In this document: positions 1-64,000 of the stretch, piece by piece
How the letters are laid out: each line of letters starts with the position of its first letter
Numbering within the stretch: position 1 is the stretch's first letter
Assembly (NCBI GenBank): GCA_951406725.2
Contig: OX597827.1
Span: 43,028,001-43,092,000 of the forward strand
DNA length: 64,000 nucleotides
Origin: Octopus vulgaris
Lineage: Eukaryota
Reading direction: 5' to 3'
Notes under the pieces: model-generated
Told to the model about the DNA's origin: nothing
The model's database searches: none
Seen by the model: the letters and a program-made list of their open reading frames with translations, nothing else
Made by a program: the position numbers and the translations under genes

Positions 1-1757
1 CCTTCCGAACCGGAGAGCACGCGCTCGGTTCAAAAGGAGAATGCATGCCAGGACGTCGCGTTCGACGTCACTCTTGATTTCCCCCCTCTGCCTTCAACAA
101 GTGATGCTGTACCGAAGGGGGAGGTAAAGAAAATTATAACAGACACAAACACAGACAAGAACCAACAAAAAACTGTAAAAGCTTCTAACGATTTTGCTTC
201 TGCTGCGAAGCAAATTTCGGAAGATGTAGAAATTACAATGGAGGACATAAAAATGGCACAAGATTTGTTGAGAAAGGAGGGGAACAGTGTTTTCCTCAAC
301 ACACCTCAACAACTCACACAAGAAACAAGCAAAAGAACAATCTTTTATAAAGTCTTCGAAAAGAAAACTAAAAGATTGTTTAACGCCACACCACAACAGT
401 TGGAGATGGCTCTGAAGCCCATTTGGGGCCAGAAGAGCTATGTGACAAGAGGGAAGCGATTTGGAACCGTGGAGGTTCGCTTCCCAACAGAGGAGCTTGC
501 AAGGGCAAACGCCATTTCGCCCTTGCAAAATGAACATTTGTTCCTCGTCCCGACGTACCTCGGGCGTAAGGTACAAAAAATAACCATAAGCACAATACCC
601 CCCGAACAGAAAATCTCATGGCTAGTGGCGGCTGTCCTCTATGGCATAGAGGACACTGCCACTATTCTGAATGTTCGGAGGGTACGAGAAAAGAACTGGT
701 CAGGCATGGGTATTCAACTGCTGGTACAGATCCAGCAGGAAAACATCAATGCCATACCTGACTTTGTCATCTTGCTGGATGGGACCAGGCTAAATGTTAT
801 TGTAGAGGGGCGAAAGCCAAAATGTTTCCTCTGCAGTAGCGAAAGCCACCTAAAAAGGGACTGCCCCATTCAAAAAAAGAGAATGGAGGAGTATAGCAAG
901 AGGCAGCAGCAACAACAACAACAACAACAACAACACAAGCAACAACAACAGAAACAACAAAAACAGCAAGAAAAACCAAAGGCTGCCACACCACCAACAC
1001 CATCACCAACACCAGCACCAAGACGAACAACACCACCTCCAACAACAACAACCACCACCAAACCAACACCGACAACCACCACCAAACCAACACCGACACC
1101 AGTACCTCGAAGGTCGACAGCAGCGACATCAACAGTAACAGGAGCAGCGGCACCACCGATACCGGCGGAACCTAAAACTTTTCGTCCTGCTACTGAAGCA
1201 GACCCCTCAACCATTCCTTTGCCGGATGAAGAGATCTCGGATTGTGCGAGCTCGGATTCCAACAAAGGAGAATGGAATATAGTACCTCCAAAAAGAAAAG
1301 GAGGAAAAAACAAAAAGTTTTACAGGGGAAGCACGAACAAATAGTACTTCCCAACATCAACAACAACATCAACAACAACACACACTCACAACAACAAACA
1401 ACAACAACAACACTTTCGACACCACTACTGCCACTACCACAGACACAAACAAACACAGACACAATTACAGACACGATTACAGCAGTGAATACAAGAAACC
1501 AGGAACTGGTTGAGTATTTGAAAAACAAAACAAGCACAAACATTACAGATTTCATAATACCTACACACAACACACCACCAGCACACATTCTCACAATAAA
1601 AATAAACAAAACAGTGTACAATGAAATAAAACAAATATTCCCTAACGATGTGGGATCGTTAGGGAAAAGTTTCTCTCAGAAACTTTACAAAAATATTATT
1701 GAAGCACCCGTGCAAAAGCACAAGGGAGCCACCCCCACCACCAACAACAGTAAGTAG
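1..1757 (+). CDS. ORF1 gag-like nucleic-acid-binding protein, copy 1 (5'-partial; 1-nt frameshift near 1290)
   Basis: Frame open from base 1 to 1344. CCHC knuckle CFLCSSESHLKRDC (823-864), polyQ, Pro/Thr tract. Copy 2 reads in frame into KKKRRKKQK...IVLPNINN, so the 1242-1757 ORF is the true C-terminus. Confidence 0.85.
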
Positions 1758-1795
1758 AGCCTTTTTTCTCCTTTTTTTTCCCTAATTCTTGAGAC

Positions 1796-4700
1796 ATGGC
1801 AAATCTTAGAATCGGTTGCTTGAATGTGAGAGGCCTCGGGTCACCTTGGAAACAGGGTCACCTGTTAAACGACCTGAGGTTTCATGATGTGGATATAGCA
1901 GCCATCAGTGAAACCAGGCTCTCCGACCCGCAGGAACTCGCAGCCCTTTTCGGCGGATACGAGATATTTCTATCTCCGTGTCGGCCGGGAGCGGGCGGTG
2001 GTGGTACTGCGGTGTTGTTTCGGAAGGGCCTGGACCTGAAAATAAGAACAGTCTTCTTGGATCCGGAAGGTAAGTTGGTGGTCCTCGACGTGGACGGTAG
2101 TGACGGCGGTGCTTTCAGACTGCTGGCTGCCTACGCTCCGACAGGAGCAGGGCAGTCGGATTATTTCAAACGTCTGGAAGTTTTCCTGGGAACGTCACGC
2201 ACTCTAGTACTAGTTGGGGATTGGAACGCTGTCTTAGACGAACGTTTCGATCGGGTGGGCAGGGGAGCGTCTGTTAGGAGAGGGGGTGGGTGCAAGAGCC
2301 TCGCCAACCTACTCGGCCGCTTTCAGCTGTCCGACAGGTTTCGACTAGACAACCCGAATGTGCCAATGTGGACTTGGACAAACCGCATCGGGTCGTCTAG
2401 ATCGTACTTAGATAGAGTGTTTTGTAGGCCAGCGGATAAGGACAGCGTAGGGTGTCCACAATTCCACCTAGTCGAATATACGGACCACAAATTAGTGATC
2501 TGTACGGTCGACTTAGATAGGCTACATAGACAGGGACCCGGCTACTGGAAGCTGAACGCGTCGTTAACGGCGTGCAAAGCTTACAGAGACCGGATTAGTT
2601 TACTAGTTAAGCGGGCGCTCACGGGGGCAATCATCAACAACAACTGGTGGTTTGCCCTCAAGAGAGCAATTAGAGTAGAGTCGATTAGGTATAGTAAGAC
2701 TCTAGCTATTGAACGTAGGAAGAGAGAGCGGGATTTAGTTAAGAAACTAGACGAGGCTCTTGACACTGGCATCGCGACCGACGTGTTGGCGGCAAGGTTG
2801 GCCCTCGACCAACACTTCGACGCCAAACACGAAGGCTGCGTTGTCAGAGCTAAGGCACGTTCGCTAAGCGGGGAGGGGACTAGAGCCGCTCGATGGGCCC
2901 GCGTGGCGGAGGCGAAGCGAGGCAACAGAGCAACCATTCGGTCTTTGGTGGACCAGAACGGGCGCGAGGTTACCCAACCGAAGCAGATGTGTACGGTACT
3001 TCAGCGGCACTTTGCTCAACTGTTTGGGACGAGCGGTGGAACGGACACCAACGGTACAGACTTCGGTGTGTACCTGGACGGACTGCCGCAACTCTCGGAC
3101 AGCGAGGCAGAGTGCTGCGAAGGACCGATATCTGCCTGGGAAGTACAGGAAGCGATGAAGAGTTGCACGAGAGGTAGATCGCCGGGTTTGGATGGTCTGC
3201 CCTACGAGCTTTACTTTTCAATGCCAGACTTGTTTGCGGACCTGTTGGCAAACGTCTACTGCAACTGGCAGCAAAACGGGAGAATTCCTGCTTTTGTCTG
3301 TCGAGGGGTGGTGGCTTTGCTAAAGAAGGACCCAAACAAGGGGGACGTTATAGGGAATTTCCGGCCCATCACTCTGCTCAATGCAGAGTTGAAGATTTTG
3401 GCCAAGGTGCTAGCCAAGAGATTGGCGCTTGTCGTGGACAAGCTGGTCGGCGGGACGCAGACATGCGCCGTGCCGACCAGGTCGATACACGACAACCTCC
3501 ATCTCATGCGCTACATCATAGAGAGGGTGGGTAACGACGCTGGCGCGGGTGGGGCTTTGATCAACTTGGATCAGAGTAAAGCCTTCGATAGGGTCGACCA
3601 TCGGTACCTGGCAGCTGTCCTCAAGGCAGCCGGCTTCGGTCCAGTCTTCCGCGGGTGGATCGCTGCTTTATACAGCAACATCTGCTCGGTGATACGGGTG
3701 AACGGTCACCTTTCGGAACCGTTCGACATCTCGCGTTCGGTCCGCCAAGGATGCCCTCTCTCCTCCCTCTTGTACATTTTGACTCTCGAGCCATTACTGC
3801 GCAAGTTGGAGGCTTTGAGGGGCATCCCGCGCGATCTAGGAGGCGGAAACAGCGTGTCTGCTTATGCCGACGACGTCACCGTGGTGGTGTCGAGCCACAG
3901 GCACATTGGCCTGATTGGCGAGACGCTAAACCAGTACGAAGCGGTGACAGGGGCAAAGATTAACGCGGAAAAGTCTGTGGGCTTGCAACTGGGCACCTGG
4001 AGAGGCAAGCCCATGCCGTCCAACAGCGTCGTAGGGCGCTGGACAGACGGACCCGTTAAACTGCTCGGGGTCTGGTTCGGTCCGGACCTCCAGGTGGATA
4101 AGAACTGGGAAGAGGTGACGAGCAGGGTGGCACGTCTCACCCAGAAATGGGCCGAGAGGAAGCTGTCCCTGAAAGGTCGAGCGGAGGTGGCGAATGCGTA
4201 CATCGCATCCGTCATCTATTACCGCTTGACCGTCGTCCCTTGTCCCGACCGCTGGTTGGCCAAGCTGGTACGCCTGCTCTTCGACTTTTTGTGGAAGGGT
4301 CAGGTGCCACTGGTCAGGCGATCCATCTGCTGTCAACGACCGCTGAACGGAGGCCTTGGAATGCCGTGGTTGCTGTTGCGCAGACATGCGCTCAGGCTGC
4401 GGCATCTCAAGCGCTTCCTAGACGGTGAACAGGTGTGGTCGTCTTTTGTCAGACGCGATTTTCCGCAGCTCGTCTCTTTGACGGAGCTGCAGACCTGGAT
4501 CAAACGTAGACCGAGAAAGGGCGCTTGGCACCTCGAGTGCCGTCAAGCCCTCTCCGCCCTCCGCCAGGCGGGCAATGCGGTCGGTTACAGCTCCACTCTA
4601 GCGTTCTATAGAGGGTTAGTGGAGGAAAAATGCGACGACGTTCTCGGGGAAACTCTAGGCGTTGAAGACGACGAACTGAGCGGTCTGTTCGGGAGGACTT

Positions 4701-5230
4701 TCGGGCCGGGGCCGATGGATAATTTCCAGAGGTCTCTCGCCTGGCAGTGCTACCGAGGGGCTCTGCCTGTTCGAGATAAACTCTACCGGCACGGAAGTGC
4801 CGTCAGCCGGGCCTGCCCGAGGTGTTGCCAGGACGACGAAACCGTTCTGCACGCACTCGTCCAGTGCCCGAGTATTGCTGAAATATGGGTTTATGTCGAA
4901 CAGCTACTGTCACGTGTAGGACGGATCCGACTATCGGCCGAATCCATAGTGAAGATTGCCCCGCCGACCTCCTTTAACAAGGAGGGCGAGGCCGTTTTCT
5001 TGTGCCTTGTGGCTGTGGCGAAAGAAGTCGTGTGGTGGACTCGTTTGAAAGGGCTAAAGTCAGACACTTTCCTCTTTGGTCAAGGCCTCATCAACTTTTT
5101 CAAGTTTCACTTGAAAAGGAAGATGAGGTTAGAGAGGAAAGTGCTGTCCGATAGCAAGTTTTATGAAAGGTGGGTGAATTGTGCGAGACTGGCCTGTATA
5201 AATGGACCAGTTCTCAGGTTTCGCCTGTGA
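1796..5230 (+). CDS. ORF2 pol: APE endonuclease + reverse transcriptase + C-terminal zinc finger, intact 1144 aa
   Basis: LNVRGL, SETR, GDWN, YLDRVF and TDH endonuclease motifs. SPGLDGL, FRPITLLN, DQSKAFDRV, QGCPLS and YADD RT motifs. CPRC...ETVLHALVQC finger typical of Tx1/L1. Confidence 0.97.
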   Translation: MANLRIGCLNVRGLGSPWKQGHLLNDLRFHDVDIAAISETRLSDPQELAALFGGYEIFLSPCRPGAGGGGTAVLFRKGLDLKIRTVFLDPEGKLVVLDVDGSDGGAFRLLAAYAPTGAGQSDYFKRLEVFLGTSRTLVLVGDWNAVLDERFDRVGRGASVRRGGGCKSLANLLGRFQLSDRFRLDNPNVPMWTWTNRIGSSRSYLDRVFCRPADKDSVGCPQFHLVEYTDHKLVICTVDLDRLHRQGPGYWKLNASLTACKAYRDRISLLVKRALTGAIINNNWWFALKRAIRVESIRYSKTLAIERRKRERDLVKKLDEALDTGIATDVLAARLALDQHFDAKHEGCVVRAKARSLSGEGTRAARWARVAEAKRGNRATIRSLVDQNGREVTQPKQMCTVLQRHFAQLFGTSGGTDTNGTDFGVYLDGLPQLSDSEAECCEGPISAWEVQEAMKSCTRGRSPGLDGLPYELYFSMPDLFADLLANVYCNWQQNGRIPAFVCRGVVALLKKDPNKGDVIGNFRPITLLNAELKILAKVLAKRLALVVDKLVGGTQTCAVPTRSIHDNLHLMRYIIERVGNDAGAGGALINLDQSKAFDRVDHRYLAAVLKAAGFGPVFRGWIAALYSNICSVIRVNGHLSEPFDISRSVRQGCPLSSLLYILTLEPLLRKLEALRGIPRDLGGGNSVSAYADDVTVVVSSHRHIGLIGETLNQYEAVTGAKINAEKSVGLQLGTWRGKPMPSNSVVGRWTDGPVKLLGVWFGPDLQVDKNWEEVTSRVARLTQKWAERKLSLKGRAEVANAYIASVIYYRLTVVPCPDRWLAKLVRLLFDFLWKGQVPLVRRSICCQRPLNGGLGMPWLLLRRHALRLRHLKRFLDGEQVWSSFVRRDFPQLVSLTELQTWIKRRPRKGAWHLECRQALSALRQAGNAVGYSSTLAFYRGLVEEKCDDVLGETLGVEDDELSGLFGRTFGPGPMDNFQRSLAWQCYRGALPVRDKLYRHGSAVSRACPRCCQDDETVLHALVQCPSIAEIWVYVEQLLSRVGRIRLSAESIVKIAPPTSFNKEGEAVFLCLVAVAKEVVWWTRLKGLKSDTFLFGQGLINFFKFHLKRKMRLERKVLSDSKFYERWVNCARLACINGPVLRFRL

Positions 5231-5749
5231 TTTCAAAGAAAAAGGTAATGTAAAAGGAGAAGAAAGGGGACTCTCTACACCCCCTTTTTTGACCAGGCTC
5301 CCGTTGGCTTTTGTAGGGTTTTTTCCACCGGGAACATTTCGAGACGTCTCCCCCTTTTGGGAGTTTTTCATTGTTGAATTTTATAAGTTGTTATAAAGAT
5401 TTTTACTCGATGTTTTTAAAAAAACGGCAAAACCCTTTGTAACCTTTCGTCCTGTCTTGTCCCTTTATGTAATCATGCGTGTCAGCCCTTGTGGCCAATA
5501 AAAAAGAATTGATTTATTATTATTATTATTCCTTCCGACGCCGATGGACGTACGTGAATCAGCTCTGTGAGTTTTGTGCCAATTTTATTGGAAATTTTTT
5601 AATAGGCTTGAATATTTTTTAATATTTTTGTAGCCAAACCGACCGGCTTCTTGCGGAGCTCGTCGGTTGGGCGAAAATTTTGCCCCTTCGGGGTGAAATT
5701 ACTGTCTATCCTTTTGAAATTGACATTTTTTGCACACACACATTACAAA

Positions 5750-6783
5750 ATGGCACTAAAACGAGCTGCTTGGCTCTTCCCTCCTTCTTGCAACACCCCC
5801 TACAAGAACAAAAAAAAATAACGTCACGGGTTACGTACAACCCATTTCAGGCCGTAAAAGGCAACAAAGATCCTCCTTCCGAACCGGAGAGCACGCGCTC
5901 GGTTCAAAAGGAGAATGCATGCCAGGACGTCGCGTTCGACGTCACTCTTGATTTCCCCCCTCTGCCTTCAACAAGTGATGCTGTACCGAAGGGGGAGGTA
6001 AAGAAAATTATAACAGACACAAACACAGACAAGAACCAACAAAAAACTGTAAAAGCTTCTAACGATTTTGCTTCTGCTGCGAAGCAAATTTCGGAAGATG
6101 TAGAAATTACAATGGAGGACATAAAAATGGCACAAGATTTGTTGAGAAAGGAGGGGAACAGTGTTTTCCTCAACACACCTCAACAACTCACACAAGAGAC
6201 AAGCAAAAGAACAATCTTTTATAAAGTCTTCGAAAAGAAAACTAAAAGATTGTTTAACGCCACACCACAACAGTTGGAGATGGCTCTGAAGCCCATTTGG
6301 GGCCAGAAGAGCTATGTGACAAGAGGGAAGCGATTTGGAACCGTGGAGGTTCGCTTCCCAACAGAGGAGCTTGCAAGGGCGAACGCCATTTCGCCCTTGC
6401 AAAATGAACATTTGTTCCTCGTCCCGACGTACCTCGGGCGTAAGGTACAAAAAATAACTATAAGCACAATACCCCCGAACAGAAAATCTCATGGCTAGTG
6501 GCGGCTGTCCTCTATGGCATAGAGGACACTGCCACTATTCTGAATGTTCGGAGGGTACGAGAAAAGAACTGGTCAGGCATGGGTATTCAACTGCTGGTAC
6601 AGATCCAGCAGGAAAACATCAATGCCATACCTGACTTTGTCATCTTGCTGGATGGGACCAGGCTAAATGTTATTGTAGAGGGGCGAAAGCCAAAATGTTT
6701 CCTCTGCAGTAGCGAAAGCCACCTAAAAAGGGACTGCCCCATTCAAAAAAAGAGAATGGAGGAGTATAGCAAGAGGCAGCAGC

Positions 6784-6814
<31 letters not shown>

Positions 6815-7617
6815 CAAGCAACAACAACAGAAACAACAAAAACAGCAAGAAAAACCAAAGGCTGCCACACCACCAACACCATCACCAACACCAGCACCAA
6901 GACGAACAACACCACCTCCAACAACAACAACCACCACCAAACCAACACCGACAACCACCACCAAACCAACACCGACACCAGTACCTCGAAGGTCGACAGC
7001 AGCGACATCAACAGTAACAGGAGCAGCGGCACCACCGATACCGGTGGAACCAGAAACTTTTCGTCCTGCTACTGAAGCAGACCCCTCAACCATTCCTTTG
7101 CCGGATGAAGAGTCGGATTGTGCGAGCTCTGATTCCAACAAAGGAGAATGGAGTATAGTGCCTCCAAAGAAGAAAAGGAGGAAGAAACAAAAAGATTTAC
7201 AGGGGAAGCACGAACAAATAGTGCTTCCCAACATCAACAACAACAACAACAACACACACACTCACAACAACAAACAACAACAACACTTTCGACACCACTA
7301 CTGCCACTGCCACACACACAAACACACACAGACACAATTACATCAATAAACACAAAGAACCAAAAACTAGTGGAGTACTTAAAAAACAAAACTAGTACAA
7401 ATATAACCGATTTCATCATACCAACACAAAACACACCACCAGCACACATTCTCACAATAAAAATAAATGCAAAAACATATGATGAAATCAAACAAATATT
7501 CCCTAACGATGTGGGATCGCTAGGGAAAAGTTTCTCAAGAAACTTTACAAAAACATTGTGGAAGCACCCGTGCAAAAGCACAAGGGAGCCACCCCCACCA
7601 CCAACAACAGTAAGTAG
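5750..7617 (+). CDS. ORF1 copy 2 (~620 aa after repairing small indels in homopolymer/short-repeat runs)
   Basis: ATG 5750 (MALKRAAWLF...) joins the 5680 frame if one A is added to the A9 run at 5810-5818. Further shifts at ~6475 (C5 vs C6 in copy 1), ~7255 and ~7537. Stop 7615-7617 is homologous to the copy 1 stop ending at 1757. Confidence 0.75.
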
Positions 7618-7655
7618 AGCCTTTTTTCTCCTTTTTTTCCCCTAACTTTTGAAAC

Positions 7656-10600
7656 ATGGCAAATCTTAGAATCGGTTGCTTGAATGTGAGAGGCCTCGGG
7701 TCACCTTGGAAACAGGGTCACCTGTTAAACGACCTGAGGTTTCATGATGTGGATGTAGCAGCCATCAGTGAAACCAGGCTCTCCGACCCGCAGGAACTCG
7801 CAGCCCTTTTCGGCGGATACGAGATATTTCTATCTCCGTGTCGGCCGGGAGCGGGCGGTGGTGGTACTGCGGTGTTGTTTCGGAAGGGCCTGGACCTGAA
7901 AATAAGGACAGTCTTCTTGGATCCGGAAGGTAAGTTGGTGGTCCTCGACGTCGACGGTAGTGACGGCGGTGCTTTCAGACTGCTGGCTGCCTACGCTCCG
8001 ACAGGAGCAGGGCAGTCGGATTATTTCAAACGTCTGGAAGTTTTCCTGGGAACGTCACGCACTCTAGTGCTAGTTGGGGATTGGAACGCTGTCTTAGACG
8101 AACGTTTCGATCGGGTGGGCAGGGGAGCGTCTGATAGGAGAGGGGGAGGGTGCAAGAGCCTCGCCAACCTACTCGGCCGCTTTCAGCTGTCCGACAGGTT
8201 TCGACTAGACAACCCGAATGTGCCAATGTGGACTTGGACAAACCGCATCGGGTCGTCTAGATCGTACTTAGATAGAGTGTTTTGTAGGCCAGCGGATAAG
8301 GACAGCGTAGGGTGTCCACAATTCCACCTAGTCGAATATACGGACCACAAATTAGTGATCTGTACGGTCGACTTAGATAGGCTACATAGACAGGGACCCG
8401 GCTACTGGAAGCTGAACGCGTCGTTGACGGCGTGCAGAGCTTACAGAGACCGGATTAGTTTACTAGTTAAGCGGGCGCTCACGGGGGCAATCATCAACAA
8501 CAACTGGTGGTTTGCCCTCAAAGAGCAATTAGAGTAGAGTCGATTAGGTATAGTAAGACTCTAGCTATTGAACGTAGGAAGAGAGAGCGGGATTTAGTTA
8601 AGAAACTAGACGAGGCTCTTGACACTGGCATCGCGACCGACGTGTTGGCGGCAAGGTTGGCCCTCGACCAACACTTCGACGCCAAACACGAAGGCTGCGT
8701 TGTCAGAGCTAAGGCACGTTCGCTAAGCGGGGAGGGGACTAGAGCCGCTCGATGGGCCCGCGTGGCGGAGGCGAAGCGAGGCAACAGAGCAACCATTCGG
8801 TCTTTGGTGGACCAGAACGGGCGCGAGGTTACCCAACCGAAGCAGATGTGTACGGTGCTTCAGCGGCACTTTGCTCAACTGTTTGGGACGAGCGGTGGAA
8901 CGGACACCAACGGTACAGACTTCGGTGTGTACCTGGACGGACTGCCGCAACTCTCGGACAGCGAGGCAGAGTGCTGCGAAGGACCGATATCTGCCTGGGA
9001 AGTACAGGAAGCGATGAAGAGTTGCACGAGAGGTAGATCGCCGGGTTTGGATGGTCTGCCCTACGAGCTTTACTTTTCAATGCCAGACTTGTTTGCGGAC
9101 CTGTTGGCAAATGTCTACTGCAACTGGCAGCAAAACGGGAGAATTCCTGCTTTTGTCTGTCGAGGGGTGGTGGCTTTGCTAAAGAAGGACCCAAACAAGG
9201 GGGACGTTATAGGGAATTTCCGGCCCATCACTCTGCTCAATGCAGAGTTGAAGATTTTGGCCAAGGTGCTAGCCAAGAGATTGGCGCTTGTCGTGGACAA
9301 GCTGGTCGGCGGGACGCAGACATGCGCCGTGCCGACCAGGTCGATACACGACAACCTCCATCTCATGCGCTACATCATAGAGAGGGTGGGTAACGACGCT
9401 GGCGCGGGTGGGGCTTTGATCAACTTGGATCAGAGTAAAGCCTTCGATAGGGTCGACCATCGGTACCTGGCAGCTGTCCTCAAGGCAGCCGGCTTCGGTC
9501 CAGTCTTCCGCGGGTGGATCGCTGCTTTATACAGCAACATCTGCTCGGTGATACGGGTGAACGGTCACCTTTCGGAACCGTTCGACATCTCGCGTTCGGT
9601 CCGCCAAGGATGCCCTCTCTCCTCCCTCTTGTACATTTTGACTCTCGAGCCATTACTGCGCAAGTTGGAGGCTTTGAGGGGTATCCCGCGCGATCTAGGA
9701 GGCGGAAACAGCGTGTCTGCTTATGCCGACGACGTCACCGTGGTGGTGTCGAGCCACAGGCACATTGGCCTGATTGGCGAGACGCTAAACCAGTACGAAG
9801 CGGTGACAGGGGCAAAGATTAACGCGGAAAAGTCTGTGGGCTTGCAACTGGGCACCTGGAGAGGCAAGCCCATGCCGTCCAACAGCGTCGTAGGGCGCTG
9901 GACAGACGGACCCGTTAAACTGCTCGGGGTCTGGTTCGGTCCGGACCTCCAGGTGGATAAGAACTGGGAAGAGGTGACGAGCAGGGTGGCACGTCTCACC
10001 CAGAAATGGGCCGAGAGGAAGCTGTCCCTGAAAGGTCGAGCGGAGGTGGCGAATGCGTACATCGCATCCGTCATCTATTACCGCTTGACCGTCGTCCCTT
10101 GTCCCGACCGCTGGTTGGCCAAGCTGGTACGCCTGCTCTTCGACTTTTTGTGGAAGGGTCAGGTGCCACTGGTCAGGCGATCCATCTGCTGTCAACGACC
10201 GCTGAACGGAGGCCTTGGAATGCCGTGGTTGCTGTTGCGCAGACATGCGCTCAGGCTGCGGCATCTCAAGCGCTTCCTAGACGGTGAACAGGTGTGGTCG
10301 TCTTTTGTCAGACGCGATTTTCCGCAGCTCGTCTCTTTGACGGAGCTGCAGACCTGGATCAAACGTAGACCGAGAAAGGGCGCTTGGCACCTCGAGTGCC
10401 GTCAAGCCCTCTCCGCCCTCCACCAGGCGGGCAATGCGGTCGGTTACAGCTCCACTCTAGCGTTCTATAGAGGGTTAGTGGAGGAAAAATGCGACGACGT
10501 TCTCGGGGAAACTCTAGGCGTTGAAGACGACGAACTGAGCGGTCTGTTCGGGAGGACTTTCGGGCCGGGGCCGATGGATAATTTCCAGAGGTCTCTCGCC

Positions 10601-11089
10601 TGGCAGTGCTACCGAGGGGCTCTGCCTGTTCGAGATAAACTCTACCGGCACGGAAGTGCCGTCAGCCGGGCCTGCCCGAGGTGTTGCCAGGACGATGAAA
10701 CCGTTCTGCACGCACTCGTCCAGTGCCCGAGTATTGCTGAAATATGGGTTTATGTCGAACAGCTACTGTCACGTGTAGGACGGATCCGACTATCGGCCGA
10801 ATCCATAGTGAAGATTGCCCCGCCGACCTCCTTTAACAAGGAGGGCGAGGCCGTTTTCTTGTGCCTAGTGGCTGTGGCGAAAGAGGTCGTGTGGTGGACT
10901 CGTTTGAAAGGGCTAAAGACAGACACTTTCCTCTTTGGTCAAGGCCTCATCAACTTTTTCAAGTTTCACCTGAAAAGGAAGATGAGGTTAGAGAGGAAAG
11001 TGCTGTCCGATAGCAAGTTTTATGAAAGGTGGGTGAATTGTGCGAGACTGGCCTGTATAAATGGACCAGTTCTCAGGTTTCGCCTGTGA
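7656..11089 (+). CDS. ORF2 copy 2 (EN-RT-ZnF), single 1-nt frameshift near 8520
   Basis: ORFs 7656-8537 and 8507-11089 together match copy 1 ORF2 almost residue for residue. CTCAAAGAGC here vs CTCAAGAGAGC in copy 1. Confidence 0.93.
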
Positions 11090-11370
11090 TTTCAAAGAAA
11101 AAGGTAATGTAAAAGGAGAAGAAAGGGGACTCTCTACACCCCCTTTTTTTGACCAGGCTCCCGTTGGCTTTTGTAGGGTTTTTTCCACCAGGAACCTTTC
11201 GAGACGTCTCCCCCTTTTGGGAGTTTTTCATTGTTTTAATAATCATTGTTTTAAAGTTTTTTTACACGGATTTTTTAACAAACGGACAAAACCCTTTGTA
11301 ACCTTTCGTCCTGTCTTGTCCCTTTATGTAATCATGCGTGTCAGCCCTTGTGGCCAATAAAAAAGAATTG

Positions 11371-11433
<63 letters not shown>

Positions 11434-11442
11434 ATTATTATT
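11371..11442. repeat. (ATT)n microsatellite: tail or target site of the Tx1 element
   Basis: Directly abuts the 3' end of copy 2; a shorter tract separates the two copies. Confidence 0.95.
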
Positions 11443-11579
11443 CGAAGAAATATGTAATTTCTTATCGAATTTCTTCAATTATTTCTTTTATTTCTTTCTT
11501 CTAAGGTTTAACCTGCGTACTGCATTAGATCGATGAAATAAGCATTAATCCATTGAAGAAGCCAGTAAAAGCGTTAAAG

Positions 11580-11645
<66 letters not shown>

Positions 11646-11724
11646 TGTATATATATATATGTAATATGTATATATATATACACACATATATACGCATATA
11701 CATACTTATATATATATGTATATA

Positions 11725-11782
<58 letters not shown>

Positions 11783-12081
11783 TAGGGAACACGATGTCAA
11801 ATGACGTAAAATTATAGATGCATATAATTAATGTTCAGCTCGAATTCGTGCCTAAACTCCGACTTTAAAAGCAACTTTAAATGCAAGGTTGTGATAGCTG
11901 CCTAAATGAAAATTGCCTATCGGCAATGCATCGATCAGGATGGTACATGTATTACAGAATAAAAGGGATAGACATGCAAACAGCAGGTATTGGATAAATT
12001 ACGACAAATTTGTATTTGTAACAACATATAGAGAAGAGCACATGCATAAAGAAGCGTAAATCACAGGATATTTAGAATAGA

Positions 12082-12465
12082 CTAGCAGTATCGCCCGGCG
12101 TTGCTCGGGTTTGTAAGGGAAATAACTATAAAGCATTTTTAGAGAGTTATAGCCAAAAAATAGCAAAAAAATGGAAAAAAAATGATGGTAAATTTTTTTG
12201 AGAGTTAAAAAGGTCGAGTTGCGTCCCCTAGACAATCTGTGGTTTGTGTTTCTGATTCTCGACCCCATATCGAATTTATCGATTTTTTTTCAGAACTGGG
12301 GGAACTTTTCAAAATTTTCGCTGCGTTAGTTTTGAATTATGACATTGGGCTATGTGTGTGTCAAGTTTCATCAGAATCGGTTGAAAGCCGTGGTCAGGGT
12401 GAGGGTACAACCTAACAGACACACAGACACGCAGACAGACAAACTGCCGTTTATATAGAGAGAGA
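12082..12465 (-). mobile_element. Non-autonomous Helitron
   Basis: Minus strand starts TC(TCTCTCTATATAAAC) followed by GTCT-like repeats. It ends in an imperfect hairpin CCCGAGCAACGCCGGG then CTAG, and sits between host A and T with no TSD. Confidence 0.8.
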
Positions 12466-13364
12466 TTCCACTATGGGATGTTCATAATAGTTGTGATGTA
12501 AGCTGGTAGACTCCAGGAGAAGCCATAAATTTCGTCCGTAGTACTGAGATGGCGGTTTTCAAAAGAAGGATATCACAGGTAAAATCCATGTAACTGAAAG
12601 AGAAAAAAGAAAAAAAAGTTTACAGATTCAGCCTTACAGCTGTTTCAGAAATCGTTGTGTAACTGGTACAGTTTTCTGTCAGCTGCCTCCATCCAACATT
12701 TTAGTGCTGTCATTTATACTTCTTTATGCATTTGTTTTTCTCTGTATGTTGTATGATTTGACCCGATACCTGCTGTTTTCCAGTCTACCTTTTTATTCTA
12801 TTATACATACATACATACATACATACATACATACATACATACATACATACATACATACATACATACGCACATACATACATACATACATACATACATACAT
12901 ACATACATACATACATACATACATACATACATACACACACGATGTCCACTCGTGACCGAGGAGACTATGGAAAATGCCTGCAATACCCATGCTTGTGCTT
13001 ATTGCGCCAGCAGCCTTCATCCGTGTTCGCAACCGCAGTTTCCATACTCACCGTGGTGCCCTCTTAGTTGGCCGGGCATCGGATATTCATCAGTGTTTGT
13101 ACAACCTACAATTTTAGGTTCAACAAAGCTTGAGCAGAACCTCACAGACCCTTTCCGCCCTAGTGACATGATCCAGCGACAATCCAGAGCAAAATATTTT
13201 GCGTCGAAATGGGTCGCAGGCTCAGGAAAGTAGGAGTGCCATAATCTCTGCGCAGAGAGACGATCCCCAAAATGTTCAGAGCTATTCCATTTTCTGCATA
13301 TTTTCTGGTTTTATATCCGCGTGATCTGGGATATGTGTGTTATGTTACAGCGATAGTCTACTCA

Positions 13365-13683
13365 AGTGAAGGCGCATGGCTCAGTGGTTAGAACGTCGAG
13401 CTTACGATCATGAGGTTGTGAGTTCGAATCCCGGACCGGGCTATGTGTTGTGTTCTTGAGCAAGACACTTTATTTCACGTTACTCCAGTTCACTCAGCTG
13501 TAGAAATGAATTGCGACACCACTGGTGCTAAGCTGTATCGACCATTGTCTTTCCCTTGGATAATATTGGTGGCGTGGAGAGGGGAGGCCGGTATGCATGG
13601 GTGACTGCTGGTTTTCCATAAACAACCTTGCCCGGGCTTGTGCCTGGGAGGGTAACTTTCTAGGTGCAATCCCATGGTCAGTC
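13365..13683 (+). mobile_element. tRNA-derived SINE (family C; tRNA-Arg-like head, CORE-like centre)
   Basis: A box TGGCTCAGTGG, B box GTTCGAATCC, central CTTGAGCAAGACACTT. 10-bp TSD AGTCTACTCA (13355-13364 / 13684-13693). Diverged relative at ~59826-60110. Confidence 0.85.
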
Positions 13684-13791
13684 AGTCTACTCAGTGGGGA
13701 CGGATGTCGTTACTTCTGGCAATGTTTTCGAAAGACTGGAAGTCATATTCCTCTACTAGTTGACAGCCACTATCTCTCTCTTTCTCTCCCT

Positions 13792-14207
13792 CTCTTTTAC
13801 TTGTTTCAGTCATTTGACTGCGGCCATGCTGGAGCACTGCCTTTAGTCGAGCAAATCGACCCCAGGACTTATTCTTTGTAAGGCTAGTATTTATTCTATC
13901 GGTATCTTTTGCCGAACCGTTAAGTTACGGGAACGTAAACACACTATCATCGGTTGTCAAGTGATGTTGGGTGGGGGGGGGCAAACACAGACACACAAGA
14001 ACACACACACACATACACACTTACATATATATATGTATATATATGACCGGCTTCTTTCAGTTTCCGTCTACCAAATCCACTCACAAGTCTTTGGTTGGCC
14101 CGAGGCTATAGTAGAAGACACTTGCCTAAGGTGCCACGCAGTGGGAATGAACCCGGGACCAAGTGGTTGGTAAGCAAGCTACTTACCACACAGCCACTCC
14201 TGCGCCT
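13792..14207 (-). mobile_element. SINE family A (tRNA-like head, internal TA/TG microsatellite, GTAAAAGA-type tail)
   Basis: Most abundant repeat in the window: head GGAGTGGCTGTGTGG...GGTTCAGTCCC, CCTTGGGCAAGT core, conserved 3' body. Confidence 0.88.
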
Positions 14208-14465
14208 ATATGCATATGGAATAGTGTAAGCTGTTGTTGAGGTTAGCTTCAAGCCATCCCTGATTGAGCAGACTTATGATTGAAAGTATTCCGGCCGTGA
14301 TTATCCCCTCTTTATCTTTGATTTAGCGCATTCAGAACAACGTTCATGCAATCTGTCCTCGACTCCCGACTGTGAAATTTTCGAAAGACTATAAACAAAG
14401 TATCATTGATCTGTTTGTAACATTGAGTTCTTTTGTTATTACAACAATCACTGGATCAAAATTTG

Positions 14466-14916
14466 GGATCTTTTCGGTTTGAACGGCAGTTTTTTCTAGC
14501 AGTGTCATATGAAATTGTCACCCATAATTATGACCTTAGTATCGATCTATTGCATTTCAATCTGTTTTAGGGTTAGGGCTAGTTAGGGTTAGGGCTAGTT
14601 AGGGTTAGTTAGGATTAGGGGTGGGGGAAGGGTATCTTTTTTCTTCACAAGTGTAAATAAACCCAATCTGTTTCTTAAACGAGAGACATATTCATACGAC
14701 ACAGAATGTTTTTTACCTCAATGGACGTCAGTGATTGGTTGAAATTGCAGAAATTGAAGAAAAAAAACAACAAATATCTTACAAACTATAGAATTTTCTC
14801 AATAAAGCCAAGAGAAAAAGATGTTTTATAAACACATTCTACCAGTGTACTAAGTTTAAAATTTTTTAGTTACCTAGAAATTATGTTAAAAGCTGCCGTT
14901 CAAACCGAAAAGATCC
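14466..14916. mobile_element. MITE with 24-bp TIRs, 8-bp TSD and internal TTAGGG-like repeats
   Basis: TIR GGATCTTTTCGGTTTGAACGGCAG / CTGCCGTTCAAACCGAAAAGATCC. TSD AAAATTTG at 14458-14465 and 14917-14924. Confidence 0.88.
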
Positions 14917-15129
14917 AAAATTTGTTTCTCTCTTGCTCTCTCTCTCACTTTATCTATCTGTGTGTGTGTACACACACACACAAACATATATATATATATA
15001 TATATATATCACACACATCTGTTGCGTTACCAACCTTGTCTCCACTCTTTTGCCTTTAAAAACCCACTTTGCTCTTGTTATCGTAAACATCCGCCTTTCA
15101 CCATGTGCTACTCCTAACACCAGTCGTTT

Positions 15130-15309
15130 TTTTCTCTATCTCCGTTGCCCGCTCCGGGATCTTTCTTTCCTCTCTCTTCCTTCTTTATGTTTCCGACGAA
15201 GAGCTCCGCTCGAAACGTCATACCTCCCTGCTTCCATTTCCTGAGCGCCTATTAATAATAATACTGTAATTGTTCCATTGTTGTTGTTTTTTTGTTTCCC
15301 GTTTGGATT

Positions 15310-15316
<7 letters not shown>
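15130..15316 (+). mobile_element. Penelope-like terminal remnant with hammerhead-like motif (15189-15223); second copy ~53140-53320
   Basis: GTTT-CCGACGA-A-GAGC-TCC-GCTC-GAAA-CG-TC-A(T/A)AC; both copies run into (TA)n. Confidence 0.55.
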
Positions 15317-15354
<38 letters not shown>

Positions 15355-15355
<1 letters not shown>

Positions 15356-15512
15356 TTTATTTAAAGCAGCAGAAAATTCAACAAAATCTGTTACTCTGAG
15401 TTTCTCGTTGCCGTTCATCAGAGAGTTTTTGCTAGCAAAAACTGTCTGATGAACGGCAACGAGAAACTCAGAGTAACAGATTTTGTTGAATTTTCTGCTG
15501 CTTTAAATAAAG
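15355..15512. repeat. 158-bp near-perfect palindrome (one mismatch) centred on GCTAGC
   Basis: Arms 15355-15433 and 15434-15512 are reverse complements except 15423/15444. Confidence 0.97.
15442..15479 (+). ncRNA. Minimal type-I hammerhead ribozyme motif (Penelope-type); mirror copy on minus strand 15388-15425
   Basis: Stem I CTGT/ACAG; core CTGATGA; short stem II (A)CG-GCAA-CG(A); GAAA; stem III CTC-A-GAG; cleavage triplet GTA (after 15475). Confidence 0.7.
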
Positions 15513-15581
15513 CATATTACTCTACCACTGGTATTTGAGTACTCTTTTTTCCACCTTGTTTCACATTTATGTGTTTACTCC

Positions 15582-15657
<76 letters not shown>

Positions 15658-16266
15658 CACGCGTATATGTGTATTACGCTCTCTTTTCAACTGCTCATAT
15701 ACACACATATATACATGCATGCATTCACATATAAAAGAGAGAAAAAGAGAATTGGGTATACAAACGGAGAAAAAGCTTTGAAAACAAACTTGTAATAAAA
15801 GAGTTTATTCGTTCGTCGAAGTTATAATTTACTGCGTTGCTGTTAACGTGTTTTTTGCCTACCTTCTCGCTTCTATGCGTTTCTTCTGACAGCATTCATT
15901 TCTCTATCTCTTCTCTCCCCACCTCTCTCTCTTTCTCTGTATGTGTGAGGTGTGTATAGATGTCTGTCTGTCTGTTTGTATGTATGTATGTACGTATGTA
16001 TGTATGCTCGTGAGTGTGTGTACGTTGTATCAGCTCACGCTTAGCGCTAGAGGTAACATGCAACCCTGGATAACTTACCACATGGTCGGGCCGTCGTCGA
16101 CCTTAAACGGGCAACCCTACCACATCTGCTTGATAAAGAATGGTGGTTTTCATAGGATAAACTCGTGGCACATAAAACAAAACCTATCAAAGGGTGAATG
16201 AACTCTACAGAACTTATAGTTGGGAGTGAGAGATCCACTGGTCTTTGTTTAGACGTCTCTCTAGAC

Positions 16267-16589
16267 CAGGGGTTCTCAACTATTTTTTTTTTTATATCTG
16301 GACCCCTTTGATTAGAATCTTATTCTGGTGGATCCCCGTAGCCATTCCATGTTTACCCACTTTTACTCTTACTCTTTTACTTGTTTCAGTCATTGACTGC
16401 GGCCATGCTGGAGCACCGCCTTTAATCGAGCAAATCAACCCCAGGATTTATTCTTTGTAAGCCTAGTACTTATTCTATCAGTCTCTTTTGCCGAACCGCT
16501 AAGTTACGGGGACGTAAACACACCAGCATCGGTTGTCAAGCGATGTTGGGGGGACAAACACTGACACACACACACACATACAAACATAC

Positions 16590-16651
<62 letters not shown>

Positions 16652-17066
16652 CGGGCTTCTTTCAGTTTCCATCTACCAAATCCACACACAAGGCTTTGGT
16701 CGGCGCGAGGCTATAGTAAAAGACACTTGCCCAAGGTGCCACGCAGTGGGGTTGAACCCGGAACCATGTGGTTGGTAAGCAAGCTACTTACCACACAGCC
16801 ACTCATGCGCCTATAGTTTATATAGTTTATAGTCCTTAGTTTATAGACTAATTTCACACAAACTTCTTTCAAAAGTCCTATTTTGTTTCTTACACATTGT
16901 GTTGGTTAAGACAATGCAAAATGTTATAGAAAGAAACTTCGCTGTTTCTTGCAAAACACACCAACATTTTTTCAGGGCCCCAATTTACTATTTTCTTACA
17001 TGGAGCCCCACCATATTTTATATGGACCCCCAGGGGGCCACATGGGACCTAAAATGAGGACCACTG
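16267..17066. mobile_element. hAT (Charlie-like) MITE with a nested SINE; related copy ~50970-51588
   Basis: Ends CAGGGGTTCTCA...TGAGGACCACTG. 8-bp TSD CTCTAGAC / CTCTAGAA matches the NTCTAGAN target preference. Confidence 0.75.
16360..16812 (-). mobile_element. SINE family A nested in hAT MITE
   Basis: Full head-to-tail match to other family A copies. Confidence 0.88.
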
Positions 17067-17267
17067 CTCTAGAAAAAAGGGAATTCCGAAATAGCAGCCT
17101 ACCTTCATTGCGAGCCAGAGATCTTGCTGCTACCTGTTTCTACTTGTCTTTGTTGGTAAGAGTCTTAGCGATGTTGTACAAACTGTTATTGACGTTAAAT
17201 TTTAGCGAGATTATTGCTGACAGCCATTGTGTTTAAAGTCTAGGATGAAATAGTTTTATCCTTCTAT

Positions 17268-17684
17268 CTTTTACTTGTTTCAGTCATTAGGCTTTGGCCA
17301 TGCTGGAGCACTGCCTTTAGTCGAGCAAATCGACCCCAGGACTTATTCTTTGTAAGGCTAGTACTTATTCTATTGGTCTCTTTTGCCGAATCGTTAAGTT
17401 ACGGGAACGTAAACACACTATCATCGGTTGTCAAGCGATGTTGGGGGTGGGGACAAACACAGACACACAAGCACACACACACACATACACACATACATAT
17501 ATATATATATATACATATATAGACCGGCTTCTTTCAGTTTCCGTCTGCCAAATCCACTCACAAGTCTTTGGTTGGCCCGAGGCTATAGTAGAAGACACTT
17601 GCCTAAGGTGCCACGCAGTGGGAATGAACCCGGGACCGAGCGGTTGGTAAGCAAGCAACTTACCACACAGCCATTCCTGCGCCT
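17268..17684 (-). mobile_element. SINE family A (part of local duplication with 13792-14381)
   Basis: Shares private variants and flank with the 13792 copy. Confidence 0.88.
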
Positions 17685-18183
17685 ATATGTATATAGAATA
17701 GTGTAAGCTGTTGTTGAGGTTAGCTTCAAGCCATCCCTGATTGAGCAGACTTATGATTGAAAGTATTCCGGCCGTGACTATCCCCTCTTTATCTTTGATT
17801 TAGCGCATTCAGAACAACATTCATGCAATCTGTCCTCGACTTCCGACTGTGAAATTTTGGGGAAACATAGTTGCTATTATATTGGGTTTGCAGAACCATT
17901 AGACCGCACGCGCACGCACACGCACACACATACACAAGTGCACATATATGCACGCGCACATAAGTATACACACACACGCATAAACACGCATACACATAAA
18001 CACATACACGCCCAAGTATGCATACATACATATACGTTTACAAACATACACCCAGTTAGAGCGTCAGATAGACTGCCTGTGCTTTATATATATATATACA
18101 TATACACATTCAATACATATATACACACTTACACGTATACATATTCAATATATATACACACTTACATTCCCCCCCCACCTCCG

Positions 18184-18460
18184 AGCTGGACGGGACGCCA
18201 GTCCATCACAGCATTACTCAAGAAACTGGAAGAGGGAGTGAGAGAAAGTTGTGGCGAAAGAGTACAACAGGGGTCGCCACCAACCCCTGCCGGAGCCTCG
18301 TGAAGGTTTTAGGTGTTTTCGCTCAATAAACACTCACAACTCCCTCTTCCAGTTTATTGAGTAACGCTGTGATGGACTGGTGTCCCGTCCAGCTGGAGGG
18401 AGCACATACACCACAGAAACCGGTAAACCGGGCCCATTAGCCTGGCTTGGCTTGAAAAGG
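18184..18460. mobile_element. Rearranged SINE family D: minus-strand piece fused to plus-strand 3' piece, giving a 55-bp inverted repeat
   Basis: 18184-18238 is the reverse complement of 18340-18394; both are homologous to 51142-51450. Confidence 0.7.
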
Positions 18461-18594
18461 GCAACGTTTATCGTTACATATGCACATACATACATGTATA
18501 TTTATATACTTCTTTTTGTGCACGTGCTCACGTTCGTTGTTTTTCTTTTTTTCGCTTTTTATGCGTTTATTTGAATTGTTTCATTATATGATTT

Positions 18595-18627
<33 letters not shown>

Positions 18628-18628
<1 letters not shown>

Positions 18629-18922
18629 TAGCAGTATCGCCCGGCGTTGCTCGGGTTTGTAAGGGAAATAACTATATAAGCATTTTTAGAGAGTTACTTC
18701 CCTTATATAATAGCAAAAAATGCATTGAAAATGGGAAAAAATGATGGTAAATTTTTTTTTAAATCGTAGACTCATCGTAGACGCACGCTAATACCCAGAA
18801 GGGCTCGATATGAATCACGACTATAAGATATCCGCTTTTGGTTAAACTGCACCGCAAAATGTGGGAGTAGTTAGGAATCTAAATCGTAGGAGACAGATAC
18901 ACAACTTCACTTTTATATATAA

Positions 18923-18925
<3 letters not shown>
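18628..18925 (-). mobile_element. Non-autonomous Helitron inserted in (TA)n
   Basis: Same 3' hairpin + CTAG terminus as 12082; 5' end TCTTTATATATAAAAG; A|T insertion site. Confidence 0.8.
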
Positions 18926-18979
<54 letters not shown>

Positions 18980-19333
18980 AACACACACACCAGAGTAAGC
19001 ACATAAATGTGAAGCAATGTGGAAAAAATAGCACTCGAATATTGGAGGTAGATTAATATGCTCTACTCGGAATTCGACTGAGGAAAGAAAACTCCGAATA
19101 ACTCGTCCTTGTTTTCTTTGTATCGTCTGTCGGGATGTTTTGCGTTCTTGTCCCATTTTGTATTATATATATATATTAAGCAATAATAAATCTCTGAGCG
19201 AGGTATAAACAGTAGCCGCACGATATCGTGAAGCATATTTGCCACTTAAATGTGGCTCACCCTTAAGGCTACTGTAGCTTGTAGCCCCAGGAGGACACCT
19301 CCTCCGGCTGGCTATTGACACACACATGCATAG

Positions 19334-19382
<49 letters not shown>

Positions 19383-19470
19383 TACACACATACTTGCACA
19401 CATACACAGACACACACTCATGTCTGTTACAATTTGTGGCAGAAATCTCAGCAATTCCGTAGAAGGAGGT

Positions 19471-19802
19471 TCTCAACTGGTACTTATTTTATAACCCCGC
19501 CCCTCGAAAGGATTTAAGGCAAAGTCGACCTCAGCCGTCTGCTACTACGTTCTGGGTTCAAATTCCGCCATGGTCGACTTTGCCTTTCATCCTTTCGGGG
19601 TCGATTAAATAAGTACCAGTTACGCACTGGGGTCGATATAATTGACTTAATCCGTTCGTCTGTCCTTGTTTATCCCCTCTGTGTTTAGCCCCTTGTGGGT
19701 AGTAAAGAAATAGGTATTCAAAACTCAGAACGTAAAGATGGACGAAATGCCGCTACGCCTTTTATGCCCGGTGCGGTAACGATTCTGCCAGCTCACCGCC
19801 TT
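19471..19802. mobile_element. SINE family B on minus strand, interrupted by a plus-strand family B unit (19536-19718)
   Basis: Minus-strand body 19471-19535 and head 19719-19802 flank an opposite-orientation 183-bp unit. Confidence 0.75.
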
Positions 19803-20603
19803 TTTTTTATACGCGCATTCTTATCAAAATAAGAGGAGAGGAAATTGCAAACAAAGGGATCGAGCACCGCGCCAAATTATGACAGGCAAGTGGCACGCGT
19901 ACGTGAGACAGCAACTGGTGTGTTTGGCAGGTCGTATTGAGGGCTTTACAAGATAACATGATAAGAGAATAAGAAAGAAAGGCAAAAAAGGAAAAAAAGA
20001 AGACGGGACTCGACAAAGTGTGTTTATGTGAATTAGGGTTGGTGGTGGTGGTGACGGTGGTGGTGGTGACGGTGGTGGTGGTGCTGTTCTTAAATTGGAA
20101 GGAAGTTGTTTAGGTAGCAAACAAAGAAAAACCATCCATCCATCCAGTCAGCAAGCCAGCCGGTTGGTTAGCCAGCCAGCTAGCTAGCCAGCCGACCGTC
20201 AACCTAATTCGTAGAGCGGAGGTGGTTAAGCAGCGATGAGTCGGAGGAGAGGAGGTGCTGCAGAAAAACCTACCAAGAGAAGTTGTAGAGTGGTTGGTTG
20301 GTTGGTTGGTTTATGGTTCATGGGAGAGGCGTGGATGTCAGGTGTGAGAGAGTTGGTGTCACATCAAGTTGGGGTTGCCAGGTATGAATAAATAAAACAA
20401 AGGAGAAAAAGGCGGGGTTGTAAAGGCTGGGGCTGGGTGTCGTAGAAGGTTCGATTCTAAACCACGTGGCACGGGTTCAGTACCATAGCATGCACACGAA
20501 CACAGCATAAAGCATGTATCTTGGCCGAGTGTCTTCTACTAGAGCTGTGGGCCGACCAAATACATGTGAGTGGATTTAGTAGATGGAAACTGAAAGAAGC
20601 CTG

Positions 20604-20649
<46 letters not shown>

Positions 20650-20681
20650 ATGTGTGTGTGTGTGTGTGTATGTACATATTT

Positions 20682-20995
20682 AGGCGCAAGAGTGGTTTTG
20701 TGGTAAGTAGCTTGCTCACCAAATCACGTGGTTCCGGGTTCAGTCCCACTGCGTGGCACCTTGGGCAAGTGTCTTATACTATAGCCTCGGGCCAACAAAA
20801 GCCTTGTTAGTGGATTTGGTAGACGGAAACTGAAAGAAGCCCATCGTATATATAAATATATATATATGTATGAGTGTGTGTGTATGTGTGCGTGTGCGTG
20901 CGTGTGTGTGTATGCGTGTTTGAACCCCGCCGTCGCTTGATAACCAATGTTGGTGTGTTCACGTCCCTGTAAGTTAGTAGTATGGCGAAAGAGAC
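20682..20995 (+). mobile_element. SINE family A, 3'-truncated, preceded by a degenerate partial copy (~20460-20670)
   Basis: Head and core match family A. Confidence 0.8.
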
Positions 20996-21412
20996 AGTAT
21001 TAATAAAATAGATGGAATAAAATATTCTATTTAGTATGATACATGTTTCGACCCGTTCTGGGTCTCTTCAGGTGCATAAATAAATAGAAAAATGAAAAGT
21101 CTCACTAGAGATTTTCTGATTCGGTTTTATGTACTACTTTTACGTACATGCGCCTATTCGAGAGCAGCGATACTAAAGAGGACTTCCAAAAGCAAAACAT
21201 ACTAAACTGCATACATACACACATATGTATACATACATACATGCATACATACATACATACATACATACATACATACATACATACAAAAATATCTTGTTGA
21301 TGTTGAAATTTCAACGAAGGAACCTTCGATCTAGGTTAGAAAATGGCTCATTCCCTATTGGCAAGAAATCTTGAGATAAAACTGAATAATAGCATACATA
21401 CATACATACATA

Positions 21413-21810
21413 CAGGAGTGGCTGTGTGGTAAGTAGCTTGCTTACGAATCACGTGGTTCCGGGTTCAGTCCCACTGCGTGGCACCTTCGGCAAGTGTCTT
21501 CTACTATAGCCTCGGGCCGACCAAAGGTTTATGAGTGGATTTGGTAAACGGAAACTCAAAGAATCCCGTTGTATGTATGTATGTGTGTGTGTATGTGTGT
21601 GTATTTGTGTGTTTGTGTTTGTCCCTTCAACATCGCTTGGCAACCGATACTGGTGTGTTTACGTCCCCGTAACTTAGCGGTTCGGCAAAAGAGACGGATA
21701 GGATAAGTACCAGGCTTGCAAAGAATAAGTCCTGGGGTCGATTTGCTTGACTAAAGACAGTGCTCCAGCATGGCCACAGTCACATGATTGAAATAAGTAA
21801 AAGAAAGAGA
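21413..21810 (+). mobile_element. SINE family A
   Basis: Full-length match. Confidence 0.88.
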
Positions 21811-22074
21811 GTGTATGTATTCGCATGCATATAGTTGCATGTCTAGACTTGCTTGTATATATTTAAATGATAAACTTCTGGAAAGTTGTACAGATTTTTA
21901 CTGTTTCAGTGATGGATAGTCTTCGAATCAGCTTTCTCCTTTTCAGTTTTGAGAAGCCTAATTTCTTAACATTGGTGTTTAGGCAGTGTGTTACATATCC
22001 TAGGGTCCTATGTATGTACGTATGTATGTATGTATGTATGTATGTATGTATGTATGTATGTATGTATGTATGTA

Positions 22075-22476
22075 TGGCAGAATCGTTAGCAAGCCGGGCG
22101 AAATGCTAAGCGGTATTTCGGCAACCGTTACGTTGTGAGTTCAAATTCCGCCGAGGTCGACTTTGCCTTTCATCCTTTCGGGGCCGATAAATTAAGTACC
22201 AGTTAAGCACTGGGGTCGATATAATCGACTTAATACCTATGTCTGTCCATGTTTGTCCCTTCTATGTTTAGCCCCTTGTGGGTAATAAAGAAATAGGTAT
22301 TTCGTCTGCCGTTACGTTCTGAGTTCAAATTCCGCCGAGGTCGACTTTGCCTTTCATCCTTTCGGGATCGATAAATTAAGTACCAGTTACTCACTGGGGT
22401 CGATATAATCGACTTAATACCTATGTCTGTCTTTGTTTGTCCCCTCTATGTTTAGCCCCTTGTGGGTAATAAAGAA

Positions 22477-22479
<3 letters not shown>
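22075..22479 (+). mobile_element. SINE family B dimer (184-bp unit)
   Basis: B-box-like GAGTTCAAATTCC, central GTCGACTTTGCCTTTCATCCTTTCGGGGTCGATAAATTAAGTACCAG. Units start at 22112 and 22296. Confidence 0.85.
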
Positions 22480-22507
<28 letters not shown>

Positions 22508-23339
22508 TGTATGTATGTATGTATGTATGTATGTATGTATGGATGGATGGATGGATGGATGGATGGATGGATGGATGTGTGTGTGTGTGTGTGTGTGTAT
22601 ATGCATGTATGCATATATGTGTTCGTGTGTTTGTGTGTGTATGTATATGTGTATATTTTTGTATTTGTCCATCATCATCATCATCATCACCGTAATCACC
22701 ACTACTTGACAGTCAGCAATATAAAATGATTCAGAAATAAAAGTGGTAGATCATGGCTGGAACGCATTTAGTCATACATCTAACCATACATTTCAGGCTG
22801 ATTTCAGGTTAAACAACAAAAACGTAAGAAGCCATCATAATATAGGTGTTTATACATACATCTTACCGTTCTATAATTATTTGAATTCTTCTTATAAACA
22901 CGCAGCTGCTTTCCAACAAATAACGAAAAATCTATAGCTGGAATTTAGATAACAAAAACGGTGAAGACTTATATGTTAAACTTTAGAAAAGTCTTCGAAA
23001 TATTTACAGTTCCACTTACAGACTGTATTCATAATATTGTATCCGCGATAGTAAATCTTTCCTTCTGAAAAATTCTATCTCATATATACACATGCATGCA
23101 TGTATACATAATTACATACATATATACATACATACATACATACATACATACATACATGCATGCATGTATGCATATATATATATATACACACACATACATC
23201 GTATATATATATATGTATATGTATATATATGTATACATACATACATACATACATACATACATTCATACATGCATGCATGTATGCATATATATATACACAC
23301 ACATACATCGTATATATATATATATGTATATGTATACAA

Positions 23340-23379
<40 letters not shown>

Positions 23380-23668
23380 ATATGTATGTTTGTATGTCTG
23401 TGTTTATGAATGTATGTATGTATATATATGTATATATGTCAATAATAATAATAAAGGGTAAAATTAATTAATTAATGAATAATTAATAATTCCACCAAGT
23501 AGTGATTCGGTATGTAAAAGACTATTATCGGTAAACTTAAACAATATTTATTATAATAAGGGTTAGGCAAAAGAATATATACACACACATATATATGTAT
23601 ATACATACATACATACATACATACATACATACATACATACATGCATTACATATATATGTACACACAGT

Positions 23669-24352
23669 GCCCACATCAACAATAAGGTCGATATAGCTCG
23701 TAGGATGAGTTCCTGGATCTTAAGAACCTTCCGGTCCAGAGAACAAGGTGTCATCATTCTACTTTTCTCCTCCTTTGTACGGTCACACCTCGAATACTGC
23801 TGCCCCTTGTGCTCTCCCCATACGAATCACCCCAGAGGTCACTCACTAAACGAATTGAAGGCATGACTGATCTTGATTATTGGGACCGCCTTGAAGCCTT
23901 GAAACTCTAATCTCTCCAGCGCCGCCGCGAGCGGTACATCGTTTGTACGATGTGGAGAATATACCGCCAGCGTTGTCCGAACGAACTGAACATTAGTTTC
24001 AAGGTTCATCCAAGGCCGAGACCACGGGCTATACGTCCTCTGCCCAATTTAGGATCACTGCATTGGTACACTGCGACACAATTTCTTTTCCTCAACAGGC
24101 CCTGCCTGTTTGATATTGTCCCAAAACTGATCAAAGAGGAAAAGGATCTCATCACATTTAAAAGGAGTCTGGACAGATTTCTGCAAGGAATACCGGATAA
24201 GCCACCCATATCTGGATACAACTCACTCAACAAGAACTCACTACTTGAATGGACCATAAACAAAACTTGACTTAAACAGCATTTAGATAATCCAATCAAG
24301 TGGTGCTATGAAGTTAGACATGGCCTGGACCAATCTTTGGTCGAAACATATC
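23669..24352 (+). pseudogene. CR1-clade LINE 3' fragment (degenerate RT C-terminal region)
   Basis: Translates as ...WILRTFRSREQGVIILLFSSFVRSHLEYCCPL..., DLDYWDRLEALKL*SLQRRRERY and FKRSLDRFLQGIPD; contains stops and deletions. Confidence 0.8.
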
Positions 24353-24784
24353 TAAGTTTTATAAATACACACACACACACAGACACATATTCATTTAGAC
24401 ATTTATTAGTATAGACATTTACTAATGTTTGTACTAACAATTACGAGTAAAAACATGAATTTAAAAGCTAGGTGCTGGCGAAACCACCGTTCGTAGATAT
24501 TGGCATTTTCACTGAGTTTGAAAGATATGTTCACATTTGCAGGACAGCTGTATTCTATATTTGTTTATGATTTGTCGCCTGCGTTCCAGAATCTATATAA
24601 AATACGGTATGTTTGTACTTAACATTATGGGAATGTTCATCGAAATTTCTTTGTGCTGTAACGTATGTATCTGCAATAGAGGTATTTCCTCCTTTGATCC
24701 AAGAGTTTCTTAATTTGGAACGGATTTAGCTTTTGAAGCCAACTTTCCCAGCCATATTGTTGATATTCATAACCGGCATCACTA

Positions 24785-24864
<80 letters not shown>

Positions 24865-24973
24865 ATATATATATATATACATTTTATAAAACTTTTAACG
24901 TCTTCTCTTCTCCATCATTGTTGAGTTTATACAGGACACGTGTTCTATAAATGCTCATAACACACCTTATACA

Positions 24974-25009
<36 letters not shown>

Positions 25010-25059
25010 TATATATGCAGAGAGAGAGAGGGGGGGAAGTCCATCATACACACTGTATA

Positions 25060-25120
<61 letters not shown>

Positions 25121-25154
25121 GGTACGGGCTTGTCTGTGTGTTAAGAAGCCTGCT

Positions 25155-25554
25155 TAAGGCGGCGAGCTGGCAGAAACGTTAGCACGCCGGATGAAATGCT
25201 TAGCGGTATTTCGTCTGTCGTTACGTTGTGAGTTCAAATTCCGCCGAGGTCAACTTTGCCTTTCATCCTTTCGGGGTCGATAAATTAAGTACCAGTTACG
25301 CTCTGGGGTCGATATAATCGACTTAATACCTATGTCTGTCCTTGTTTGTCTCCTCTATGTTTAGCCCCTTGTGGGTAATAAAGAAATAGGTATTTTGTCT
25401 GCCGTTACGTTGTGAGTTCAAATTCCGCCGAAGTCGACTTTGCCTTCATCCTTTCGGGGTCGATAAATTAAGTACCAGTTACGCACTGGGGTCGATATAA
25501 TCGACTTAATACCTATGTCTGTCCTTGTTTGTTCCCTTGTGGGCAATAAAGAAA
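25155..25554 (+). mobile_element. SINE family B dimer inserted into the head of a family A SINE (25120-25990)
   Basis: Units at 25205 and 25389; flanked by TAAGAAGC(C/T)TGC (25142-25153 / 25555-25566); family A resumes after 25566. Confidence 0.82.
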
Positions 25555-25719
25555 TAAGAAGCTTGCATCTCAACCACATGGTTCCGGGTCCAGTCCCACT
25601 GCGTGACACCTTGTGAAAGTGTCTTCTACTATAGCTTCGGGTCGACCAAAGCCTTGTGAGTAGATTTGGTAGACAGAAGCTGAAAGAAGCCCGTCGTATA
25701 TATATATATATATATGTGT

Positions 25720-25770
<51 letters not shown>

Positions 25771-26009
25771 AGTCTGTCTGTCTGTGTTTGTCATTCCTTC
25801 GTTACTTGACAGCTGACATCGATACGTATACGTCCCTGTAACCTAGTGGTTCGGCAAAAGACAGCGATAGAATAAGTACTAGGCCGAAAGAAAAGAAGTC
25901 CTGGGGTCGGTTTGTTCGACTAAAATCTTTGAAGGCGGTGCTCCAGTATGGCCGCAGTCAAATGACCGAAGCAAGTAGAAGAATAAAAGGAAAGTATTCA
26001 TTTATCTAT

Positions 26010-26330
26010 CTTCTCCACCCTCTTTTCCAAGAAGAATCGTGGAGTAGTGTCCTGTTGCACTTGTTCCATTGGATCCAATCAGAAGCAACCGCCATTAGAC
26101 ATTCCGGTTGTATTCCCAAGTGCAGAAAACTGAGATTGTGAATATTAACCAGTCAATTCGCTCTTCTTGGCCTAATCCTCAGTCTCCTGCCGGTCGGATC
26201 GGTTTGAAAGAATCCGGCTTGCGATTCTTTTCTTCGACATTTTAATCTTATATCCGGAGTACTGAAGCTGTGGCCTCTCAACGCAGAGAAGTAGCCGCTC
26301 GACCTGGAGAGCTACGCATCTTATCTTGCT
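26010..26330 (-). pseudogene. RTE-clade LINE 3' fragment, highly decayed
   Basis: Minus strand with frameshifts gives LQVERLLLCVERPQLQYSG..KMSKKRIASRIL / PTGRRLRIRPRR / WLVNIHNLSFLHLGIQPECLMAVASDWIQW, resembling RTE C-termini (LRWFGH...GRRPRGRP...W). Confidence 0.6.
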
Positions 26331-26453
26331 AACAACAGCAGAGAATATATTTCTCAGAAGAGGTGTCCAATAACCGAAAAGTGACTGCTGCTTGCAGTAT
26401 CCACAAAGGGTTTGCGTAGGCCATAGTTATTGCTGCTTTCTCCAAACTCAGCA

Positions 26454-26533
<80 letters not shown>

Positions 26534-26729
26534 ACATCCTCTCCCAATCTACATTGTCTGTATTGCCTAAAAATGTCGATCAATTGAGTTTACCGGAAGC
26601 TATTATCACCCTCGATAACATTTAGATTTTTAAGTACCCCGGAGGGAGATTTTGTATAATAATTGCTTGGATAATCTTAACTGGTTTTTCAACTTACTAT
26701 ACTATTATGAATGAGACGCTACCATATCT

Positions 26730-26808
26730 GCAGTTTTCTATCTGCCATTCTTTCAGTTGGTCAGTCTCTTTTTCTCTCAGTGTCTCTGTCTGTCTGTCTG
26801 TCTGTTTA

Positions 26809-26842
<34 letters not shown>

Positions 26843-27111
26843 AAAGCTCTATCTCCCTCTCAGTCTCTCTCTCTGTTTTGTCTGTAACTTTCTCACTAAC
26901 CCCCTCTATTTGTCTATTACCTCTTTTACTCTCTTCCCCTCTCTCTGACAATCAGCTCTCTCTCACTCTCTCCGTCATTTCTCTTCATGTCTCAATGTTT
27001 TACCTTGTCTGTCCGTCCGTCTGTCCGTCTGTCTGTCTCTCTTTGTCTCTCTCTCCCACACACACACACACTCCCTCTCTCTCACACACACATACTCTCT
27101 CTCTCTCACAC

Positions 27112-27157
<46 letters not shown>

Positions 27158-28400
27158 GCTCTCTCTCTCTTTAAGTCTTCAATCTTCACCTTCCATTCAA
27201 TGTTTTACTTTATTCTTAGTCTCTCTGCCAAACAGTCTTTATCAGTTTAAAATGTCTTTCTTTCATCTCTCTATCCTTCTTTATCAGTTTATCTCTCTTT
27301 CTTTCTCTCTCACCTTTTCATTATTAGTCTATCATTATCTCCCCCTCTCTCTTTCTTTGTCAGTCACTCTATTTATTTCCCTGCTACCATCCCTCATTCC
27401 TCCCTCTATTGCAACCGAATCATCAAGACCAGACGACCACAAGTTTGCGTAACTGTCCATACGTTACACTCACACGCTTTCACTCCTCTCACTCCTTTTA
27501 CACTCTTACGTTTTCTTTTACACTCCCTCCCTCTTTTTTTTACAACACTCTCTCTTTTGCACTTTCTCTCTAACATCCATTAGTCTTTCTTTCTTTCTCT
27601 CTCTAACACTTCTACTATTTCTCTTAGACTCTCTCTCTCTCATTGTCTTGACTCTCTATCTCTTTTACTCTCCCTTTTTCTCCCATCCTTTCTGATTGAT
27701 TCTTACTCTCACTCTTTTTTCTCTCCGTTCGTTTACTCTTTCTCTTTCTCTTTCTCTCCTTATCTTATAACATCTCTATCTTTTCTTTACATCTTAGTCT
27801 CACTTATCACTCTGCTTTTCTGTCGTTTTCTCCCCCTCATCTATATTTTACTCTTTTACTCGCCCATTCACATGCTTTCCTCTCTACCCTTTTCCCTCTC
27901 ACTTTTCCTTCCCACTCTTTCTCTCTTTCCATTCCCTTTCTTTCTCTACATTCTCTCTCCCCCTCACACTCAATACCATCGCTTTCTGCTTCTCTTTTTT
28001 ACCACCATCTCTCAATCTATTCCTTTTCTTTCTCCCTACCTCTACTCCCCTCTCTCACACCCCTTACTTCCTCCCTCTCGCTCTTACTCTGTTTCTCTCC
28101 CCTCATCTTCATACATTCCTTTACTTTCTCTTGTCGCTTCTCTCTTACTCATCGCTCCCTTCCTTCTCTCACTCTTCCACTTCCCCCTCATTTCTCTGTC
28201 TCTATTCTCTTACTCTTTCTCTTTCTCTCTCTCTCTCTCTCTACCTTTTCTCTCTCCCTCTTCGCTTTCTTCCTCTCTCTCTCAATATTCGCTTTCTTCT
28301 TCCTCCTCTTCTCTCTCTCTCTCTCTCATCGCTGCTTCTTCCTATCAGTCTTTCTCTGCTTCTCCTTCCCCTTATCAATTTTTTCTATCTATCTCTTATT
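26730..28400. repeat. Long CT-rich polypyrimidine low-complexity tract (similar tract 40500-41150)
   Basis: Plus strand almost devoid of G over ~1.7 kb. Confidence 0.9.
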
Positions 28401-28878
28401 GTTTTATCAAATGGGATTTTTACTTTGAAAATGGAGGAAGCAAAAAAAAAAGACAATTAAAAATGAGCGAGAAGAGATAATACTAAAAAAGATAAAGAAA
28501 AAAAACCCAGAAAAAAACATAAAAAGGAAAGACAAAATAGAAATAAACGAACATTGAAAAGACAGTTAAAAGGAAGAAAAATAATAAATATATTATTCAA
28601 AAAATATTTTAAAAAACCCCCCAGAACAAACGAAAAGAGATAAGGATGAATGAAATACGAATGCGATAATCATTTATATTAATGTTAGTAATAATAAATA
28701 ATGATAAAAGAATGTAGTAACAATTATCCTTTCAAACCATAACAAATTCATGTGTTGTCATTATATTGACCGCAAAAGTACAGCAAAATTGCTTCAGAAC
28801 TGTAAGAAAATTTATACGCGCCCGCGCGCACTGACAGTCGACGTTCAGTCTGTTTTCCCCACCTCCCTCTCTGTCTTT

Positions 28879-28919
<41 letters not shown>

Positions 28920-29019
28920 ATTCACACACACAGACACACACATTCACATTCACACACACACGCATGTAATGTGAATGACATGTATTTAAACATTATCTAT
29001 CTATCTCTCTCTCTCTCTC

Positions 29020-29055
<36 letters not shown>

Positions 29056-29113
29056 CATATATATATGTGTGTGTATATATATACATACATAAATATATAT
29101 AAATATATATATA

Positions 29114-29154
<41 letters not shown>

Positions 29155-29161
29155 GATATAC

Positions 29162-29295
<134 letters not shown>

Positions 29296-29296
29296 G

Positions 29297-29347
<51 letters not shown>

Positions 29348-29719
29348 CCGACACACACACATGGGAAATCCCTCCGTTGAACTAATTTTTCTTCTGCTTA
29401 GACACTGGCAATTGAACCTTGATATATTCCCGTGGCTGCAAAAAACTAAGATAAATAACAATAATTGTACGTCACATGTCTAGCATAAGTGTAGGACTGT
29501 CATTTAACAAAAGGAATGATGACGATGATGATGATGATGCTGATGATGATGGTAGTGGTGGTGGTGGTGGTGGTTGTAGTGGTGGTTGTAGTGGTGGTAC
29601 TGGAGAAATAAAAAAAATGGAAAACTGCTTCGAAATAGTTTAACTGCTTCAGAGCCTTCAGCCCCTACACGAGGATATTTTGTCGAGCCCTGTTTTGACC
29701 ACCTGCTAGGTGACAAAGC

Positions 29720-29960
29720 AGTAAACAAACCAACATCGGCTGTCAAGCGATGGTGACAGGCAAATACAAAGACCCTTGCACACACACACACACATATGAC
29801 GAGATTCTTTTAGTTTCCTTCTACCGAATCCACTCTCAGGAACTTGGTCGGCTCGGGGATATAGTAAAAAAGATTTCCCCCAGGTGCCGTACAGTGGGAC
29901 TGAACCCAAGACCACATGGTTGCGAAGCAAGGTTCTTAACCACACATCCACGCCTGTGCC
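29720..29960 (-). mobile_element. SINE family A, diverged partial
   Basis: Head and core recognisable. Confidence 0.7.
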
Positions 29961-30059
29961 TATGCTGCACATACAACGCACACAAACACACGCACACATG
30001 TGTGTGTTTGTGTGTGTGTATGTGTGTGCGTATGTATAAATTTATACATACACGCACAC

Positions 30060-30260
<201 letters not shown>

Positions 30261-30294
30261 TAAATTTCTTTGAATGTACTTTTCTGTCTCCGTA

Positions 30295-30325
<31 letters not shown>

Positions 30326-30500
30326 GTGTCTAGATTCTCTGAATAACATTCCGAAAGTTTAAATTAAAAACGTTTATTAAGAGACTCCTACTCCACTGGA
30401 AATTTCTGAAGGGATCCATCAGGTATCCACGGACCCTTCACCTGTTTTGGGACCCAACCCTCGGAGATATGTACCGTCCTGAACCTCCTTTTTATTGGCC

Positions 30501-30651
<151 letters not shown>

Positions 30652-30804
30652 CCTATCTATCTATCCGCTCATCCATACATATGTGTGAGCGCATGTGTGA
30701 ATGTGTGTACTCATCTCCGTGTCACATGAACGGTAATTTCCAGGAACATATATTTCCTCTAATTTCGCTTGTCACGAAATTTATTAAGACGTGTTTATAT
30801 ATGA

Positions 30805-30856
<52 letters not shown>

Positions 30857-31194
30857 GTATTCAAGTGTTTGCGTATGACATAGGCATTCTTTAAGTAGGA
30901 TTCTGTGGCTAACATTTAGTTCCAGGCTAGTTTTGATTGAACAGTGCAATGATTTAAAGTCACTCCAGCCGTGAACATCCTGTTTTCATGTAACATCATC
31001 ACTATCCAATAATTAATTTTTTTTTACGATAGCTCACAACTGATTTAAAGTGTGATTTCGTTGCTATTTCTAACAACCCGAGCGACCACGTAGTCGCCTT
31101 CATTTGTGTTTCCACCCAAGAACACACATACACACACACACTCATTTATAGCTGTACATACTCACATGTAAACACACACACACACTCCCTCTTT

Positions 31195-31225
<31 letters not shown>

Positions 31226-31551
31226 TTCTTTCCTTCTCTCTCTCTCACAACTACATGCATCTGTTAAATATCAGACTGGGGAGGCTTAGATGGGATCGCA
31301 ACACAGTCGCTAGCCTGACCTGCCTTCTAGAAATAGCAGCGAAATACTCTTCATTATCCTACTCAGCCGTCTTAAAGTATGCTGGACACATTGAAATGAG
31401 AATGTAGTTCCGGATATACTCTCTAGCCATGAAATTAAAGGAAACGGGTTTGTCACGGTTGGAAAACTTTTGATCAACAAGCCTGCTAGATAAGAGATTA
31501 CCTGGAATTAAACAAGTTCAACAACAAAACCGAGTGCAGTCCACTTTAACG

Positions 31552-31579
<28 letters not shown>

Positions 31580-31584
<5 letters not shown>

Positions 31585-31614
31585 TTGGTAAACGGAAACT
31601 GAAAGAAGCCCATC

Positions 31615-31678
<64 letters not shown>

Positions 31679-31930
31679 ATGTATACATGTATGTATGTAT
31701 TTGTGTGTTTCTGTGTCTGTGTCTGTCCCCCCCACTATCACTTGACAACCGATGTCGGTGTGTTTACGTCCTCATAACTTAGCGGTTCGGCAAAAGAGAC
31801 ACCGATAGAATAAGTGCTAGGCTTACAAAGAATAAGTCCCGGAGTCGATTTCTTCGACTAAAAAAACCCTTTAAGAAGGCGGTGCTCCAGCATAGCCGCA
31901 GTCAAATTACCGAAACAAGTAAAAAAATAG
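31580..31930 (+). mobile_element. SINE family A, 5'-truncated
   Basis: Body from ATTTGGTAAACGGAAACTG to tail. Confidence 0.8.
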
Positions 31931-32689
31931 CCTTTGGGCTAAAACATTTTTAAGGATTTAAGGATTTATATATATGGATGTATGTATGTATGTCTATGCA
32001 TTTGTGTGTGTGTGTGTTGTGTGTGTGTGTGTGTTGTTCTTGGTCGGCCCTCGTTGAGTGGACTTAATGGCCAAAGACTGACTAAAATAACCATACCGTC
32101 ATTTTCTTTTTTCCTCTGCAGGCATGGTATATGTAGGACTACATTATCGCATGTGTCCTTCCACATGTATAAGACGGTAGGGTGTTATTTGGTGATATAT
32201 ATATATATATTTGGCTGCTATTTCTAGCAGATCGCTTGAATGACCGACCGTACACGCAATCTTTTATCTTTTCGTTGTTTTAGCCATTCGACAGCGGCCA
32301 CGCTGGGGCATCGCCTTCTAGGGTTTAATCGAAAGAATCGGCCCCAGTATTTATTTTTAAGCCTGATACTTATTTTTATCGGTCCTTTATGCCAGCGGTA
32401 TGGGTTTTAGGTTTTATATACAATATAACGATATATATATACATACATACATGTATATATATATATATATATACATACATGTAAATACATACATATATAT
32501 ACACATGTAAATACACACATATATATATATACATGCATATATATATATATGTACAGATATATACATATATATGTGTATATATATTATATATATATACACG
32601 TATATAGACGTACATACGTGAATATAATGTGTATGTATGTACGTATGTATAAATTAGAGATGCATCCGAATACGCAGCCACCTTAGTTC

Positions 32690-34225
32690 CCTATCAAAAC
32701 ACTGCACTGACACCACTAAATTACCACTACTACAGCTGCTATCATCCACGACTACCACGGCTAGAACTGGTGCAACCACGTCTGTCAATACTACTCCCAC
32801 CACCATTGACACCGTTACCACTAACACGACGATTACGACTATTAACAATGATATTATTACTAATACAATTGCTACCACAGCTGTTGGTGTTACTCTTACC
32901 GCTGCTCCTGTTACTACCATAACGTTACGATTTCCTGACACCGCCACCCATAGCTATGTGTACAACGATCACCAGCATCATCATTAGCATTAGCATTAGC
33001 GCATTCACCACTTTCTCTTTACCATTATTGTATCTACTCCAACTATCCCTCCTGTGTGGTTTGTTACTCTGTCTACGTTTTATTTTATTTCCCCCCCTCA
33101 CTCTGACTTTCTTTCGTCCTAATTCAAAAGCGTCCACCTCCGCTACCAACACCACCACCACCATCATACACTGCAACGCCGGCTACGACTTCTGCTGGTG
33201 CTGCCTTCCTACTTCGGCTACCACCACTGTCAGCATGTACTAACACTACTACTAATACTTGCAAGTGTTCTACTGCATCTCTTACTACTACTACTACTAT
33301 TAATACTACTAATACTACTACATCTATGTAGTTATACAGCTATTCCCCCTCCCACCACCGTACTGTTGTAGAACCAGTGGCGTCACCACCACTACTGCAG
33401 CTGCTGCTGTTGTTGCTACCACGATCTTTCTTATCTACTCACACCACTACCAGTAAATCGGGGCTATCTCCACCGCCACCACTCGTAGCATTACCTACTT
33501 ACTGTATATGCAAACTGCTGCTACTACGATTGTTTGCATCTACTGACACTGCCACCCACCACTAATCAGCAGCAGGTCTACTGTCACCACTACGGCATCG
33601 CGCGCACGCACGCTACTGTCACCACCGTTGCCACCATCGCCACTGAGTGTTCTGCTATCTCTGCTACCACGACGGTTGGCATTTACTCACACCGCTTCCA
33701 CCAACTAGTCAGCAGGTCTACTGTCACCACCTCCTATACCATCGTCATCATCATAATCATCACCCTCACCACCACCACCACTACTGAATGACCTACTATT
33801 ATTGCTACCATCACAGTCAACATATACTCACACCACTACCCAGCAGCACCACCGCCACCGCCAACTTCACTACCGCTGATATAACCTCTGTTGCTACCTT
33901 GTCACTTGACATCTACTGACACCATTCCTCCCTTTTAGATTTAACTCTTCGCCGCCAACTCCACAACGGCTATTACCACTGTTGCTACCACGCTAATCAG
34001 CCTTAGCTCACACCGCTACCATTATCACCACCGCTGTCATCTCCCTCAATATTATTTCTGCTGCTACCACCACAATCGGCCTTAACTCACACCGTCACTG
34101 CTATCACCACCGCCGGCATCTCCCTCATTATTATTATTATTTCTGTTGCTACCACCACTGTTGGCATCTCCTGGCACCATTACCACCATTCAGTTTCTCT
34201 ACTGCCACTACCACCACCAATAGCA
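32690..34225. repeat. Degenerate (ACC/ACT)-rich trinucleotide region with internal ~75-bp duplication
   Basis: Triplet periodicity without a long ORF; 34000-34072 duplicated at 34079-34158. Confidence 0.75.
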
Positions 34226-35902
34226 ACAAACCTAGCAGTGTTATATATAGTTTGTTGTGTGTTTACAATTGCATCGTCTCTCTCTCTCTCACTCTCTCTC
34301 TCTCTACACACACAGTACACACATATACACACACAAACACACACACATACATACATGCATGTATGTATATGCCTTCAGCCATACATTCGAGATTATATAT
34401 GTATATATACACTCACACAGAGGCACATACACGTAGAGAAAAGACGGAAGAAGAGAGAGTGTGTGTGAGAGCGTGAAAGATATATATATATGTATGTATA
34501 TATATATGTATATATCTAGGCAGATGTATGTATATATATAAGTGTGGAATATATATATATAATATATATTTATAATATATAATATAATATATACATGTAT
34601 ATATATATACACCACACTGAGAGAGCTGGTACACGTGTGTATATAGATACATACACACAGTTGTCATTTCACATGGTCGTCTGACATTTTACAAAATTGT
34701 CAATGAGAGAAAAACGAGAGATGAACACATAGAGAGAGGGAGAGAAAGAGAGTGTATATATTTATATATATACCAAGGAAAGAGACAAATAGGGAGAGAA
34801 AGCGTGTATATATTTATATATGCATCTATATACCAAGTTGACACATACGAGAAAAAGTGGAAAATTATACACACATTTATCAACAACAGGCCACGTTTAA
34901 AAAAAAAAAAGAAAACTGTAAGCATATATATATAGATATATATATAGATAGATAAATACATTATCATATATATATATATATATATTATACATTTATATAT
35001 TTATATATTTATACAATATAGAGCTTAACATATGTATATATATTTGCATATATACATAAGTATATAAATGTGTATTTATACATTGGCATAGAAACAAAAA
35101 AAGAAAAAAATTACACAAGCGTATACGCATGTATTGTTGAAGTTTTTACTTGTGTGTCTGTTTATATATATGTATATATATACACATGCATATATGCATA
35201 TATTTTAACATCCATCCATCCATCCATCCATCAGTTCATCACTAAATAGAAATTCACACACATACATATATATATATATACATATATATATAATATATAT
35301 CTATATATATATTTATATACACACATATTGTCAGAAATACATACACAACTGTATACGCAATCTACACACTTTTTTTTTCAATACTGTTCTGTATATTTAC
35401 ACATTTTGTGAAGTTACCACCAGCAACCGCGCAACACACAACACAGATCTATATAGTATATATATTGTATATATACCTATATATATATAGTATATATTCT
35501 GATATATATATTTATAATCCTACATACAGAATACTTAAAACTTTCACAAATATATATATTTATATAGATATAGATATATATATATATACAGGCATACATA
35601 TATATATATAAATATAATTCACATATCAGTTATATTCCATACTATATCATATACATATATATATATATACACACGTATATATATATATATATATAGACAC
35701 CATATACCATATACCATTTGCTATAGTTTATTTACCATATTACCAAAATTATATGAAGTGTTATAACTAACAGAGAAACTCCATAAGTCAGAGGTGATTC
35801 CAGTGAGATTTTTTCCAAACTCGAAAAAAAAAAATATATATTCTAAGTTCGTCGGAAACCTAAATAAAAATTTAAAATTTAAAAAAAAAAAAAAAAGTAA
35901 CC

Positions 35903-35957
35903 ATGAACATCGCACAGTTAATAAGGGCTGCTGAATTCCTGGAAAGGAAAGACAGAG
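35903..35957 (+). CDS. MXD: First coding exon of a Mad/Mxi1 (Max dimerization protein)-like gene: Sin3-interaction domain
   Basis: ACCATG Kozak context; MNIAQLIRAAEFLERKDR(E) vs recalled human MXD1 MNIQMLLEAADYLERRERE; phase-1 donor AG|GTATGT at 35958. Confidence 0.85.
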
Positions 35958-36515
35958 GTATGTGGAATTCATTATTATTATTATTATTATGATTATGGTC
36001 AGTTATTGTTATTTAATGTTCGTTTTTGTTGTTATTATACTGCCATCGTTTCTTGGGACATCTTTTCAGTTGTGTGCGTATGTATGTATGCATATATGTA
36101 TATATGTATGTATGTATGTATGCATATATGAATATATGTATGTATGTATGTATGTATGCATATATGTATGCATATATGTATGTATGTATGTGTCTGTCTG
36201 TCTATCTACACACATGTTTATATACCGTCATCTGCCTGTCTGCCTATATCTATATATGTATCTGTCTGTCAGGCTGTCCGTCTACATATGTACACTCACA
36301 CACATACATACATACTCACACACACACACACACATATATATATGTATATATATACACACTTTCATACATCCATGTATATTGATTGATGTATACATCCATT
36401 CACGACGAACACATGTCTATACGAATCGGGCTGTCACTGCGCCTCTTGCTGTGTGTATATATATGTCCTTGTGTATATAATACCAGTGAACATATGCGGT
36501 GGTTATGCTTGCTTT

Positions 36516-36556
<41 letters not shown>

Positions 36557-36695
36557 CGTGTATGTATCTGTCTGTGTGAATGTATGGATGTATATCTACG
36601 TTTGTGTATATGTATGTACATCTGTGCTTATAAAAAATCTGCTGTATATAGGTCTATACCAATTACCTGTGTATATATTTATGTCTGAATGTCGC

Positions 36696-36818
<123 letters not shown>

Positions 36819-37083
36819 ATGTACCAATGTATTAATGTGTGAATGTACATGTGCAATATAGATTATTTAAATGTCCTCTGTACTTCTGTATTGTGTAAAT
36901 AGATTCACAGTTGATTCATATGTAAACAATTTTAGCATGAACTTCCTAACGGACATATATACATATACACATCATATATATATATATACGTGCTTGTGTA
37001 TGTGTATGAATACATACACACATGTGTGTCTGCGTGCGTGTGTGTATGTGATCATGTGTTATTTGTTCATTATACATACGTGC

Positions 37084-37122
<39 letters not shown>

Positions 37123-37727
37123 GAATGTATAGAGAGCCTAATCGAAGGAGCTAAATGTGCAGGCAGGCAGGCACAAGGACCTAGTCCCATCAATTCTTTT
37201 TCCCTTATTTTTTTTTTGTCCTGGGATCTCAGGCAAATGTCTCCCATGTAGTTTACTAAACAGTAGCATTCGTATATTTTATAAGGAAGGGAGCTTCCGG
37301 AAAAAGAACTTTGAATTCCTTGATGAATGAAGTTTTGTCTGTGGGACACATGCCGTGCTGTGCCATGCCATGCCATGCCATTCATTGTCATGCCGTGTGT
37401 GCGCGTGCGCGCACGCATTTGTGTGTGCATATATATATATATATACATATATGCAGATATATATGTATGTGCAGATATATATGAACCTGTAATATATATA
37501 TACATATACACCTTATTCAAATATATGTTTGGGAAATATAACATATACATATATTGTGTATGTTAATTATAAATATATATACTATACGCGCACACACACA
37601 CACACATATATATGGGGTCGATAAATAAAGTACCAGTTTCGCACTGGGGTCGATTTAATCGACTCAATCCCTTCGTCTGTCCTTGTTTGTCCCCTCTATG
37701 TTTAGGCCCTTTCTGTGCAGTAAAGAA

Positions 37728-37759
<32 letters not shown>

Positions 37760-37812
37760 GTACATAAGAATTTATATACTTTGCCATTCCACGAATAGTA
37801 TAAGCTGTACAT

Positions 37813-37857
<45 letters not shown>

Positions 37858-38138
37858 CAGAGCGATAGATAGATTGATATATACACACATGTGTGTGTGT
37901 GTGTGCGTGTATCTAACTTTTGTAAGGCCTTATTGTTACCGTATATTTTTTCCAGAAGTTTTTATAGTCGTCTATTATTGAGTGTTGTTTAGTATCTACA
38001 ATAAACACACTGCTTTGTAAAATACTCCACATTTATTCTATACACATACATAAATACATAGAGTACTTTTACGCCTGTATACATACACGTATGTGTATGT
38101 ATATATACAGGATAGATAGATAGATGGATGGATGGATG

Positions 38139-38232
<94 letters not shown>

Positions 38233-38293
38233 GTAGGTAGGTAGGTAGGTAGGTAGGTAGGTAGGTAGGTAGGTAGGTAGGTAGGTAGGTAGG

Positions 38294-38352
<59 letters not shown>

Positions 38353-38374
38353 ATAGCTGGACAGATAGGTGGAC

Positions 38375-38433
<59 letters not shown>

Positions 38434-38761
38434 CTGGCGTGTGTGTGTGTGTGTGTATGTTTTGTAGTCACGTCTGCTCTTGTGTTTTCTCGTCATGGCT
38501 GCCCGCCCTGAACTTTTTCTTCTGATTCAATGTATATATAAACAAACCTGCATATGCATTCATGAGCAGTCATGTGGGCGCGAGTGATTGCCTAGCCGCA
38601 TATATATATATGTGTGTGTGTGTGTGTGTATATATATATGTGCATATATATATATATATATATTACTAGGCTTACAAAAGAATAAGTCCCGGGGTCGATT
38701 TGCTCGACTAAAGGCGGTGTTCCAGCATGGCCACAGTCAAATGACTGAAACAAGCAAAAGA

Positions 38762-38825
<64 letters not shown>

Positions 38826-38834
38826 TTGTTTGTG

Positions 38835-38866
<32 letters not shown>

Positions 38867-39276
38867 TATGTGTGTGTGTGTTTGTTTGTGTGTGTATATA
38901 TATATATATATATATACATATATGTGTGCGTGTATATGTGTGTATATATACACACGTGTGAGTATATGAATATAAACACACACATACACACACACATATA
39001 TATATATACATACACATGTATAAATAATATATATACCCATATATATGTATATTATATTTATATTTACTTATATGTGAATATATATATATGTGTGAGTGTA
39101 TATATGTATGTATATATTATTGATATATACACGTGTTCATCTGTATATATTCGTGTGTATATATATATATTAATATATATATAAATACATATGAAAACTA
39201 TACACATAACGTGTCTATATATGTCCGTCTTATTCACACATGGTCTTAAGTGTGTATATCTATCTATCTATCTATC

Positions 39277-39386
<110 letters not shown>

Positions 39387-39642
39387 TTCTCTCTATCCAT
39401 GTCTGTCTGTGTATCTCCCTCTTTCTCTGCCTATCTTTCGATTCATCATGCATTTAGATACGTGGTTTGTTTTGGTTTTTTTTAACCAGGAAAACCCGTG
39501 GCCTGTTTTATTTCTGTGGGACTATCGTCTGCATACGTACATTCACGTTGACAATGTAGTCATACTTTCGAGCTGTTTGATCACGTACGCACGCTCAGTC
39601 AGACGTATACAGATCCAAGTGACTATGTTTGTGTATATATTG

Positions 39643-39701
<59 letters not shown>

Positions 39702-39907
39702 CATACATACAAACTTAGGCATTCTTTATTCATACCTCGAGTGACTTGATGCTCTATATACACTAGATAAATTCATTATATTTCGTGTATATATGTGTGT
39801 ATATATATATATATATAATCACTGCACTTTGACAATTTATAAACACGTGGCAGTATACAACGTAAGCATTGATGGTTGCAAAGCTTATATATATATATAT
39901 ATATATC

Positions 39908-39955
<48 letters not shown>

Positions 39956-40146
39956 TACATACATGTGAGTGTAGATGTATGTTATCGTCTATGGGTGTTG
40001 GCATATGTATGAGTGTATACACGTATTTTTTTTGTGTGTGTATACTTTCATTTATATACCCGTATATTGCATATCATGTGCCCAAAAGCATGTGTGTGCG
40101 CGCGTGTACTTTTTGTCACATGCATTTTTACACAAGCTGCACATTG

Positions 40147-40177
<31 letters not shown>

Positions 40178-40523
40178 CATACAGTGGTTATCACGCTCAC
40201 TTCACACACGAAAGGTCCTGGGTTTGATCCCCACCGGGACCATTGAGGGTTTATACTTTTCACTGGCGGTGCCCCAGTATGGCCACAGACTTAGAGAAAA
40301 GAAGTATATATATATAAAAGAATAGAAGTATATATATTCAAATATTATATATATATATGTACACACATTTATGCGCCACCCCCTCCTCCAAAGTGGCGAG
40401 TACATATGTATCAATGTATGTCAACTTGTACACATGGCATTAACTCTTAACGAACGTCCTTCTGACACTTTACAGTACAAACCACCACCTCAATACCTTA
40501 TCCTCTTACCGACACTCACACTC

Positions 40524-40554
<31 letters not shown>

Positions 40555-43149
40555 CTTACTCATACCACACATTCATCTCTCTCTGCTTCCTAACATCTCT
40601 CCCTATATTACTCATTCTCTCTTTTGCTCTATCTTGTTTTGTTTCTTCTCTCTCTCTCTCTCTCTCCTTTATTTGTATTTGCTCTCTTCTTTTTTCTCTC
40701 TCTCATTTAATCTTTCTTTTCCTCCTCCCACCTTTCACGTAGTCTCTCTTTCTTTCTGTCTTTCCCTTTCTCTCATTGATACTTTATATCTCTTTCTCTC
40801 CCCTTCTGTTACCTTACGTCTCTCCTCCCTTACTCCTCCTCCTCTCTCTCTCATGCACTCGATCCTTCGTATCATTTCCTTCCTTCTCTCTTCTCTTTCC
40901 CTCTTTCTCTCCCTCCCTCCCTCTGACATTTATACTCTTTCATTTCTCATTGTTTCACCGTCATACCCCCTCCCCCGCTCTCATTCACACTTGTCGTGTA
41001 TCATTCTCCCCCCCTCTCTTTCTCTCTCTCTCCTTCTTTCACTCATATTTTCTCTCTTTCTCTACCGTCCACTGTTTTCTTCTTCTTTCTCCCCCTCTGT
41101 CTTATATTTTCTATCTCCGAAATGTCCCCCTCTCATCATTCCTTCTATCACAGCTTATCACTGTGACCACCTATTTAATATTTAAAGGACAAAGATAGAC
41201 AGATAGATAGATAGATAGATAATGAGAAATACAGAGGGAATGTGTCGGGCTGGGGGGATTAGTGCTATGCGTATCTTCTCTGAGTTCAATCCCGGCTCGG
41301 GAGCGGGAGCATGAATTTTCCTTTTTTTTTTCTCATCTTTTTTGCCTTATTATTTATATTTTTTTCATTAGTCGTCTACATAACGAAAAATTTAACTTTT
41401 TCGCGTCTTTCTTGCCAAAACACCGCATGACATTTCTGTTTTAAAATTCTGCTGTCATAAAAAGAAACAAAACCCTTATCATCATATTCTAATAAATTGT
41501 AGACGAATCGATTCAGGGGTGACGGGACCTCAAATAATAAATACCTTGCGCGGTATTGTGTCATGGGGGCTTTGCGTTTTTTTTTTTTTTTTTTTTTTCT
41601 TTCAAATTCAGATCCAACCGAAGTCGATTTTTATAGCTTTGCATTCTTTTAGGGTCGATTAAAATAAAAGTGGTCACTTAAATTTTGAGGTCGTTTATCG
41701 TCATCCGTGTTTAACCTTTCCCTACTCCTAAAAGTTCCAGGTCTTGCCGTCCCATGTTAGAAAAGAATATTGTTTATGAAATCATCGCTATTTTAAATTA
41801 TATTTGTTCACGGCTCTACACACTCTGAGTTCAAATCCAATCGTGGTTGACTTTTTTCTTTCTTCCGGGGTAGACAATAACAAAATAATAATAATAAATA
41901 ATAATAATAACAGATCAGTTAAATACTGGAATTGATGGTTCCGACTCGTCCCTATCCCTTTAAAATTGCTGTTCTTTGTGCCTTAGAAGCCTGACTATTT
42001 TATTCTACGAGCCCGAAAAATTTTCAGAGCTCTTGTGTCTGCTTCGATGTCTGTAAACGATTATTTTAAATAAGACATCCGTGTTCGAATCTTGCCCGCT
42101 CTCGTCTTTTGTCTTTCAAACTCTTTCCTCGGATACCAGTCATGTACTGCGGTCACTTATGCGAACTTTCCTCCACACTCCTCTCCACCAAGACTATATA
42201 CCCCTCATCTTCCATCCACCCCATTTTGCTCGCTTCGCTCTTAGAATCGAAGAATTATTATTTAAAACAGGAGAAAAAAATAATAATAATAACTATAAAC
42301 AATAACAAAAGATGTTGATATTGGTGAGGTAGGGTTTTTGTGATGATGAGGATGCTGAATATGTTGATAAGGATGATGGGTGATGATGGGTTTGGGACTG
42401 AAAAAGCTTAATAACTTGCTGGTTTTAAACGCGCCTAGCAAAACCATGAACCTCACAACACATTTACCCCGCCAAAAAAGAATGTATAAAAATCAACTGT
42501 CATATGTGTGCGCGTGAGCGTGTATATACACGTGTATGTGTGTGTATGTGTGTGTATGTGTGTGTGTGTGTACGGAGTGCGTGTATACGTCGTTGCCGTT
42601 CGTTCGCCAAAGCGTGAAGGCCACATTGAAATCCTATAATAATAATAATAATAATTAATAGTTAGTCATTGCGTTCTACAGAAATAAATAAATAAATAAA
42701 TAAATTATATCATCGTCGCTGTCGTTGTCATTGTTATTGTAATTGTCATCGCTCTCGTCGTCTTTGTCGTCGTCATCACGGTTTGTATGTGTGTGTGTGT
42801 GTGTGTGTGTGTGAGGGGTCCTGGTATTCATTATCATTATCATCATCACCACCACCATCACCATCACCATCACCGTATTATCCTCGTTGTCATTGTTCAC
42901 ACGCATGTCTATTGTTCTTTAGGGTGCAGTAGGAGTTTTGATCCCGTTTGAAAGAAATAAAGGGTTAAGGTTAGAGGGACGACTTCGCAGACAGACAGAA
43001 AAAAGGGGCTCCTTTGTTTGCTGGTGGTGGTCGTCGTCGTAGTAGCCATGGTAGTAGCTGTGATGAGGCTTGGTTCATCGTAGTGGTTGTGATGGTTGGG
43101 TTATACGTACGGTAGGGATCTTTTTGTTCGGGTCGGTTACGCTTGTATT

Positions 43150-43925
43150 GTCAGCTCTTGATCGAACGGAATCCCTCTCCACGATCGGACATTCCAACCA
43201 TGACCATCTCGCACTAAAGTGTTTTGTAAGTCCTTCGACTAAACTACCGTTGTTAGTTGTTTCAGTCAGTTGGGTAAATAAATTGAGGGAGATTTTTGGT
43301 TGCTATTTCTAACAGATCGAGCGTCCACGTAGAGGCATCGCCCCTATGCTCCTCAGCTGGTGGTGGTGATAGTGGTAGTGGCGGTAGTGGTTAATGGTAG
43401 TGTTTGGTATTACGATGGTAAGACACATGCTTCTTGTTTACCCCCTCACAGCTCACGTCCATGTTGGCGCTGAGCGAAGAGCAGACCCGTGATCAAAACC
43501 ATTCCAGCCGTGACCATCATGTCTTTCTGTTATTAAAGGGTTATTGTAGGGTGACTGCGTTATCTTAATGTGTTCGTTCTCTCCTCCTTATCTAACACGG
43601 CCGTGGAGTGGTTGAGGGAGATTTGGCTGCTATTTCAAGCAAGCCGAGTGACCAGAAGCTCCCCTTGTCAGGAGGCTTTGTTTCAGTTGGCGGTATGTCG
43701 ATATATATATATATAACGATGATATATATATATATCGTCGTTATTTTGTTTAGCCCCAGGTAAGACGGTAATCAAGTCGAGAGATCCACGTTTGAAAGAC
43801 GTTCCAGCCAGCCACACACCATCCAACCATTTCGTCCTGTTATGCTTGCTACGTGTGTCCTTCATGGTTTAAATTGTAGGTGAATTTTAGGCTTTTATTT
43901 CTAGCACGTCGAGCGACCAGGTAGT
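43150..43925 (+). repeat. Three consecutive copies of an old dispersed repeat (motif GATTTGGCTGCTATTTCTAGCAGGTCGAGCGACC)
   Basis: The motif and upstream blocks recur diverged at more than 12 sites between 30.9 and 63 kb on both strands. Confidence 0.7.
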
Positions 43926-44413
43926 GTGCTACGACCAGGTCTTCGCGCGCGTGTGTGTGTGTGGGGGGAGAGCAATGAGGTTGGTGGTGGTGGTGGTGGT
44001 AGTTTGAGGTGTTTTTTCATTGTTCTTGCTTAGAACCATGAGCCAGTGTTGTTGTTATTGTTGTTATTGTGGTGGCGGTAGTAGTAGTAGTAGTAGTGGT
44101 AGTGGTGGTGGTAGTAGTGGTAGAGATGAATGTTGTTGCTAGGCACATGTGCATATGTATGAAGCATGTGTTCGTGTGCATGCACATAAGTGTGTATGTG
44201 TGTGTGTGTGTGTGTATGCGTGGGAGCGAATGGGAGGAAGGGAGTGGAGGACGGGTGGGAAGAAGGAATTGTGCGAAGTATGAATGTGTTGTCCCCCAAA
44301 TGTTTTATCCTCTGGGCTTTTTGTTATTATATATATATATATATATACATTTCGTGTGGTGTAAGCCGTGTATAAAGTTCGTTGCAGTTTGCTCCTGAAA
44401 ACTGATGGTCGTC

Positions 44414-44455
<42 letters not shown>

Positions 44456-44475
44456 GGTTTCCGTCAGTTGCAGCG

Positions 44476-44536
<61 letters not shown>

Positions 44537-44675
44537 GTTTTTCTTTTTCTTTTGGGTTTGATGATGAACCGAGCTTCTTAACTGACTTACTCGTTATTTT
44601 AAGTAAACGATGCGTTTGTTAATTTGCGAGATAAAAGAAAAAAAAAAAAGTCTCTCACATACATACATACATACA

Positions 44676-44706
<31 letters not shown>

Positions 44707-44734
44707 GAGCACGTCTAGTTTGCAACTATATATA

Positions 44735-45036
44735 CTCTTTACTCTTTTACTTGTTTCAGTCATTTGACTGCGGCCATGCTGGAGCACCACCGTTTTTTAA
44801 TCGAGCAACTCGACCCCCGGGACTGATTCTTTTGTAAGCCCAGTACTTATTCTATCGGTCTCTTTTGCCGAACCGCTAAGTTACGGGGACATAAACACAC
44901 CAGCATCGGTTGTCAAGCAATGCTAGGGGAATAAACACAGACACACAAACACACACACGCATATATATATATATAATATATATATATACGACGGGCTTCT
45001 TTCAGTTTCCGTCTACCAAATCCACTCACAAGGCTT
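44735..45036 (-). mobile_element. SINE family A, 5'-truncated
   Basis: Tail and body match. Confidence 0.85.
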
Positions 45037-45873
45037 GAGAATACTTACAAATCTGCATACATACATACATACATACATATACACATCTATATAAACATGA
45101 GTGTGTATACATACATGTGAGTACACACACACACACACTCACATATTATGTACCTACATGCATACACGTGTGTATCTATGTTTGTATATACGCTCTTCCA
45201 CGTGCAAGCATGCATATCCATAACTAAGAAAAGGTCCCCCGTCGGTTTTCACGACGAGTATTTCAGTAGTTTGAACGTCTGAGCTAGCTATTCATTGAAC
45301 CTATTGTTTACGCAAGTCAGTGGCCGAGTACTCCGCGCACACATTTCTACTCATAAATACAGTTAGTTATCATTGTGCATAGTCAGTTTGACACGCTGTA
45401 CGTACGACAATGGTGGACGTTTCTTTGAATAAAGGACAGGAGATGATGGACTCAGTCTATCTGACGGGCTTCCGTGTAGTTTCCTTCCAACCCACTTAGT
45501 TTCTGCTCACGAGGTTTGAGCGTGTGGGTGGTTGGTTGGGTGGGCATGGAAAATGAGTAAAAAGCACTTTCTGCTCATGATAGACACACACAAAACGGTG
45601 GTGCTGTCGAAGTCATGGCCGTCGTTGTTGCGAAGAGTTCTCAAGACCCGTCGTCCATGCCTTCTTCTTCGTCTGAGCACTGTGACACTTACGCACACAC
45701 ACACACATACACACTTATATATATACTCACACATGCATGTACACACACGCACACACACACGCGCGCACGTTTTAAAACGGGAGAGCATGTTTTTGTACAT
45801 AAACAGGCTACTGCCTGACATGTCAAACCAGTCTGTGAGTGCGCGCGCGCGTATATGTGTGCTTGTGTTAATG

Positions 45874-45904
<31 letters not shown>

Positions 45905-47394
45905 ATGTGAATGTCGTACTTTATACATATAAAACGGGATATTCATATACATGCATACATACATATATATGCATATATAATATGCTAAATTATAAGGATC
46001 TTTTGGATGCTGCCTAATGAGGAATTAATAACGAATTTTCTCATTGTTTAATTTTTGTTAAATTTATATATATATATATATATATATATTTATGTTTATA
46101 AAATAAGGATATAATCAAATAATAATTATGTCAGTGGCCTAGTGCGTCCGACCTGTGGTTGAAATCGAGGACATGTCTTAGAGGGGATTTTTAGGTATTT
46201 GACATCTACTTCTAGCGTAGGCTGCTGGTCACATCCAGTAGCCCTTAATTATAATTATATTTAACAGTTATGTTTTTTCTAAAAAAACATATATATTTAT
46301 ATATATATATCCACCTTAAATACCTTATCGTCATGTGCGCGTGTATATATATATATATATTGTGTATAATGCTTGGTTATTATCATGGGAATATGTTCAC
46401 ACACACCAGGTATATATACATGCATTTATGTATAGTATATATATATATGTAAATGTGTGTGTGTGTGTGTGTGTGTGTCGAATAATATGTTTATATATCT
46501 GTATAGACGCACGGACGTTCGCGCACGCACAAACCTATTTTGCAAACAAAGCAATCACGTGCTTAACAGCAAAACGTGCTCAAATACATTAAGCGTGTTT
46601 ACATGCAAAATGCATATATGTACCGTGCGCTTAGCGTGCATGTGCTTACGTTGCAGTTTGTTTTTATACTTTTTGCGCATGCACGCACACACACACACAC
46701 ATACATACTTACATGCATACATACATTGTGCCTGAGAGGGAGCGTGTATGTGGTCGTGTTCAACCTGCTGAAAATAGCAGCCAAATCCTTTGGCCACTGG
46801 CTACTCCATATGCCTTAATCTACAATACACGAACAGACACACTCATGTGTTCGTGCTGTTTAGGCTCAGGTCAACACTAATGTAAAAGATCTTTGAGCAA
46901 AGGCGTTCTGGCCGTGACCATTTCGTCTTCTTTTTCTTTTATTTTAGTGGGTTTGGGTGTGGGCAAGGGTTATTGTTAAGGACTGCCTCACCTTATATTC
47001 CGATTTTTCTTCTTCTTTTGAAGACAGTAACAGAATTTGATTTGGGTGTTATTTCTAGCACGCCGAGCGACTACGGTTTGTAGGGGCCGTCTTGGAATTG
47101 CTTCTGTACGCGTTTACGCCCGAATTCGTGTCAATATATTCACGGGTTCCTAGGTGGAGACTGCGTGGCACAAGGTGTAAACTTCCGACCCAGTTTCAGC
47201 TCTTTGTTCGTTCAAGTTCAGCCTACCTGTATATGTGACACTGATGATTACTCTTACGGAAAAGCATGAACACCGACTCTTCCCGTTTCCTGCCACGCCT
47301 TTCCTAATATGCGTGTGCATGTGTGTGTGTATGTGTGTATTGTTGAAGGACTAGTGGCCCATGGAATCATGAATAAGCATGATTTCAAATTTTG

Positions 47395-47596
47395 GCACAA
47401 GGCCTGCAATTTTAGGGGAGCGGGTAAGTCGATTACATCGACCCCATTGTTCAACTAGTACTTATTTTCTCGACCCCTAAAGGAAAAAAGGCAAAGCTAA
47501 ACCGAGCAGTATTCAAGTTTAGCGCGCAAAGAACCGGAAGACATACCATTAAGCATTTTGTCCGACGCACTAAAGTTTCTGACAGCTTGCCACCTA
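47395..47596 (-). mobile_element. SINE family B variant (alternative tail), diverged
   Basis: Head, central domain and GGCCTTGTGCC tail on minus strand. Confidence 0.65.
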
Positions 47597-47956
47597 AGAG
47601 AAAGAAAATTGATATAATTTCGCTTTATTTTGTTGGGGTTAGGGGCCTAATTCTTCGTTGCTGCACTAGGGCCCCATGAATACTTTAAAAACCACCTGGG
47701 TTGCATCAGCGTTGCTCCTTTGCCCTAGCCACGATTCGACCTGGTTAACATCAGACTCTGGTTGGGATAGAGTTTATCTCACATGGCGGATGAGGGACAG
47801 CGAAAGTGGCCGCTGTTTCTCTACAACTAAGCTTATTAACTGCATTTCCAACCCCCAGCCACTCTGTGGAATGTTGTATCTCTGGTGAATATTAAAGAAT
47901 GTTTTGATGGCAATACACTGAAGGCAATAGTTTTTATTTTGATATTTCGGTCAGTC

Positions 47957-48565
47957 AAGGCGGCGAGCTGACGGAAACGTAAAGTACCGCCGGACCAAAT
48001 GCTTAGCGATATTTCGTTTGTCTTTACGTTCTGAGTTCAAATTCCGCCGAGGTCGACTTTGCCTTTCATCCTTTCGGGGTCGATAAATTAAGTACCAGTT
48101 ACGCACTGGGGTCGATCTAATCGACTTAATCCGTTTGTCTGTCCTTGTTCGTCCCCTCTGTGTTTAGCCCATTGTGGGTAGTAAAGAAATAGCTATTTCG
48201 TTTGTCTTTACGTCCTGAGTTCAAATTCCGCCGAGGTCGACTTTGCCTTTCACCCTTTCGGGGTCGATTAAATAAGTACCAGTTACGCACTGGAGGTCGA
48301 TATAATCGACTTAATCCCTTTGTCTGTGCTTGTTAGTCCCCTCTATGCTTCGCCCCTTGTGGGCAATAAAGAAATGAGAAACGTTAGCACGCGAACGAAA
48401 TGCTTAGCGGTATTTCGTTTGCCTTTAAGTTATGAGTTCAAATTCCGCCGAGGTCGACTTTGCCTTTCATCCTTTGAGGGTCGATGAATTAAGTACCAGT
48501 TGCATACTGGGTCAATCTGATCGACTCACCACAAATCTTGGGCGTTGTGCCTATAGTAGAAAATA
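47957..48565 (+). mobile_element. SINE family B trimer
   Basis: Units at 48008, 48192 and 48409; the last unit carries the alternative tail. Confidence 0.85.
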
Positions 48566-48890
48566 ATATTTCTTTCAGTGGTCTGTCTGTATGTATGCAT
48601 GTATGTATTCCTTTATTCTTGTTTCAGTCATTTGACTGCGGCCATGCTGGAGCACCGCGTTTAGTCGTGCAGATCGACTCCAGTTTGTAAGTCTAGTACT
48701 TGAAAACGGCCGAAATGCTGCTTAGAGTTTTTGTCCCGAGTGCTGACGATTCTGTCAACTTGTCACGGTGCTTTCTTTTATTTGTCACAGGGGTATAAAT
48801 GAGGGTGGGGGGCATAACATGGACTGTCGTCAATTTGTGTGCGAAGGAAATGGAAAGGACGGTGAAATGTGGAAAAGTATACAAACGATG

Positions 48891-49290
48891 TGGGCGTGGC
48901 TGTGCGGTAAGCATCTTGCTTCCCAACCACATGGCTCCGGGTTCAGTCCCACTGCGTGGCACCTTGGGCAAGTGTCTTCAACTACAGCCTCGGGCCGACC
49001 AAAGCCTTGTGAGTAGTTTTGGTTGACGGAAACTGAAAGAAGCCCATCGTGTATGTGTGTGTGTGTGTGTGTATTTGTATGTCTGAGTTTGTCCCCCCAA
49101 TATCGCTTGACAACCGATGTTGGTGTGTTTACGTCCCCGTAACTTAGCGGTTTGGCAAAAGAGACCTGTAGGATAAGTGCTAGGCTTACAAAGAATAAGT
49201 CTTGGGGTCGATTTGTTTGACTAAAGGCGGTGCTCCAGCATGGCCACAATCAAATGACCGAAACAAATAAAAGAATAAATAAGTAAAAGA
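48891..49290 (+). mobile_element. SINE family A
   Basis: Full-length match. Confidence 0.88.
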
Positions 49291-50654
49291 ATGCGAATGA
49301 TGCTGTCCTCCTTGTACAGGGGAACCTCTACTTAGGGGCCAATCGAGGAACACCCATAGTTCCAAGATTATCCAAGATTAATCCCCGACAGCGAAAAGCC
49401 CCCTAAAAATTCTAACGTTGGGACCCCAAGGCCAGAGGAATATGCAGAAGGGCGTTGACAGTCGATTGCAACGATCCCACTATTTCGAGTGGTAACTACA
49501 TTTTATCAAACCCTGGAAAGGGGTGAAGGGAAAATAGGCAGAGGAGAGATTTGAACTCAGGACGGAAACGGAATGTCAATCGCAAGGTGTTTTGGCCAGA
49601 GCTCTTATGAATTCTGCAGATCTATAATAAACACATGTTGTACATACATACACACTCACTCATACTGGAATCGGTGGACTGCCGTCACACAAACACGCAC
49701 ACACACGTTAAGCTTATGCGTGTCTACGGAGTGCTCAGCCACTTGTACGTTAACTTCACGAGAGCTGGCTGTTCCGTCGATCGGATCAACTGGAACCCTC
49801 GTCGTCGTCGTGACCGACGGAGCACCAGTATCTACTGTGTATACTTGTATATGTATGTACTTGTGTGTGTGTGTGTGTGTGTGTGTAAGGTCAAAAGGAA
49901 ACAGAAAAAGAAAAGCCTGCATATATTAACCTACATTCGATATATGGATGATACATACATGGACAGCACAACATGGTTCAGTCTATAATAAACACACATG
50001 TGTTTATGCTTGTGTGCACATGTGCAACATGTGGTGATTTTGCCTCGTTCGGGGCACCACCGCTCGGTTGCCTCCTACTCCTCCTCCTCCTCCTCCTCCT
50101 CCTCTCCTTCTCCTCCTCTTTCTACTCCACCTTACATCACCCCCTCCCCTCCTCACTAATCCCTCTATCGTTTCCACTCCCCCACCACCATCCCCTACCC
50201 CCTTGCCCTTCCGTCGACGTTGTTACCCTATTTTTTTTTCTCCCTCTCTTTTCGTTACTCGCCTGCTTTTCGTTTCGTGTAAAACAATAACAACGACTAC
50301 AACGACGACGACGACGACGGCCAACAGCAAACAAAGGAAAAATTAGGAACGGAATTTGTAAACACCAAACATCGGATTACCATCACGACCACCATGGACA
50401 ACCACCACCACCACCTACGTGGTCGTTTCAGTTGTTAGAAATAGCAACTAAGTCTCCCTCAAATCGCAGTCCACGGTTTTAGAAAGTTCCCATTCCCACC
50501 CACACCTGAATAATGTACTCTTCCTGTGCATTATATTTAGGGTTGAGAATAAGACAGGATGGTCATGGCTGGAGAGCCTTATTTGATAGGTTTGTTTAAT
50601 CTTACGGGGCTTGATAACGACCATAGCATTCGCAACAACAACAATTTTCTACGC

Positions 50655-50778
50655 CAGTCATAAGCAACCTGCGGCTCGCGGGACTTGGCTGAATCGTATG
50701 CTTAACGAAAAATTACCTTGAATTTTTTTTTTTTGCGGCCCGCTTGGCCCGCTTCTCGGAAAAGGTTGCCCATGCCTG
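50655..50778. mobile_element. Small hAT-like MITE (second copy 60426-60602)
   Basis: Termini CAG(T/G)CAT(GG)GCAACC...GGTTGCCCATGCCTG with subterminal GCGGCCC repeats; TSD not preserved. Confidence 0.6.
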
Positions 50779-51141
50779 GTCTGCACGACTTGCTTAGAAA
50801 CAGCAGCCAAAAATCTTAGTTGAAATCCTCGTTCACCCCCCCCCCCACTCCCCACCACCCTCGACCACTAAATAAGGAAAGAAGGACATAGCTGCTGACA
50901 GTGTGAGAGCTAATTACCGCCTCAAAAGACAAGGTGGTCACGACTGGATCGCGCTTGATTACTATTCCATTCTGGTGGACCCCGATAGCTATTCGATTTT
51001 TAAAAACTAGTCTCATAGAAACTTCTTTCGGAATCCCTATTTTGCTTTTTCACTCAATAACTTGTGTAGGGTGAACTACGTAAAATGTTAGAGAAAGAAA
51101 CCTCGCTGTTTTTTGCAATACATAGCAATACATACATCTAA

Positions 51142-51450
51142 GTGTAGAAGTACATAGCCTAGTGGTTAGAGCAGCGGACTCGCGGTCGAGGGATCGCGGG
51201 TTCGAATCTCAGACCGGGCGATGTGTGTGTTTATGAGCGAAACACCTACGCTCCATGCGGCTCCGGCAGAAGGTAATGGCGAACTTCTGCTGACTCTTTC
51301 GCCACAACTTGCTCTCACTCTTTCCTCCTGCATCTTGCAGCTCACCTGTGACGGACCGGTGTCCCGTCCAGGTGGGGAACCTATACGCCAGGAAAACCGG
51401 GAAATCGGCCCTATGCTCCACAAGGGGCAAAAAGGATTAAGAAGAAGAAG
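51142..51450 (+). mobile_element. tRNA-derived SINE family D with (AAG)n tail
   Basis: A box TAGCCTAGTGG, B box GGTTCGAATC; 12-bp TSD ACATACATCTAA (51130-51141 / 51451-51462); nested in a hAT MITE remnant. Confidence 0.88.
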
Positions 51451-52786
51451 ACATACATCTAAAGCGAAGGTTTTTCAGGGGCCCTTAAAATACTACTGTT
51501 GTCAATTTACGATTTTGTTGCATGGATCCCGAAAAATCTTATATGGACTCCCAGGAGCCATATGGGCCCCGGTTGAGAACCAGTGCACTAGGTGGTCGTC
51601 ACGACTGGAACGGGGTCCATTTAATCGACTAAACTCCGCATTCTTCACCCTTCACCCCCACCCCACAAAATTACGGTCTTGTTCCTCTGTCATGAATTAT
51701 TATTTTCTACCCTAAGCTCAAGGCCCGCAATTTGGGGGGAGGTGCTCTGTCAGCTCGCTGCTTTTTTGTGATGAATTATTAAGCGAATCACTAAAGCGCC
51801 GGACAAAATACTTTACCGTTATTTGCTCGGTTCCGGCTCTTTGCGTCACGAGTTCAAATCTCCTAAAGTCGGTCGGTCAGTGCAGCAACGGGTAGGATAT
51901 TTTGCAATGACTAAGTTTCGTCGAGATCAAATCACATAGCGACCTATTTCGCGTCCGGCACTTCCGGGTTGTTCATGATAAGCGAAACAAGTACCAAGAT
52001 TTTAATATGGTAGAATCAGTTACATACCTGACGCACCAGCAACACCTGTGTGCAACCCACCTAAATTATTAATTATCATCTCCTCCCTCCCTTTCCCCTC
52101 ACTCTCTCTCCATCCCCTTCTCAGTCTGCAAGCATGGCTGTGTGCTAAGAAGTTTGCTTCCCAACCACATGGCTTGGAGTTCAGTCCGACTGCATGGCAA
52201 TTAGGACAAGTGTCCCCCTACCTTAGCATCGTGTCTACCAAAAAAGCCTAAAAGCCTTGTGTTCCGGATCTGGCTGACGGAAACTGAAACAAGTGCGGCA
52301 ATCCTTTGGATTAACTATGTGTGTGTGTGTAGTCTGTGTGTGTACAGTGTGGAAAGTAACAATGAAAAAAAATAACAAAGACAAAATATTTTAACGCCTA
52401 AAAGGAATAGAAAGTCATGTAACGTTTCGGATGTAAGTTCTTCATCAGCGAGGGAGGAGAGAACAAACGGAAAGAAAAGCTATTAGTGAAACAGATTTTT
52501 GCTCTGTCGTCCTTCGTACGCTTCGCCTTACTTCTTTCCAACGTGACTGAAAATTGTATTGCACACGCACATACACATGCCTATTGATAGTGGAATGTTT
52601 ATTATAACCAGAGATAATGTTATCAAACAAATCTTTGTTATCTAATTAAAATGTTCGTTCGTCAGCCGTTTATTGTTATCGCTTAGGCTTCGTCCCAAAA
52701 GTGCTCTTCAAAACAAGCGCGCACAGACCGTACCTTTACTGTTGTGATGTTACCTACAACCACCACCACCACCACCACCTCTACGT

Positions 52787-52825
<39 letters not shown>

Positions 52826-53318
52826 CACTACTGCTGCTGCCGCCACCGTCGCAGACACCACGTCTGTTTCTGTTGACTAATTCTTGCCCGAGTTTTACTC
52901 ATACACTATGCCATCCATCATCGCATGCTTCTTTGCACATGTGAGTGTGTGTACTACATATATATATATATATATATATAAACATGTGAGTGATTGTGTA
53001 TGCATGTGAACTTATAAGGTGATTGTGTGTGGTGCATCCAAACGGATATATATGCTGTATAATTGTGTGTGTGTGTGTGTGTATGTATCTGTATGTATAT
53101 ATATATATGATCTCTTGAGCACCACCAGCTTAAATATTTTTTTCCTCTGTCTTCCCTTCTTGGGATCTTTCCTTCTCCTTGTTTCCGACGAAGAGCTCCG
53201 CTCGAAACGTCAAACCCTCCTTCTTCCCTTCTTTCCTGAGCGTCAAATAATACTTTAATTGTTCCACGTCCTCGTGTTGCTGTGTTTTTTTTCTGTGTTT
53301 TCTTGTTTGGATTAACTT

Positions 53319-53419
<101 letters not shown>

Positions 53420-54170
53420 CATCTGGCTTTCGTTATTTATTTCTGTCTTGCGAGTGAAGGAGAGCATTCCTCAAGTGCTGCAGTGTTAAAATGATATCAT
53501 TTATCATATATGCATAATGTATATATATGTGGATGTGGATGTATGTATTGATACGTTCAACACAAGATGTGTATGTGCGTGTGAGTGTGTGTATGTGTGT
53601 GTGAGTGTGTATGTTTACCTATAAGACTTATTCTTATAAACGATTGCATTCGTATCGCTTAACACGCTCTCTCTCTCTCTCTCTCTCATAATCACACGCA
53701 CGCACACACACACATGATTGTATGTGGGTTTTTTTTGGGGGGAGAGGGGGTTAGTTCCTCACGTGATCCTTACATGACATCCATCCATGCTGTGTCTATT
53801 CTCCCCCCCCCAACCATTCTCCATCTATTTTTTTTTTCATTCTTCGAAGTCTTTCGTGAAATTTGCTTCCGTTACAACATTTATAAAGGTTTAACTAATT
53901 ATTGTTTTTTTATTTTTTATTTTTGTCTGAGCGACCGTTTACCACTTTAAAAACTATTAAACCACTACCATACCACCACCACCACTACAACAATCGCCAG
54001 TTTTTTTGGGGGGTAGTGTGGGGTGGTTTTATTTCGAGAATTTTAGGAAAAAAAATAAAAGTAAATGAGTGGAAATCGAATCGGTGAGTGTGTCAAGTAA
54101 TATGGCATTAAAACAGAATAATTCTCCCCGGACACAATTGATTAAACCTCGCCAAGTTAAATATTTCAAT

Positions 54171-54232
54171 CACCTGAAGAATGACTGTAACTCGAATTTT
54201 ACGAATTGGACAGCCATGAAACGATCGTAGTG
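54171..54232 (+). ncRNA. Minimal type-I hammerhead ribozyme motif in a Penelope-like remnant
   Basis: Stem I CAC/GTG; CTGAAGA; stem II ATGACTGT/ACAGCCAT (7/8 paired); GAAA; stem III C-GATC-G within palindrome ACGATCGT; GTA cleavage triplet (after 54229). Confidence 0.75.
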
Positions 54233-54308
54233 TTATACTAATTATCTTTTTTTTTAATAATTTTAATATATATTTAAAATAATATAAATTAATTAATCTT
54301 ATATATAT

Positions 54309-54442
54309 ACACAAATATGAGAGAGAATCCACTATGTGGACGCTCTTACGCTAGAGATAGATCCGCAAAGGGACTCAACCACTAAGAATTGTTCTCAAGA
54401 AAAACATTTAGCGCATAGTGGATTCTCTTTCATATTTGTGTA
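54309..54442. repeat. ~29-bp inverted repeat with ~75-bp spacer
   Basis: ACACAAATATGAGAGAGAATCCACTATG ... CATAGTGGATTCTCTTTTCATATTTGTGT. Confidence 0.8.
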
Positions 54443-54961
54443 TTAATAATATTTACTGAATCTCAGTCTTTTATGCGCTAGACCACTGGTGTTTAAATTG
54501 ATGTTATTAAATTAATATCCAATTTTTTTCACCCTCATTTTGACTTATATATATATATATATATATATCACCCTCATTTTGACTTATATATATATATATA
54601 TATATATTTATTTATGTATGTATGCTCATGTTTATGTGCGCGTTCATGTGTACTTGGTTGGCTGCTTGCCTTTCCTTAAGACGACGACAAGCCTGGGTTG
54701 TTTTACAACATTTCCCACCCTGGGTCTGTATTTTTCATTTGGGTGTAAATCCTCGCCACTCCATCTGGTGTTGCTTAAAAGTCACGGGATCATCACATGC
54801 CGATAGCGAGGACCCGAAAATTGAGATACGAAAAACCAACAAAGGAGCCTAGCTCTGTATTATGTTGTTATTTTCTTTTTCATGCAATTAAATTTTCGTT
54901 TACCGTTTTAGTTCTTGAATTTTTACGTATCCATACGTGTGTGTGTGTGCACTTGTTTATG

Positions 54962-55021
<60 letters not shown>

Positions 55022-55041
55022 GCACATATGTATCTCTCTTG

Positions 55042-55082
<41 letters not shown>

Positions 55083-55385
55083 GTCGTACCATACATACAT
55101 ACACAGGCATACATTTATGTATATATTTATATATCAACGTCTTGTTAACCGGTGTTCGTTTGTTTACACCCCTCCCCCAGTGGTTCGGTAAAAAAGAGAC
55201 CGCTGGAATAAGTACCTTGCGTTTACAGAACGAAACAAAAAAATAGCAATAATAATAATAAATCCTGAAATCGTGTTGTTTGACAAACCTTCAAAGGTGG
55301 TGCCCCAGCATGGCCACAGTCCAATGATTGTAACAAGCAAAAAAAAAATTGAAGATATGTATTATGCATGTACGTGTGTGTGTGT

Positions 55386-55445
<60 letters not shown>

Positions 55446-57253
55446 GTATGTATGTAAATACGAGCAGGCAAGGAAAATAGCACACCTGGAAAATTGACAG
55501 ATAAAATGTGATGTGAGTGTAAATATATGTACTGTAAATGCGGGTGTGTATGTATTTATTGTATGGATGAATATATATCGTCATGTGTGGGTTGATCAAA
55601 TGGTGACAGCTACAAGTTGCTTTAAGGTCTAGTTGTTTTCCTATCATGTTTTTCCTCTGTTGTCAACTCCAGTTAAACTACTTGTTGCTGTTCAACCCCG
55701 GGCCAGCTTTCGGACCGAGCGCAGTTAGGATCATATGTATTCTGTGACCATACTGTTGTTTTGTTTTTGTTTTTTTCGTTTCTTTTTGTGGTAGAGCGAG
55801 CTTTAGGGGGTTCAGTAATAGTGTATCTAGGACTACATTATCCAGTGTGCCGTTTCCTTCCTCGATTCTGCGACTAAGTCTTAGATAGTCCTAGATTTTT
55901 AAGACTACTTCATTCATTTACTCAGTGTGCCCTAATTTGATATTGATTTGGCTACCATTTCTAGCAAGCCGATCGACTACATGAGTGATTCTTCATTAGA
56001 GCTTGGTACATATGAATTAAGCTGTCGTTTGGTCTTTAACCCCATTCACGCCAGCTCTAAACGAGCGATCCTACGATCAAATGTATATTCTACATGTGAT
56101 CAACACGTCTTTTTGTCCCTTATGCATTGGGGGACCCGGAACCACGTTATTCAACTAGTCCTTTTTCTCTAAGACTGTGGGATGTTCATTAAGGGGGTGG
56201 AAAGATTTGGCTATTATTTCTAGCGACCACATAAGAAGCCCTCTCGCTGGTTCGTGAAAATATTAGTGATGGTTTGTGGTGCTTGAGTGGTATCGGTGTT
56301 GGTATGGTGGTGATGCTGGTTGTAGTAGTAGTAGTAGTAGTAGTTGTAGTAGTTGTTGTTGTTGTTGTAGTGTTGAAGTGGTAGAGGTGTGTGTTGCGGC
56401 GGTGGCTCGTTTTAGCCTTTTTGTTGATGTTTTTCACCACCCTCTATAATTAAGGCTAACCTATATGATCAAGTGATCGTAGATATTCCTTCCATGACCA
56501 TCCAACCGTATCTTTTTTTTCACATCTATTCAGTTAAGGTCCATATCGAATGCTCTTTTTGTTATAAATTTCAGTCCGTTAGGGTGTGTTTTAAGGAAAA
56601 TTTGACTGCTATTTCTAACAGGTCGAGCGGCCGGCCACGTAGTTAGTCGCTCGACCTGTTAGAGTAGTGGTGGTGGTTGTGTGGTGGAGGTGGAGGTGGT
56701 GGTTGGAGTTGTAGTGCTAGCGTACCTGTTTGTAAAGGCAATATTCATGTCGATTGTCATATTGGTAGTGGTGTTAGTGCGAAGTGGTAGTCAATGCAGA
56801 GGTGTTGACAGTAGTGTATGCCGTTAGTGCTCATACCACTTGTAGCAGTCGTAGTAGTGGTAGTGGTGATGGTGGTGGCCATGGTGGCGACAGCGGTGGC
56901 GTGGTTGTGTTGGTAGTCGTATCGGTAGTAGTGGTGGTGGTGGTGGTGTTAGTGGTTTTTTTGTAAGTGTTGCCGTTGCTGCAGTCAAGGTGCTTGTGTT
57001 GTTTCGTTGGCCTTCAGTGGTGGTTGATACTGTTTTGTAGAGGGGGCGTTGGTGTTGGTGGTTTGTTGTCGTTGGTGGTGACGGTAGCGTGGGTATTTTG
57101 TGGTACTGCTGTCTCTGCTGCTGGTGCTGGTGTTGTGTTCGCATCATGAGTTCGCATTCTGATCTGTATTTTATGCACACTCAAATTTTCATCGCTTTCT
57201 GCAATGTGTGTGTGTGTACATACATACATACATACATACATACATACATACAT

Positions 57254-57293
<40 letters not shown>

Positions 57294-57319
57294 CATACAT
57301 ACATACATACATACATACT

Positions 57320-57482
57320 GGCGTGGTTGTGTGGTAAGAAGCTTCCTTCCCAACCACACGGTTCCGGGTTCAGTCCCACTGCGTGACAATTTGGGAAAAT
57401 GTCTTCTGCTATATCCCCGGGTCGGACCGATCCAAGCCTTGGGAGTGAATTTTGATTCCCGAAAACCGAAAGAAGCCCATAT

Positions 57483-57529
<47 letters not shown>

Positions 57530-57753
57530 GTGTGTGTTTTTGTGTTTGTGTTTGCCCCCCCCCCCCGCTTGATAACCGGTATTCGTGTGTTTCCGTCCTC
57601 GTAGCTTAACGGTTCGGTTAAAGAGATCGATACAATAAGTACCAGGCTTTAAAAAAAAAAAGTACTGAAGTCGATTCATTCGACTAAATATTCTTCAAGG
57701 CGGTACCCCAGCATGGCCGCAGACATTGACTGAAACAAGTAAAAGATAAAAGA
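57320..57753 (+). mobile_element. SINE family A, diverged
   Basis: Head to tail recognisable. Confidence 0.82.
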
Positions 57754-58630
57754 TTAATGATTCACGCATACACACACACATACAACTATATTTAACCCGT
57801 TCGGGTGCTTTCGGACTGGGGAAGACCTTTCGCTGTAGATATATCCACCCGGAGAAAATTATATATATATTGACATTCCTTTATGAGCTCTAGCCCTAAG
57901 CCTGTGGCCATGCTGGAGCACCGCCAGTTAAAATTAATGAATCGACCGCGACGAGACTCGAACATGCAATCTAATGATTCGAAATCGTATGTGTGTGTCT
58001 ATGCTATTCTTTTCGAGTGTGTATATGTACATGTATATATATAACAATGGAACACAGTAGGAGCTGCTTATTGTGATCACTTCAAAGCGGAACGTCTTCG
58101 ATAACAATAAGCGGTGGGCGACACTGAGTGGAGGCAATAAGAATATGAGTTTAGAATTAGGATCCATTAAAATTTTGCTAGCAGTAACCGTTTGACAACA
58201 CTGTCCTTGATCATAATAAACGGCTCCCCATGTATTTAGGTCAGGATTGTTAAATAGGCGATCTGTTGCATATTTTTTGCGTGCGTGTGTGCATGATTAC
58301 ATTAGTCGCGTGTGCGTGTTGTCTGTGTGTTTGTGTGCGTTTGTGAATGTGCGTACGTGTGTGTGTGTACAGGGTGTGTGTGTACAGGGTGGGACCAAAA
58401 GCTAACGCACAAAATAAGATCGGTAGGCTCTGGAATTGTCGAAAACATGATTCAGTTTTTTTTCTTTTCTAAAATTGAATGCAATAAATAAAATTAGGAA
58501 TACACACGCACTCCTTCCTACACGCTGAATAAAACGAATAATGATGATAACAATATAAATAAAAAATGTCGAATTGTTTTGGTGCGTGACGTTTGACCCA
58601 CCTCGTGTTTGTGCGCGCGCGCATATATAC

Positions 58631-58681
<51 letters not shown>

Positions 58682-58684
<3 letters not shown>

Positions 58685-58837
58685 CGTTCTGAGTTCAAAT
58701 TCCGCCGAGGTCGACTTTGCCTTTCATCCTTTCGGAGTCGATAAATTAAGTACCAGTTACGCACTGGAGTCGATGTAATCGACTTTATCCCTTTGTTTGT
58801 CCCCTCTATGTTTAGCCCCTTGTGGGCAATAAAGAAA

Positions 58838-58840
<3 letters not shown>
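58682..58840 (+). mobile_element. SINE family B, 5'-truncated monomer with Tx1-like tail
   Basis: Body + AGCCCCTTGTGGGCAATAAAGAAATA within (TA)n. Confidence 0.85.
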
Positions 58841-58870
<30 letters not shown>

Positions 58871-59226
58871 ATAGTGTAGATTGTGCATTTGTGTGTGTTG
58901 TGTTTCTTACTAAGTCTTCCGTTAGATTATTTTATTTTCGCATTTTTTTTTGTGGGGGGGTTTTGTTTTATTTGCCACAAGGGTTATGATTGGAATGACA
59001 TTAAGACAGGTAGCAAAAAAAAAAAAAATTAATAAAATAAAATAAATAAAAAATAATAATAACAGAAAAAAGATAAACTCTAGTATATTACAAAGGACTG
59101 AAAACGTGACTTCTCTTTAGGGGTTCTGCCACTTGGGACCAATCAAAGAACTCCCTACTGATATGGGAATAATCATTCGTTCACTGCTTATTATTATTAT
59201 TATTGTTATTATTATTTTTATTATTA

Positions 59227-59261
<35 letters not shown>

Positions 59262-59283
59262 GTTATTGTTATTATTGTTAATA

Positions 59284-59337
<54 letters not shown>

Positions 59338-60641
59338 TTATTATTATTGACCCTTCAAAAGATGAAAGCATAAAGCGGACGATATCAGCGGGGTTCGAAC
59401 TCAAAAGCATGCCACGACGACGACGATGATGATGGTGGTGGTGGTGGTGGTGGTTGTGGTGACAGTATAAACAAAAGTGGCGTGATGGAGAAGAGACAGT
59501 GGTCCATGGAAGACGCAAGTGTGAAAAGGGCCACTGCAAAATTCGACCACCCCCACTGGCCCGTGTACGTTAGGTGGAAATTAAGGGCGTCAAAAAGTCT
59601 TTGCTCCCAACTCACCACCACCACCACCTCCACCGTTCATTCCACCATCCCGAGCACATAAAACCCTGGTGGTGGTGGTGGTGGTCGTGGTGGATTGGTT
59701 TTTGTGTCCGTCACAACCACCATAAACAAACACCGTTAAACCACGAGGGTCCGTCCTTGCCTATCGTGGTCTGTCGTGGCCGGAGTTTTCGTTGGATTTG
59801 AACTCCAGTAGTATTTTTCTGTGGGAGGCACATGGCCTAGTGGTTGATATTACTGCGACTCGCGATCGCAAGTTTAACGGTTTCGATTCCCAGGCCCGGG
59901 CGGGCGGCGCGTCGTGTTGTGTTCTTGAGCAAAGCACTTCCATTTCAGGTCGCTCCTGTACTGTACAATCAGCTGTAGATGGGGTAACCTTTGATGGAAC
60001 AGCCTTCCGGTCAGGGCTGGTGGAATGTTTGACCTGCTCGCCTATCCAGCGGGGTTGCGTCGTTCGAAAGCTAAAACAATGTGTAGCGTATTGTGACCAG
60101 CGATCGTGCTACCGTAATTAATTCCTAACTCTTCCAAAAGCACACACACACACACACAAAAACCCCACCTAATGCATCTCACTCACCCATTACAGGAAAA
60201 CACTAACTTATGCCACGACTACCATTAAACAATGTGTAATCTATAATGTGGAACAAGCGTTGGTACTACGGTAGTATTTCTCCGACTCTTTTTAACGTTC
60301 TGAGTTCAAATCCCTCTGTAGTCGGGTTAGCTTTGCTTTTCGTTTTGGGTGTCGATTAAACAATCGACAAACTCCTTTTCCCCCACTTCAGATTTCAGAC
60401 TTTGTGTATATGTGAACCCTTAGTGCTGTCATGGGCAAACTGCGGCCCGCGGGCCTTGCTGAATGGCACGCTTAATATTTGTCACGAGGAAAATAACGTT
60501 TATTAAAATTACCTTAAAGTTTTCTAGTAGTGCGGCCCACCTGACGAGGAACCATGTTTCTCTCGTTGCGGCCCGCTTCTCCTAAAATGTTGCCCATGCA
60601 TATCTTAGAGGTTAATAAAGAAAAACGTTATGACATATGCC

Positions 60642-60868
60642 TAAGGCGGCGTGAGCTGGCCGAACCGTTAGCACGTCGGGCGAAATGCTTACGTTCTGGG
60701 TTCAAATTCCGCCGAGGGCGACTATGCTTTTTATACTTTTGGGGTCGATAAATTAAGTATTAGTGAAACAGCGGGGCCGATGTAATCGACTAGACCCCCT
60801 CCCACTAAAATTTCAGGCCTTGTACCTTTAGTAGGAAGGATTATTATTATTATTATTATTATTATTAT
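60642..60868 (+). mobile_element. SINE family B variant with alternative tail ending in (ATT)n
   Basis: Head AAGGCGGCGTGAGCTGG, central domain, tail AAATTTCAGGCCTTGTACCTTTAGTAGGAAGGATTATT. Confidence 0.75.
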
Positions 60869-61886
60869 CATATTTGCTTGATTCAGAACCAGCCTGCGAG
60901 ACCAACACCCAGAAATAAAAACGCCAGAAATGTCACGCCACCACCACCACTACTACTGCTACTACTACACACACACACACACACACACTCACAGACAAAC
61001 ACGTTTGCGCGCACACCGTCATAATTCTCACCACCACAATTAACCAGGCGCCAACGAGGAGGGTCGCTTTTCAGTGGTCGTATGACCTGCTTTGCACGAA
61101 ATAGCAGTCAAATCTCGCTTTCGCTTAAGTCACGCTCGTTCTACCGTTAAAAAAAAAAAGAAAAAAAAAGAAAGAAAATGTTTGTTGTTGTTGTTGTTTT
61201 GTAATGGAAGGACAGAAGACATTATTAGGTAATGTAGTTTAAGTACCCCCCCCCCGCCAACCTTATTTTTTTATTTTTTATTTTTGGTTTCTTCTCCAAA
61301 AGACCGGATGGCTGGCTGGCTGGCTGGCTGGCTGGCTTGGTCGTGGCTCAGAAGGGAATATTCAATTAGGAATAACCTGAAGCTAAAACAACCACTACCA
61401 CCACCACCACCACCACCACCACCATTACTACTATTGCTACTACGACGACACCACTACTGCTACTGCTACTACTACTACTACTAACAGCAACAACAATAAC
61501 AGCAGCCTAATTGCATTTGCCACGTTGCAAGACTTTTCTCCACGTTACAAGTCAGTTATGGCCTGTAATTTTGTTGTGTAGTTCTCCCTCTTGCTGAAGT
61601 CGACTTTTTTTAAAATTTATTTTGTTTGCTTCTGTTTTGTTTTTTGTTTTTCAATGTGCACACGCAAGTCTAGGACGACATTGTCACATTGTCCACCGAC
61701 GTGTCCTTTTTCCCGTATTTTTTTTTTTTATTTATTTAATCTCTCTCTCTAAGACAGTTTAAGGGTTGTGTGGTGATATGAGAGAGATTTGGCTGCTATT
61801 TCTAGGAGACTGAGGAGGCCGAGCGACCCTGACCAAGCTGTTTTCGTTTGCATCCTTGCAATGTATATCTCCTCTTCGTCACTCTC

Positions 61887-61943
<57 letters not shown>

Positions 61944-62397
61944 TTATGATATTTTGTTCGATTTCGTTTTGAGGAGATTTTGTGTCTGCTATGTCTTGCA
62001 TGCTTGAGCGACGACCTCTTGCAGGTTCTCTCGAATTGTTGGATCTGTATACGTTCGTATTTCGATGTGTGAGTGTGTGTGTGTATTCTTGCTATGAGTA
62101 TGTCGTGCTTAATATATAATAAATACAATTTGCTGTCGTGATTGGATACCAATTTGTGTGTGTTCATATATATATATATATATATTTGAAAGAAATTCCC
62201 GCTCAGTGTGAATCATACGGTTGCGAAAACCTCAATCACACAGCTATATATATATATATATAATCAAAGGACATAGTAAGTATGTCAACCTGCGAGAAAT
62301 AACAGTCAAAACTCTTATTTAAATCGCCAAAATAACACTGATGATAAGCTACAGAAATCAACCGAAGGCAGATCAGGTTAATAAAATCTACACACAC

Positions 62398-62440
<43 letters not shown>

Positions 62441-62505
62441 GGTCCCGGGTTGAGTCGGGGTTAACCACAGTAAATAAGGTACTCAATACATAGCAGAGTA
62501 AATTA

Positions 62506-62614
62506 ATTTATTTTATAGAAGGAGCTTCTACAGGACTAGAACTGTTTCATTCCTGATGATTTCATTTGAATGAAACAGTTCTAGTCCTGTAGAAGCTCCT
62601 TCTATATAATAAAT
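62506..62614. repeat. 47-bp-arm inverted repeat with partial hammerhead core at the centre
   Basis: Arms 62506-62552 / 62568-62614 with one mismatch; CTGATGA...GAAAC at 62553-62576. Confidence 0.85.
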
Positions 62615-62893
62615 ATATATATATATATATGACTGCGTATACTTGAAGAACCTCGACAATACGAATTGTTTAAAAATACAGCTTATTCATTGCTATTAAA
62701 AAAGAATTCCTATTGTCATGGTGGTGGTGGTGGTGGTTGTAGTGGTGGTAGTAGTAGTAGTAGTAGTAGTCACCAAGTTGTTGTTGTTGTTGTTTTAGCT
62801 CCAGGTCAATCTAGAACGAGCCAGAGGGACGACCTCTCTTACGATCGCTGGATTTCCGCTCGTGTCTTCCTATTTTCCAGACATCTGAATGCA

Positions 62894-62925
<32 letters not shown>

Positions 62926-63805
62926 GGACTACATTATTTGCGAGTTGTTTCTTCTTCTTCTTCTTCTTCTTTGTTTAAGACTAGGATGTGATTTGTCGGG
63001 GAGTGGGGGGGGGGGTGGAGGCAAATTTGGCGGCTAGTTGCAGAGGCCATGGGATGGGGGCGTGATCCCTTAGGTTATAGTAGTGGTGGTGTTGGTGGTG
63101 GTGGTGGTGATTGTTGTGGTTATGTTTGTTGGTGCTTCTATATAGCTGTATAGTCAGTATTTGACGTTGGTAGTATCAGTAGTAGTAGTGGAGTGGTGGT
63201 GGTGGTGGTGGTGGTGGTGGTAGTAGTTGTGTGATGGTATACTATTAATGGTCGGCTGTGTTTTTTAATCGTTACTCATTAAAGTGTTTTCCGCCAAGTG
63301 GAAGCAATTCCAGAGAGAGAGAGAGAGAGAGAAAGTGAGAGGATGAGAGAGAGAGAGGAGGGGGAAGGAAGAGAAAGAAAAAGAAAAAGGATAAGGGGGA
63401 GGAAAGGGTGAGGGAGAGAGAGAGTGGTGAGAGATTCGCAGCAAAGTAGGACGAACTCAGTATGTGAAAGAAGGGTTTGTTTACGTTAAGATTTGGAGAA
63501 GGAGGGTCTCTCCCCCTCCCTCTGTGTGCGCGCGCGCGTGTGTGTATATATATATATTATATATATATATACACACACACTTGGTGTGTTTATATTTTCA
63601 GGTCGTATGTTGTGTACGCATGTTATATATATATATATATATTATATATATTGGAGCTGAGCAGTGTACGAAACTCTCGGCCACTGAGTAACTTATATAC
63701 GCTTTCTGCTGAATATATGCACACACACACACTTGTATACATACATATATGCATATACATTAGTGTAGCATCTTAATTAGATGTATAAAGAGTACAAACT
63801 GTGTA

Positions 63806-63859
<54 letters not shown>

Positions 63860-64000
63860 TATATATGTATATATATATATACTATATATGTATATATATA
63901 TATACTATATATGTATATATACATACATGTATATGAGGAAATACACATATACAGGCACACGACCTCCATCTCTTCATCTGTCTTTTCTCCTGAAAATCTG

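Follow-up and report, generated by a model that had tools for sequence, protein, structure and literature searches.

A SINE family of Octopus vulgaris shares a probably homologous 3′ tail with an L1/Tx1-type LINE lineage

A 64,000-nt stretch of Octopus vulgaris DNA (assembly GCA_951406725.2, contig OX597827.1, positions 43,028,001 to 43,092,000; hereafter the window) carries copies of a SINE family, SINE B, whose tail resembles the 3′ end of a LINE located in the same window. We consider it probable that the SINE B tail shares ancestry with the 3′ end of an octopod lineage of L1/Tx1 type and that enzymes from this lineage copy SINE B; these enzymes are predicted to read a CUNGU hairpin and not poly(A). 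As a rule LINEs recognise their own 3′ tail, and the standard exception is the L1 group. A first-pass annotation of the window had proposed that a Tx1 lineage drives SINE B; we judge this interpretation right at the level of the lineage, based on the homologous tail and on a hairpin with compensatory stems at 41% ORF2 identity, and probably wrong at the level of the subfamily, that is, for the window LINE subfamily as the driver.

The LINE belongs firmly to the L1/Tx1 group and likely to the Tx1 clade (Table 1). Its ORF2 matched the Pfam domains PF03372, PF00078 and PF13966, and human LINE-1 ORF2p was its closest solved relative (E 3e-51, residues 5-862), compared with an E of 1.6e-22 at best for R2 in a PDB search, few other clades being represented among PDB entries. 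In reverse transcriptase trees constructed without curated Tx1 or L1 references, ORF2 grouped with a protein labelled TX1 at its source, with modest support (0.948 and 84/77). Its identity to a protein labelled Argonauta hians is 68%, in agreement with an octopod host. Members of the Tx1 clade have a gag-like CCHC zinc knuckle in ORF1; the knuckle pattern was seen directly in the window LINE, with Pfam zf-CCHC scoring under its cut-off (E 0.056 and 0.008). In copy 2, ORF1 (near 6480) and ORF2 (near 8525) are each interrupted by one frameshift, and its hairpin loop at 11347-11351 is followed by (TTA)n up to 11443. Differences between the copies are dense at 1250-1750 (63 differences) and at 5376-5427 (19), with nearly none in ORF2, and this patchiness suggests recombination between subfamilies. 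The surrounding DNA of the window is rich in microsatellites.

Table 1 Coordinates of the LINE copies, SINE B and SINEs with the second tail type in the window
Feature	Position	Strand	Remarks
L1/Tx1-type LINE copy 1	1..5512	+	5′ end beyond window edge
LINE copy 1 ORF1	1..1344	+	Open at window edge; C-X2-C-X4-H-X4-C knuckle, residues 275-288
LINE copy 1 ORF2	1793..5230	+	1145 aa, intact; APE endonuclease, reverse transcriptase, zinc finger
Variable part of 3′ UTR, LINE copy 1	5231..5427	+	19 differences between copies in 5376-5427
Pyrimidine/GU-rich block of shared tail	5428..5470	+	From contig depth and end-anchored alignment
11-nt spacer	5471..5481	+	Missing from SINE B; length varies across related elements
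Terminal mini-hairpin	5485..5495	+	GCC stem, CTTGT loop, GGC stem
AATAAA hexamer	5497..5502	+	No poly(A) tail after it
(TTA)n tract between LINE copies 1 and 2	5513..5530	+	
LINE copy 2	5531..11372	+	97.7% identical to copy 1; head-to-tail with copy 1
SINE B, 5′-truncated	19536..19711	+	Antisense insertion in B-box region of older SINE; 3′ flank GGTATT
SINE B dimer	22076..22481	+	Junction 22296/22297 at GGTATT; within (TATG)n tract
SINE B dimer, full-length	25156..25555	+	Junction 25389/25390; in head of another repeat
SINE B, 5′-truncated	37614..37731	+	Hairpin decayed; followed by (TA)n
SINE B dimer	47958..48376	+	Junction 48192/48193 at GCTATT; A-box region of a further SINE copy comes next
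SINE B, 5′-truncated	58682..58839	+	In (TA)n
SINE with second-type tail, SINE B head and body	60644..60840	+	C-rich block, AGGC-CTTGT hairpin, then (TTA)n
Older SINE, second tail type	47380..47598	-	GGC-CTTGT-GCC
SINE with decayed second-type tail	48377..48565	+	Hairpin at 48540-48552

The LINE end quoted in the first-pass annotation was located at 5443-5510 and is repeated at ~11302-11369 in copy 2, and the four SINE B tails cited alongside it were all found in place; the tail string quoted for the SINE is a composite of several copies, and the copy at 58785 falls 10 nt short of it. The motif had also been described as identical in both LINE copies next to a diverged UTR. The copies indeed show no differences over 5428-5514 and 19 in 5376-5427, but such identity is weak when taken alone because ORF2 too differs at only 22 of ~3500 sites; the unusual point is the 19 differences. 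The last ~85 nt of the LINE (5428-5512) aligned with all nine SINE B tails of the window. This alignment consists of two collinear blocks covering ~55 nt, one rich in pyrimidines and GU (5433-5470) and the other comprising CCCTTGTGG and AATAAA, separated by an 11-nt spacer that is present in the LINE only.

Assessment against shuffles, which the first-pass annotation had suggested as a check, was based on end-anchored alignment of the 85-nt LINE end with each SINE B tail, using shuffles that preserve dinucleotide content, and the shuffles were outscored in nearly all tests. At a gap setting of 2/-2/-5/-0.5 the SINE B score was reached by 0-7 of 2000 shuffles, and at 5/-4/-12/-1 by 0-1 of 2000; the strictest setting (2/-3/-5/-1) gave 0-25 of 2000 for eight tails and 369 of 2000 for the ninth. 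Unanchored alignment to the whole LINE with stiff gaps recovered only the last 20 nt in seven of the nine copies, with scores of 19-30 against shuffle means of ~20 and significance in no more than six copies. When the nine SINE B tails were combined in an nhmmer profile, the two LINE ends ranked first and second (E 0.11 and 0.13) in a search space of 479,913 bases, comprising the masked window and 80 decoy LINE loci. The decoys were distant LINEs from a metagenome scan (80 of 487 used), with best segments mostly 23-37% identical. No relative was found in viral contigs. The alignments support the view that the LINE and SINE B tails, each situated at the 3′ end of its element, are homologous.

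Motifs resembling Pol III A and B boxes were seen in the head of SINE B, and ARAGORN and Rfam returned no matches. The core G-C stem and the loop are perfect in six of the nine SINE B tails, three of the nine read AGTAAA, and two have a damaged loop. Target duplication could be read at the 25156-25555 dimer, which is flanked by 13-bp repeats (25143-25155 and 25556-25568, 11 of 13 positions identical), and was unreadable at the others. This dimer splits the head of a different SINE family (25120-25620), which we take to be CORE-like; SINE B itself is a candidate member of the Deu/Nin class. A MetaSINE assignment was rejected, as the 66-bp Meta domain is absent after the SINE B head when compared by eye with alignments of BivaMeta-SINE1 and BivaMD-SINE1. 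A further repeat family, with a different body and tail, has the GGGGTCGAT motif found in SINE B (13867, 17341, 32349 and 48685 on the minus strand; 21730 on the plus strand), and the body of SINE B agrees at 42 of 52 columns with a tRNA-headed SINE of another animal at L061:767-816.

Both tails contain a small hairpin, GCC-CTTGT-GGC in the LINE (5485-5495) and GCCC-CTTGT-GGGY in SINE B; the LINE tail has a stem of 3-4 bp and a CUNGU loop, followed by AAUAAA without poly(A). Nine such hairpins were counted in the window, compared with 0.1 in window shuffles. The folding energy of whole tails was no better than that of shuffles (z +0.5 to +1.0 for the LINE and +0.3 to -2.0 for the SINE), so that the case for the hairpin rests on comparison. 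The comparison was provided by a sister lineage of 62 loci (L081-L140, L144 and L145) obtained from a scan of GTDB contigs, with 41% ORF2 identity and 23-29% ORF1 identity to the window LINE. In the tree these loci are sister to the octopod proteins with a support of 100/100, and they split into two sub-lineages ~48% identical to each other. They derive from one GTDB record titled as an Arenicella MAG (contigs CAXXMW01), in which many contigs carry eukaryotic-type LINEs arranged head to tail in long arrays, with several subfamilies each stacked in arrays of their own; the arrays are evidently host contamination.

Among sister ORF2 ends with at least 800 nt downstream of ORF2, GGC-CTNGT-GCC, with the stem pairs swapped relative to the window LINE, and AATAAA were present at 58 of 58 (30 CTTGT, 23 CTCGT and 5 CTAGT), which amount to about nine tail variants from one host and one record and are not 58 independent cases. 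None of these 58 ends has a poly(A) of 10 or more within 40 nt of the hexamer. The combination of hairpin and AATAAA was absent from 87 more distant LINE loci, where three chance hairpins without AATAAA were found. A covarying stem-loop, which the first-pass annotation had proposed to look for, was recovered: 92% of 64 cells were paired, three of the four pairs showed changes in both partners, and every slid control gave a lower value, in a count over 16 hand-picked, related rows that represent about three independent stem states around one loop. The count omits the SINE B copy at 37665 (decayed hairpin), three SINE B copies whose hairpin was already represented by another row (22275, 22459 and 25368), LINE copy 2 and the decayed second-type candidates at 41637 and 51625. 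Most of the sister units were omitted as well, among them the CTAGT group.

Beyond the hairpin, the window LINE tail and the sister tails are not significantly similar (617-1176 of 2000 shuffles scored as high), and local alignment of the window LINE UTR with the sister UTRs gave nothing above chance. The SINE B tail profile had a best E of 14 against the 65 loci L081-L145, so the SINE B tail as a whole is without a match in the sister lineage. A second hairpin of 6-9 bp, with an AT-rich variable loop, is located just 3′ of the CUNGU hairpin in the sister lineage and runs into AATAAA (L097:561-580, L089, L085, L086, L083 and L123); its stems differ among subfamilies, and it is absent from the octopod LINE and from both SINE tail types. 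Small nuclear and ribosomal RNA pieces flank some of the other loci, namely U2 snRNA at the distant relatives L001, L003, L007, L018, L019 and L061 (Keno-like), U1 at L142 and 5S rRNA at L015.

The SINEs with the second tail type share head and body with SINE B and terminate in a C-rich block plus a hairpin of AGGC-CTTGT-GCC type. Their three tails resembled sister tails in the shuffle comparison (0-14 of 2000 shuffles in 11 of 12 comparisons, 71 in the twelfth), and were not distinguished from shuffles to the same degree against the window LINE (134-465 of 2000 as high). The reverse was observed for the two SINE B tails tested, with 0 of 2000 against the window LINE and 46-1570 of 2000 against four sister tails. 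The second tail appears to match the sister lineage and not the window LINE, and one SINE body has probably captured a Tx1 tail twice. Such double capture would also favour transfer from LINE to SINE, given that the sister loci hold no SINE B match. Two captures predict an octopod Tx1 family with the second tail; no LINE carrying it was seen in the octopod DNA examined.

Contigs from two public runs, compared with the LINE at 80% likeness, show many diverged ORF2 relatives. Summed contig depth, which does not equal copy number, was 220-266 thousand at 5440-5459 versus 4-41 thousand at 5395-5424 in the two runs. Loose ends of contigs start at 5428 in both runs and resemble other AT-rich UTRs. 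At 5456, T accounts for 63-71% of the depth, and this majority letter is nearer to SINE B than to the window LINE. At least four joints, each found in both runs, jump from ORF2 or the UTR to 5480-5484 (among 15 listed of 53), with short sides of 20-26 letters. Depth over the hairpin was unequal between the runs (110-140 thousand versus 6-12 thousand). No SINE-like loose end was present among the 12 listed of 73, which says nothing for or against SINE contigs. In stringent pairs the tail is kept among LINE families despite divergence elsewhere in the UTR, and this trait was found here.

Insertion sites bear on which subfamily mobilises SINE B. (TTA)n follows both LINE copies as well as contig loose ends, with joints from 5530/5531 into truncated copies, and may be either the insertion target or a templated tail. 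Preference for particular target sequences is common, though not universal, in the Tx1 clade. The 3′ flanks of SINE B are GGTATT (three cases), GCTATT (one), SINE A-box regions (two) and TA or TATG repeats (three). Because the LINE ends and stacks in (TTA)n, while none of the nine SINE B tails does, the window subfamily is unlikely to be the driver; we regard its direct role as doubtful, and a sister subfamily as the likelier direct driver. One of the two insertions in A-box regions carries the 13-bp duplication. GGTATT was not just copied along with a dimer, since one of the cases is the antisense insertion in an older SINE; the three dimers could go back to separate events or to a common one. 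Of the five SINE B tails with a GGGT stem, four are located just before GGTATT or GCTATT (19712, 22297, 25390 and 48193), as against none of the four other tails, and the tail subtype may track the target site.

Comparisons with published systems refer to the available parts of the papers cited. Three SINEs with L1-clade tails have been counted, in maize, sorghum and Chlamydomonas (Ohshima 2012, PMC3472496; Ohshima 2013, PMC3747384). These stringent plant and algal pairs (LINE1-1_ZM with ZmSINE2 and ZmSINE3; L1-1_CR with SINEX-3_CR) join an L1-group LINE and a tRNA-SINE through a common 3′ end of ~50 nt (PMC3472496, PMC3747384) and, like the octopod pair, have a hairpin with conserved loop letters and compensatory stems (PMC3472496). 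The octopod case differs from them in its animal host, its Tx1-like LINE, a much smaller hairpin and SINEs that lack both poly(A) and poly(T). Table 1 of PMC3747384 includes no SINE of animals whose tail is of L1 or Tx1 type, and our search of the accessible literature found no report of an animal Tx1-SINE pair that shares a tail. Crocodilian SINEU and Tx1-Mar (Kojima 2015, PMC4494074) resemble the present case in that mobilisation by Tx1 was inferred and another repeat is the preferred target; that link is based on common targets, with a poly(A)-ended SINEU and no LINE described with the SINEU-1 3′ end, whereas the octopod link is a homologous tail. Kibi and Koshi, the microsatellite-targeting Tx1 elements of fish, are like the window LINE in their simple-repeat ends and stacking, although their repeats are (TC)n or (TTC)n and not (TTA)n (PMC4494074).

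Zebrafish ZfL2-1 and ZfL2-2, together with UnaL2 and UnaSINE (Hayashi 2014, PMC4176376), serve as a model of mechanism, in which recognition is specific for the loop and depends on shape for the stem, the reading being done in zebrafish L2 by the region between endonuclease and reverse transcriptase. The zebrafish pairs belong to the L2 clade, have a longer stem-loop and were demonstrated by assay, whereas the octopod pair is predicted from sequence; 'Tx1' in that paper denotes mutant names and was discounted as a reference to the clade. The tRNA-Deu SINEs of octopus (PMC8967140) and Nin-domain SINEs (PMC5804259) can be likened to SINE B by description, with a tRNA-like head and a conserved body, and Table 1 of PMC3747384 gives CR1, L2, Crack or RSg-1 as partners of SINEs of the Deu and Nin types. 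The octopus repeat papers report L1-Tx1 in addition to tRNA-Deu/Core or unclassified SINEs, and a Tx1-SINE pairing is absent from the parts of them covered here (PMC13282606, PMC8967140). CR1 and L2 partners are described in the corresponding parts of mollusc SINE papers (PMC4824008, PMC4758252, PMC10294476, PMC5804259).

Other explanations of the shared tail were weighed against copying by Tx1 enzymes. Chance could have made two pyrimidine-rich ends with AATAAA after them look alike; this would fit the unanchored E of 0.11 and the low-complexity T/C/G content, but is very improbable, having been largely refuted by the anchored, dinucleotide-keeping shuffles, which were beaten in nearly all tests; moreover, both matches are at 3′ termini and the sister lineage confirms the hairpin independently. 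We give equally little credence to capture of a SINE B end by the LINE, through insertion in the 3′ UTR or a template switch, in which case transfer would have been from SINE to LINE with no partnership involved. SINE B is abundant and the sharp boundary at 5428 resembles a recombination point, as such a capture would have it, yet no SINE body is present upstream in the LINE, and the sister lineage, at whose loci SINE B has no match, has the hairpin fixed.

A non-Tx1 LINE might alternatively be the true source of the tail and the mover of SINE B, with Tx1 sharing the motif or having converged on it. R4/Dong, CR1 and RTE are candidates, being active in Octopus vulgaris (PMC13282606, Table 1), and the second SINE tail ends in (TTA)n, a type of repeat not peculiar to Tx1; the motif, however, is located at the 3′ end of two mutually sister LINE lineages with L1-type ORF2, and SINE B matches the window LINE over ~55 nt in two collinear blocks, which makes such a source quite unlikely. 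It is likewise unlikely, if a little less so, that the tail is Tx1-derived but its hairpin acts in forming the 3′ end, in stabilising the RNA or in packaging by ORF1p, with a relaxed reverse transcriptase and SINE B riding on any active LINE. The location of the hairpin, always just upstream of AATAAA, would suit a role in end formation or packaging, and the varied 3′ flanks of SINE B (four GGTATT or GCTATT, two A-box, three TA or TATG) would suit a relaxed enzyme. Against this, a Pol III SINE has little cause to keep a Pol II end signal, the core stem and loop are perfect in six of nine SINE B tails while the exact hexamer is lost in three, and tails proven to be stringent show this pattern of a fixed loop with a stem that covaries (PMC4176376, PMC3472496).

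Under the preferred explanation, copying of SINE B by Tx1 enzymes that read the hairpin, a tRNA-headed SINE would have gained its tail by a template switch onto LINE RNA, probably twice and once per sub-lineage. By analogy with zebrafish L2 (PMC4176376), ORF2p would bind the hairpin, recognising the loop by sequence and the stem by shape. Reverse transcription would begin ~10-15 nt beyond AATAAA, primed at the nick, and short matches between RNA end and target may shape the insertion site. SINE B would in this manner be mobilised in trans by Tx1 enzymes, with a sister subfamily that targets SINE heads as the putative direct driver, rather than the (TTA)n-stacking subfamily of the window.

More tentatively, and with somewhat more doubt than confidence, we suggest a broader history in which a single handle that does not depend on poly(A), consisting of a CUNGU pentaloop and a stem of 3-4 bp, was kept in animal Tx1 across ~60% ORF2 divergence and in different hosts, and was captured twice by one octopod SINE body from sub-lineages with oppositely paired stems. 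Tx1 would hence have driven much of the SINE expansion in octopus, and strict recognition would be old in L1/Tx1 and lost toward human L1. SINEs constitute 11.6% of O. vulgaris DNA according to the available part of PMC13282606. If true, the pairing would name a partner for one SINE type in SINE-rich octopus genomes. The tiny motif, its natural compensatory variants and the intact ORF2 make recognition directly testable and comparable with the solved L1 ORF2p structures. Tail-sharing in animal Tx1, if true, would mean that strict recognition also reaches the animal relatives of human L1, and would bear on whether the recognition of poly(A) is a derived state.
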